Below are positions 1-64,000 of a stretch of DNA of 64,000 bases, one piece after another. Position 1 is the stretch's first letter. The number at the start of each line of letters is the position of its first letter. A program made the translations under genes and the position numbers. A model generated the notes under the pieces. The model was not told the origin of the DNA and searched no databases. It saw nothing but the letters and a program-made list of their open reading frames with translations. The stretch is from Podarcis vaucheri (lineage: Eukaryota): the NCBI GenBank assembly GCA_965113315.1, contig OZ220363.1; one strand, written 5' to 3'.

Positions 1-417
1 CACAATAGATTTTTGTGTGGAATAGAAGAAGCAGGAGACTGCATTGTCTTGTATTTCTTTCACATTTCTACTTGATAACTGAATTGGAAATTCTCTTTCA
101 CTGGTGAAGTGAATGTATTCATTTTTAATTACTGATACAGTCTCTTATTAATCATTGGTGGACCTTGCAGAGCTTCCTACGTCACAAGTACTGGTCTTAC
201 ATGTCTTTAACTTTGATCATAGGCATTTCCATCTGAAAGATTCAGCTGCCCTGATTGAGGACCCCCACCCTTTTTCTTCTTCTGTTGGTGTAAATGTAGC
301 TAATTTAGTTTACATTCACATATTGATGTCCTTCAATTTTTTTGGGAAAACCCTAATCACTGCTGTTAAAAGAAAGATGTGTCTTTAGATTTTAGAATAA
401 AAAACTACTAATGCATT

Positions 418-781
418 GGGGGACGTGGGTGGCGCTGTGGGTAAAACCTCAGCGCCTAGGACTTGCCGATTGCATGGTCGGCGGTTCGAATCCCCGCGGT
501 GGGGTGAGCTCCCATCGTTCGGTCCCAGCTCCTGCCCACCTAGCAGTTCGAAAGCACAATTAAGTGCAAGTAGATAAATAGGTACCGCTTTCTAGCGGGA
601 AGGTAAACGGCGTTCCGTGTGCTGCTCTGGTGCCAGTTCGCCAGAGCAGCTTCGTCACGCTGACCACGTGACCCGGCAGTGTCTGCGGACAGCGCTGGCT
701 CCCAGCCTCTAGAGTGAGATGAGCGCACAACCGTAGAGTCTGTCAAGACTGGCCCGTACAGGCAGGGGTACCTTTACCTTT
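418..781 (+). mobile_element. Sauria SINE, full length
   Basis: tRNA-like head with A box (TGGCGCTGTGG) and B box (GGTTCGAATCC), ACCTTT tail; near-identical to 16472-16836; short TAATGCA flanking repeat. Confidence 0.9.
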
Positions 782-3693
782 AATGCAGAATATTTTCTGT
801 TCAGTAACACAACCAATGAACAGAACTCCACGCATAGGACATTCCTGCTGGAGGAAGAGGAAATGTGATTTTTGCTTCATGCTCCCTGAAAAGTTTGGTT
901 GAAGGAACCTCAAAAGAACAGTGTGAGTGAGTGGTGGTACAACAATCTGAAGAGCAAAGGGGAATTAGTTTAAGTCACCCTCTCTCCCTCAGCAGAAGCC
1001 TCTCCTGAATCTCAGTCTCTTTCACAAATGGGACACTCTGGATGCAACCCATTGACTTTCTATCAGCTGAGGAGTGCTAGTTTCATTTGCCTGAAGCTTT
1101 TAGTATGGAAACAATAGAACTTTTGTGTTTAAACAAAGATTATGTGCTAGCATCAAATACAAAATATAAGAGAAACCACCTAAAGGTTTCTTTTCCATAA
1201 CGTTTTTCTCAAACAGCTGGTCAAAGTGGTGGAGACTTTTCAAGAGTTTCAAGTCCTAAATACTTCCTTTGCTGTTCTTTCATTTAATCGGTGGGTAAAC
1301 GATAATCTGAGATTAAATGAGGAGTTGAATATTTGCATTTATTAATCAATTAAAGGCATAATCCAAGCTGACAGCTTAATGAACCAACATTACCTACCAC
1401 TGGTGCATTTGAATCGCTGTTGCACACACCAGCCATGGCAGAAGGTGGGAACAAGGCAAATCAATGGGCCAGCATGGAACTGGTGCAGCAGTTGGGCCTG
1501 GTGTCAGCAGTGTGGCTGTCTTGGTAGGCTCATTTTGGAGCTTTCTGCTGGCTGCTGTTGATGGGGATCCCAGCAGCAGCAGTTCTGTCTACCTACAAAG
1601 CCGGAAACTTTACATCATCAAAGTGATGCTGGCAGCACTTTGCAGGCAAAGACTGGCAGGTCTCGGCAGAGGGACACCACCTAATTCGCTTACCTCCAGT
1701 CCAGTTCAAATGGGGTTTAGATTGCCCCCTAAAGTTTATGGCACTAAAAAACATCTAGTCTTCTTGCTGAATGTAATCTTTTATACTCGGGGTTCATAAT
1801 TAGCAGGGCACCAGGTGCATTTTGCACCTAAAGAATCTCCATTTGCGATCCCCTCCACAAGTCTGGGTGTCATTTGTACAAGGCTGGCACTCAAAGATTA
1901 CTGAAACGTATGTGCTTTGAAGCCTCAACGCATGTGTTAAGGATAGACAATAAAGGAGGTAAGGAGTTTGTTAAGGAGTTTAATAATGAAGAGTAGAGTG
2001 TGTTGAAAACTGAAGTTTGGTACAAATATTTTTATTGTAAAAACCAAATTAAACATGTATTAACAATTTCTGCTAAAATGTGATATTAACAATGAGTCAC
2101 TTATGTGAACTGCATATTAGTTTACACTTATCAAAATAATAACTAAAAAGGGTTGCTGACACACACACCCAGTGGCAACTAGACATTGTTTTGGCACCCA
2201 CAACCCAGGTCCCAGGAGCCATTTGGCTCCTAGCTTTTCTATGCCAGTTTATACTGCCATAAAAAGCTCAAATTGCTAGGCACAAGAATTGTAGAAATAG
2301 GAGTTCAGAAACAGAATCTAGAAGTCTGGAAGCATAGACGATTTGAGTGCTTAATGTGTGTATTCCTGTTTACTTTTAATTTGGGGAAATTTCTCAAAGG
2401 ACGAAACCTTCTCAAAGGTGTCCCCTGCCTTTTGGACCTCCTTGTAAAACTTTCTCAGGTGTGATGCTGAAAGTAGATCTTAGTTAAAGGTCTCTTGTTT
2501 ACATCCAGCTATGTTTCTACAGCAACAACATGCACCCACATAGCAAAAAAGGAAATGTTCCCTATCCAGGGATTCTTTGAATCTCTAAGGAATCTGCAAG
2601 ATCTTGACAAAAACAAGATGACTTTGAAATTCTTGATTAAAAGCTTGGGCTTAAAGGATGCAAAAAACATACTAATGTAATGAAATACGTTTGTGGGCTT
2701 TCTGGAAGCAGAACACAATTGGAAAACTTTACTGATCTTATCTTAACCTAAAGATTTGGGGGAGGAAGGTTCAATAGAAAATGGAGTGAACAGAAAAGTG
2801 CTGAGGAATATTGTTTGAATCATCCAAGCAGAGTTCTGAACTCTTCATGTATGCTAGGCAGTGTGATGTGGTGTCTACAACAAAGATTTGTACTTCCATA
2901 AATAGGTAAAAAAAATGATATTTACCTTGACCAATGCCAGGACACGGTGCTAGTCTCACTTACAGAGGATTTCATACATTGGTCACTTTGCAAAATCAAA
3001 GTATGTCTCATGTCTTATTTGAAAGCATTGAACTGTCATGGGGAAATGTCATGGGTTTTGATTTCCTTTTTAAGATGGGCCTGTCAATTCCATGCTATTC
3101 TGGTGCACTTGATAGTTTTTGGAATGAACAATTTTGTCAGTAGAAGCATTCATTTTTCGGGTCATGCTGTCTGTCTTGAAGCCCTAGACAGTATTCAAGC
3201 TTAGTTAATTACTGATGGTTATTGTATACTAAACAGGTCTGCTCAATTAGCCACCTGTTATTTTATCTAGGTGTGAAAGCTGGCAGCTAAGATGATAGTC
3301 TGACCCAAGAATGTGGCATGCATCCTAATTAAACTGTATCAGACCTAATCAGGAACAGGTCTTGAATGCAGAAATGACATGCAGGTGTTTCTTAAAGTCA
3401 AGACAAGCAGTGAAAATGATTGGTAATCCTTCAGTTAACTTCTCTTAGGAAAACTGCTTCCTTACTAGTGTCTTAATATAGGCGTGTAATTTCTAGCTTT
3501 AGGTTGCGTGTGCCATATTACTCTCTATGTCAAGAGTAATATAGGTATATAACATGGATATATTTGTGTGTGTGCGCACACACACAGAGAGAGATTATAT
3601 GTTATTTATCCTGGTAATCCTGACATAGGTTCTGAAGTAACTGAAGCATGTGTGAGGGGTCATTTGGGTTAGTATGTACAACTCTTACAGATA

Positions 3694-3957
3694 CAGTGAA
3701 CGCTCGGGTTGCGAACGTGATCCGTGTGGGATGCATGTTTGTAACCTGCAGAGTTCGCAACCCGCAGCAGCACATCTACACACGCGTGGGTTGCGATTCG
3801 GTGCTTTTGCGCATGTGCAAAGCACGATTTAGCGCTTCTGCTCATGCGCAACCGCGAAACCCGGAAGTAACCCTTTCCGGTACTTCCAGGTTTCGGCAGT
3901 CCGTAACCCAAAAAAAAACAACGCAACTTGAAGCGTCTGTAACCCGAGGTATGACTG
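3694..3957. mobile_element. Tc1/mariner (Tigger-like) MITE
   Basis: TA|CAGT...CTCGGGTT / AACCCGAG...ACTG|TA imperfect TIRs with TA TSD. Confidence 0.8.
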
Positions 3958-5130
3958 TATGTTGTTTCGAATGCTATAGATTGCAGGGGATTGGACTAGA
4001 GGAGCCTTGGGGTCTCTTCCAGCCCTACAGTTCTAGATTCTATGTATACAGAGGTCTATTTATGCAACAGGACTTCCTCTCCTTTCCCTGCAATGCTCTC
4101 AAAAATTGCTCTGGAGGGTCCTCCTACCCTCTGGAGCAGATTTTGAGGTTGCACAGGGGGTTGCCTAAGCAAGATTGTGCAAGCAAGATTGTGCTAACAG
4201 GACAGCAGCATCGGATGTGAACCTGAGGTCTTTTCACTTCATTCTATTCTTTAAGAGTACTTTGCTTGTTTGGGTCTCAAGAAGGCAGAGAAGTTGTAAA
4301 AGCATTTTGATCATAAGGAATGTACCCTTCAGTAGAATGGGGCAAGTCAGTTGATCTTCTGACTGTCCCACTTTGTGTATATTCAAAGCACTGTAGAAGG
4401 TGAAGCATTTGATGGCATACCAAGAGGTCTGCAGGCAAACAAGTATATCCTTTGCCTCATTTAGTATGGAGAATCCATAAATAGGATAAACTTGAAATTA
4501 AGCGTGTAGTGTAGTTTGTCAGCTTTTTGCGATGGGCGATGCTCTTAATAGCAGAAAACTACATCTCAGTGCCACAATAAGCTAAGCTGATGCTATCAGT
4601 GACAGTGTGCAACACAGGAGACAGGCGATACTGGGACCTGTAGTCTCTTTAAAATTAAACTGTTAATATTTCTGCAGTTCACAAGTCAGTTTTTAAATGG
4701 CCATGTCATTTCCTGCGTAGCTTCTAAGCAAGGGTGTGACTGCTTATTTGGCTTTGTAACTTGTTTTGTTTTTTTGTTTCCACATTGTTTGCTTTGTTAA
4801 AATTACTGCATGTATGTGAAACCAGTAAATGTCTGACTATGCAAAACAGAATATAACAATTTGCAAAAGATCTTTTGCATCCAATCTTGTATTTAGTGGA
4901 TTTTTTGGAGCAATTTTTTCCCTGACTGAATAATGGTCATTCACCACAGTGACTTGCAGAGACGTGAAGCTGGATGGGCTGGTCAGCTTTGAGTTGCTAA
5001 CCTTCCATTTCCAGCTCTTTCAAAATAGCCTAGCAAGTTTATAATTGAACTGATGATGCAACAGAGGAGTTAGTTAGTTTTCCCCTGCAGGAGAAATTTA
5101 GCTCAGCAGTATACTAGATAGACACAGTTA

Positions 5131-5299
5131 CCGTATTTTTCGCTCTATAACACGCACCCGACCATAACACGCATGTAGTTTTTAGAGGAGGAAAATCCGT
5201 AGGCATGCCACCCATAGGCATTCCCTCCATAACACGCACAGACATTTCCCCTTACTTTTTAGAAGGAAAAAAGTGAGTGTTATGGTGCAAAAAATACAG
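5131..5299. mobile_element. Tc1/mariner-pogo type MITE
   Basis: TA|CCGTATTTTT...AAAAATACAG|TA; internal ATAACACGCA repeats. Confidence 0.8.
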
Positions 5300-6174
5300 T
5301 AATTCTGTCAAAATAGAATGAGCTGACCAATTCTTTTCTGGGCCAGAATTGCTAAATACCTCAGTACCTGGTTCAGTCTTAGCATCTTCAGATATGTCTG
5401 TGTGAGTGTTTGAAACTCCCATTGTTCTAGGTGCATTTTGCGACAGGGAATCATTAATGGTGAACAGCTTCTGAGCTCCGGGTGCAGTACTGTGCCCAAG
5501 ATTTCAGATTAAAACTGCAGAGTGGAAGGAAAGGAGGACCCTTTTCTGCCTCCTCACGTCTAGCTACTCTCTGAAGACTGGAGAAGAAACCCTCTTAAGA
5601 ATATTATGGGGGAGGGGAGGGGAAGGACTAGACCATGTGAAAAATGAACATAATATTTTAGCTGCAGTTCATTCATTTTCAGCTTGTATTCTTGTTATAA
5701 AAAGGCACGCCTAGACATTCCATTGTTGCACCCATAACCTAGCTGTTTCTAGCACTGGTCTGTGTAGATTTTCAAACTTCCCCATCCTGTAAGAAAGTGG
5801 GGGGGGGGGCTTACATGTATCCCACTCATGTGTGACTGTGCTTACGCAGGTCATAAATAAATAAATAAATAAATAGACCTGCCCTTGCTTGGGACTACTG
5901 CCCGGAAGTCACTTGGGGCTGCCGCCCAAATGAGGGAAGGCAGCCTTTAAGTGACCAGCAGTGCGGGGTGAGAGATGCCTTCTCTCCACCTCTGCCGCTC
6001 CACCACGTGTCTGCACCCCCATCTAGACCATCACAGCTACTTTTGCTTTTTATGCACAGAAGTAGCTTCACCCTCTTTATCTCTTGCCATGTGAAATTAC
6101 TAATCCTGGTTTTATCTGGAAAACGTCCAAAAACTGTAGTAAAACTTGCATTTCAAGGTGTATATCATGAGAAC

Positions 6175-6395
6175 CAGTGAAGTGTAAGTGTTAGTTTTGG
6201 ACTATGCCCATTGTCCTAGGAGATCAGGGTTTGAATCCCTACTTAACCATGAATCTCATTGAGATCTACCGCCAGTCACTGTCCCTCAGCCTAACCTATC
6301 TCAAAGAGTTGTGATGATAAAATGGGGAGAACCATGTACACCACCTTGAACTGCTTGGAGGGAAAGGTGGTATATAATAAATATAATAAATAAAA
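6175..6395 (+). mobile_element. Old tRNA-derived (MIR/CORE-like) SINE
   Basis: Degenerate B box GGTTTGAATCC, core-like CTCAGCCTAACCTA...AAATGGGG, TAAA tail. Confidence 0.55.
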
Positions 6396-6642
6396 TTTGT
6401 GTGTGGTAATATTAGAAACATGATTTAACAAGCTGATAAATCCTGCAGGAGACATAAATTCATATTTAAATAGATCCATGCTCATTTAAACACAAGTGTG
6501 CAAATAACCAGTTGCCCAGGATGGCTACATTTTCCCATTAATTTGGACTTTAGAATCCAAGGAATATTAGCCTTTTGGTTAATATATAATATGTTGAGCT
6601 TTTATAGTTTCAGGGGAAACTAGGTAACTGCAATGTGAAATA

Positions 6643-6859
6643 CAGTGGTACCTTGAGTTACAAACGCTTCAGGTTACAAACGCCGCTAACCTGGAAGAGT
6701 TACCTGGAGTTGAGAACTTTGCCCCAGGATGAGAACGGAAATTGTGTGCCAGCGGCAGCAAGAGGCCCCATTAGCAAAAGCACGCCTCTAGTTAAGAACG
6801 GTTTCATGTTAAGAATAGACCTCCGGAACGAATTAAGTTCGTAACTAGAGGTACCACTG
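6643..6859. mobile_element. Tc1/mariner (Tigger-like) MITE
   Basis: TA|CAGTGGTACCT...AGGTACCACTG|TA. Confidence 0.85.
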
Positions 6860-7543
6860 TACAGCCACTGTGGATAAATGTGGCCACTAGGGGGTCCAGT
6901 AGCAACATAATACCGTACTGAGCAAATCCTTTTACAGCCCAACTTGAAAAAAAGAGAGAAATAAGGAAACATACCTATATGGACAAGGCTAACATAGTAA
7001 AGTATCTGTCTAGCACTGCTGGAAGGAAGGTAGTGCCTAAGGCAGTGTTTCAGCGGGAGTATGGCTTAGGCTGGGTATATCAGAAAGAGGAGCTATGACT
7101 TAACTTAATTAGTCACTTGTTTTTTAATATTACAGAGTTGAGTCCAGACTGAGTATTTGCAGGAAATAAACGGCTTCAGTCGAAGTGTTTGTACCTTCAC
7201 ACAAATGAGGCCCTCTTCAGGAAACCCTCATCCAAAAATTGCTCAAATTATTTTAGTGTCTCAAATCTTCCTAAGACAATAGACTTGGGTGGAGAAGCTG
7301 TGGCCCTCCAGATTTTGTTGGACTCAACTTCCATCAGTCCCTGCCAGCATGACCAAGGATCAGGGATGATGGGAGTTGTAATCCATCATAACCTAAAGAT
7401 CCATCCCTGCAACAGACTGACTTCATCGCAAACGTAGGCATTTCTGGATTATAGTTAATTTTCGTTTTACTACATTCTCAGGTCCGAGCTTGATTTGGTA
7501 CACTTAGCTAATGATGTGCTTCCAGAAATGCAATTGGTTAATA

Positions 7544-7623
7544 CAGGGTGAGTCCTTTAAAAGAGGCCCCATGAATACAGAGTACACATGTTCCACAGGG
7601 CCTCTTTTAAAAGACTCACCCTG
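7544..7623. mobile_element. 80-bp mariner-type hairpin MITE
   Basis: TA|CAGGGTGAGTCCTTTAAAAGAGGCCC...GGGCCTCTTTTAAAAGACTCACCCTG|TA. Confidence 0.85.
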
Positions 7624-8297
7624 TACATCTTAGGGGGCCACCAGATTCTGGTACAGTGTTTGCAGAATTTAAGGGAAATAAAGAAAGAATCCAATTTCTT
7701 TGGAACTATCAAAAATCTGTCGATATGAGCAGGAAGTATAATACCAGGATGTTACCATCTTGTGTTGCCATTAGCCCCCATCATGCTTTCCTGGAAGAGG
7801 CATTGTGTGAATAAAAGGGCTGTGCCACCTTTCCTCTGGGCCTACCCTGATGACACATGGCTTTTTTTGACCCTACCTTCTCTGTCCACACATTAGCATG
7901 GACATCTGAGGCAGGGAACACAATGTATGTAGACTTCCCATTTCAGGCCTCCACATTAATATGTATAGTGGTACTACAGAGAGCCATGCATCAGGGTGGA
8001 ACTTGAGACATAGCCATTGGCTCACTCTAGTAGTGGGAAAGGACTATCATTCAACATCAATATGAAGTCACACGGAAAGAGCATTCAGATAAGTAATTGC
8101 ACGTTTTTTAAAACTGATATAATTGTAAACAGGATCTCTTTACGGAAGGTTGTATTGATTTAATCACCTATGCTCAAGAAGAACATGCAAGCACATGTTG
8201 TGCATGTACATTGCATATCTCAAGAAACTTGCTGTCATCTAGCTGTTGGGTTCAAGACAATGGCTCCTCCAGTTCTCACCTGTCACTATTTCCACAG

Positions 8298-8436
8298 CGT
8301 GGTGCTATGAGACGACGTTATGAGGATGATGGCATCTCAGATGATGAAATTGAGGGGAAACGAACATTTGACCTCGAAGAGAAACTTACCACCAACAAAT
8401 TTAATGCCGATTTTGTGGTCTTCATGGAAGGCAAAG
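8298..8436 (+). CDS. KDM2A: KDM2A exon 3 (first coding exon in window)
   Basis: cacag|CGT...AAAG|gtaag; RGAMRRRYEDDGISDDEIEGKRTFDLEEKL matches KDM2A N-terminus; 139 bp. Confidence 0.96.
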
Positions 8437-10213
8437 GTAAGCATCATGCCAAGCTACCTTTCTAAGATTCAGATATCTGTGAGCTCTTTTTCCTATTGCA
8501 GTAATAAGCAACAAGTGTGTTTTGACTCTCTAGATGTGCTTAAGCACCGTGTGTATTGGAACTCCAGCTTCCTATTTTAAAAGAACCAAATTGATATGCA
8601 TCATGATTGCATAGAGTATTTGAAAATAAATTGTTCTACCTCTCACGTTTTACACTAAAGCATGGCAATATGGTGAGGTGGACTTCCCTTAGGCTTGTGT
8701 AATCTTGTTTTTAAGCAGAACTCCATGGCCTGCCCAGCGTGAAGAACAATTACAAAAATGTATTTTAAGAACTTTTATTGTAGTTTCATTTCATTATTTG
8801 AAATATAAGAGTGCCTTGTGAAATAAATCACAATTTTTAGGGTTCCAGGTAGGAAACAGGAGCCACATATATATATTCAAGATTATATTGTAAAAAGATA
8901 GTGCCCTTTAAGAAACATTTATTTTATTGTGGTCACTTATTCTCACAGTAACCAGAAATATAGGTACTTCTGAAACGCACTATCCATACTAAATGGTGAT
9001 CCTGATTATTATGTGATATTAATAAGGCGGCTTGGGGAAAATCTGCTAGCTATTTATCATCTAAATGAAAAGTTATAGATATAGTTCGGATTCTAGGAGC
9101 AGGAAGCTGGTGGTCTCCTAGAGGTCTGTCAGTAGTATACCTTGTGATCCTTATTGACATTGTGCCCACCAGTGCAGTGTAGTGTACAGATGTTATTTTC
9201 ACAAGGAACTGTGGCCAGCCAAAGGCAATGATACCATTTTTTATGCATCTTTCTGTGACGGACCCATTGTGATCCTTTCTAATATTGGGCTTAGTCATGG
9301 GACCTCTATCCAGACAGCAAAATGGGGCCACCCACAGACAAGACAGTTCTGCATACAAGGTGGATTCCCCTGGGGTTGAGGAACATTTGATTCATGTGAG
9401 TGTTTTAAACTTTTTGCGTTCAGTAGGTTACCTGTGAATGGGCTGCATAGTGAATACTGCTGTTGTGAATGTAGAAGGGAAGGATGGCATATAGAAGGAA
9501 AAGCTTTTTAGAACTAGAAATGTCCCTTTCTGAACTCAAGAGGACTTAACTCTGGGAAAATTCATTGCACCTAATTTTGCATTTTTACTACTTGTGCATC
9601 TCCTTTGTTGTCCCTTCTTGAGGCACCTGCTGGACAATGTTGTCCTTGAAAAATAGCATCAGCTATCACTTAATGACTTGCATTACTGTGGGAAATTCTG
9701 TATGAAAATGTTTTTGTTTTTTTTTAATTGGTCAGTTCCTCAGCTGTAGATAGGAGCCAAGATTTGGAATAGTTCTGAATCTGCTCCTTGGAAAGTGTAC
9801 CACTTTGGAACGCAGCTGATTGAAATGTCTTTAAGTGAATGAGCAAGGGAATAGAGAAGGATTGGAATACTGTTTTGCCTTTCAGCCTTGAAGTAGCAAT
9901 TGGCTGAAATCCTTGCATAAGACCATCTGAAAGCTAGAGTGGATAATTTGGGTGGAGAATCAACATAAAGGTTTTGTGTCAATGTCAACCCTTTGATTAA
10001 CCAGTATTATATATGTATGCATGAATCTGAATACTCATAGATGTCTGCCAAATTAAGGGTCATGTGGTTGCAAGTGAATAATCTATTGCTCTGGACAGTG
10101 CCACTAGCATCCTTTATACTTTTTCTCCCTTTTTAAAATACAGCTTTTCCCCGGTACCTTCTTGTCAGCTGCTAGCCTCTCTTAACAAATGTTGTCTTCT
10201 CTCCTCCCGACAG

Positions 10214-10292
10214 ACTTCAATGTGGAATATATTCAGCGTGGTGGCTTAAGAGATCCATTGATCTTCAAAAATTGTGATGGACTTGGAATAAA
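10214..10292 (+). CDS. KDM2A: KDM2A exon 4
   Basis: gacag|AC..AA|gtgag; (D)FNVEYIQRGGLRDPLIFKNCDGLGI(K); 79 bp. Confidence 0.95.
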
Positions 10293-11265
10293 GTGAGTAT
10301 TGATGCAAAGTGTTTGCCATTAGTTAAGTTGTTCACTGATGCTAGTAAAGTAACCCTAATCAGGACTGGTGAAATGATGGGATATAATGGGACAATTGCC
10401 TCAGGCAGTGGGCACAAGGGATAGCTAATTGGCATCTCACAGGCCCCTTATTTGATTAATTATTGGCTTGGGCAGCCAGCTGTCAACCCGGCATGGCTCT
10501 TTACCACCCCTTCTGCCACATCTTCCCTGCCTTGCTCTGAGAAAGGATGAAGGTGTGAGGCCTTCTGGGTGTTGTGGCCAGAAGAATGCCTGACACCCAG
10601 ATCAGTTGGCGGCAGTGGCTGTTTTAAAATGGGGGGGGGGGATGTAAAGTTGCTTGTAACTTTAGAACAAAAATCAAAACCTAAGTTTAAAACTGTCTTT
10701 CTAGATGACAACACAAACTCCTGGCAATCTTGCTCAGAAGGCCTCACTGTGAAAAAGCCCCCTCCCCCCCAAAAAACCCCCCACAGCTCTTCTTCTGAAC
10801 AAGATAGGAAGGGGGTGGAGAAACTGCTGGCACTGCAAATGCAGCAGCAAAAAAAAAAAAAATTAAAAATGTATGAGAAGGCAGGGAGGAGGAAAGTGAG
10901 AGGGAAGAAGCCAGCACAACCAGCACTGCAAAAAGCAGTGGAGTACCAGCCTACCTCAGAGCAGTCCCTTGTGTGCAGAGCTTGACCTCAGTATGCAGCA
11001 AATTTCCCAGAATGTGTCTCCTATATAGCTGTACAGAAGCTTCTAATTCAAATTCAGGATTCCATCCCAGCCAGTGGGTTAAATATTGAATCTCAGAAGC
11101 TGCAGTCATATTGTATCCAGTCCTGTTTGCTGGCATTTTCATCCTTGTTTAATCCCCACTATAGTAATAATCTTCTGACTCACTGAAAGATAGTGCGGCA
11201 AGGTCCTTGACTCGCAGCATGTGTAGTGAGCCTTCTGAAGTTGTACCTTCCATAAGGACCTAAGC

Positions 11266-11750
11266 CGGAGGTTTTCAACCTTTTTCGGTCCATGGCTCCC
11301 TTGACCAGCTACATTCTTTCTGCGGCACCCCTGTGGGGCTCAGGAACCTAGTTATGTCACCCCTTGCCTGCGGAGCTGGGAGCCTCTCACCCTTTTTCGA
11401 ACACCCTCCCTTGTGGAATGTTCCCTCAGCCTTCTCTCCCGTCTCCTTGGGAGTTATAGGGGCAGCTGCTGCTGCTGCCTCTGGTCTCTGAGCTGCCGCC
11501 CCCACTTCCCCAAAGAGAGGTGTCTCCTCACACAGCCCCACAGGGGCCTGTGAAGCACCCCCTGGCCAGCCCCAGAGGCCCCATTTGCCAGAGGAGCTTG
11601 TAGCCAGGGAAGCTGCAACAAACAGCTATGCAAGCTTTTGAGAGGCAGAGACGCAAGGAGGGAAGGAAAGAGGGACAGAGGCCAGTGTTGCCCACTGACT
11701 ATCATTCAAGGTACCCCAGGGTGCCACAGCACACTGGTTGAAAACCATTG
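11266..11750. mobile_element. Non-autonomous hAT element
   Basis: GGTTTTCAACC / GGTTGAAAACC TIRs; 8-bp TSD ACCTAAGC/ACTTAAGC. Confidence 0.8.
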
Positions 11751-12129
11751 ACTTAAGCTGTGGGCCCAAAATGTTCCCTCTTGCTGCTTTAATCATGGGA
11801 CAGAATACAGCCATGGTTTGTTCTGCTTTCAAAGAACATTCATTCATTCATTAGATTTATATCCTACTTCTCAACTAGAGTCCTCAAAGTGGCTAAAAGC
11901 ATTTCTAAAACACAACAGATACCAAGAACCACAAGCACCTTCCTTGCTTCATTTTCCTCCCAGGATAATCTGGCACAAGTAATTGGTACAAACATGCCAG
12001 CCTGCCTTGCACTGATGCTACATGGCTGCAGCAATTTTCCATCTGCAAAGGTGTTTTTTAATTACATATCTACACACTGCTGTCCAATATAAAATATTAC
12101 TGCTACTTACTACAGCGGCTAACTACAAG

Positions 12130-12490
12130 GAGTTAAAACAATAAAATGCACACAGTGGTGTGGGGAAAGTCCAGATAAAATACTGAGTAAAGATGGCGGA
12201 AAAGCCTGGGGAAAATAAAAAGTTCTGGTGTCTGAACAACAGCAAAATACGCACCAGGCAAACCTACTTGGTGATAATTCCACAGCTTGGGTGCCACAAC
12301 TGAGAAGGTCCTCTCAGATACCACTTGCCTTGCCTCTTTAGGAGAGCCAGACAGCAGTTCTGGGGCAGGTTTTGTGAAGGTATGTGTATCTAGGGAACGA
12401 ACCCATGTGGGGCTTTAAAGGTATGTTCTAGTACTCTAAATTCTGCTTGGAAATGGACCAATAACCAGCAAAGATGTTTAATCACCTGTG
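12130..12490 (-). mobile_element. L2 LINE 3' fragment
   Basis: Minus-strand peptides RTFSVVAPKLWN and WLLVHFQAEFRVL..FKA typical of L2 ORF2 C-terminus. Confidence 0.65.
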
Positions 12491-12929
12491 AGAGATGTTC
12501 CCAGCCAGAGGTCCAGCCCAGTAGTCTAATCTGTAGGTTGCTAGCCAGTGGACAGATTGAGGACAGGCTATCAGGGAGGGGCTGCAGCTGGCACATTTTT
12601 TTCAGTTTAGAGCAGTACCGAAACAGATGCACCTATAGTTGGAGAAAAGAAGCTCTAGAACTGGCTAAGACCATGTTAGGCAGTAAGTATAGCGCTCTCT
12701 CCCATCTGTATTCTTGAGAATTATTGCCCTTTCGAAAGTGAGCCACACTTGCAGTGACAGCAAACAAAGATGGGGGCACAGGATTTGTATGTTTCCACAT
12801 TTACTCTTTGAAGGCTGAAGCAAACCAATGAAGTTTTTATAGTTCGTGTCTGAAGTGCCCAGGATAAAATTGCATGGTGAAGGGCTATTGGGTGATTATT
12901 GCATTAATATTTTTTTTTTCATTTTACAG

Positions 12930-12976
12930 GATGCCAGATCCAGACTTCAGTGTGAATGATGTACGACTCTACGTAG
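12930..12976 (+). CDS. KDM2A: KDM2A exon 5
   Basis: tacag|G ATG..G|gtaat; MPDPDFSVNDVRLYV(G); 47 bp. Confidence 0.94.
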
Positions 12977-13267
12977 GTAATTATGCACTCCTGTTTTTTA
13001 TAGCTCAGAGTATCCGCTGTGTGTATGAACAATCTGAAATCTGACATGGAATTTGGTTTTCGTTACACAGAATTTTTTTTATTTAAAAAAACCTGACTTT
13101 GTGGGAAAATAGCTGAAACTTCTTCAAAATCAGGGGGTTTTGAGCGGATAACCTATACCCTGTCCTCCCATACATTCTTTAATCCTTTTTCTATACTCTG
13201 GTGTCCCTCCCACCTTTCCTACTACAATTTCTAGCCAAAGTAGCCACATATTTCTGTGTCCTGATAG

Positions 13268-13446
13268 GGAGTCGAAGGATGGTGGACGTCATGGATGTAA
13301 ACACACAAAGGGATATTGAGATGACCATGGCACAGTGGGCACGCTATTATGAAACTCGAGAGGAGGAGCGAGAGAAGCTGTATAATGTCATCAGCCTGGA
13401 ATTCAGCCACACACGGCTCGAGAACCTGGTGCAGAGGCCAAATACA
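13268..13446 (+). CDS. KDM2A: KDM2A exon 6 (start of JmjC region)
   Basis: [28 protein letters not shown]...[17 protein letters not shown]; AG/GT flanks; 179 bp. Confidence 0.96.
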
Positions 13447-14719
13447 GTAAGCAGAGACCCTTGCCCTGCCAACATCACCCTGCTTTTTCCATTTCATTTG
13501 AATAGATATGGGGCTTCATAAGTTTTAATTTGAATTGTTTGAAGAAGGGAATTATTTCACATCCATCTGGGTAAATTCCAGTCAGCTGATTGATGCCAAT
13601 TAGTTTTTACAGATACCTTCTGGTTCCTAACTAAATGCACCTGTAACACTACACTTCAAATACTCATAATCATGTAGGGTGACTTAGATTCTCATATTTA
13701 CCAATAGCCATCAATGTAAGAGAGGAATCCAAGATGTAACACATACTTTCAATAAAATCATTAGTGCTAATGAGAAATAAAGACGCTGTTTACAGTGGTG
13801 AGTGAAGTTAAGTTTGTGTAGTATGAATCATCTATGTGGCAGCGTAAGTTAACTTTTAAGGATGATACTTTATAGTACTGTGAATTTTGTGAGAAGAATT
13901 CAAGTAGTGCTGGCTAATTTCTAGCCAAGCCTTAATTACTTGAATCTTGTCCCTTCATTAGCTCAGTAGCAAAGTTCTGTATACATTGGCTAATGTAGTT
14001 CTGCGTAGTCATTTTGAACATTTTAAAGCTGCATGCTGTCAGTGCACAGGTTCTTGCAAGAGCTTACACATTTAAATACAAATTAGTGTTCAGCAGTATC
14101 TCAGCTAGCTGCCCTAATTGAGTATAAATGTTGCAGGTTTTGTGATGTGAAGAAGGGAGAGCAAACCAATCTCCTTGAGTAAGTCATAGTTATGCAGTTA
14201 GCAAATGTGAGGGAAATGGCTTATTATTTTTAGAATGGTATGGATTCTTACAAACATGTAAACATTAAGGGCAGCTAGAGCAGAACTTTTCATTCCTGAA
14301 TAATTACTTAGATGCAAGGCCATTCACCATGATTCCATCTTCTAGTCATGGTTGTAGTCTAGACTTTGTAATAAACTTTCATAGGAACTTGGGTGACATA
14401 GAATACACTGCTTGTAATGAAACATTGGATAGACATTGTACACAAGTGGAAATAAATCTGCAGAAGCCGTTTTACAAAATGGCCACAAGCCATGCTCTTG
14501 CAGCACCACTCCATCATGCAAAGATGCATTTACCACACCTATGACCCATTCACTCACCCCAGCTCGGCTAGCTTTAATAAACCAAGATGGACAAGGAGCT
14601 AATGAGCATGTGGTCAGCACATCACTGCAAGCATCCTGTCCACATCCTCTGACTGCATTTACTAGACCTGATACCAAAAGACTGGGCTGGACATTACATT
14701 GGACATCTCAGTAGGCATC

Positions 14720-15790
14720 TAAATTGCTACGTAGTCAAGTGACTTTATCCTCAAAGTGTGCAGCCATCCAGTTATAGCTAGACACCATGTACCCCAGAGG
14801 TGTACTCTCTGTTCGGAAGTAAGTAGCCTCCAGACCACATGGAACAACTCTGCCAGACAGTTCCTTAACGATGCAATGGGGGCAGTGGAGTAGGATGTCT
14901 TTGCTGCCCTCACTGCCTCATGGTAGACCAGTTAGGAGCCCAAACCAGTTAGGAGCCCTCCAAAGCGAGATTTATTTCACTTACGCTCCAGTCCTTGCCC
15001 AGTCCATTTCATCATCCACAGCTCCTTAGTATATCAAGGAGCAAAACAGACTCCACTGCACCAGAGTAATTGTGTCAATGGCTGTATGAGTCTCTGTTTC
15101 CTAGTGAAACTAGGACATAAACAGGATCACGCACTTTATCCACTGGAAAACCCGCAAAGCAGTGAGGAATTCAACAGATTCCATTCATATCGGGGAGCAG
15201 ACTACCCTAACTGGTCCCCCACCCTTGCAGGGGAGAATCATTGCTGCAAGTCCAAATCTCACCAGGAAGTGGTCTGAGAATGACATGCCCCACCCCCTTT
15301 TCCAGACTACCCCGTTCAGCATGAAGCAAAGACTAAATCAAGGGTATGTCCTTCTCTGTGCATTGCACCAATGATCATTTGAGACAGGCCCATGGTTGCC
15401 ATGAAGGCCATGCACTCCCAAGCAAGACTTGAGGCATCCTCAGCATGAATGTTGAAGTCACCCAAAACCATAGTTCTGGGTTCCTCCAACATCATGCCCA
15501 AGACACCACTGGCCAGCTCAGCTATGGAGGCTGATGAGCAGCATCCCTAGCCTTTGGCCCAACACCAGATTGCAGGCCCTCCAGTCCCACTCCAAGAAAG
15601 AAGGCTTTCCCAGTAGTGGTAAGTGAATTCCTGTGGACTACAGCAACAGCTCCGCACCCACTATGCCTGTCTGGGCTGATGTTGCCCCAAGTACCCAGGT
15701 GGCCAAAGCTGAGTCAACTCTGGCCCACCCAGGTGTTGGTGATGCATCCATGGTCAGCCTGTTCCTCCACAGTAAGATGATGAATTAGCA
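14720..15790 (-). mobile_element. Decayed L2 LINE ORF2 fragment (APE endonuclease region)
   Basis: VLGDFNIH...GHTLDLVF (15316-15501) and RAAK...AELFHVVWRLL (14719-14913). Confidence 0.78.
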
Positions 15791-16471
15791 TGATGTATCC
15801 TCACCTCCAGGAGAGTGTCCACTATAACATAGGAACATAGAAAGTTGTCTTCTACAAAGTCAGACCTTGTCATGCTTGGTATTTGCTATGCTGACTGACA
15901 ACAGTTCTCCAGGGTTTGAGAGAGGGAACTCTCCCAGCCATACCTGGCAGATATAGAACCTGGCACCTTCTGTATGCCAAGCAGATGCTCTACCACTGAA
16001 CTACACTCCTCCAATTGTCATCTTGTAGAGAACCCTCATTTGGAGATGTTGGCATATAATTTGTGTTGGCCCAACGCTTATTTTGAGATGCACAATCCTA
16101 ATTCTTTATTCTTGCTTTCCCCTCTACTATTGGCATTATAATATAATAAAACTAATGTACATATAACTTGTGAAGAACTGAGACATCTCAAAACATGTAG
16201 CTTGACAAATTTTATGGATGTAGATGTCATAATTCATGAGAGAAAGATTGCTGGAGGATGGCTGGCAGCCACTTTGGGAAATGGCTTTCACAGACTTACG
16301 TCGACCAGCATATGATGTCTACTCAATTTTCTTCATTCCAAACTGTCATCTTGGTCATCCAACTGGAAATTTCTGTCAGTAACAACTTTGCTATGGAAAG
16401 CTATTACAGAATCAGGGCCATGGTTGCATAATTAATTGAGACATTAATAAGCTGAGTACTCATTTCATCTA

Positions 16472-16836
16472 GGGGACGCGGGTGGCGCTGTGGGCTAAAG
16501 CCTCAGCGCCTAGGGCTTGCCGATCGAAAGGTCGGCGGTTCGAATCCCCGCGGCGGGGTGTGCTCCCGCTGCTCGGTCCCAGCGCCTGCCCACCTAGCAG
16601 TTCGAAAGCACCCCCGGGGGCAAGTAGATAAATAGGTACCGTTTACCAGCGGGAAGGTAAACGGCGTTCCGTGTGCGGCTCTGGCTCGCCAGAGCAGCGT
16701 TGTCACGCTGGCCACGTGACCCGGAAGTGTCTGCGGACAGCGCTGGCCCCCGGCCAATAGATGTGAGATGGGCGCACAAACCCCAGAGTCTGTCAAGACT
16801 GGCCCGTTCGGGCAGGGGTACCTTTACCTTTACCTT
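16472..16836 (+). mobile_element. Sauria SINE, full length
   Basis: A/B boxes, (ACCTTT)3 tail, 12-bp TSD TACTCATTTCAT (16457-16468, 16837-16848), CpGs retained. Confidence 0.92.
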
Positions 16837-17078
16837 TACTCATTTCATATCTGATACTTCAGGAATTTAAAATATATGGAGATCATAGTGCAATACTGTA
16901 TTTGTAGCTAGAGAGTATGAGGTAAGTATTACTGATAATGTACCTCAAAGTAAGTATAGCATTTTATATTCAGTTCATTAAGTTATTTTGACTGCCATTA
17001 GCAATTATGTTCTGTAGCAATGAATCCTCCTAGTATTTCTGCTGTCTAAACTTTGCTCTAATACCTGTATGGTTTCAG

Positions 17079-17185
17079 GTGGATTTGATTGATTGGGTTG
17101 ATAATATGTGGCCAAGGCATCTGAAGGAAAGTCAGACAGAATCAACAAACGCTATTCTGGATATGCAGTATCCCAAGGTGCAGAA
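17079..17185 (+). CDS. KDM2A: KDM2A exon 7 (JmjC)
   Basis: [35 protein letters not shown](K); 107 bp. Confidence 0.96.
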
Positions 17186-17711
17186 GTAAGTAGTTTCAGA
17201 TGTTGTGTGTAACCACCTATCCACCAGGGCGAGATTTCAGAATGAGGTCTCTGCTAAAGCTGCCTCTCCTTAATATAATGCCCAAACTCTTTCAGTCATC
17301 CAAGCCAGAAACGTAAAGGTTGTTTTTCCTAACATGACAGTGATACAGAACAGCCCTGCACACTATATTGTCGAAAGGTTATCTTTATTTGATTGAAAAT
17401 ATCAGGAATTGCAATAATAAAGTGGAGGTGGTTCCTGTTACAACATTGTTGGGATGTAGTTCCCTGTTGCCCCTGTTCTGATGCAATAGTAGCTGTGCCC
17501 CATGGTGGTCATTTAGATCAACAGCAATTGGCATGGGGGTCAGCATCCTGAATGTGTAAATTCTGGGTGATTAGTGCTTTGATTCAAAGTGCCAGTCACC
17601 CATAAAATACTGTCAGCAAGCACTCTAATACCAAGCATTTATTCCATCTGCATAGAAATGCAAGATTGATTGGACTTGAGTTGCAGTTTCATATTGCTGA
17701 TTTCATTTCAG

Positions 17712-17805
17712 GTACTGTCTGATGAGTGTCAAGGGCTGCTATACAGACTTCCATGTAGACTTCGGTGGCACTTCAGTGTGGTATCACATCCACAGAGGGG
17801 GGAAG
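17712..17805 (+). CDS. KDM2A: KDM2A exon 8 (JmjC, HxD iron ligands)
   Basis: [31 protein letters not shown]; catalytic HVD and 2-oxoglutarate-binding T/K intact; 94 bp. Confidence 0.97.
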
Positions 17806-18721
17806 GTATTGTGACAATCCCAGCAAGTTGCTCTGTTTTGTGTGGGAGATTGTGCAGAAGGATATATTTTTTAAATGCTTAACTAAGTAAAATTGGAATT
17901 CCGTTTCTCATTTGCCTGCTGAGGTATCCCAAAACACTGGACCCTGTGAATCATGAAGCTGTGTCTGCTTTGTTCAGAAATCCTTCAGTCTGGCTTCTGA
18001 CTAAAAAAAAAAAGGAAGGGCAGGGAGGGTGAAGGAGACATGGGAAAGGTTCTGTTGTGCTTCTAGAACACTTGCCCACTGCAGAGCTGCTGTATCATTA
18101 ATTGCTTCACTTTCATGAACCACCCAGGGAGCCACATGCAGCTCATTAGCTTGTGTTTGGGCACTGTGCTTTAGAATCAGGACAACTAAGCTTATTGTAC
18201 TGTTGAGTAAGATTCCCAGGTGGATACAGTGTGTAACTAACGGAACATGAGCAAATTGAAAGGGAGATGTATGAGTGATTAGTGAAACAGATGTATATTA
18301 AATCATTTGCGCTGCTAAACAAACTTGAAATCATTATACTGGAAAAGCAGGATATACATACTTTGAATCAAATAACATCCAATCTTTTTTTAAAAAAATA
18401 ACATTGAAAATATAAGAGCTCACTGTATTCGCTGGTATGCTTTAAAATTTGGGAGGTTGTGTCCAACTAAATCACTGCATGCACATAACAATTGCTGTGT
18501 AGGCAACTGAACTTCCTCTCCCTTTCATCTCCTTGTGTACCCTCCAATCTGCTCTAGGGGTTTCCAAACCCTTAGAGCAAATTTAGGGATCTTGAAGGGG
18601 AAGGAGAGCTTGCAAGATTCCTAGTCCATCTAGTCTTTTCTTCCTATTTCTCTTCCATTAGTGGTCACAGGCCTTTCATCCAGCCTTGGTCTGAGGAATT
18701 AATTAACATTTGTGTGCATGG

Positions 18722-18727
<6 letters not shown>

Positions 18728-18766
<39 letters not shown>
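18728..18766. repeat. (AC)n microsatellite
   Basis: ~19 units. Confidence 0.95.
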
Positions 18767-18771
<5 letters not shown>

Positions 18772-20425
18772 ACAAGCTTGTCTGTGAAAACATTCAAAAG
18801 CTGTGAACATTTAAACACACATTTCTAGACAATCCATGTTATCCAAACTTTTGTTTCCACCCACCCACCCTTTTCTCCCCCTAGTCAGAAATATAATTTT
18901 TGGCACCTCTGCTTCTTTGTAGACAACAGGTACTTGTTTCTCTAGCTTCACCAGTTTAGAGAAGTATTCCTTGGTTTTTGTTGCAAATAAGGCATAGAGA
19001 TAAATTATCAGTAGCTTAATCTGGTCTCTCTCACAAACTGAGGCATTTCTGAGGATTACACATACGGATTACTTTTAGAAACAACAAAGTGGTTTAGGTA
19101 CCATATATCTCATAATATTTGGTAGGGCATGTTCTGTGTACTTGAGTGGTTAGTGTTTGTGTGCATACAACTTCCTACTTTTTAAAGAAATTTGAGGAAA
19201 ACTACAACGCTGAGCTCTCCAATAATTCTAATTCTGTTAGTGTGACTACTAAATATTCCTCATTCACTTTATATAAACAAACCTTTGCTTTGATGGAAAT
19301 AAGTACAAAAGGCAGGTAATTTGTTAAAACTCTTGAACGCTGAAGTAGAAATTGTCTCTGTAGGCATGAAAATAAATTACTTGATTCTGAATTGTAATTG
19401 CAACTTCCTGTTCTATTCATTTAATACTGAAAGCATAGTGTGGTTACTGCTACAAAATGCAAGCCATAAAGATTCACCAACTCACAGCCTTCATTATGAT
19501 TTGGGGTTTTTAACCTTCTGATTTGTGCACTGCCTGCTCTTGGCACATCTTATTGCTGCAATGACTCTCATTTTTCTGAGCAGTGTTGGCTGTGCACTGT
19601 TTGTGCAATTGAAGTTTCATTTTAGTTTGTGTGTTAATACTAACCACTCAATCCAGGCGTACTATACTACACTTGAAAAGCAATTTCCACATAACGCAAA
19701 ATATTGAGGCTGCCTCTTACGGTAATGAATACTGCTGGCCATTAAACAGTTAGCATTCGCAGCAAGGAAGGCACATATAGAAAATAAACGATGTGTTCTG
19801 CGCTATAGAGTGGAGATGTAGGGGGAGGTTAGTCTGTGGTACATACGAGACAGATAGTGCTGAAAGATTTTGCCAGAAACCTAACCTTAAGGATTCACTA
19901 CTTGGAGGAAGAGTGCTGAAAAATTAGGGAGGGAAGGTTTTTAGGTAGAGTAGTCAGCATGCAACAAGGCACCGATGAAAGGTAGGATGAGACAGCTCTG
20001 GGACAAGTAGTTTTAATATACCTCTTCAGTTATTTTTGTCCATGTTGCTCCAGCAACATTTGCTGCAGTCTCAAGGAGTGACCCATACTTTCCCCCATTT
20101 CCCACCCCTGCCAAGAACTGAACTTAAAATCAGGGATCCATGGTTAGCCTCCACTGCATGTTTGGATATACGCCAGATAGTGCTGAATTTCCCCCATCAC
20201 AACTGATATATTTATCAGGGTAAGCACCAGTGCACCTAAGCTACTGAGTAAAGTGCTTTTATTTGGGAAGGTGGGCTTTGTCGGCCAATTGTTGCATGGT
20301 TTATATAGCACTGCTCTTGAGTTTCTTTTAAGTCTGGCTCATATAACAAAGCAACAAATGGATCTCAGCAAACAGTAGGTTTTCAAAAGAGAAGGTTTGT
20401 TAAATCTATCTTTTTCCACTTGTAG

Positions 20426-20579
20426 GTCTTTTGGTTAATTCCACCCACTCCCCAGAACCTGGAGTTGTATGAAAACTGGCTGCTGTCGGGAAAACAAGGG
20501 GATATCTTTCTTGGTGACAGGGTGTCAAATTGTCAGCGTATTGAGCTCAAACAAGGCTATACCTTTGTCATACCCTCAG
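20426..20579 (+). CDS. KDM2A: KDM2A exon 9 (JmjC)
   Basis: [51 protein letters not shown](G); 154 bp. Confidence 0.96.
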
Positions 20580-21032
20580 GTAGGGTAATGCAAACAGAGC
20601 TTAAACTAATTTTCTGTTGCCAAAAATAAATGTGTCCATTGAAGCATTAGAAGAGTTATTTCTTGCAGTTTGTTTGTTAGCCATGTGGTTTTGAGCTTTA
20701 ACTATTGTTGCTCCTTAGACCCAATGAGGCTGTTAACTACATGGGCAAATCTTATGTATGGGAGAGGACTTGAGAAGAATAAACAGTAGATCAGAGACCC
20801 CAAAAACAGTATTCCCTTTTCCAAGATCATTGGAATCAATTCCTTCTTGATCCTGCCTTTGAAAATAAGATGGCACGCATTGCTGAAAAGGAGGAAGAAT
20901 CTTGTAGCTTTTAGTAGCAGGAGCTGAGATTAAGAGTAGGCCTGTTTTTCAGAAAGCACAACTCTTAGGATACTACAGAAATCAGCTTTAGTGGCACAAG
21001 GTTCTCCATTATGCAACATCAGAAAATCTTAA

Positions 21033-21263
<231 letters not shown>

Positions 21264-21549
21264 TAAATGAAATAGACAATTTTTATCTCTGGGGAGCATA
21301 TGCAGTATTTTTTCCCCCTCTGCTGTGAAAACTGGCAGTTTATTCTGACACTGCTATCTTGTTCAATCCATAAGAGGACCCATCTTTGTAATTCCATGAC
21401 TGCTAAATTTTCTTAGGAGCCTTGGTGAGGAAAGATTTTTGACAACATATATAGGCTTGGATCCTGAATCTCCTTTCACTGGCAGAGTGTCCTGCGAGCA
21501 GAGTTCCATTTATGGGATGCTCTCGCCAACAGAAAGAGCAGGGTCTGAG

Positions 21550-21880
21550 CTGGTACTGTTACAGGTGGCACATAATATTTGTTCCACAGTTGTAAGAATT
21601 CTATCTTTTAGTGTGGTGGCATCGACACTTTGGAATTCCGTGCCTACTGACATCAGGTGGGGGCTTCACTGTACTCTTGTCGGTACCTGCTTTAAGGAAA
21701 TTGTTTAGGAAAGCCTATCCAGACACGTAGATGTGGACATGTTTAAACCTCTTTTATTTTGCTGTTAATTTTAAATGTTTTGGCTGCTTTTATTGATAAT
21801 TTTAATATTTCTTGCAAACCACTGAGAAGTTTAACTGCAATCAAGCAGTATATACATTTTGGTAAATAAAGAATAAATAA
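21550..21880 (+). mobile_element. L2 LINE 3' end
   Basis: FSVVASTLWNSVPTDIR peptide, T-rich UTR, TAAA tail. Confidence 0.65.
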
Positions 21881-22576
21881 AGGCTCTTCTGTTTGTAGAA
21901 GGGAAGGGAAGATCTAAATGAGTGTCTGTAGCAGGGATAATAAACGCATGGACCACATATTGCCCCTGTAAAGTTTTTTGTGGCCTACAGAGACCCCCCA
22001 CCTTGATTTGTTGGTTGTATCACCAATGTAATAGGCTGAAAATTCCACCATATTCCACCTTTTGTGTTTCTGGCATTTGAGTGCCCCACAGTTAGTCTCT
22101 GGTGTTTGAGTCCAATCCTCACTCCCCAAATCAGCAGGTTTCTACAGCTGCTTTTGCCACTGTTCTTTGCCATGTAGCTATAGAGTATCAGGCTGTGATG
22201 CTTGCAAGATCAGCCCATAAAGCTATAGTAAGCCTTGTAGCCAGCAGCAGTTTGGACAATCAGGAGAGAACGTATTTCTCTGTCAGGCATCTGAGGAAGC
22301 CGAAGCAATCCGTGGCAGATGATAGAGAGGCAACATAAACAGATAACTTAATTGAAGGTTGGCAACTTTGAGAAATTGATTAGCTTTTCTGGTTGGAATG
22401 GGGGTGCTTTGCTCAGCAGTAAATAACAAACTAACTGATGAACTTCATTATTGAGAGGGGAGAAGTGGTATTTTTATTTCCCTAAAAGGGAGTGAATGGT
22501 AATGGGATGGTTTACAAGGGTGTGCAACTAGTAGCATTTTCTAGACTCAGCCTTCTCACTTCTTACACACTGACAG

Positions 22577-22703
22577 GTTCCAAATAAATTTCGCTATCCC
22601 TTTTATTATGAAATGTGCTGGTACGTACTAGAACGCTATGTCTTCTGCATCACCAACCGTTCCCACCTAACCAAGGACTTTCAGAAGGAGTCACTCAGCA
22701 TGG
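22577..22703 (+). CDS. KDM2A: KDM2A exon 11
   Basis: [42 protein letters not shown](D); 127 bp. Confidence 0.96.
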
Positions 22704-23198
22704 GTAAGAGTTATTTTCCTGTTATTTGGCTGTCATTCTTCTGTCAGTTTCTAAAAACACTTTGCTTCCAAGCTAAACTCTCATCTGGGTTGACATTAGA
22801 ATAAAAAGAATCACTTGTTTTGATGCCTTCTGACTTCAGCAAAAGTAACCTCTTAATTAAGCATTTTCTCCAAGATTGGTGGAATATGCCAGAATACAGA
22901 TTACATATTTCTACAGTTTGTAGTGGTTTGTGTTCCCCATTGATAGGCAAGTGGCAAATGGGTCACAGCTGCTGTGTGCTGTATTTTCCCAACTTTGAAA
23001 CGCAGCAGAGTATTGGCTGATACACTTGCATGCTCACTCTTTCCAAGAGTGTGTGCACAACAGCTAAGGAGCTGTACTCCATATCCCCCACTGTGGTGGC
23101 TGAGTGAATAGTACAAATACTGAAACACCTTAATTCTCCCCAAAGCTGTTCCACAGGCAGATCTGCTCAATTATCACTGTTCTACCCTTTACATACAG

Positions 23199-23596
23199 AT
23201 ATGGAGTTATGCGGCTTGGAGTCAGGCACTGTGGAGGAAGATGATGCAGCAGCAGAAAAGGAATCGCGCCGCCCTGTCACTAGGCGGTCGGTCCTCACTA
23301 GCCCTGTAGCCAATGGTGCTAATCTAGACTATGAAGAACTAAATAAAGGCTGCCGGAGTTTGCCAGATCTCAAGAGAACTCTCTCCATGGACTCAGAGTC
23401 CAGTCGAGGCTCTCACAATGGCCAAGCCTGGGACACTCATAGCAACAGCCCTCATAAGGGCAACAAGGTGCATCTGACCCAATTTGAGCTTGAAGGTCTG
23501 CGTTGTCTTGTAGACAAGCTGGAGTCTTTACCCCTACACAAGAAGTGTGTACCCACAGGCATAGAGGATGAGGACGCCCTTATTGCAGATGTTAAG
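23199..23596 (+). CDS. KDM2A: KDM2A exon 12
   Basis: MELCGLESG...HLTQFELEGLRCLVDKLESLPLHKKCVPTGIEDEDALIADVK|gtatg; 398 bp. Confidence 0.95.
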
Positions 23597-25242
23597 GTAT
23601 GTTGTAAAGTCAAGAGTTATCTCATTTTTGTGTGTAGCACTTTTTCCCCAGCACCTGTGACAACCCACCAATGTTTGTTTACATGGGCCGTGTGCAAGCC
23701 TAAGTGATTTGTTGCTGTGGCCAGTTTCTCTATTGGAGTTGATCAGCTGCTTATGCATCTGTTAATATTGTAAAGTTATCTAGCATGGCTCTGTGGGTGT
23801 GTTGGGCTCTGCCACCTCCGTAGTGTGTGAGCACAGTCATCAACTGGATTACATTTTTTACTAGTGCTTCACTTCTGGTCCTGGGCCATACGAAGTTGTT
23901 TCATGCCATTGGGAGTTGAAGAAAGACTTGCCCTCCCAAGCTTTATCCATATGAAACAATGCACGTTGATCAGCAGTGTAATTATATAGCCTCTTGTCGC
24001 TTTCTCTGTGTGAATCCCTGAATGGTAATGAGGTGCTTTGAAAATGGCTCTGAAAATCTCTCTTGAAACTTGGCCCTCTTGTTATGGCTTCTTTGGCTAT
24101 GATTTGTTCCTGACCTTGTTTGTTTCCATGTTACCAGAAAGGTGTACACACACCTAACACACTTGCATAAACATCTCACTAAATCAAAATTTCCAAAAGT
24201 ATGCACAAAAGAACTTGACAGATGAAGTGGCAGTAATCACTATCTGTCCAAGGGTTTGTTTATTCTTCAAGAAAGCAGAAGGCAAGCAGTGTATCCACAG
24301 CTTCATTTTTTAATAAGTATCTTCTTCCTTTGGTCTGCTTACACACTCTTCTTTCTCCTTGCGCTTCTCTATCAGGTGTGGTGGCATTGAGGAAAAGATG
24401 GGCTTACTTGGCCAAATGGGCTAGCAAAACAGCTTTATCCAACTCAAAAGGCATCAGGATTGAATGCTGTTCTCTTTATTGGAGACTTGCTGGAAGAAAT
24501 AGATAAGGCTAAAAATGGTAGAACCATGAGCTACTTACCTCCCTGGAGGGAATAAAAGCTGTCACTTATTCACCTTTCGTTTCACTATAGTACATGCAAT
24601 GTTGTCTGACCTGTCTGTAGAAAAAAGGTGATTAACCCCAAGGTTTCCAATGGAAAGGGAGCACTCAAACTTGACTGGGGTCATAAAAAGCCTAGCACAG
24701 ATAGCTTGTGTGCTCACATGGCAGCACTGTTTCACTTCTGTTCACTTTGCTACAGCTTGCTTTGTTATAGAAACCCATCCACCTGTTTCAAAATGCCAAC
24801 AGAAGTAAGAAAATTGAGACCTGGCTGTAAAAAAAAAAATGCTTTCTTGATCTTGTGCATTTATGACAATTCTCTAGCATGCTAAAGCAATGTCCAGACT
24901 AGAGCAGGAAAAGTGTTGAACATTTTCATTGGCAATACTATGTACAGGCATTTCACTTCTCCATAGCTTCTATAGGATGTCCCCTTGAATTCAGTCAATT
25001 ACTGATATTTATGAGACTTGGGGCCGCTTCATACATTACCCTTTGTAGGTAAGGTACCCTTTGTACTTGGGTACTTAATTCCAAAGTATAAATACATGCA
25101 GATATCATCACATATAAGCAGTGCACACATGTATAAACTTCATATCTTGCCAGCAAATTACACAGGAGCTGGACTCTGATTCTGAATGTAGATATACTTG
25201 AACACCATTTTGAAAATAAATGCACTTGGACACCATTTTATA

Positions 25243-25437
25243 GATTCACAGAATCATAACATTGTAGAGCGGGAAGGGCCCCTGAGGGCATCTAGTCCAA
25301 CCCCTTGCCGTGCAGGAATCTCAACTAGATCATATATAACAGATGTCTATCCAACTTCTGCTTAAAAACCTCTAAGAAAGGAGAGCCTATCACCTCTCAT
25401 GTAAGTCTGTTCCACTGTTCCAAAGCTATTCCTGTCA
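25243..25437 (-). mobile_element. CR1 LINE 3' end
   Basis: Reverse complement of CR1 terminus (..GGGTTGGACTAGATG..ATTCT); matches 44722-44865. Confidence 0.75.
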
Positions 25438-25909
25438 TACATTTCATTTATGTAGGTTCTGAAATCTGCTCCAAACAGGCCTTAAGGATAAAATGGAGGA
25501 AAAAGGTTGATAAAAGGCATATCAAAGAATATAGGTATATTTCATATTGGCATGGTGCAAGGTGATGTGCCATTTGGCAGCTGTGACACACAGAAGATTG
25601 CAGCTGTGAATGTGAGCACTTTTAATGTCTGAGACTGGCACTTTTTTAAGACCCAGAGAGCTTGTAACCTAGTGCATATTTGCTCTACCATTTGTGGTAG
25701 AAGCTTTACAAATACTTGACATCTAGCTTAACTACTTTTATTTCAGCTTTTAATGTGTAGGCGGAGGTTATAACCAGATAGTACTCAACTAGTCAGTTAT
25801 GCCAGTTCACCTAGTAATACCTGTTTGACTGGTCTAGCACCTGCTTATCGTTGCTAGTTGCCGTCTCAAGTTTGCTAACACATTGAATTCTGAAACCTAC
25901 AAAAATGTT

Positions 25910-25911
<2 letters not shown>

Positions 25912-25947
<36 letters not shown>
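25912..25947. repeat. (GT)n microsatellite
   Basis: 18 units, followed by short (AG)n. Confidence 0.95.
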
Positions 25948-25949
<2 letters not shown>

Positions 25950-26149
25950 GAGAGAGATCTTGCAGCATTGAAGAGGGTAATTCAGACGTCTTGCTTAAAT
26001 AGAACGTTGCGGTGTCTAGGTTGGAGGAGGCGGTCTTAAGATTTCAAATAGATTGAATAGCTAGGGGGTTAATATGTTGCAACAAAGTATCTATTTCCAC
26101 CTCTCTGATGAGGAACGGCATGGACACCTTGGGCATGTGCCTTCTTCTG

Positions 26150-27400
26150 AGTTAAAACGTCATTGTGGGTGTTGAGAGGGCGTCGTCGTTAAGCGGCAGT
26201 TGCTTCTGGGGGCTTAGCGAGGTAGGGGGGCATGGAAAACGGGGACGTAGCTGCAGCGCACCGGGCGGGTGAAAAGCTTTCTGTGCTGTTCTCTATGAAG
26301 TCTGCCCCAGCCAGCCCTCGGGTGCTGGCCCCGGATTCTCCAATTGCAGTAGTGGTGGGGGAGGGGGGGAGAGGCTGCCTCGGCTGCCGCCACGACCAAT
26401 CAGCAAGCAGCCAGCGGCTTGGCCCGGCCCCCTCCCAACTCTGCAGCAGAACGGCTTTGCCGTCCTGTTCCTGGCTTGGTTTTCTCGGTCTCCTTTCTCT
26501 TCTGCCATCTTCCGTTGCAAAGCATTGCTGGGAACTGCATGTGGGTGACGCAGCAGCATTGTTTGCGGGCGCAGGAAGCTTCCGCTGAAGGGTTCTGGAA
26601 GGAACATGCTGCTGGCGCCGGGCAGCCGCTGGTGCTGGCGGAGTTGGGATCGCGCTTCCTGAGCCGCTCGTGTGAAGGAGGAGGATTGTGCTGGAGTTAA
26701 AATTACATAGTGGGGGGAGGATCGAAACCGAAGCCCTGCAACTTGGCAGAATAGAAAACAAAGGGACTCGGAAACTTCCTCCGAGACTCTCGGCACCTTC
26801 CGTGGAACGAAGCACGCAAGGTCAGGCAGACACGAACCTGGGGGGGGGGGGTTCAGCAGGGTTCCGCCGGCGGGTGGGGGAGGGAGAGAGCTGCTTCCCA
26901 CGTCCGTGCAGGATAGGATCACCCGGGACTCCCCTCCCACGGTTCCCCTCTGCGTTTGTTTGAAGGGTACTTTCCATGGGAGGAGTTCGTAAGCTTGGAA
27001 TGCAAGGACTCCCTTATATCGGTTGTTACAGGGTCGGAGCCCGCGTCTTCCCTTCCCAAGTTGGTTTGCATTCTTTGGGTGTTTGGGAACGGCACGTTTT
27101 CTACTTCAGATCAGTGATAGACTTTCGGGGCGGGGTGGGGGCTACTCTTTCCTAACATCCGCGTGAGTCGGTGAAGTTGGGTGTTCCCACCCCCGGAGTT
27201 TGCACGTCTGTGCAGCCACCCCTAAAGTGCCCCAGGCTGGTGCATATAGTGCGTTTCCCCTTCTGCCCCGTGAAGCATGTGTCTTCATGCCCTCAAATGC
27301 CGACCTTTCCTCATAAGTAGACGCTGTAAGGGAGAGGGTGGGGCTTGGGGACTGCACATTCTGCTGGGCTAGCCGAACAGCCACTTCCTTCCACCCACAA
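26150..27400 (+). promoter_or_regulatory. Intragenic CpG island, alternative promoter of KDM2A short form
   Basis: Sharp rise in GC/CpG within intron 12; CCAAT 26396-26400, TGACGCA 26546-26552, GC boxes; position matches the known mammalian KDM2A-SF promoter. Confidence 0.82.
26560..26820 (+). other. KDM2A: Alternative non-coding first exon (exon 1b) of KDM2A short form; 5' end uncertain
   Basis: Donor CGCAAG|gtcagg at 26820/26821; 3' end resembles the recalled human alternative first exon. Confidence 0.65.
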
Positions 27401-28871
27401 CCTTCTCTTGAAGGGTGGAGAAGCAGCTGTAAAGCGGGGTGGATACAAACTGATGGTGCTTCTTTTTAAATTAAACCGGATTTAAGTTTTTTATTTTTTT
27501 GAAAAATCCAGTTACTTTACAAACATTTAAACTGCAATCCCACACCCATTTACTTGAGAGTAGACCCCATTGCATTTTGTGGACTTGCTTTTCAGTAGGT
27601 AGATAAATATTATATTAGCATCTATCCTGAGTCAAACACATTGAGTTGCTTTCTTCCCTCCCCCGTTACTTAAATTGAGGTGCTGTTCTATTTAAAATAA
27701 TGATCCAGTTAAAAAATGTGGGGGGAAAGTCAGGCATTAATAAACATTCTGGCTGATTAATTACTAGCCCTTGATTATGGAAAGCTCTGGACATTTAATC
27801 TTAAATGCTTTTGCTTGGTGTTGTTACATGCTGGTAGAGAGCCAAACATTCTTTATCATAATGCATTTCTTTAAGCAGATACAGTTTGCAGCAGAAAAAG
27901 CATGTATGCTGCATGACCAGGTATTTTGGACTGTGTTCCCTGGGTAATAAGAAGACTTGCTCTATTTAGTTGTAGACAGATGTTTTAATTGTTTGCAGCA
28001 ACCAATTAACATTGCTTATTTAGGAACCATTAATTGGACAGTTGGAAACTTCATTTTAAATTGTCGTTGTGAATTGGACACCTATCTTGGTGACTTTAAA
28101 TTAATCTGTCCTACTGGAAAGCAACTTGCCTGTATAGGCAGCTTCAGATGGGAATATGAATCCCCTTTCTCTGGTAAGTGCCAGGGAGAGTGAGCCCAGC
28201 CCATGCAGTGTTCTTTGCCTCTTGGCAGCTAGAGACACTGCACTCCCTGCACACGGGGATGCCAGCAACGTAACCATAGTAACCTCAAGTAAATAAAGCA
28301 CATCTGAAATGGCAGTCAAGAGTGGGTGGGTAAGGTGGACGACAGAATCAGGAACAAGGCTAAAAGAGCCAGGCGGGAGGAGATGCTGTCTCAGGATGGC
28401 AACCACATTTGCTAGAACCTGGTCATTGGTTGGTGGCATAGAAATTATCTAGCCCATGTGTGAGATAGAAAATAGTATGGCTGAGAATACTGTGTTTCTG
28501 TGCTGTTTTGAGAAGTGTAACTTCTGGGATAAACATGGGCATACTGGTTGGGTGGAGGGCTTTGCTCCATTGTGGAAGAGACCACACTTAACCCAGACCT
28601 TCATTTCTGATCATGTTTCATCATATTATTTTCCCTAACACAATGACTTTAAGTGTGTGAGTCATGAGGCAAGGGATCACTGGTCAAATCTAATCTTTGT
28701 TAGGTATCCTTAGGCAAACCACATCTCTTGACCCTCATCAGTAACATGGGGACAAGAACACTGATCTGCCTTCCAGAATTGTTGTTAGGATTACTAAGAA
28801 AATGTACTGAATTATTCTGAAATACCATATAAGTATAAAAACTGATTTTTATTTTCTTAACCCTGCTATAG

Positions 28872-28955
28872 CTGCTGCTGGAGGAGTACGCAAACAGCGA
28901 TCCCAAACTGGCACTTACTGGAATTCCTATTGTCCAGTGGCCAAAGAGGGATAAG
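28872..28955 (+). CDS. KDM2A: KDM2A exon 13
   Basis: LLLEEYANSDPKLALTGIPIVQWPKRDK; tatag/gtaaa flanks; 84 bp. Confidence 0.95.
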
Positions 28956-29449
28956 GTAAATAATGGATCCATGACTTAACTCAAATAGCTTGGAGACTTG
29001 GTGGAGGGAACAGGAGTTCTGTGCTGGAAAGTGTTGTCAGTTGACAATAATAGCCTCATAATTTAAACCAAAGAACCTTACACCAGTATAAGGTATAAGG
29101 GCAGTAGCAGAGTAGGTCTGGGCACAAATCACAGGTATTAAAATGAAGTGCAGTATAAATATGAGGATAAAGAAATCAGGAGGATCATGATCATGGCTTC
29201 ACTTTCTAGGAGACGTGATTGCCCAAATCCAGAATTGGTTAATGATAAAACACAAGTTCATTATTTAGACATTGTGCCTCTGAGATCAAAGTCCTAATTC
29301 TTTCCATACACAATCTTTTCTGTTCCAAATTCCTGACTTTAAACTTCATGCATCTGTCATCTGAATCTCTTCTGACAGATTATTGTTTCCTTGGTTGATT
29401 ATATGAGCCTCCTAATTTTTTGCTGTCTTCCCTCCCCCACCAATGACAG

Positions 29450-29716
29450 CTCAAGCTTCAGGCTCGGCCAAAGTTAAGATTACCTACCATCCCGATCACC
29501 AAGCCACACACCATGAAACCCGCGCCACGGCCAGCAACTGTGAGACCTACAGTCTCTCCTATAGTGTCTGGTGCCCGCAGAAGACGGGTGCGATGTCGTA
29601 AATGCAAGGCCTGTTTGCAAGGCGAATGTGGCATGTGCCACTACTGCAGGGATATGAAGAAGTTTGGGGGGCCTGGTCGTATGAAGCAGTCCTGTGTACT
29701 ACGGCAGTGCTTGGCG
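29450..29716 (+). CDS. KDM2A: KDM2A exon 14 (CXXC zinc finger; internal ATG at 29513)
   Basis: LKLQARPK...MKPAPR...[47 protein letters not shown]; KFGG and KQ CpG-binding motifs; 267 bp. Confidence 0.97.
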
Positions 29717-29998
29717 GTGAGTCCTGTGGTATATTGGGTGGGGAAATTGCTTATCTCTGTGGAAGGCTCTAACAGTAGGGGGTGAAACCTGTCAAACGTC
29801 TCGAAAGGCAAAAGAGCAACTAATGAGGTTGATTGAAAAGCCTTGGGAACAAATGTGGTTGGCACTGGAAAGTAGTTAATGTCCTTCAGTGCATTCTATA
29901 GAGGCAAATGGGGTTGGGGAAGTGGGATAACCATCCCCTGAAGCTTAGAAGCAAGCCTGTGGTATAACTTCCTGTTTCACTCTTCGTTTGCTTTGTAG

Positions 29999-30130
29999 CC
30001 CAGACTGCCTCACTCTGTTACATGTTCACTTTGTGGGGAGGTAGATAAGAATGAGGATTCACAGGACTTTGAGAAGAAGCTAATGGAGTGCTGCATCTGC
30101 AATGAGATTGTTCACCCAGGTTGTCTACAG
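29999..30130 (+). CDS. KDM2A: KDM2A exon 15 (PHD finger)
   Basis: [44 protein letters not shown]; 132 bp. Confidence 0.96.
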
Positions 30131-30220
30131 GTAAGAAGGTTTACTTGACTCATCTCGATACAGGAGTGTCAAGAACAGATGCATTCCTGGAAATCACCTT
30201 TGTGTGTTTTTCCTCTGCAG

Positions 30221-30310
30221 ATGGATGGGGAAGGGCTACTGAACGATGAATTGCCCAACTGCTGGGAGTGTCCGAAGTGCTACAAGGGAGATGAGTCGGA
30301 AAAAGGCCAG
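30221..30310 (+). CDS. KDM2A: KDM2A exon 16 (PHD end)
   Basis: MDGEGLLNDELPNCWECPKCYKGDESEKGQ; 90 bp. Confidence 0.96.
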
Positions 30311-31916
30311 GTAAGAAATGGATTATCAAACATTGGCACATGCCTTCTGTGTTGCATGCTACTCTTGGGTAATGAAGAAGCACACTGTTTGCACCTAGCC
30401 TGTACCTAAGGCATTGGGGAGAGAAGGTTCTTTGGGTATCCTGGGTGTTTATCCTTGTGCACTTTGGGAAGGCTTAGTAGGAGCCACACGAGTGTGAGGT
30501 GAGCACTAGGAGAGCCTCTTCTGTTGAGTAAAAGAGTTCCACCTGGAAATGAGCACTGGTGACACCATACAATGTTAACTACATGATGGAGCCACTTTAC
30601 AGCTTTTCCACCGCCACCTTCTTGGCATCTACAGAGAGCTCATCAGCACATGAACTGTAACATCCTGCTGGAGAAACAGTTCCTGGAAGGGCAGCAAAAT
30701 CAACTTCCATCAACCAAGCAGTGGACATGTTATCAATGGCAGAAACTGACAAGACTGCCCTGGGAGAAATACAATTGCAAGATCCTGCGTAGAGTTGTGC
30801 CTGCTGCCCCAGCAAAGAGCATCCCAGTGAAGGCAAGAAGGGGTGGGGGTAAGGGACTGGTAATCTCTTATTACCATCACAGGAGTTATTATGATCTGGC
30901 ATTCTGTTAGAATAGTGCCCTGCAGCACTTCATTCCAGCCTTGGGGAACTTGGACCATGGCAGTCAGGGGCCTGTTTCTCCTACATGTTTAGTGATGGAG
31001 ATCTGCTAAATAAATAAATAAGCCATAGCTTAGCAGAGTGAAGAAATTGGCTGAACCCTTCCCTTAACATCTGTTTGAAAATTGAATCTAACAGCACATT
31101 CTTGAATAGGTAAATTAAGATGGTGATACAAATAAACACTGCATGGTTCAAGTCTAGTATAACAATTGACTCGTTCCTCACATCAGCTACTTATCTTCAA
31201 AGTTGGGTGCATGTGTGCATCTAGTGTTCTCACATGTATTCTGCAGCTTGGTGACATTTTATTAGATCTACATAACCCTTCAGCTTTCACTAAGTGACAA
31301 AGTCCAATTTCTTCAACCTTAATGTAGCTAACGTGAGGGCAGTTTGGAACAGAGTTCATACTATAGCCAAATGAATGGATTCAAATGGTATGGGTCCAGC
31401 ATGTCCTTCAAGGAAGTCATCTGGGAAGAGAGACGGTACTTCCAGTAACTTCACTTGCAGGTGCTCTGGAATGCCAATAGGATTTTCTGGGCCCAGTACA
31501 CTCACTTTATGTAGGTTGGGACCTTTTGCCTACCCATAAGCTGACAAACTGCTACCTATATACGTACTCTAAGTAATTGTAGAATTGCAAGCTTTCATGT
31601 AGTATATTGCTACCTAATTATTTTCTAGACTAAATTTTTTGTTTGACTACTAGCCGGGCATAGTTTCTACTGAGAGGTCCCATTAAGTTCAATGGGACTT
31701 ACTCCCAGATAAATGGCTATAAGTTTATAGCCTAGTTAGGTAAGGAAGAGGAAGGAGACTCTCCCCACACGCCATTCTTTTTAATGGACCCTAATTAAAT
31801 CATCCAAAAATATACTCATATCACCTCTCTACTTTGCTGGCACCATTATTGAAAATGGTTGTGTGTTTTTTTACTGGTGGGAAGCGAGGAAAATTAAGTA
31901 AGATGGATTCAATTTA

Positions 31917-32418
31917 CCGTATTTTTCCATATATAAGTCCATCCTTTTTTGCTAATTGTTTTGAGTCAAAAACTGGGGGTCGTATTATACACGGATGGTG
32001 AATGCGCTCTGGCTCCGATGGGGTGGCCTAGGATCAGGATCGGGCTCTGGTGCAGGTGGCCTGGGATCAAGCCCAATTTCTTAATTTTGTGTTAAAGAAA
32101 ATGGGTTGTTTTATACATGTCGGCGTCTTACACTGTATTGGCCCGAATATAAGCCGCACCCTAATATAAGCTGCACCTTTAAAATTCAGGGGGGGGCGGC
32201 GGAGAAAAAAGAATATCCGAATATAAGCCACTCCCTTAAAATTTCACAGGCACTTACACCCATTCCATTTTACTGTATGTCTGTTTCAATAGCGATATCG
32301 TAAAAGCCAATTTTTGTAAGGTCACATACTTATGCCGCACTTTAACTTTTCACAGTCGGAATTTGGAAACAAAAGGGCAGCTTATATTCAGGCCAATATG
32401 GTACATGGAAAAATACGA
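31917..32418. mobile_element. Tc1/mariner-pogo MITE with a second MITE nested at 32133-32401
   Basis: Outer TIR CCGTATTTTTCCAT / ATGGAAAAATACG; inner TIR TATTGGCCCGAATATAAGCCGC / GCAGCTTATATTCAGGCCAATA. Confidence 0.8.
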
Positions 32419-34323
32419 TACTAACAAAGGGCCAAAGACAGCCTTTAACTACCTAACCACAACATCACCACTTATCTCGTCTCATGTAACCTTGTTGCAA
32501 TAATCTGTCCCTTCAAAAACACTACACTGTTCACTTTTTTTTACTGATACAGAAAACAAAGTAGTTCTTCTGTCATTTTGGTTTTAGGAGACCAGTGTGG
32601 GGAGGAACTCCGTCATGATTAAGACTGGTGTCCTATTTTTAATTGCCTGGGAGTGAACCCCATTGAACTCGGTGGAGTTTACTTTTGAGTCATCATCTGT
32701 AGAATTGTACAGTAATATGGCTACCCTGATATATTGCTTTCAGAAAACTTTGCTTTGAGACTGTAGGTGCCATACATAGAGCATACTTCCTCCAAGGACT
32801 TGAGACTCCCTGGGGATGATGATCGTTTCCATTCATGTCAATGCAGGCTCCCATTGGCTTTCAACAATTATTTTAGGAATTCAGCTTAACTATAAATGCC
32901 AGAAAATCTGTGTTCATATGTCGTGACAAGAATGTGTTTGCATTACATACGTAGACCCTGATGTCAATAGATTGTGTGCAGCTGCTGCATTTTATGTAAA
33001 TTTTGCTTCAAAGGGAAAAGGATAAGCCTGAGGTTTACAAAGGGATACAACTTGGAAAGAGCCGCAATTTTAATAATGCATTAAGCATTTCTTTCAGACA
33101 TCTTCTGCAGTGGTAGAGAAACATTGTCTTTGATCTGTATCATTGTAAACTTTGTTTCCTGTCCCTCTGGTGTAGCTAATCCATAAACTAAAGTACAACA
33201 ATGGTATCATCCTAAAGAGTTTTCTTAAGAGAAAAGTGGCATGTAGGTTAGCCCAGTTTGTGTTCTTCCTTGGCTTCTGCAAGTTCATTTGTCTACAGGA
33301 GTGGTGAAAATTTACAATTCTTGTATCTGATCTTTTAACATACCAACTAGATCAGGCATATGATCCATATGTTTTTGAACATCCATGAACCCCAGTCAGC
33401 GTGGCCAGTGGTCAAGGATGCTGGGAACTGTAGTCAAACACCAGCAGGACACTGTGCTGACTAGTGGGTGGCATTCAACTAAGTTTTACTCAGAATAGAC
33501 TTGGTGAAATTAACGGACCTGACTTAGTCATGTTCATTAATTTCAAAGTTAGGTTTGTTAATTTCAATAGATCTGTTCAGGGTGAAACTTAGCTGAATTA
33601 CTCTCCACCCCAATGTTTCTAACCTAAAATCTCTGAAGTAGGAAAATTAGTAAAGCCATTGCCACCACTATTTTAGAAGAGCTTATTTACGTTAGGACTG
33701 TAATAGTGTTTATTAACTAAGAAAATAAAGACATGCTAAATTTATTTTAAAGTTTTGTCTTGCTTTCCTTTAAATCAACCCCATAAATATTTTTATCAGC
33801 CCTAAAGATACTGAAGCACTGTTCATTTTTTGTTTGGTTGGTTTTGTTTTTAAGCTTGCCTTCTAAATGCCAATAAAGCTGGATGCACTGTTCTCTTTGT
33901 ATCGTTTTTTGGAGATGAGATTGAGAGCAGGGCTGTCCATGTTCATCTCAGTAGTGGGTCTGGGGAAGCTGGCTTCTCTGTGAAGTATACTTAAGCAACC
34001 CAAGCTACTTAGAGCTTTATAGGCCAAAACGAGCACTTCACATTGTGCCCAGAAGCAAATGGAGAGCAAGCACAGTTTTAAATTCTGGTGTCCTGCACTT
34101 TAATAGAGTTGGCTATTGGAAAAATGGAATGACAGCAAAGAGTGTAAATTTCACTTCCTTCACTGACACTAGTGTGAAAGTAAAAGAGCTTATAATAATG
34201 AGCATCACCCACTCTGATGCATTTTACTTTTAAATGGAATGCATTCTACCATATAAATTTCAAAATTTAACTCCCTCCTGTGTTGGTCTTTACAATGGTA
34301 ACTTGTTGCCACTCGCTTTGCAG

Positions 34324-35036
34324 AAGCGGAAAATGGATGATGGCGATGATGACACAGTCCAAGCCAAAGTTCTGCGTCCTTTGCGAAGCTGTGAGGAACC
34401 TTTGACTCCACCACCACATTCGCCTACCCCAATGCTGCAGCTAATACATGACCCTGTGTCACCACGAAGCATAGTGACACGGTCCTCTCCGGGGGCCGGT
34501 CCTAGTGACCATCACGGGCCCAGCCGGGATGAACGCTTTAAGAGACGCCAGCTACTTCGGCTGCAAGGCACAGAGCGCACAGTGGTGCGGGAAAAAGAGA
34601 ACAACCCTAGTGGCAAGAAAGAGCTGTCAGAAGTAGAAAAGGCTAAGCTCCATGGTTCCTATCTTACAGTCACGTTACAAAGACCTACCAAAGACATGCA
34701 TGGCCCCTCCATTGTGCCCAAGCTGCAGGCAATCACTGCCTCCTCCACTAATCTGCGGCACTCTCCTCGTGTGGTCATGCGCCAAAGTTCAGCCAGAGCA
34801 CCCCAGCGGGGTGGAGATGAAGAAGCAGCTGAGGATGAAGAGGAGGAGGAAAGTGCAGAGGAGGAAGAGGAAAGTGCAGAGGAGAGTGGGGCAGCCAGAC
34901 TGAATGGCCAAGGAGGCAGGGCTCCAGATAGTGAGGAAATCTGGATGCAAAAAGAGGTGTGGATGTCTGTCTTCCGTTATCTCACTCGCAAGGAGCTTTG
35001 TGAATGTATGCGTGTATGCAAAACCTGGTACAAATG
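34324..35036 (+). CDS. KDM2A: KDM2A exon 17 (linker, LTVTL HP1-type motif, acidic tract, F-box)
   Basis: KRKMDD...YLTVTLQRP...[27 protein letters not shown](W); 713 bp. Confidence 0.96.
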
Positions 35037-37443
35037 GTAAGTGACTGCAGAACTGGATGCACTGCCTATTTTAATAGTAGTTCTCTCTTTTTCAGAATGT
35101 TTTTATTGAACCCCTAAGCCTCTTGGATCCAATTTTGTGTGCTGTACTACATCTTGCAAATTTATGTGTAATATGCAAATGTAAAAGGGGCAATTTGGGC
35201 AGAAGGCGGAAAGCAACTGTATTTAATAATACAGTGCATAAACTTGTGGAATTCATGTCACAGGATGTAGTGTTAGTTGCAAGCTCAGGTGGCTTTTAAA
35301 GAGGATTACACAAGGCTGTTGGTGGATTGTAACAGTTACTAAAAATTGAATCTCCACCTTCAGCACCAGTATAATGTCTAAGTACCAGGAAAATGTTGTA
35401 GACAAAGAAGCTTTTGATTTCTCATTCTTATCTTGCTTTTGAGTTCCCATGCCTAGTCACTTCTGAAAACAAAATGGGGTAGAGGGATCTTGATCTGATC
35501 TAGTGCAGCCATTCTTAGATAATTATCCTACTAGTCTTTCCTTTCATCATTTGGGTATCGTCTGACCAAACTCCATGTGTTGCTCCTTTCTGGTAAAGCT
35601 GTGTGTAACCAATAGGAATCAAAATGATGTATTGGGGCTATTAAATCCTAAGGACTTGCTTAAGCAACTCTATGCACTTGAGTTGCTAGTTCTATACAAC
35701 CATTGGACCTAGATTAGATGTAAAATCCTCAGATGGAGGACATGCCATATTTTACAATTGGGGAGAATTATACTTTCTCCCTTCGTGTCTTAAGAAGCCC
35801 ATCTCTGAAAAAGGGAGAGAAGCTGGGAGTTGAACTCCCAGCTTCAGTTTCCCTAAATGCTTCCATCTTTAAGGAGGACCTGTCTTCAAGCATGAGCAGA
35901 AAACCTCAGATTCCTTGCCTCCCCACCCCCCAAAAACTTTCTAAGATGAAGAGTGATTCAAAGGCTAAAAGTCTGAAAAATGAAGCATGCCCAATTCAAA
36001 AAATTCCACAGTGGCAAGGTAGAGCAGATAAGATATAGCTATTCTCAGTCAGCCAGTATACACAAATGTAACTCTTAGCCTTAAGAGTTACCAGTGTAGT
36101 ATCCCGCCTCAGCCAATTAATTGTATTAGAAAAGACATGTTACCTGCAATGAACACAGAATCAAAGCTGAAAGCTTCAAGGATATTCTGCTGATAGACCA
36201 GAGGCATCCTAAATCTGATACAGAAAAACTTAGATGGCAACCTCATAATTCAGGAAGCCTTTTACGAGCCAGATTATATTTTTTTTGCCAATATTAATAT
36301 GCAAATGTCATATCTGGATATAACTTAAGAGGAATATTCCAGCCCTCGAGGGTCGGCAAGAGCCCTACTACTATGAGGAGTAGATATTTAACTCAGTAGT
36401 TGAGCCCCTCAGATTTCAAAGTATGAAACAATGTTGCCACCCTGGGATCATTTGGAAGGAAGGGTGAGGTATAAATGTAATAAATAGGATAGCATCTCAG
36501 GTGTTTCAGAATTAGAAGCTTATGACTCCAAGGAGAATACATGGGCATTGCTTACCTCTACAGCAAGACAGTCTTACCCCATGTGTATTCCGACCAGCAG
36601 TGTGAGAGTCAGAGAAACATACATATCAGAAAGACATTACTTTATTCATTCATCAACAACTTCTCAAAAGCACACATTTTTTTAAAGGTGATGATGTAGA
36701 ATCCCTTAATATAAATTCTCTGTCAAAAAGGAATGCAATAATTTTTGTCTTGGATCAATTAGAAAATATTGTAAGTTTTTTATTATCAACAAAAGTTTTA
36801 TTTTCCACCCGATTTTCGTTTGTGACTGCGAATAATGAATTAGCTTTAAAGTGTCTTACAAGTTTTTTCATTTCACAAATAAGATTTTGCGGGTTACCTC
36901 TACCTTGAATATGTTTACACAGAGAATATCTAGGATGAGGATGTTAGGAAGGTGAACATATATCCATCCTACTACATTAATTCCGATTTTCTTTGTTAGA
37001 TATATAATGTGTAGTTTTCTTGCAGTTAAAGTGTTCTTTGGTTCTATAAAGCTTCATAGATGGAAAATAATAGACTTGAAGGTGTGTCTAGCAGTAGCCT
37101 TCATAGTCAGTTACCTTACTATTTTTCAGTGATCTTCAAGAACCATATTTCTATTATCCCTGTGGAAAGAATAAATTTAAGTGACTCAAAAGAAACACAA
37201 TATTGTACCAGATACACCTGTTGAAGGGCTGAGGGGAGTTGACTAAGTCCAAGAGAAAAGAATTGGGGTTACCTACCCATCACAGACAGGGGGGGGGGGC
37301 TTTTCTGTTCTCCTTGGTTTCAAAAGACATAAGTACTACTGCTCAGTAAAAGATCCTGTCACAAATAATTGGTCAGAAACCAATAAGTATAAAGAGTTTG
37401 TGGAAAGGTGTATTTCTAGTCTAATACAGTGTGTTTCAATTAG

Positions 37444-37607
37444 GTGTGGTGACAGGAGATTGTGGACGAAGATTGACTTAAGCAGGTACAAGTCCATCAC
37501 ACCTCTGGCACTGGGTGGCATAATCAGGAGGCAGCCAGTCAGCCTTGACCTCAGCTGGACCAATATTTCCAGAAAACAGCTCACCTGGCTCATCAACAGA
37601 CTACCAG
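37444..37607 (+). CDS. KDM2A: KDM2A exon 18 (F-box end / LRR)
   Basis: [54 protein letters not shown](G); 164 bp. Confidence 0.95.
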
Positions 37608-38902
37608 GTTTGTGTTTTAGGCAGCTGGGTGGGTACATCTTCACTATTTGCTTTAGTTTCAACATTATTGAGTTAAACTGAACATTCCACTATACAGGTC
37701 AACCTTGTGGTGCCTGTGAGTGCAGTGGTACCCTTGAAGTTTCCCCCTGGCACCCACTACCTGAACCCCAGCTTACTGGTAGTGAAAGTGGTTATATTCC
37801 CCCCTCCAAAAAGTGCATAAAGACAGAAGTTGGCAGAGTGACTCCCACTTCAACTTCCAGCTGTGTGCTTTTCAATGCACAGATTAGTTCTGTTGCAGGC
37901 ATATCCAACTCCCAAGAAACTGCGATCTACTCCCAGTATAAAAAAACTGGCAGTGATCTACCCATTGTCATTGGAGGGAGGAGGAGCATGTGTGGGGTGG
38001 GTGGATTGCCCAGAGTTGTTGAGCTTTTTGGGGGGAGGATTGCACAGAGTTTTTTTGCTTTTCCCTTGCAACTTTTTGTACGTGATAAGGATCCCACGAT
38101 CTACCAGGATCAGCCGGGGATCTACCGGTAGATCACAATCTACTCGTTAGACACCCGTGTTCTATTGAAACAGACTTTTTATGCAGGTTCCTTGGAAAAG
38201 CAAATAGTACATACTTATACTCTCCTGGGTCCACTTGCCTGTAGTGGGTATAGTTACTCACATACTTGCCACACACAGGAGAAACCACAATGCCCTCTTA
38301 AGCTAACCCGTTGCAGGTCAGCTGAGGAAGGGGGTTATCACTCCTCTCAGTTCATCAGATGATGACTGAGGTGGAAACAATTTCCATCCTTGTAAGAGCA
38401 ATGGACACCACTCCCACCCCACCCCCAGTGCTGTGTCTACTCTTTAAATTTCTTTTTCCTGCTGCCAGCAGAATTAGTAAAACAGAGCTTTCCAAACTGT
38501 GTTGCAACACGTTAGTGTGTTGGTGTGTTGTGCGAATGCTCCCCACGCTTCTCCCAGGGCAGGAAAGGGGTTAGTTTAACCTCAGGTTTGCTAGTAAAAC
38601 TGAATTACTGTGTCACAAAATGAAGCATGTCTAAAAAGTTTGTCACCAACATGAAAAGTTTGGAAGCTCTGCAGTGGAGTCTTGACGAGCCTCAAAAATT
38701 GGCTCGGGGGCCAAATACATCTCCTAAACTTAGGGTGGGGAAGTCATTCCTACTTAACCTGAAATGAGGGCTCAAAATAGATCATTGGTTTTGTTTTACT
38801 CTCTGATGGATTGAAAGTAGTGCCATGCTGTTAACTCTGCGTGAAACATAACTGTTCTGAAGTAGAAGGCACTAATATTTTCCATCTTTTGCTGTGCTAC
38901 AG

Positions 38903-39061
38903 GCCTCAAAGACCTCATCTTGGCAGGCTGCTCCTGGTCAGCAGTGTCTGCTCTCAGTACCTCCACCTGCCCCCTTCTCAGGACACTTGATCTTCGGTGG
39001 GCAGTAGGAATCAAGGACCCTCAGATTCGGGACTTGCTCACACCTCCATCAGATAAACCCA
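38903..39061 (+). CDS. KDM2A: KDM2A exon 19 (LRR)
   Basis: [52 protein letters not shown](S); 159 bp. Confidence 0.95.
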
Positions 39062-39255
39062 GTATGTTTTGCCTTCTGGATATACCAGTATGTTGTGCTT
39101 GCTAGTGAGGTGGGGAAGGGTGAAAGCTGACAAGAGTTGGATGCAATGCAGGTCTTAAAAGGGAAAAATTCTGACCAGACGGTGTAATTTCTACTTGCAT
39201 GCTCTAGAGAAACAAGAGACTGTGCCTTCCAACTTACTTGCATATCTTCCTACAG

Positions 39256-39471
39256 GCCAAGACAATCGCAGCAAACTCCGTAACATGATAGACTTCCGGT
39301 TGGCTGGGCTGGACATAACTGATGCCACACTCCGGCTCATCATTCGCCACATGCCTCTGCTCTCACGACTTGATCTTAGTCACTGCAATCACCTTACGGA
39401 CCAGTCAACCAACCTATTAACAGCTGTGGGGTCTTCCACGCGAAACTCGCTCACTGAAATCAACATGGCAG
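39256..39471 (+). CDS. KDM2A: KDM2A exon 20 (LRR)
   Basis: [43 protein letters not shown]...LTEINMA(G); 216 bp. Confidence 0.96.
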
Positions 39472-40601
39472 GTTTGTGCATCTTTGACCGTTCCCCCCAC
39501 ATACTAAGGGCTATGGACCATGTAAAATGGGTGGGAAACCTCTGATCTGTTGGCCGCATTTGATCCATCAGCGGTTCAGCTGTGAAGGAGGTAAAGATGT
39601 GGCTCCCAATTGTGCATTTGCAAGGGAAAGTGGGCTTTGACTCGACCACCCCTCAGCTGGAGCTTTGGAAGCCCTGTGCAGTGATCCAGCAGGCAGCTGT
39701 CTGTCTGTTCCATCACTGTGAGAGGCTTGCAAAGCTCTTGGTGCAGAGGTCCTCACCCCACCCCACCCAACAGCCAGCTGGCTATTGGGCGCAGCTGCAC
39801 AAGGGATTTTGACAGGTGGGCAATTCCGCCCACCTTACAAGTTTACCCCTAATGTAAAGGCTGTATGCCCTCTTGCCTCACCGAGGTTTCTCTTTTGCTG
39901 GAAGAAGTTTTTGCTCCAGACCAGAGGGATAAATGAAGGATTTAGTCCCAGCAGCCTCATGATGAGGCAAGTGTTATTTCCCTTTTTTACAGGCCTCCCC
40001 CACCCTGCAGCCCTCATTGTTTGTGGGGTTAACAAAATAGTAATCTGAGGCTGCACTTAATCTTCAAGTATTCAGATCTGGATATACTGCAATACTGTCT
40101 TCTTTAAAAGCATTTGTAGTGACATATTTTAAGCTTGTATCCCTATGTAGCAGAAACACATACCACCTCAATATGCAGTGCAGGCTGACAGATCATGCCA
40201 GATGGAAAAGGAGCCTTAAGGGAAATAATCATGTTCCAGCTTTTCTCTCTCCCTCTAGCATAAGAAACTGCTACTAAGGGTCTCATGGTTCACTGTTGCC
40301 TGATTCACAAAGAGTGGCTGCCTATGTGTGTCTTGTCAATACAAAAGTCAGACTTGTTCATATTAAGCTGTCAAAAGTTGTGAGGCTTATCAGGTTGAGG
40401 TGTGTTGGTATTCAAACAAGCAAGTGCTCTTAAGAGTTTGAATAGAAGAATCACACTTGCAAACCAGAAGAATCATTTGTGTCATGTAAGAGTCTGGACA
40501 CTTCGTATTTTCTGAGTATTTATACCAGTGCATTTGTTCTCTGAACACCTTTGTGGCGCTAGCCATTATGCAAATAATGGCACTTGTCATCTTCTCCACA
40601 G

Positions 40602-40783
40602 GCTGCAATAAGCTCACAGACCAGTCCCTGCTGTACCTGCGGCGCATCTCTAACGTCACCCTGATAGACCTGCGTGGTTGCAAGCAGATCACCCGCAAGG
40701 CCTGTGAGCACTTCATCTCAGACCTGTCAATCAACAGCCTCTATTGCCTGTCTGATGAAAAGCTGATCCAGAAAATCAGCTAG
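40602..40783 (+). CDS. KDM2A: KDM2A exon 21, coding part to TAG
   Basis: CNKLTDQSLLYLRRISNVTLIDLRGCKQITRKACEHFISDLSINSLYCLSDEKLIQKIS*. Confidence 0.97.
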
Positions 40784-43360
40784 AGATTTGCCACACACAG
40801 ACTGAAGAGAAGGAAAGATCCCAGACAAACCCCTCTTGGAGAGCAGACCCTTTCCTCCCCTCCCCCGTTTCCCCCACATCCACAGGCAGGGAAGATGCCT
40901 GTCTGACTGTGACTGTAATGTCCCTCCTCTCCTTGGGACTTCTGCAGACCAGAAAATCTCACCAGGCATTTGAGGAAGTGGCGAGATTGCTGGACGGGTG
41001 CTCTTGTGGGGTGCTTGCTCATCAGCTACATGCTCTAACTTGATGTTTTGTAGCAGCATTTTCAAGGGGGACGTGCCCCTTTCCTTTCTTCTCAACCCTT
41101 CCCCCTCTACCATTATATCCCACAAAAAAACAACTATACTTACCCATCAGATTGTGGGGGGAGGATCAGACCTGGATGGTGTAGAGCAGGTGCACTTTTG
41201 CACCCTGTTTCCCTGCTGTCTTGGTATGCAATTTCTTAATATGTCATTGGGCTTGGGAGTCACTTCTGCTGCCCTTCCACACTCTGCTAAGCTTTCTTTC
41301 CTTGCCCTTCAGCAGCTGAACGGGCAGCAACTGCTCTGGGCTGATTACGCAGAGCAGTAGTGTAATGTCTACAGCAGCAGTGCCTCTTGTCTGGTAAGGG
41401 ACTCTCCATGTGCCCCCAGGTCAGCCTGCAGGCACCTTCCAACATGAGACTAGAGCGGGGGTGGCTAAGTGTTCATATGGAGGGAACCATGTTCTTGCCG
41501 TCAACTTTCCCAAGAAGGGGAGTTAAGCGAGCATGCTCCTCCTCTGAAAAGATGGCGTTTGTAGAGGGAAAGCTGCAACAGAGCTTGGAGGCTTGGGAGG
41601 CACCTAGTGGGATTTCTTACACCAGCGGAAGTGGTCTCTGTCCCATAGTCTGTGGAAATGAGCATTCTTGGGAGATGCTGGCCGACGAAGAAATGCCTCC
41701 ATCTTGAGGTGCATAGCTGTTTGCTCTTGAGCTGGGAGACGGGTCAATGCCCCATTAGCTGCCTCTCTTTCTTTGCAATGAATGGCCGGTCCAAAGAACT
41801 TCTCTCTTGGGCAGCAGAGAGCTTTTTGCACTTTAGAAAGAAAGGTAATATTTTGGAACCCTATTTTATTTCCCCCTGCCCGAGTGACTGGACACTCCTT
41901 CCAGCTGTCTGAGCTTGTCAGGGTTTGAATGCACACTTTGCACTCTGCTCTCTTCCCCATAGCGATAGCACAAATTAGACTGCCCTTCACCCCGCCTCCC
42001 CCTCTGAGCCTCGCATGGCAAAAAAGAGCTCTCCAGTGTCTGCGCAGCAAGGGAAAGGAGGAATCTGGAGGAAAGCCCAATCCACCCTCGCTGCTTCTGA
42101 AGCAATAAGGGAGGGGGAGGAATCCACCCCATAGCTCTCTCAATTGCCCAGCCCGATTGCATTGAATGCTGCGGCACCTGAGCCTCAGGGAAGAGCAGCT
42201 TCCCCTGCACTGATGGGGGTGGGGGATAAATATCTAGATCTACTGAATCCCAGAGGTTCCCCCTCACTTCCACATGAGGAGCAGGCTTCTTTGCCGAGAG
42301 GACAATGCTAGTGTGATGAGTTCCAGAGTGCCTCAGTACACAGGAGCTTTGCTGCAAATTGATTTTTTCTACAGAAAACGCCCACTGATCTTCTTCTAGA
42401 AGTGGAAACCTTCTGCCTTGTTGTGTTGGCTCCTGTGGAAAAAAAAATTGTAGAATCAATCTCTTGCTTTTGTTTTCTTTCAAAAGAGGAAGGTGAGAAT
42501 AGCCATAAATAGGAGGTTCAAGTGCATCAGCCCAGATAACTCCCACGGAGATCTCTAGGCTCTGGATATTTTGTGTTTTGTTTTGTTTTTCCAAAGTGGG
42601 AGCACCTTCACAACTCTCCATATGCATTGGTCAGCCGGAGAAGTGCTGAAATGCAGCAAGTTGGCATGTCAGGAGCATTTGTCTGGGAAGAATCTCGTCC
42701 TGCGGCAAGAGGGATAAAACAAGTAGCAGACTGATCGGGTGGGGTATTGGCTTCGCTGTCCTACAGCCTTCTCAAATGTGGCCCTCAAATGACTGTGGCT
42801 TAAACTTCAAAGCAAATTGTGATACTTCAATGCCTAAACTGGCCCCCACCTCAGAGGGCAAGTGATGACATAAAGGAAAGAGAAATTATATATGAAATCA
42901 CTTAGTGATTTAAAACAAAAACATGCTCCCTAAATAAATCTCCCTAAAGAAAGTCACTATTGTCTAAAAGGGTTTGGTTGTTCTTTTGTGTTCTTTTGTT
43001 TTTGTTTTTTTTTTTTGAAGAAATTGTAAATATATATTTTTTGTTGCTAACTTAGAGTCAATCTCCAATGTTGTGCTTTAAAATTAAATGTAAACATTAA
43101 GGGTAAAAGAAACCAAGTCTTGCGCTCTCTCGGTTGACATGTTTAGGGTTGGGGGATATTTGGGGCTAAAGGGAGGGGAGCTAGTTGGGATTTTTTCATT
43201 TTCTAATCATTTGCCAATATTGGTTTTAGAGAATCTTTCCTCAAACATATTACCACAGGAATGAGAGACAAGTGAAAGGGGGAAGACAAGATACCAGCCT
43301 CTGAAGGGAGACCTTGTTTCATGGGGTGGATTTTGGAATAAAAATTTCAAGAAAAAACAT
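40784..43360 (+). other. KDM2A: KDM2A 3' UTR (end approximate)
   Basis: Follows stop; free of recognisable interspersed repeats; ends in AU-rich block with poly(A) hexamers. Confidence 0.7.
43083..43342 (+). terminator. Candidate KDM2A poly(A) signals ATTAAA (43083-43088) and AATAAA (43337-43342)
   Basis: Hexamers seen; GU/U-rich sequence follows the first at ~43117-43150; which is used cannot be told. Confidence 0.55.
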
Positions 43361-44721
43361 GCGGGTCTGCATATTGATTGCAATGTGAGCTCAAATTCAA
43401 GGGCAACTACAGTCTGAATGAGAGAACCCAGTGGGTAATTTATCCTCCCTATATATAGGGACTTGTGTATCCCATGCTATTAAAATTTTGTACTCAGGCA
43501 ATCCAAATTCTGTGTCCAGAAAAACTGAATTCTCTTAACTTGCATCAGTTACACAACCTTGTTCATTCTGCATAGCTTTGTATTTTTTAAAAAAATATAT
43601 AATTATGCCAACTTAGCTAGACATGGGAGGTGGACATTGAACTAAACTGGGTACTTGAAGCCCTATTCTCAACCCTTGGAAATACTGCTTTAAGATTTTA
43701 GCAAGCATTACTCCTACATTTTCAAGCATACCTTAAAAGTCACGAGGACTAAGAAGTTTTCTTTAAAAATGATGCTAAATTCTGCATTGTGTACCATTTT
43801 CTGCATGCCAAGAGTATTGCAGCATATAAATAGCCCTGCTTATATCAAATAGAGGAGTGTTTCCAGGACCACCACACAATTCTAGGTCAAAGGACCCATT
43901 ACTATAGTTGAAGCCCTTAAGCTTGTTTGGTCTTAGATGGAACATTGTAATGACATTGTGGGCTGTAAGCTCATTGGTAATTTGTAAAAGATAGTGATAT
44001 TGTTGCACTTCAAGATGGTAATTGAGTTTCAAGATACGTTTATGAGATAACCAAGGTGTGAAACTTTATTTCCTTGTAGAGCAGAATAACAAAAACTGAG
44101 CAAAATAACATTGAGATAGAATTCCATTGCAATAGCCGCATGATTCAAACTCCCAACGCCATCTTCCAGGAATCATGTGTTTTGCTATTAGTTTTGCACT
44201 CTTTACCTAGCACATTGGGTTAGCAAATTTGTAAGGCACAGCCACCTCCCAAATACTGATATTCATCCCAATCTTCTGGCATTCTTTTGCATTCACAATT
44301 TGTTACATTTTCCTTTCATGCCCAATTAGTACTTTATTTTCTCCAATCCCTTTCCCTGTCAGCTTTTTAATTTTACTGGCTTCTTGCATTGCTCCTACCT
44401 GAGATACAACGTAATCCTTTCCTAAACGAGAATATGTTTTTATCATAATTTAATGTAAAAGTAACACATAAATTTCTTATCTGTTTTGTGTGCAAGGTAC
44501 AGGTGTATCAAGGGCATTTAAGTTGGCTGTTCTTGTTAGTTAATTCTATTTGTAGACCACCCTGTACCTGTAGATCTCAGGGCTGTTGTGAGGGACTATC
44601 CAATTAAAAAAAAAAAATCAGACATTTATTTTTAACAGGCTATAGCATCTATATCTGGCCTTATACTTTCTTAATATTACTAAATATATTGGTACTCTTC
44701 AAACTATATGAATATCAACAA

Positions 44722-44865
44722 TGAGAGGTGGTGGACTCTCCTTCCTTGGAGGTTTTTAAACAGGTTGGGTGGCTATCTGTCATGGATGCTATAGCTGAGA
44801 TTCCTGCATTGCAGGGGGTTAGACTAGATGACCCTTGGATCCCTTCCAACTCCAAGATTCTATGA
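44722..44865 (+). mobile_element. CR1 LINE 3' end
   Basis: TTGGAGGTTTTTAA..GCAGGGGGTTAGACTAGATGACC..CCCTTCCAACTC..GATTCTATGA. Confidence 0.8.
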
Positions 44866-47675
44866 TAATATCTGAACTATTTATCCAGTCCTTTCTGGCT
44901 CACATGCTACAACCTGTTGATATAAATGTAACTTCAGGGCACTGTGGCCAAAATTGCTGGACTCAATTTTTAAAACATATTGGAAAAATCGGAAAAGGCT
45001 CGGGAAAATGAGTACTGTAGATACCTGGGGGATAGGGGAAAGATCTCTATATAAGCTGCCCTGGGAACACTGTAGTGTTGAGGATACAGGATAAAGCTGT
45101 CAAATAAAAACAGAAGTTGGCTTCTGATAGGAGCAAGTGCTAATCTAGCAGAAGTATATGACAGCTGCTAGCTGAAAACAAATCAGGTAAATCTAGTTCA
45201 TGAAGACAAAAAGTTCATAATAGCAAGGCCAACTCTTTGGAGCCCTTTACTGAATAGCCTTTGGGGCACTTATTGAAGATGCCCTGACTTAACAAGTGAC
45301 TGAGAAAGTGCAGCATGAAATATGCTGGCCTATAAGGAAAGCAAAGACCATGTGAGCTCATACTCTCAGATCTGTAAAAGAGTGTTAAACATGTCACTTC
45401 CTTAGCATATGTATATGAAAGCCATCAAAAGAATCTTTGTAAGAAATGGAATTAACGAAGTGTCTTCTGCAGGTTGGTTTGCAAGCTTCTCTTAGGAAAT
45501 GAGGTATACCGTACTTTGCATTCTGTCAAAAGCTAATGCTGATGGTATATCCTTTATAACTGAAACCGAATGAAATGTTAGAAGGTGGAAGCAAACCTCA
45601 AAGACTGCAGCTGTCATGCAGTGATGCATTTGGACTGTCTTGAGCAGCCCCAGGTTTAATCCCTGGCATCTCCCAATTAAAAGGATCTCTAGAAGTAAGA
45701 CATCTGTGTGTGGCCTAGCAGATCCACCACCAGCTCTGGCCTAAATTGACCAGTTTTCCGACTCCATATAAGGCAATATTTTATATGCACCAGCATCTTT
45801 GCTACTTTGGAAACACTGTCTCTCATTGGTTGCACAATTGTCAGATAATAGAGCACAAATAGTCGAGATTAATAGCAAATTAATTTCCTTTGATTTTTTT
45901 TTAAATTATATTTCTGTTTGTGAAAATATTAATTTCTCTCTCTTTGGCAGCATTGAAGCTGTGCTTTCTATTGTCCCAGCTCCCACCACCCCAACCACCA
46001 CCCTTCAAAAGCAAGCATTGGTATATGTTGCCACCGTTTAACTTGAAGCCTCAAATTTGGGCAATGTTTGTGGCTACAAATTGCTTCCTCCCTCTTGGAG
46101 GAAAAGTACCATCTGCTGAGCTTAATTTATAATCTCCATATTTGGGGCCTTTAAACATCTCCCTAGAGTCCAATTTCCTAAATCCATACCACCCTCTTCC
46201 TCATCATGGATTGATTAAAACCAGAAAATTGCTACTTGAGCCAACAGCAGCTTTCGGATGTTCTGATACTCTGCAGACAATTTCTTTGTGTATATCCACA
46301 AACCATGAGGTGGGCAAAATATTTTTGATTTAGATTAATTGATGTTTGGGGTCTCCGTATCACAAGAGAAGGATATGTGCTGTGTACCTCTTAATCTGTG
46401 TGCTTGGTCTGGAAGAAGTTGAGTGTTCTCTGAGGAAGTTTTTCAGGAAAGATCAGATCATAAGATTCGCACTTAAATGCCCACAAGGTTCTAGATTTTG
46501 AATTTTGAAGCATCCTGATGTAAAATACAGAAGGCTCCTGCACCCTCGCTCATGGATATGTTTTGGTGTATCTGCAAAATAGCAATGCATTTTAAAAACC
46601 AACATGAGTACAGTCTTTCATACAAGCAATTCTACACATGTATAGACAACATGTAAGCACATTCAGTGCAAGAGGTGAACAACCCTGCAGACACTGGCAC
46701 AACCAGGTCACTGGAGGATGAAAAATAAATCCATATACCAGGGGGCTGTGCTTGGCCAGATGTCTCTACATATTTATTTGCAAATGTGCATCTCCCCTTC
46801 AAATATTCATGCTGTTCACCATGTAGTTATTGGTACCAGTTGGCCAGTATTTTCCTGGCCTAATTAGTAAAGCCATAATATCAAAAGTTGGCCACCCTGT
46901 GTGAGCACACCAGGAACATCTTACCGGGGTCAGGTGTAGAATGGTATTGAGGTTCTATATTAAAACAATGTTAATTTGCTCTATTTACTTTATTACCTTA
47001 TTTATGTATTTACTTACTAGTCATTTGTTAGCTTTGTTTTGTTCTTCCACCAAAGTATCCTAAGATGCCTGAATCAAGCCAGTGAGGGAAAATAATTAAG
47101 TCTACAATCCTTTCTACCTGGGAGCAAATTCAATGGGACTTACCTTGTGTGTGCATGGCAAATAGCTTGGGATCTAAGTTAGTAGATAGTATAGACATAC
47201 GCCATCTGTTAGATTTCTATCCACAAAGATTTACTACTCAAACTTGAACCTTGTTGTAGGTAGCTAAGAGAATATTTTAGTTGCTCAAACTGTAGAGTGA
47301 GTTGGTACAAGGCTTTACAGGCAGAGAGGCGATTGTTGCATAATTTTACATTTACAAATGCCCTGCGATGTAACATACATAACATGAGAAAGCTTGAAAT
47401 CTGTGGGATGGGGGAAATTAAATTGTGGTGGGGGAAATTAAATAGTGGAAAAAGGGGGCCAGATCTTGAAATGGCTTTCCAGAGTATGTTTGTAGTATTA
47501 GTATTGTCTCTTACTTTTCCATAAGGTTGTCAGCTTTGAGTCCCCATTTCTGCAAAAACCATTTTTCAGATGAGGTTTAACCCAATATTACTTCTCTAAT
47601 TGTTACAAAGCAGAGAAAGCCCCTTGGGAGAATTTGGAAACCCTTCAGCAAAGGCTGTTTTCTATTGGTCTAAGC

Positions 47676-48394
47676 CAGGGTCGGCAAACTACAGTCCAGG
47701 GCCCGGATACGGCCCACCAGGCTCATAAATCCAGCCCGCAGAACCTGCCGCCCGCTCGGTCAGGCCCTGTGCTGAGCTAAACCAGCACAGCATGGCATTT
47801 CCTTGAAAAGAAGCTGCAGACGCCTCACCGCACTGGGACTGACTTCCGCAACGCTGGCACAGCTTCAGATTGGCTGCGGGAAGCTCCTGCAGCCAATCCG
47901 AAGCCTCGCCACCCGCATGCTGAGGTAAACCCGGCTCAGCCATGGACGGAGAGCCATGGGCATCATGACGGGCAAGTCGTGGGCTTCAGCCAGAGCTTGG
48001 CATGCCTGTTGGCCCCGCGCCTGGCGCTCGGCTCAGCACACCTGCTGGTGGCGCACTCAGCAGCCGCGCTGGAACAGCTGGAGGGTGAGCTGCATGTGCG
48101 GCCTGCCTGCCAATCTGGCCTCAAACGATCAGCCGCAGCACATGGTGCACACCACTTGAGGGGTGCTCTGCAGGGAAAGGCTGTGGAGAGGCTGCTGCTC
48201 GTCAACAACGCCAGTGAGCGGGGGGCACCGAAACGCACTCCTGAGCACGTGCAGAGTACATTCCTCCAGGTCTGGAGGCAGCTGCAGGACTGGCTTGCAG
48301 GGTATTTATATTTTTCAAAATATAGTCCATCCGTCCCCACAAGGTCTGAGGGACAGTGGACCGGCCCCCTGATGAAAAAGTTTGCTGACCCTTG
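47676..48394. mobile_element. Non-autonomous hAT (Charlie-type) element
   Basis: CAGGGTCGGCAAACT / AGTTTGCTGACCCTTG TIRs; 8-bp TSD GTCTAAGC/ATCTAAGC; GC-rich interior. Confidence 0.85.
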
Positions 48395-48466
48395 ATCTAA
48401 GCTCATATATCTAACCAGACTAAAGTTCTAATGTGCACTGGAGGCCTGAATATCCTAGCTGCCATT

Positions 48467-48467
<1 letters not shown>

Positions 48468-48501
<34 letters not shown>
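48468..48501. repeat. (AG)n microsatellite
   Basis: ~17 units. Confidence 0.95.
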
Positions 48502-48503
<2 letters not shown>

Positions 48504-50096
48504 TTTTCTACCTAGATACAGAGGGATGATTTAAAATGATACCGCATCTATAAAAGCATCCAGGACAAGAGAATTTAAGAAGGACCTCACTGGGACTTGG
48601 TCACAATCCCATGGCCCTCCTTATAAAATGCAGTCTCTGATTCCTGACCTAGAGCCCACTATCCTAAAGGACTGTTCTGTTCAGTGAGCTGTAAAAGTTG
48701 TTTCATTTTCCTTACTGTCGTGGTGGCTTTCCTCATCCCTTAACCTCCTACAACTTTGCCTTGACTTCTACTTGCCCCACCTGTTGATGACTTTAACAGA
48801 GGTGCTCTGAAGACAGGGCAGCCCCTCTTCCTGCCATTGGCTTAGCTGCTGTGATGTCACAAGAAGGCCCCTGGCCTACGTATAGTAGAGTCACGGGCCA
48901 CATTAGAAGCTAAACACCAAAGTCTTCCATTATTACTTTGTTCCTGTCGTTGAATTCATCTGTAATTACACTGCAGGTTTTGAATGGCACTTCGTTGGTA
49001 AAGATTAATCTGTTATGTGCATGCGCAGAAACACACACATTGAGAGTCTGATAAAAGGCTTGAAAACCAGTCATATACCTGACTCACTATGGATGGCATG
49101 AGTCAAACTTACAGCTCCTGATATTGACTGCTATTTTGGTTGTAAGAAATTAAATATGAGTTATTACTAGTGGGCTTCATCTAATAATCTGTGAAACACT
49201 TCTGCTTGTCGAATTTGGCTGACCAATCTGGATTTTGACTTGCACATTTTGACTTGAGTGTCAGAGACGGGATTGAATTTTGCTGTTTTACTCTGTTGTT
49301 GGCTTCCAACTTAACATATGGAAATGGTCACAAAATCTTGGGCATTCGTATTATGTTGATGACTCACAAGTTAAACTGAAGCTAAGCAGCAATTTTCCAA
49401 CCTGAACCCAATAGTCTTTATTGGAACTAAGCCTGAAATCCTGAACCAGCTTGGTTCTAATTTTTAATAAGCTGTTTCAAAAGATCTCTATTCTGTGTTT
49501 TCTCCATTCGTAGCCCTCCTATGTGGTGTTACAATGTAATAATAAACCACCTAATTCAAGTGATCTTGAATAGCTATTCTAGGAGGTTCCAGAGGGTTTT
49601 TTTCATCCACAATGCTGCTTTTCAAAAGTGTAAGCTACAGTCACCAAATGTTTTCCTTGCCAAGTAAGGTCATAGTGATCCCATTAATAAAAGCTGAGTG
49701 GAGTGTGTCAAGCCATCTATCCATGCAAACATCCTCAAGCATGCAGGGGACTGAAGGCTTTAAGCTATCTTCTCTCAAAGAGGTACCTGGTGTTCAACAA
49801 GCAGCTGTGTGACTGGGGAGATGGGTTTTTGATCCAGAGAAGGGCAGCTAGCCATTTTCTATAAAAAGTCAGAATGGCAGCTTCAGAAATAACCCAATCA
49901 AGTTGTCATAAAAATCCTAGTTCTATCTTCCACTGATTTCTCAGTCAAGCTTATCTTCTGCCCCACAGAGCTGAAGTGAAGTAACAGTGCACACGTTGTC
50001 TGCAGGGCCAAAGAACTGATTCCAAGAAAGGTTGCAGCTTAAAAAGTTGTCCAGTCATTTCCTTGCCAAGGAACAGTGTTCAAAACCAAAACATTT

Positions 50097-50186
50097 GTTT
50101 TTGTTGTTGTTGTTGTTAGTCGTTTAGTCGTGTCCGACTCTTCGTGACCCCATGGACCAGAGCACGCCAGGCACTCCTATCTTCCA
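50097..50186 (-). mobile_element. RTE-BovB 3' end, 5'-truncated
   Basis: (TTG)n-TTAGTCGTGTCCGACTC tail; 10-bp TSD CAAAACATTT. Confidence 0.85.
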
Positions 50187-50778
50187 CAAAACATTTATTT
50201 CATTAAAAAAAAAGCACCTTATCTACGTCACCTTTGCTTCAGACTTGTTTCTTCTTTTGTCAATAGTATGTAAAATGCTTCAAAGATTTGTCAGATTTTA
50301 TCTGTTGCTCGTAATGAATTTTGCCTCTACAACTCTGAAGACCCAAAGTAATTTGTATCTCACAGTAAGATAATAGCTTTAACAGTGTAGACCAGAATTG
50401 AGGGGAAGTTGCTACATGATTACAGTATAGGGCTTACTCCCCTATACTATCTCCCCTACTCAGATCCCTTCTATTTCTGCCTAGCAGGTAATATTCCTTT
50501 CCAGTTCAGGATACTTTAAATATACAGCAAGGGGATACATACAGCAAGACAGAAATTCCACTCCCTGCCTTCCACTGTCATTTGGTTAGTTCATAACCTC
50601 TGGTTCAGAGATTTTCTAGCAAGACTTCTCAAGAAACTGTTCAGAAGCTTCCTCCATGAGATCAATACCAACAGACAAATTTAACTGAAAGTGAAAAGGC
50701 CATAGAGTTCAGTAGGTGATACAGCACATGCCGTGCAGGCAAGAGTCCCAGGTTCAGTTCTTGGACCTTCTCCAAAAG

Positions 50779-50916
50779 CAGGCATGGGGAACCCTTGGCC
50801 CTCCAGATGCTGCTGAACTACAATGCCCAGCAACCCTGGCCATTGGCCAGCTTGCTGGGGCTGATGGGATTTGTAGTGCAGCAACATCTGGAGGACCAAA
50901 GGTTCCTTGCTGCTGT
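50779..50916. mobile_element. Hairpin hAT MITE related to 54835-54970
   Basis: CCTCCAGATGCTGCTG.ACTACA / TGTAGTGCAGCAACATCTGGAGG inverted arms. Confidence 0.7.
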
Positions 50917-51647
50917 CCTGAAAATATCAGGCAATGGGTGATGGGGGAAGAGCCTCTTGCAAAGCGCTAGTGCTTAGTCAGTGTAGTGGATTGTGCTAGG
51001 TGGCTGGAGAGTCTGACTTGGTAGAAAGCAGATTCCTATCTTCTGAAATGCAGCTTTCCCATCGCTCCCAACTTCCCTACCCCAAAGCTAATTTGGGAGG
51101 AGTGGCATCATCTGAACCAAAAGGGTCCCGCTAGTGCTCAGCATATGTATGAGCACACCCTATAATATCCTCTGCAACACACAGGGTGTCCATGATGGCC
51201 TGGCTGAATTCTACAGTAGTCTTTTGATATGGAAAGTCAAGGCAGAAAGTTTGAAAACCACTGTCCTAGTTATGCAGGGCCTAATAAGGAAATGTGTGTT
51301 GGCTTCCCCTGGAGCCCTACAGTACTTTCATCACTTTAAACATATTATTTCCTGGCCACATATATGGCATTTTGCCGGCTTCTCCTCCGCAGGAAAAATT
51401 GGTCTCCTGCCCCAGGGTGGAGAGCGGTTTCTGTTGTATGGCGGCGCTGGTCTCACTTGGGCGAGGATGATAAACAGTAGTTGCTCTTCCTCCTCCTGGC
51501 CCTAGGTGAATGAGCTGGTGTGAACAATTCTGAATTATAGTGAATTCGGATCTGGAGTAGGAGTGGGTAGACTTTGTTAACTTTGTGGCCCCTTTCTGTC
51601 GCTTAGTCTGTGCATATATGGGTGTAGGATCAGAAGCCTAACTACAT

Positions 51648-51852
51648 TAGGACTGCCATATTTCAAACAGTGAAAATCCGGACAGAAAAGTTGTTGAGCT
51701 TTTGTTGCTGTTTGGCCAAAGTTGTTGAGCTTTTTGGGCTGCTACCAAACATCCGGATTTTCCTGGACATTTACCCAATTTCCATCTCGACACTGCTGCC
51801 GACTGCAGTATTTCGTATATCTTCAGGAAAATCCAGATATATGGCAACTCTA
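51648..51852. mobile_element. hAT (Blackjack-like) MITE
   Basis: TAGGACTGCCATAT / ATATGGCAACTCTA TIRs, subterminal TCCGGA repeats, TSD AACTACAT/AACTGCAT. Confidence 0.75.
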
Positions 51853-52399
51853 AACTGCATTAAACTTTTCTTGTTGCATTCAGATAAAATGTTCGTTGAA
51901 GCAATGTTATTTTTAGGTTTTCCTGCTGGAGCAACAGACATTTACTATACTGTGTAGTGGCCTGCTGATGAAAAACAGAGCTGCAAGAGCAAAGGTAGGG
52001 GAGAGTAATAATTCCAAGGACTGGAATGTAAATGCCTCACAGAATCCTCCTTGGAAACGTACCCTGGAATTATCCATGCTAAGTCTCCCAAATGTGTGTG
52101 CTGCTCTGATCTCAAAGTCTGAATGGCTCAGAAATCGGCCTCTATTTTATTTATTTTCAGTATTATTGATATAAACAAAAGCAGGGGAAATACATGCACT
52201 TGGAAGATGTGAAGCAGTAGGTCACAGTGGAGTCCTGTGGTACCTTTCAGGTTAATTTATTAGTGCAGGATTTTTTATAAGGCAGCAAAAAGGCTTGCAT
52301 CTGCTGAAAGGGTAAGGTCTGGCTTACCAGAAGTAATGATGCCATTCATGAAGTACTGTGAAATCCTATGCATGTTTACTTGAAAGTAAATCCCACTGT

Positions 52400-52466
52400 T
52401 CTGGTCTGCTCTGGTCCATAGGGTCACGAAGAGTTGGACACGACTAAACGACTAAACAACAACAAC
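52400..52466 (+). mobile_element. RTE-BovB 3' end, 5'-truncated
   Basis: GGGTCACGAAGAGTTGGACACGACTAA..(CAA)n; 12-bp TSD AAATCCCACTGT. Confidence 0.85.
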
Positions 52467-52677
52467 AAATCCCACTGTATCTCATGTAAATGGGTGCACA
52501 GAATTGCTGTTTTACTCTTTTAAGGCACCTGAGAATACTCTTTTGGCTTTGAAACTGAACAGTGTTTTAAAATGAAACCCTCTTGCAATGTGTATCTTGT
52601 GGTTGGGGAGTTAGAAAACAGTTCAGAAATCTTTAAGATGACTTTAAGGACACTGCCATAACTGCAGCTTTCAAAGC

Positions 52678-52913
52678 TAGATTCAGGTAGTTGTTGGTCT
52701 GACGCAGTCGAAATATATATTAAAAAAAATAAAGAAATTGTTCAGTAGTACCTTAGAGACCAACTAAGTTTGTTCTTGGTACAGTATAAGCTTTTGTGTG
52801 CATGCACGGTATCTGAAGAAGTGTGCATGCACACGAAAGCTTATACCAAGAACAAACTTAGTTGGTCTCTGAGGTGCTACTGGACAATTTCTTAATTTTT
52901 TTAATATATTTTG
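52678..52913. mobile_element. Penelope-like retroelement remnant (inverted terminal repeats)
   Basis: ~90-bp inverted arms; 12-bp flanking direct repeat AGCTTTCAAAGC (52666-52677, 52914-52925); contains hammerhead motif. Confidence 0.75.
52808..52847 (+). ncRNA. Minimal type I hammerhead ribozyme motif
   Basis: GGTAT-CTGAAGA-A-GTGTG(CATG)CACAC-GAAA-GC-TT-ATACC: stem I, CUGANGA, stem II, GAAA, palindromic AGCU in place of helix III. Confidence 0.7.
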
Positions 52914-53256
52914 AGCTTTCAAAGCATTTTATATTATTCTTGAACAAAACAAGGTGCTGACGGTTTGTATCACCTTTCCTGAATACAAAATGACCTCATC
53001 TGATTATATTCACAAGTGTTTCTCCCTTACTATAAGGATTTTAAAAACTGCTCTTTAAAGGAAAAATAGTGACTTAAAATCACAAAGAATCACCCAGCCT
53101 TGCTCCAGGAAGCTTCTGCAGCTGTTTTAAGTAGAGACCTTTGTATGCAGGTGTACATTGGGTTTGAATCTCATTCCATTCAAAGTACAGGCAATGATGA
53201 GACAAACAAATAGGAAAGATGATTTCATAGGACAGTGTTATGGGTTCACTCTGTGG

Positions 53257-53438
53257 TAGAGGTTCTTTACCTTTTTTGGGATCACAGACCCCTTCAAGAA
53301 TCTGAAGAAAGCTGTGCACATAAACACACACAAAGCTTTGCATACAATTTATGTATGCATCGGAAAAATCTTGTATGTGTGTGCCGAGTTTATGGATCCT
53401 CTGAAGCCCATTAATGGATCCCAGATTAATAAACCCTC
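53257..53438. mobile_element. Old hAT-Charlie MITE (Charlie4z-like, from recall)
   Basis: ATCACAGACCCCTTCAAGAATCTGAAGAAAGCT...TTTGCATACAATTT...CTGAAGCCCAT..ATGGATCCCAG. Confidence 0.55.
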
Positions 53439-54527
53439 ATTTTATGGCCAAAAACAGGGACTGCAACACCAGATTCACAAGAACCTTCCTGGAGAGACTT
53501 GACTGGTTGAGATGGAGCAATGCATCACTCTTTACATTCTTTTGATGAATATAGTAACACCAAACAAACAGGGCTTCTATAGATTGTAATTTTTATATTG
53601 TTATACAGTACAGGAAAAATGAAAAGGGATTTAAAAAATAGCTCTTATGGTATTTACTTCCAATATGCATATTTTATTTTTTTTTTGTAGATATTAGAAT
53701 TCAGATGCTAATGTCTCTAGGGATCTTCTTAGCTAGAATTGAGCTTTGCAGCAGCACAGCACCTAAGTTGATTAGTAGCTAAAGGGGCCATGACTCTTGT
53801 TAATACAGAGCCATTGTGACATCAGAGTAGATCAGCCAATGACACTGAGAGGGAGGCAACCTTTGAGGGGAGCAGCAGAGAGAAAGGGGGGGGGAGCACA
53901 ATTTGGAAGAAGATCCAGCAACTCTAAGGCTCAGTACAAAAGTTAAAAGACTGGTGGTTTTTTGAGCCTTGTGATGAGAGGGTCTTTTTATGCTTGAGTG
54001 CAGAATGCTAGGAACAAAGACACATTTATAGACCTCTGTGAGAGGAAAGCCTTGTTACTAGGCCCTCTAGTTAAAAAAAAATGAGAAGATTGTATGCTTA
54101 CTGAGACAGAGGTAGAGCATAACAAACAATAAATATTGCGCAAAGAAAAATTGCTCTCAATCATTAACCTCACAGGTGATGGTATGGGAGTTATTTGCGA
54201 GCAGAAGCTATAATGATGATGATGATGATGATGGCGGCTTTCCAAAAAACAATTTATTCCAAAAGGAGGGAGAAAGAGATGTTTAAAAAAAAAACACCAG
54301 TTGCATGCATGTGAAGTTAAGATTGGAGCCTAGCATTTCAGCCAGTTCAAAACTTCAGAAGCAGATGTACAAAACTGTACCATTAGCTCCATAAGTGTAC
54401 AGAATTATGCAATAGAAGACATCCACTATATTCTGTGGCACCATGGAGAATGGGCAATGAGGACCTTGCTGACTTTTCAAAGGCACACGCTCCTGTGTAA
54501 ACCTACAGGTGAGGATAGTTTGTCTTA

Positions 54528-54723
54528 GGTTACATCCACACTGTACATTTAAAGCGCTCTTATACCACTATAACAGTCATGGCTTTCTGCAAAGAATCCT
54601 GGGAACTGTAGTTAGTTAAGGGTGCAGAGAATTGTATCTCTCGGGGGGGGGGGAGCGTCTCTTAACAACTCTCAGCACCCTAAACAAACTACAGATCCTA
54701 AGGTTCTTTGCAGGAAGCCATGA
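54528..54723. mobile_element. Hairpin MITE-like element
   Basis: ~58-bp inverted arms 54577-54635 / 54665-54723. Confidence 0.6.
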
Positions 54724-54834
54724 GTGAGTGACGTTACTGAATGGGCCACTAATTTCTTTGTTTCTCTCTATGGACTAATAACAGCGCTCCTTAGTAGAAA
54801 AAGATAAAAGAGAAGCCAGAGATACTATGTAGAT

Positions 54835-54970
54835 CAGTGATGGCCAAACTTGGCACTCCAGCTGTTTTGGGACTACAACTCCCATCATCCCTAGCTAACA
54901 GGACCAGTGGTCAGGGATGATGGGAACTGTATTCCCAAAACAGCTGGAGGGCCAAGTTTGGTCATCACTG
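54835..54970. mobile_element. 136-bp near-perfect hairpin hAT MITE
   Basis: CAGTGATGGCCAAACTTGG / CCAAGTTTGGTCATCACTG; perfect 8-bp TSD ATGTAGAT. Confidence 0.9.
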
Positions 54971-55400
54971 ATGTAGATCCTAGTGTTTCATATGCTGCTT
55001 ATTTCTGCACATCATATCTGAAAAGAAAATTGTTGTTCAAGGCAATCTTGAATAACTAGCAACTTTTCTCTAGAGTTGCTCTCTGGAGAGTATTACAACA
55101 GTGCCTTGGACCCAAGTCCTGGGTGGAATCTACACACACATAAAAAATGCTGTGAAAATGTTGTTGTTTTTTTAAATGTTTTGGGGAAATATTTTGAATT
55201 TTTCATAGCTCATCACCGCCATCTATTGTGACATTTGTATATTGTACTTTACAACACACTTAAAACATTTTATTTGCAGCTATATAGCGGAGTCTCTGGT
55301 CTTGTTCTGCCAACCCCTAAAACTTAGTGATGATTTACTATACAAGAACAAGAATAAGCTAGCCCATTTTCATACTGGCACTTTATTCATTGTGGTTCTT

Positions 55401-55598
55401 ACTATTTTATAAAATATTTCAGGAACATAACAGTTGCACTCAGAAATGTATTATTTCTGCTATTATTTTGTAGTACAAGATAACAAAGGCCTTTCTGCAA
55501 CTATTTTATCAAATATTTCAGGAACATAACAGTTGCACTCAGAAATGTATTATTTCTGCTATTATTTTGTAGTGCAAGATAACAAAGGCCTTTCTGCA
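55401..55598. repeat. 99-bp tandem duplication
   Basis: 55401-55499 and 55500-55598 differ at about 2 positions. Confidence 0.92.
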
Positions 55599-58516
55599 GA
55601 AGGCAATTTCTGTTCGTGACATACATTTTTAGTTCACTTCAGCAGCACTGACAAAAGGTGAACTGCCATTCTTGCAGTTAATGCAAGAACTTCCCTATTT
55701 GCAAGTTCAAATATTACCCAGTTACAGAAGGAGGGCCTTGGCTGCAACTTCTGAATCCCCAGAGAAACATTGGAAACGTTTTTAACTGAGATAAGGTTTA
55801 TTCAAGAAAGAACAGGACCTCCTTTTTCCCAGAATAAACATAAGATGCATTTTCATTAATGAACTCACCACTTAAATGTTGAGGGTGCTAGTTGACTAAA
55901 GTTATACTCTGAATAGACATTCACTGAAATCAATGGGCAAGTATCTACACTACAACTTCATTGGATATCATCCTGAAGGCTAAAACAAAAGGACAAGATT
56001 TATGGGTTCTAAAAAAATACTGATATTACTAGGTACCATTTAAAACTAGATTGTCAGCTTTCAGAAGGGGACATGGCTTAGCAAGGCAGAAAATGGCTGT
56101 TTGACTTCAGTGCCTGGAACCATTTTCATCATTCAGGAGCTTCAGGGAATTACCATAATCTCCCCAGGGCATGTGTCTCTGAAATTAAGGAATGACAGTA
56201 AACCAAACCTGTCAAAAACGGGTGGATTTCTCCTATTTTTTCCACCTGCAGAAGAAAGACAGGCTGAACACCGAGTCTTTGTCTAAGGCCAAGTCCAATA
56301 AGTTGCCTGCTCAAGCTGCTGTTGCTCAGAGATAGAAGGAAGGAGACTACAACTTGCAGCTTGGTTGTTCTTCATGAGGGAAATAGTAAAAGAAACATGA
56401 AAGCAATTAATGACTCCAATGGAAGGGACAGCTGACAGAGATTAATGTGCATCTGAAACTTTGACTGAGACTGCAAAAGAAATAGGGCAGATGCATGCAA
56501 AGCAAATTTGTTGATTGCAAGGAGATTACAAAAAGAAAAGGGAGAGGAGGCCGAAAAATCAGGAGAGACGTGTGAATCTTATATTTATGTGGCTTTCAGG
56601 AAAATGTGGAGCATGAGAATATGTTTACTTTGCCCAAGCCCAAGAAGGGTTCCTTTCCCCAGAATGTGGTATCGTGTTTTGGCAGACACCATAACAAAAT
56701 AATATGGAAGAAGCTAAGGGACACTCAAGACATATCCCATTACAGATGGCCTATCATGGTGCTATAAGATCCAGTCCCCCCAAAACTTAGAAAGTATCAC
56801 TGTCTAAAACCTTTTTACAAGAAAGCTGCAGGAGGCAGGGATCCACCACAGATTGGGGTTCCCAATCAAACTGGTTCTCATGAGGGTTGTAACGTCATTA
56901 ATCGCAAGGAATCACTGCAAAACTATAGAGTTGCTGGAAACGCTGTACAGTATCTGGAACTCCCTGCAGAAATAACTATGGATGACCCCTAGGATCAGGA
57001 AATAAGGAATTAGAAGAACCCAGATGCTGTATGGGAAGAAGTGTCTGGAAACTGGCATTCCAGGAGAATGGCTCCATATATACCCCAGCATTTATTCCTG
57101 GTCAATCCGTGTTCACACTTATCAAGGTTTCACTGAGCACCTGTGGAAATCTATAGCAGTGACTCCATTTTACCACCTACACACTATTTCTGCTAAATGT
57201 CTCTGCTGTTTTATTTAGTAATGGTGCTTTGCCACCGTCGCTTCCCCTTCAGAGTGAGTGCATTAATAAGAAGGGCACATGTTTCAGTTGACTAGACATG
57301 TGCCTTGTCTCTCTCCTTGTAGGCACTCAGCTATGCAAAGCTGAAAACAAAAAGGTAGCTAGAGAGGTAGGGTTGTTTAAGGAAATAACATTGCAACCTG
57401 TGTGCCTCAAACTAATAATGTGGAAACGGTATTAATCACAACAAGGAAAACAGTTCATATAGAAGAACTGGATGAACCACTTTCTGGAGATGTCTGCCTA
57501 ACAGCAGGATTTAATGGCTATGAGAAAACCCTATAATAGGTGTGCAGGGAGAGGGAGGCAGGACAAGGTAGGCCTGGTTTACTCAGGCATCTCCATCAAC
57601 TGATTTCTGTACATTTGACTGGCCACTGACCAGGTGAATTAACTCCATGGAAAATAACTGCATTTAAGGGTATGAACATTCTCTTGTGTAAGTGTATGAC
57701 AGCCCATTTCCACCCAACAGTCAAGTCTGTTCCTTGCTTTTGCAGTCATGGTGATGAACCTCACGTATTATTCAACCCCTAGTCACGTCAGGCAAACTGA
57801 AACCACATATTTTGAATAAAGTCAACCTAACTTCCCAATAGAGATAGCAATACTAATAGAATAAGAACAGCTTGATTTTTCACCCGGGAGGTTTTTAAAT
57901 AAACATTTGGCAGGAGAATGTTTTGTGTAATTTGTTCTACTGTATCTACCTTCCAGACAGGTGTCAAAGCAAGGCTCAATGAAAGGATGTAGGCCTTGGT
58001 TGAATCTTAAGGAAAGCTTCTTAAGTGTTCAAGTAAAGCAGTAGCCACCTAGAAGGGAACCAGTGGCCTTCTAGATGTTGAACTCCTAACTCCCATCAGT
58101 TTCAGCCAGCATGGCCATTGATCAGGGATGGTGGGAGCTGAACTTCAGCACCATCTGAAAGGACACAATTTGGGCACACGCCGGGCATGGAAAATCTTTG
58201 CCGCAGGCCAAGGCAAAAATCTATACGGTCACAGAATCTGGTGCTTCTACTTCACAGCATGAAGAAAACTGAAGAAAACTCTTCTTGTGGAAATTTTAAG
58301 AGAGTAGAACTCTGACCATTCCTTAGCCTTCTGGCTGGGATTAACTACATATTGTATTTTTAATGTGTACTCTTCTCTCTAGCCTACAGTGCACACACAA
58401 GAACTTACTTATTGTAGGTCTTTATCTCCCAAATTTGTACCCCTCAGAAAAGCAAAGGACAGTCTTTTGGTCTTGAGAATGTCTGCTCCTGAATTTTAAT
58501 CCTGAATATTTTCAGA

Positions 58517-58610
58517 AGGGTAGCCACGTCAGTCTCTTGCAGCAAAAGCAACCAGAAGTCTTGTAGCGCCTTAAATACTGTACTAATTTCTTCGTTAGCC
58601 TTCAAGGGGT
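58517..58610. mobile_element. Degenerate Penelope-like terminal fragment
   Basis: GGTAGCC..GTC..GCAG..TAGCGCCTTAAA.AC layout parallels the left arm of 52678-52913. Confidence 0.45.
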
Positions 58611-58639
58611 CACACTGCTCCTTTGTCGTGCAGACCTTC

Positions 58640-60200
58640 AGGATGTCCTTGAGAGACCAGAGGCCAAACGTGGATGTCAAAATTATGCGAAACGGGTTGC
58701 AAGGAATTATAGTTGTGGCCAATATTTTATGCGGGATGCTACCGGACGTGCTAAGGCAACGGCCGGGTAAAATCATGGCCCGTTAGGCCTCCGAGCGCTC
58801 CTCGATTTGAGCGCCCGCCGCAGCGTATTGCCTGGGGCCGCGCTTGAATCGAAAGGGTCTGAAAGACACCCGGCCTGCGCCAAGCCAGCTGCAAGTCTCC
58901 CCTGGGCCTCCAGAGGGCGGCCTCGGGCGACTAACTTTCTTCTCTCTGTGTGTGTCTATGTACAAAGCAGGCTTCCCTCGAGGGGCGGCTGTTGCTTTAA
59001 GCTGGCCCTGGAGCGAGCGGAGAGGGGAAGCCAGAAGCTGCGCGGCGGGCCCCGGAGGTCCTTTCCCCCTGCGGAGAAACAAAACCACCTACGGGCGGCA
59101 ACAGCAGCAGGAGGAAGAAGGAGGAGGAGAGCGTGTGCGAGTTTCGGATCCGCTCGGCTCCCGCCTTAAGCGCCCCGCATTGAATCAGCGCGTGGAGCTC
59201 GAGAGCTCCTCGGCTGCGCTTGCCTCGGGCACTTGCGCGACGCTGCTTCTCCGCCTTGGATCGCAAGCAGAGGAAGAAGAAAAGCGCTGACAGATAAAGG
59301 CAGCAAGCCGCCGCCGCCACCCCCCACCCCTGCGCCGCCGCCGCCGCTCCGCGTTGACAGGCAGCGGGAGCAACAGCAGCGGCCGCGGCAGCCCTCCCTG
59401 CACGCGCGCGCGCAACACACACAAGACACACACACACACACTCACTCAGGACACACACCGAGAGAGCCCGCCAGCCCTGGAGGAGGAAGGCAAGCCAGGA
59501 GCGGAGGGCAGCGGGGCCAAGCCGCAGCCCATGAACTAAGGAAGGGCCGCCGCTTCTCTGCACGGGCAATCATGTGGGTCTGTTTGTAAGAGGGGTTGGG
59601 GGGCCAGATCCCCTCTCTTCGCCTCCCCCCCTCGCTCTCCCTCCCCTCCCCCTAGCACAGGCGGCCACACACACACACACACCCCGACCGGGAGGAGGAG
59701 GCGGCGGCGAGGGAGCCGCAGAGGCCGCTGGAATAATAAGAGAATTGATTGTGAAAAAGGAAAGCAGAAGAAATATTTCCTGGCAAGATGGCCGACTTGG
59801 AGGCTGTGCTCGCCGATGTGAGCTACTTGATGGCTATGGAGAAAAGTAAATCCACTCCGGCAGCCCGGGCCAGCAAGAAGATCGTGCTACCTGAGCCGAG
59901 GTGAGCCCGGCAAGGGGGGCAGGCGGAGGGGGCAGGTGCGGCGCCGGGGCCCCGCGCGAGGCGCGCCGGGCTTAGGATGGGCGCTGGGCGTTTGTGTACG
60001 CGAGCGAGCGCATAAATGGGTCTGTATATGACTGAGCTTCGCTCTTCTGAAATGCACCGAGCCGACTTGCCCTTGGCCCAAGCAGCAGGGTCCGTGATCT
60101 ACCCCGTCCATGTAGCGGGGTGGAGTGGGGTGGAAAGAGGGCTCGCTAAAGCGGCGTCTTTCCGTGTACGTGGTTGTGTTGATATAGTGTGGGCATGATG
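58640..60200 (+). promoter_or_regulatory. CpG island promoter / 5' UTR of GRK2
   Basis: CpG-dense, GCC-repeat-rich, spans ATG exon. Confidence 0.88.
59788..59900 (+). CDS. GRK2: GRK2 (beta-adrenergic receptor kinase 1) first coding exon; gene continues past the window
   Basis: gcaagATGg; [39 protein letters not shown]|gtgag; 113 bp. Peptide fits GRK2 or GRK3; GRK2 chosen by synteny with KDM2A. Confidence 0.92.
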
Positions 60201-62947
60201 ATGGATTGTCAGGGTGTCCTGTCTCTGCTTCCTAATTCTTCATTCGGCTGCTCAGATCCTTGGAGATCATTCCCCCAGCACCTCTCGCAGTAGCAAACCC
60301 CCTCCTTCTGTCTTTTTCCCTACCCACACGTCACAATTCCACCCACCCCAACACAAACACACATAGTGATTCTCTCTGTGTATGTGTAATATGCAATTGT
60401 GTTAACCACAGCAGAAAAGCAGGCTAGTAAATCAGGCTGTATATATGCCTATATAGTGCTTTTTTCTGAGCAGTCCAGCAACTGTCTTGCTGGGTGTTAT
60501 GAGGAGCATACAGCTTGGCTCTGGCCGTGCCTGGAGTCGGCCTCAAGATGCCCTAACCACTGTCTTCTCTTTTGGGTGGGTGGTTTGTTTGTTTTTGTTT
60601 TTGAAAATCTGTCTGTACAGACCTGTTCAGTCCAGCGCTGTGTCTTGGTAATGTGCTGTTAGATAGCGACCAGGCCTTTGCCCACCTTGCAGCTGCTCTG
60701 AGTTGAAGCAGGAACTGGGGCTGCACAAACAACGTTGCAAGCGTGCGCAAATGCAGTGCAAGGTCACCATCGTGCAGATAAGGGGAAATGTCTTGGGCAG
60801 GGGCTCTGCTTCATGTAAGGGCATTTTCTTGCTGGGAGACACAAGTGGGAGCATTAAGTCAAAAAATCTGACTGGTCATCCAGGTGGGTCAAAGGTGCTA
60901 TGGTTTTGGCCAACCAACCCTTAACTCTGCTTCCTGGCAGCAGTTACCAAGGGCAACAGGGTGGGGCCTGACAAGCATCCTGCACCTTCAGCACATGGGC
61001 AAATGGAGGCCTTCCTCGCTCTCCTTTCTTCCCTTCCACCTCCCATGTGACATCTGGCTTACCCTACCCTTCCCTGTTCTAGCCAATAACCTTGGGTTGT
61101 CCCCATTGTAGGAGAAGTCTCTTCAAGCAGAACTGCTCCCCTGCCACTGAAGGCAGGGCGGAGGGTCTCTGAGAAAGCTCCAATGGGCCCCTTTCCGCAA
61201 GAAATGGCAAGCGGCCCTTTCAGAGGATGATGCAGATGTGTTACCATGGCGATGCCTGAAAGCCTCAGCAGCCTCTGTGCTCTTTCCCCCCCCCCACAGG
61301 GTTGCTGGTTTCGGTATGGAAGTGCCCACATGGGAACTTTGGGTGAAGTTCCATAGCCTTTGGAGGAAATAATTTTGGGATGCATAGTGACGGTCCAGAG
61401 AGCAGCCCCTTCACTTGCATCACATCTCAGCTAATAGTTGCTCACTGGCAACCCCCTGCCTGCCTGAGTCACATCCCTGAGTCCAGTTTAAGATAACTGT
61501 CTTGGGGTGGCAGAATTTAAGCCATCGTTTGCCCTTCTGCCCCTCCCTCATCACTTTCTGCACTACTTGTAATGACAGTGTAACTGCTGCTGCCTTCTCC
61601 TCCTTTCCTCTTCCTCAAAGTACACCAGGGAGGCCTTCAATTCTCCCAGCTCAATAGCCATCTATTTTGGGGGCAGGAGAGGGAGTAGAGGAGTGAAAGG
61701 CAATATTGACAATATATCTACACGTAGGAGGTACTTGTGAAATTTGGCTTTTAGGAAATTGAGCATTTTATCTGTTAAAGAGCTGGGGAGAGCTAAGGGG
61801 TCAGATTACCAATTAGGGAAGCAAGACTATGCCCTAGAAGAAGACTAAGGATTAAGAGGCGTACATGGAGGTCTTGCTGTGATCACAGCACAGGGGTCTT
61901 ATCGATAGCTTACTGATAGGCAGAAATAAGGTAGCTGGAATGGTAAGGAAAGCATGGGGAGGAGTGTCAAGGATATGTACAGAATTGCATTTGTTTTGGA
62001 TTCAAGACACCTGCTGAAAACAAGCATTAGAGACTGCTTCTTCCCATTAGCTAGGGAGGATCAGATACATCTCTTCTGCACATCTCACTGTGGGAACTTT
62101 GCTGGGGGACTTCTAAAGTGTGGCCCCATAAATTTTGCCCGGGAAGCTGATTTGGAGCAGGAGGAGAACAGGGTAATTCCAGAACAGGTTAATTCAGGCA
62201 GAAGCTGAAGAAATTCTTAGTTCCCCTAATCTGAATGCGTAATAACATGTAGACCTTTTGGTACAGCCCAATAGAAATCACATGGAGGAGGAAACTGGGT
62301 TTGGGTGATGAGCAGAGTGTGTGTTTTACATTAAAATATGTAAGTCAATATATTTGCATATTTATTTTTTGCATAATTTGCTCTGTTCCTAGCAGTCATG
62401 CGAGGCGGTGCAGGGAAGCAGTGCAGGGCACAGAATCCCCACCTCTTGACCACTAGAAATTTGACTCGTCCTCCCTCTGGCCTTGCACACATATACTGTT
62501 GTAGATCAAAAATACAAGAAACTTGCTTTTTTTTAATGAAAAGCAAGATTTGGGGGACCAAGTATAATTTATTTCCTTGCCTTGCATGATACCATCTTGG
62601 CACAGCATGCATAGTCGTGTTCACAAATCACATTACCTTGCTTCTCAGAGACAGAGCATTCACTCTCAGACACTCCATAGGAAGGTGAGGCTTAACAGAA
62701 ACCACAAGCAGTGTGGCCCTAGCATACGTTATCTTTCATCATTGTTGCTTTGCTGGTGGTTGACCTAACAGCTTCCGTGTGTGTGTCTGTCTTGAAACAT
62801 AAGGGACATATAAATCACACCCTTGGAGCCTAGGTGGTGCCTCCATTTTTTTTTCATGGGCTATCTATTGGAATTGGGACAAAAATGCAGATACATCCTC
62901 AGGAAGTTGTCCAGGATTGGAACAATAGAAGGATGGAGATTCTAAAG

Positions 62948-63076
62948 CAGTGGTGAGGAACCTAGCGCCCCCCAGATGTTGATGTACTCCAAATCCCATC
63001 AATTCCAGCTGGCACAGCCAATGGTCTGGGAGTTGTAGTCCAGCAACATCTGGAGGAGCACACCACCCCATCCCTG
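62948..63076. mobile_element. Hairpin hAT MITE, same group, in GRK2 intron 1
   Basis: CCAGATGTTG / CAACATCTGG arms, CAG..CTG ends. Confidence 0.65.
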
Positions 63077-64000
63077 TTGTAAAGAGAGGAACATCAGCAA
63101 AATTGCCAAGGGTGCTGTTGGGTACTTAAAGAACTTGAGGCACAAACCCATGGCCCAAATTTCCATAGCCATTTGCATTGGCTAGTTTATATGTATTTAA
63201 GATGGTGGGTTTCTGCATTTTGCAGTGTGCACAGCAAGTCAGTAAGAAGGGGTGGATGAATTTTTTAAAAGGAAGAAAAGGGCAGGAGATGCAGGCCAAG
63301 TGCAAACCTGGGTTTTGCCACCCCACCACATCTGGAACAGCACCCCTGAAAGTTGCTGAAGGGGCTGCATCCTCGTTCATTACTGCAAAAGCAGGAACAT
63401 TCTGTTACATTAATTTATGGAATTTATATGCCACTTCATCAGTAGCATTTCTAGGAGGCGTACATAAAAATAAACCATACAGAGAATAAAACAGTAAAAG
63501 AAAAATCACCATAAAACCAAACATAAATCCAAACCCTACCTTAAAATGCTTGCTAAAATAAGAAAGTCTGAGTCACATGCCTGAAGTCCAGCAATTTGTG
63601 TCTTACCTGTCCTGTACATAGTTCAGAGGCAGCATTTTATCTTCACAACCACCCTTTGAAGGTAGATTAAATTTGAGATACAGCGACTTGCCCAGAGAGC
63701 TATCCGACGAGATTTGAGTCTCTGCTTCCCACCAACCAAGCTCACTGTGCAGGGTACAGGAGACGTGATCCTGAAGATCTGGAGGACTCTGTCTGCTCCC
63801 TCCTGGAATGTCTTTTATAGATTCTACACAGACATTCCAAGAGGGAGTGGAGGTAATGAAACTCGGAACTGCTGCCCATTCAAGATCTTGGGGGAATAAG
63901 ATGTCTAAGGTTTTGTTTATTATATTGCGTCATACTTCTCTCCAAAGGAGCTGAGGGCCACACACATTGTATGCGGGATAGTTTAGGTTGTGTGCGTGTT

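What the first reader, a model, noticed from the sequence alone, without database searches (positions are those of the whole stretch)
23597..28871. Intron 12 as a split point: stop/poly(A) module directly upstream of an internal promoter
Seen: order is exon 12, candidate terminal exon + AATAAA (24.4-24.6 kb), (GT)18, CpG-island promoter/exon 1b (26.2-26.8 kb), exon 13. The intron lies between the catalytic half and the CpG-binding/F-box half. Inference: one locus could output full-length, eraser-only and reader/scaffold-only proteins, with upstream termination relieving read-through interference on the internal promoter. Since KDM2A CXXC binds unmethylated CpG islands and the enzyme removes H3K36me2, it could also keep its own internal island open (feedback).
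Basis: inference. Interest (0 to 1): 0.7.

Follow-up and report, generated by a model that had tools for sequence, protein, structure and literature searches.

The report
Lizard KDM2A short-form internal promoter
This intron of a lizard's KDM2A gene holds a CpG island that likely acts as the second promoter already known from mammals, which would make the short, demethylase-free form of the protein; the stop/poly(A) site upstream of it is unproven and probably little used.

Summary
The CpG island (26045-27330) ends an exon-like segment at donor AAG|GT 26820. Gecko and snake gene models splice the homologous peptide to exon 13, and a profile of mammalian exon-1b peptides ranks this site first, though weakly. 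Translation would start in exon 14 and give 619 aa, matching annotated 618-620-aa short forms of snakes, a bird and mammals. This is the published KDM2A-SF promoter. The proposed terminal exon has a very strong acceptor (1st of 1,962 intronic AGs), but AATAAA density is ordinary. No protein record carries its tail, one RNA run of a relative shows no reads on it, and a contig runs through its signal; the junction itself could not be tested. The intron is not a clean split point: it cuts mid-helix, 24 residues before the end of the crystallised catalytic module. In the closest analogue (H13/Mcts2), deleting the poly(A) site left the internal promoter unchanged, and KDM2 proteins constrain rather than open CpG-island promoters. 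Verdict: already known, low interest.

The parts
23199..23596 (+). KDM2A exon 12 (ends ...LIADVK, phase-0 donor)
   Evidence: 99% identical to Podarcis muralis KDM2A; exon 11-12 joint 22702>23198 seen in 7 reads of X23 and 5 of X21
24350..24375 (+). Strong acceptor-like site (polypyrimidine tract, TATCAG|G)
   Evidence: Best of 1,962 intronic AGs by a matrix trained on this gene's 19 acceptors; use not shown
24376..24575 (+). Candidate alternative last exon (would add VWWH then stop); 3' end assumed from the AATAAA
   Evidence: Sequence only; 0 reads in X23, about one read in X21, low-depth contigs in X1 and X6 like those over other intron parts
24551..24556 (+). AATAAA, one of four on the + strand in this intron
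   Evidence: X6 contig 24424-24839 and X1 contig 24418-24604 run past it
24625..24633 (+). Donor-like site AAG|GTGATT that could close a 252-base stop-containing cassette exon
   Evidence: 6.8 bits, within the 4.6-9.9 range of the gene's true donors; use not shown
25235..25450 (.). Dispersed repeat, SINE-like by size (family not identified)
   Evidence: 3,961 candidates, 40 of 40 scored match, the 39 other copies at 78-86%; pile of foreign reads
25912..25947 (.). (GT)18 microsatellite
   Evidence: one of 5 dinucleotide runs of 8 or more units in the window; no role shown
26045..27330 (.). CpG island, likely the KDM2A-SF internal promoter
   Evidence: the two parts searched (26045-26450, 26600-27330) matched only themselves in the genome, whereas other CpG-rich intron patches are repeats
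26755..26820 (+). Conserved 3' end of likely exon 1b, donor AAG|GTCAGG; start of the exon unknown; no in-frame ATG
   Evidence: Gecko model 18 of 22 residues identical, E 9e-10; king cobra 9 of 12; top site for a mammalian exon-1b profile
28872..28955 (+). Exon 13; its first 24 codons end the crystallised catalytic module; no ATG
   Evidence: Matches the C-terminal 24 residues of chains 4qwn_B, 7uva_B, 9phv_D, 2yu1_A
29513..29515 (+). ATG in exon 14 (ACCATG), predicted start of a 619-aa short form
   Evidence: First ATG after the 26820 donor; 8 named isoforms of 618-620 aa start at this methionine

Best explanation
[quoted passage not shown] The acceptor and AATAAA at 24.4-24.6 kb are probably a cryptic or rarely used site, not a built-in stop module, and the (GT)18 run is probably incidental. 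Shown here: the island, the conserved segment and donor, the absence of an in-frame ATG before exon 14, and the exon border inside the catalytic module. Inferred: promoter activity, the 1b-to-13 splice in this species, and low use of the upstream site.
For: Mammalian KDM2A-SF starts at exon 1b in intron 12 (PMC7000146; PMC7588095). Gene models of Gekko kuhli, Ophiophagus hannah and Crotalus adamanteus join the homologous peptide to exon 13 at the same donor. A profile of 11 mammalian exon-1b peptides ranks the two tiles holding this site first of 4,260 six-frame tiles and ends exactly at 26820. RefSeq lists 618-aa isoforms in Crotalus tigris and Pseudonaja textilis, 619 aa in a bird, and a 620-aa human record. 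For low use of the upstream site: ordinary AATAAA density; 0 of 218 proteins with the tail; no X23 reads at 24304-24575 against depth about 6 on exons 11-12; an X6 contig running 280 bases past the AATAAA.
Against: No RNA read on exon 1b's 3' part or on the 1b-13 joint was examined. Over the island's 5' part (26072-26450), X23, X21 and X6 had no depth and X1 one low-depth contig. The mammalian profile hit is not significant alone (E 0.4-0.9), and only 2 of 12 mammalian peptides hit the site singly. The reptile models that use the donor are predictions. No short form appeared among the listed lacertid proteins (15 of 18 cluster members listed; 5 of 5). For the upstream site: it is the strongest acceptor-like site in 29 kb of intron, the X23 bound is loose (under about 40% use), reads on the 3' half of exon 12 were absent so the joint could not be seen, three of four runs have some sequence there, and a deer-mouse record ends two residues after exon 12 (P0061).
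Confidence: 0.68

Rival explanations
1. The promoter is as above, and the 24376 site is a real minor last exon whose use is caused by the active island downstream: transcription from the internal promoter hinders elongation from the main promoter and so favours intronic polyadenylation, as at H13/Mcts2. The output is more short form and less full-length enzyme; the truncated protein is a by-product of doubtful activity.
For: Acceptor ranks 1 of 1,962 with AATAAA 175 bases on. Intragenic island activity correlates with upstream termination in 1,722 (21%) mouse island/host pairs (PMC7470969 section 26) and causes it at H13/Mcts2 (PMC13309782 abstract). Peromyscus UniRef record of 495 aa ends ADVK-LT. 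A similar strong acceptor with AATAAA lies in the homologous intron of the KDM2B paralogue (L003:9362).
Against: No reads in X23; contig read-through in X6; no lizard or snake record with such a tail among those fetched; chance of such a site somewhere in the gene's introns is about 34%; no TGTA element in the candidate exon (read by eye); no DNA similarity between the KDM2A and KDM2B sites; Kdm2a not named in the one supplement searched.
Confidence: 0.19
2. 24376-24627 is a stop-containing cassette ('poison') exon spliced between exons 12 and 13 and removed by nonsense-mediated decay, which tunes full-length KDM2A without touching the short form.
For: Strong acceptor plus a donor of ordinary strength at 24627; stop at codon 5; decay would explain the lack of reads and of protein records.
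Against: No joint or loose end at 24376 or 24627 among those listed (89 loose-end rows were not shown). The X6 contig crosses 24627 unspliced and carries 6 listed changes in 24639-24799 and 2 in the candidate exon, no sign of special conservation.
Confidence: 0.08
3. One reading: regulated termination at 24.5 kb gives a working eraser-only protein and shields the internal promoter from read-through, and KDM2A keeps its own island open.
For: The order of the elements fits. Intragenic islands gain H3K36me2 when KDM2 long forms are removed (PMC6753492 passage).
Against: Poly(A) deletion at H13 left the nested promoter unchanged. KDM2 loss raises expression from island promoters and leaves accessibility unchanged. 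The truncation removes 24 residues of the crystallised module, 89% conserved across 22 orthologues, and cuts a helix predicted with local confidence.
Confidence: 0.05

Closest known systems
Mammalian KDM2A-SF (short form from alternative exon 1b in intron 12; PMC7000146, PMC7588095, PMC6753492)
   Same: Same gene, same intron, CpG-rich region, exon ending at a phase-0 donor joined to exon 13, product without JmjC that keeps CXXC, PHD, F-box, LRR; predicted start at the same exon-14 methionine as the human 620-aa record.
   Different: Many mammalian records read exon 1b as coding (721-724 aa); in the lizard the donor frame has a stop at 26752 and no ATG after it, so only the 619-aa form is predicted. 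Activity in the lizard was not shown here.
H13/Mcts2 and other intragenic CpG island/host pairs with upstream intronic polyadenylation (PMC13309782, PMC7470969)
   Same: A poly(A) signal upstream of an intragenic island promoter on the same strand.
   Different: There the island drives another gene and termination is shown; here it drives an isoform of the same gene and termination is not shown.
KDM2A-N782 (PMC6445129)
   Same: A C-terminally shortened KDM2A isoform.
   Different: It keeps JmjC, CXXC and PHD and lacks only F-box and LRR; it does not end in intron 12.
KDM2B-SF
   Same: Paralogue with an internal CpG island and a short form lacking JmjC.
   Different: In this genome the non-repeat island of KDM2B lies one intron further on, after the exon-13 homologue, and holds a candidate coding first exon.

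Membership tests
KDM2A gene (orthologue) | JmjC, CXXC, PHD, F-box domain order and closest relatives named KDM2A | tested here: met
   paralogues lie on other contigs
KDM2A-SF promoter / exon 1b | Lies in the intron between exon 12 (…ADVK) and exon 13 | tested here: met
   PMC7000146
KDM2A-SF promoter / exon 1b | Homology to mammalian exon 1b, ending at a donor joined to exon 13 | tested here: inconclusive
   Clear to gecko (E 9e-10) and snakes; to mammals top-ranked and in register but E 0.03-0.9
KDM2A-SF promoter / exon 1b | Product lacks JmjC and keeps CXXC, PHD, F-box | tested here: met
   Predicted 619 aa from 29513; Pfam on the snake 618-aa and human 620-aa records
KDM2A-SF promoter / exon 1b | Transcription starts in the island; H3K4me3/H3K27ac; 1b-13 splice in RNA | not testable with these tools
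   No chromatin or cap data; reads were laid only on 22400-26450
Alternative last exon / intronic poly(A) site | 3' splice site and poly(A) hexamer with no strong donor between them | tested here: met
   Acceptor 24376, AATAAA 24551, first donor-like site 24627
Alternative last exon / intronic poly(A) site | Exon 12 spliced to the exon and RNA ends just after the hexamer | tested here: inconclusive
   No joint, no pile of ends, read-through contigs; but low depth and missing reads on the 3' half of exon 12
Alternative last exon / intronic poly(A) site | Conserved or annotated product | tested here: not met
   0 of 218 fetched proteins carry the tail; one rodent record has a different 2-residue tail
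Intragenic island-driven termination (H13/Mcts2 type) | Upstream poly(A) use rises with island transcription | not testable with these tools
   Needs many tissues with 3'-end data

The most novel reading that the evidence does not exclude
KDM2A intron 12 works as a one-way switch in amniotes: when the short-form promoter fires it forces main-promoter transcripts into an alternative last exon just upstream (VWWH-stop in this lizard, LT-stop in a deer-mouse record). This cuts the enzyme mid-helix, so the locus trades demethylase for the demethylase-free form in one step.
Probability: 0.12. Interest if true: 0.55.

Novelty: already known. Interest (0 to 1): 0.17.

Why it matters
The supported part adds little: it extends a published mammalian internal promoter to a lacertid lizard, and snake and bird annotations already list the same short form. 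It does indicate that exon 1b has been kept across squamates and probably amniotes as a splice-ready, mostly non-coding exon. If the upstream last exon proved real and tied to the promoter, it would give a mechanism that couples the ratio of long to short KDM2A, which the review calls uncharacterised (PMC7000146, 2018).

Tried and rejected
Run search listed no holder on record as RNA; this is no evidence either way. Protein search with another frame of the exon-1b segment found nothing at E<=10 among 20 candidates. Rfam on 23597-26450: no match at E<=0.1. Fold of the exon-12-terminated deer-mouse protein failed (pLDDT 30) and says nothing. The fold of the crystal construct was poor overall (38) and is used only for the one confident helix. 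The bacterial promoter/terminator scan is not relevant to a vertebrate. Short KDM2A records ending after exon 12 were mostly rejected as evidence: 33 of 218 begin with V, the pattern expected from reading through the GT donor, and 10 stop at the donor itself, 9 of them labelled 'partial'. Other CpG-rich patches in the gene's introns (336-857, 16356-16905, 3610-4037) were rejected as promoters because they match dispersed repeats. (GT)18 as a functional element: no evidence. Literature: 'KDM2A' with 'intronic polyadenylation' gave 0 papers; two searches listed nothing on KDM2A intron-12 termination by title or abstract start (20 of 30 and 15 of 36 listed). The primary KDM2A-SF papers PMC5703260 and PMC2876952 are not held, so their isoform maps and supplements, which may bear on a mammalian intron-12 ending, were not seen. 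Earlier scan findings: none relevant.
Full report
Gene. Exon 12 of the window translates to a peptide 99% identical to Podarcis muralis KDM2A and 96% to Lacerta and Zootoca, so the source is a lacertid lizard. The finding is the 5,275-base intron between exons 12 and 13.

Observation. The elements are present: acceptor at 24376, AATAAA at 24551, (GT)18 at 25912-25947, CpG island at 26045-27330. Between the AATAAA and the island lie about 1.5 kb with a second AATAAA (25215) and a dispersed repeat at 25235-25450. The two parts of the island that I searched matched only themselves in the genome (the tool warns that this does not prove rarity), whereas the CpG-rich patches in other introns match repeats.

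Internal promoter. Mammalian KDM2A-SF starts at an alternative exon 1b in intron 12 and lacks the JmjC domain (PMC7000146, passages; PMC6753492, passages). In the lizard island a segment ends at AAG|GTCAGG, 26820. A Gekko kuhli model has a 22-residue insert before exon 13 that matches 26755-26820 at 18 of 22 residues (E 9e-10); an Ophiophagus model matches 9 of 12 (E 0.011). A Crotalus adamanteus model ends at the same donor and also weakly matches 26322-26372 (E 0.9 and 0.09). These are predictions, so they show conserved sequence and a usable donor, not transcription. Of 12 mammalian exon-1b peptides, 2 hit 26701-26820 among their three best matches (E 0.03, 0.8). A profile of 11 of them ranked the two tiles holding this site first of 4,260 and ended at its last position exactly at 26820, with E 0.4-0.9. 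The donor frame has a stop at 26752 and no ATG after it, exon 13 has no ATG, and the first ATG is 29513 in exon 14, which predicts 619 aa. Eight named records of 618-620 aa start at this methionine: five mammalian, two snake, one bird. Against: none of the listed lacertid proteins is a short form (15 of 18 members listed; 5 of 5), and no RNA was examined over the 3' part of exon 1b or exon 13.

Candidate last exon, sequence. It would add VWWH and stop. The hexamer is ordinary: 4 in this intron against 1.0 per kb in all mapped introns; a quarter of intronic AGs have one 50-400 bases downstream. The acceptor is not ordinary: best of 1,962 intronic AGs, above 18 of 19 true acceptors scored leave-one-out, by a matrix trained on only those 19. 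In 208 kb of control sequence (both strands of the window and of 40 kb around two paralogues), 14 other sites scored as high, at least one a true exon border, and 3 of the 14 had AATAAA downstream. That gives 0.08 expected in this intron and a 34% chance of one somewhere in the gene's introns. A donor-like site at 24627 allows a poison-cassette reading too.

Candidate last exon, RNA and proteins. Four of 24 listed runs, all from related organisms, were laid on 22400-26450. X23 (stranded raw reads, 12% of the run read) had depth about 6 on exon 11 and the 5' part of exon 12 and none at 24304-24575, which bounds use only below about 40%. X21 had roughly one read there and three reads running from exon 12 into the intron. 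X1 and X6 are contigs only guessed to be RNA. X1 had low-depth pieces over 18 of 30 bins, one at 24418-24604. X6 had a piece from 24424 to 24839, through both the AATAAA and the 24627 donor. No joint to 24376 and no pile of ends was listed, but X23 had no reads on the 3' half of exon 12 (the tool drops human-like reads), so the joint was not testable. Of 291 proteins fetched, 218 hold the end of exon 12: 163 go on to exon 13, 33 begin with V as donor read-through would, 10 stop at the donor, 12 do something else, and none has VWWH. One of the 12, a Peromyscus UniRef record of 495 aa, ends ADVK-LT; its basis is unknown to me and it is the best hint that rodents may have a last exon in this intron.

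The intron is not a clean domain border. The construct crystallised with substrate is residues 36-517 less a loop, and the peptide contacts the C-terminal domain among others (PMC4197961, passages). Its second chain matches lizard residues 488-555, and exon 13 supplies the last 24 of them. These are 89% identical across 22 orthologues, against 65% for the exon-12 loop. In a fold of the crystal construct that was poor overall (pLDDT 38), a helix at 419-432 spans the junction after residue 427, with local confidence 88. A protein ending at exon 12 would therefore be cut mid-helix; whether it is active is untested.

Mechanism. The closest system is an intragenic island with upstream intronic polyadenylation. 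Island activity correlates with upstream termination in 1,722 (21%) mouse pairs (PMC7470969, abstract and section 26; Kdm2a not found in its one supplement). At H13/Mcts2 nested transcription causes the termination, and deleting the poly(A) site left the nested promoter's expression, methylation and H3K4me3 unchanged (PMC13309782, abstract and section 17). On feedback, loss of KDM2 long forms raised H3K36me2 at intragenic islands, but demethylase activity was dispensable for normal expression, and removing the CXXC domains raised expression without changing accessibility (PMC6753492, abstract and passages). Any loop on this island is thus more likely weak or negative.

Verdict. Most likely (0.68) an orthologous KDM2A-SF promoter with a cryptic or rarely used acceptor/hexamer upstream. 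All four share the promoter. The supported part is published; I found no paper on intron-12 termination of KDM2A, but two primary papers were not held. Interest 0.17.

Noticed in passing
L002:4633-5149 and L002:4930-4995 (KDM2B paralogue, G000:C38): The non-repeat CpG island of KDM2B lies after the exon-13 homologue (L002:611-688) and holds an ATG-started 22-codon segment ending at CAG|GT; that it resembles the KDM2B-SF first exon is from my recall. If so, the two paralogues' short-form promoters sit in adjacent, non-homologous introns, and KDM2B's lies beyond the whole catalytic module.
   Followed up: partly
L003:9362: A strong acceptor-like site with AATAAA 86 bases on, giving a 6-codon tail and stop, lies in the KDM2B intron homologous to KDM2A intron 12; no DNA similarity to the KDM2A site.
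   Followed up: partly
P0061 (Peromyscus UniRef record, 495 aa): KDM2A ending two residues after exon 12 (LT-stop), not of the donor read-through type; its transcript support is unknown.
   Followed up: no
window 30632-30841: An alternative in-frame exon of about 66 codons between exons 16 and 17, present in longer Podarcis and Lacerta isoforms (1259-1265 aa).
   Followed up: no
mammalian exon-1b peptides P0160-P0175: Primate/horse and rodent/bat exon-1b peptides differ in a way that looks like local frame shifts while the end is kept, which suggests that the coding of exon 1b is not under protein selection.
   Followed up: partly
window 336-857, 16356-16905: CpG-rich copies of one ~360-base repeat, 87% alike, also near both paralogues (up to 95%), so a young family that mimics CpG islands.
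   Followed up: partly
window 58588-60343: A large CpG island (o/e 0.7-0.85) about 18 kb after the KDM2A stop codon, probably the promoter of the next gene; not identified.
   Followed up: no
window 24403-24411 and 24531-24540, - strand: Two close matches to the 5' splice-site consensus on the antisense strand inside the candidate last exon (read by eye).
   Followed up: no
window 55401-55598: A 99-base unit duplicated in tandem, 97% alike.
   Followed up: no
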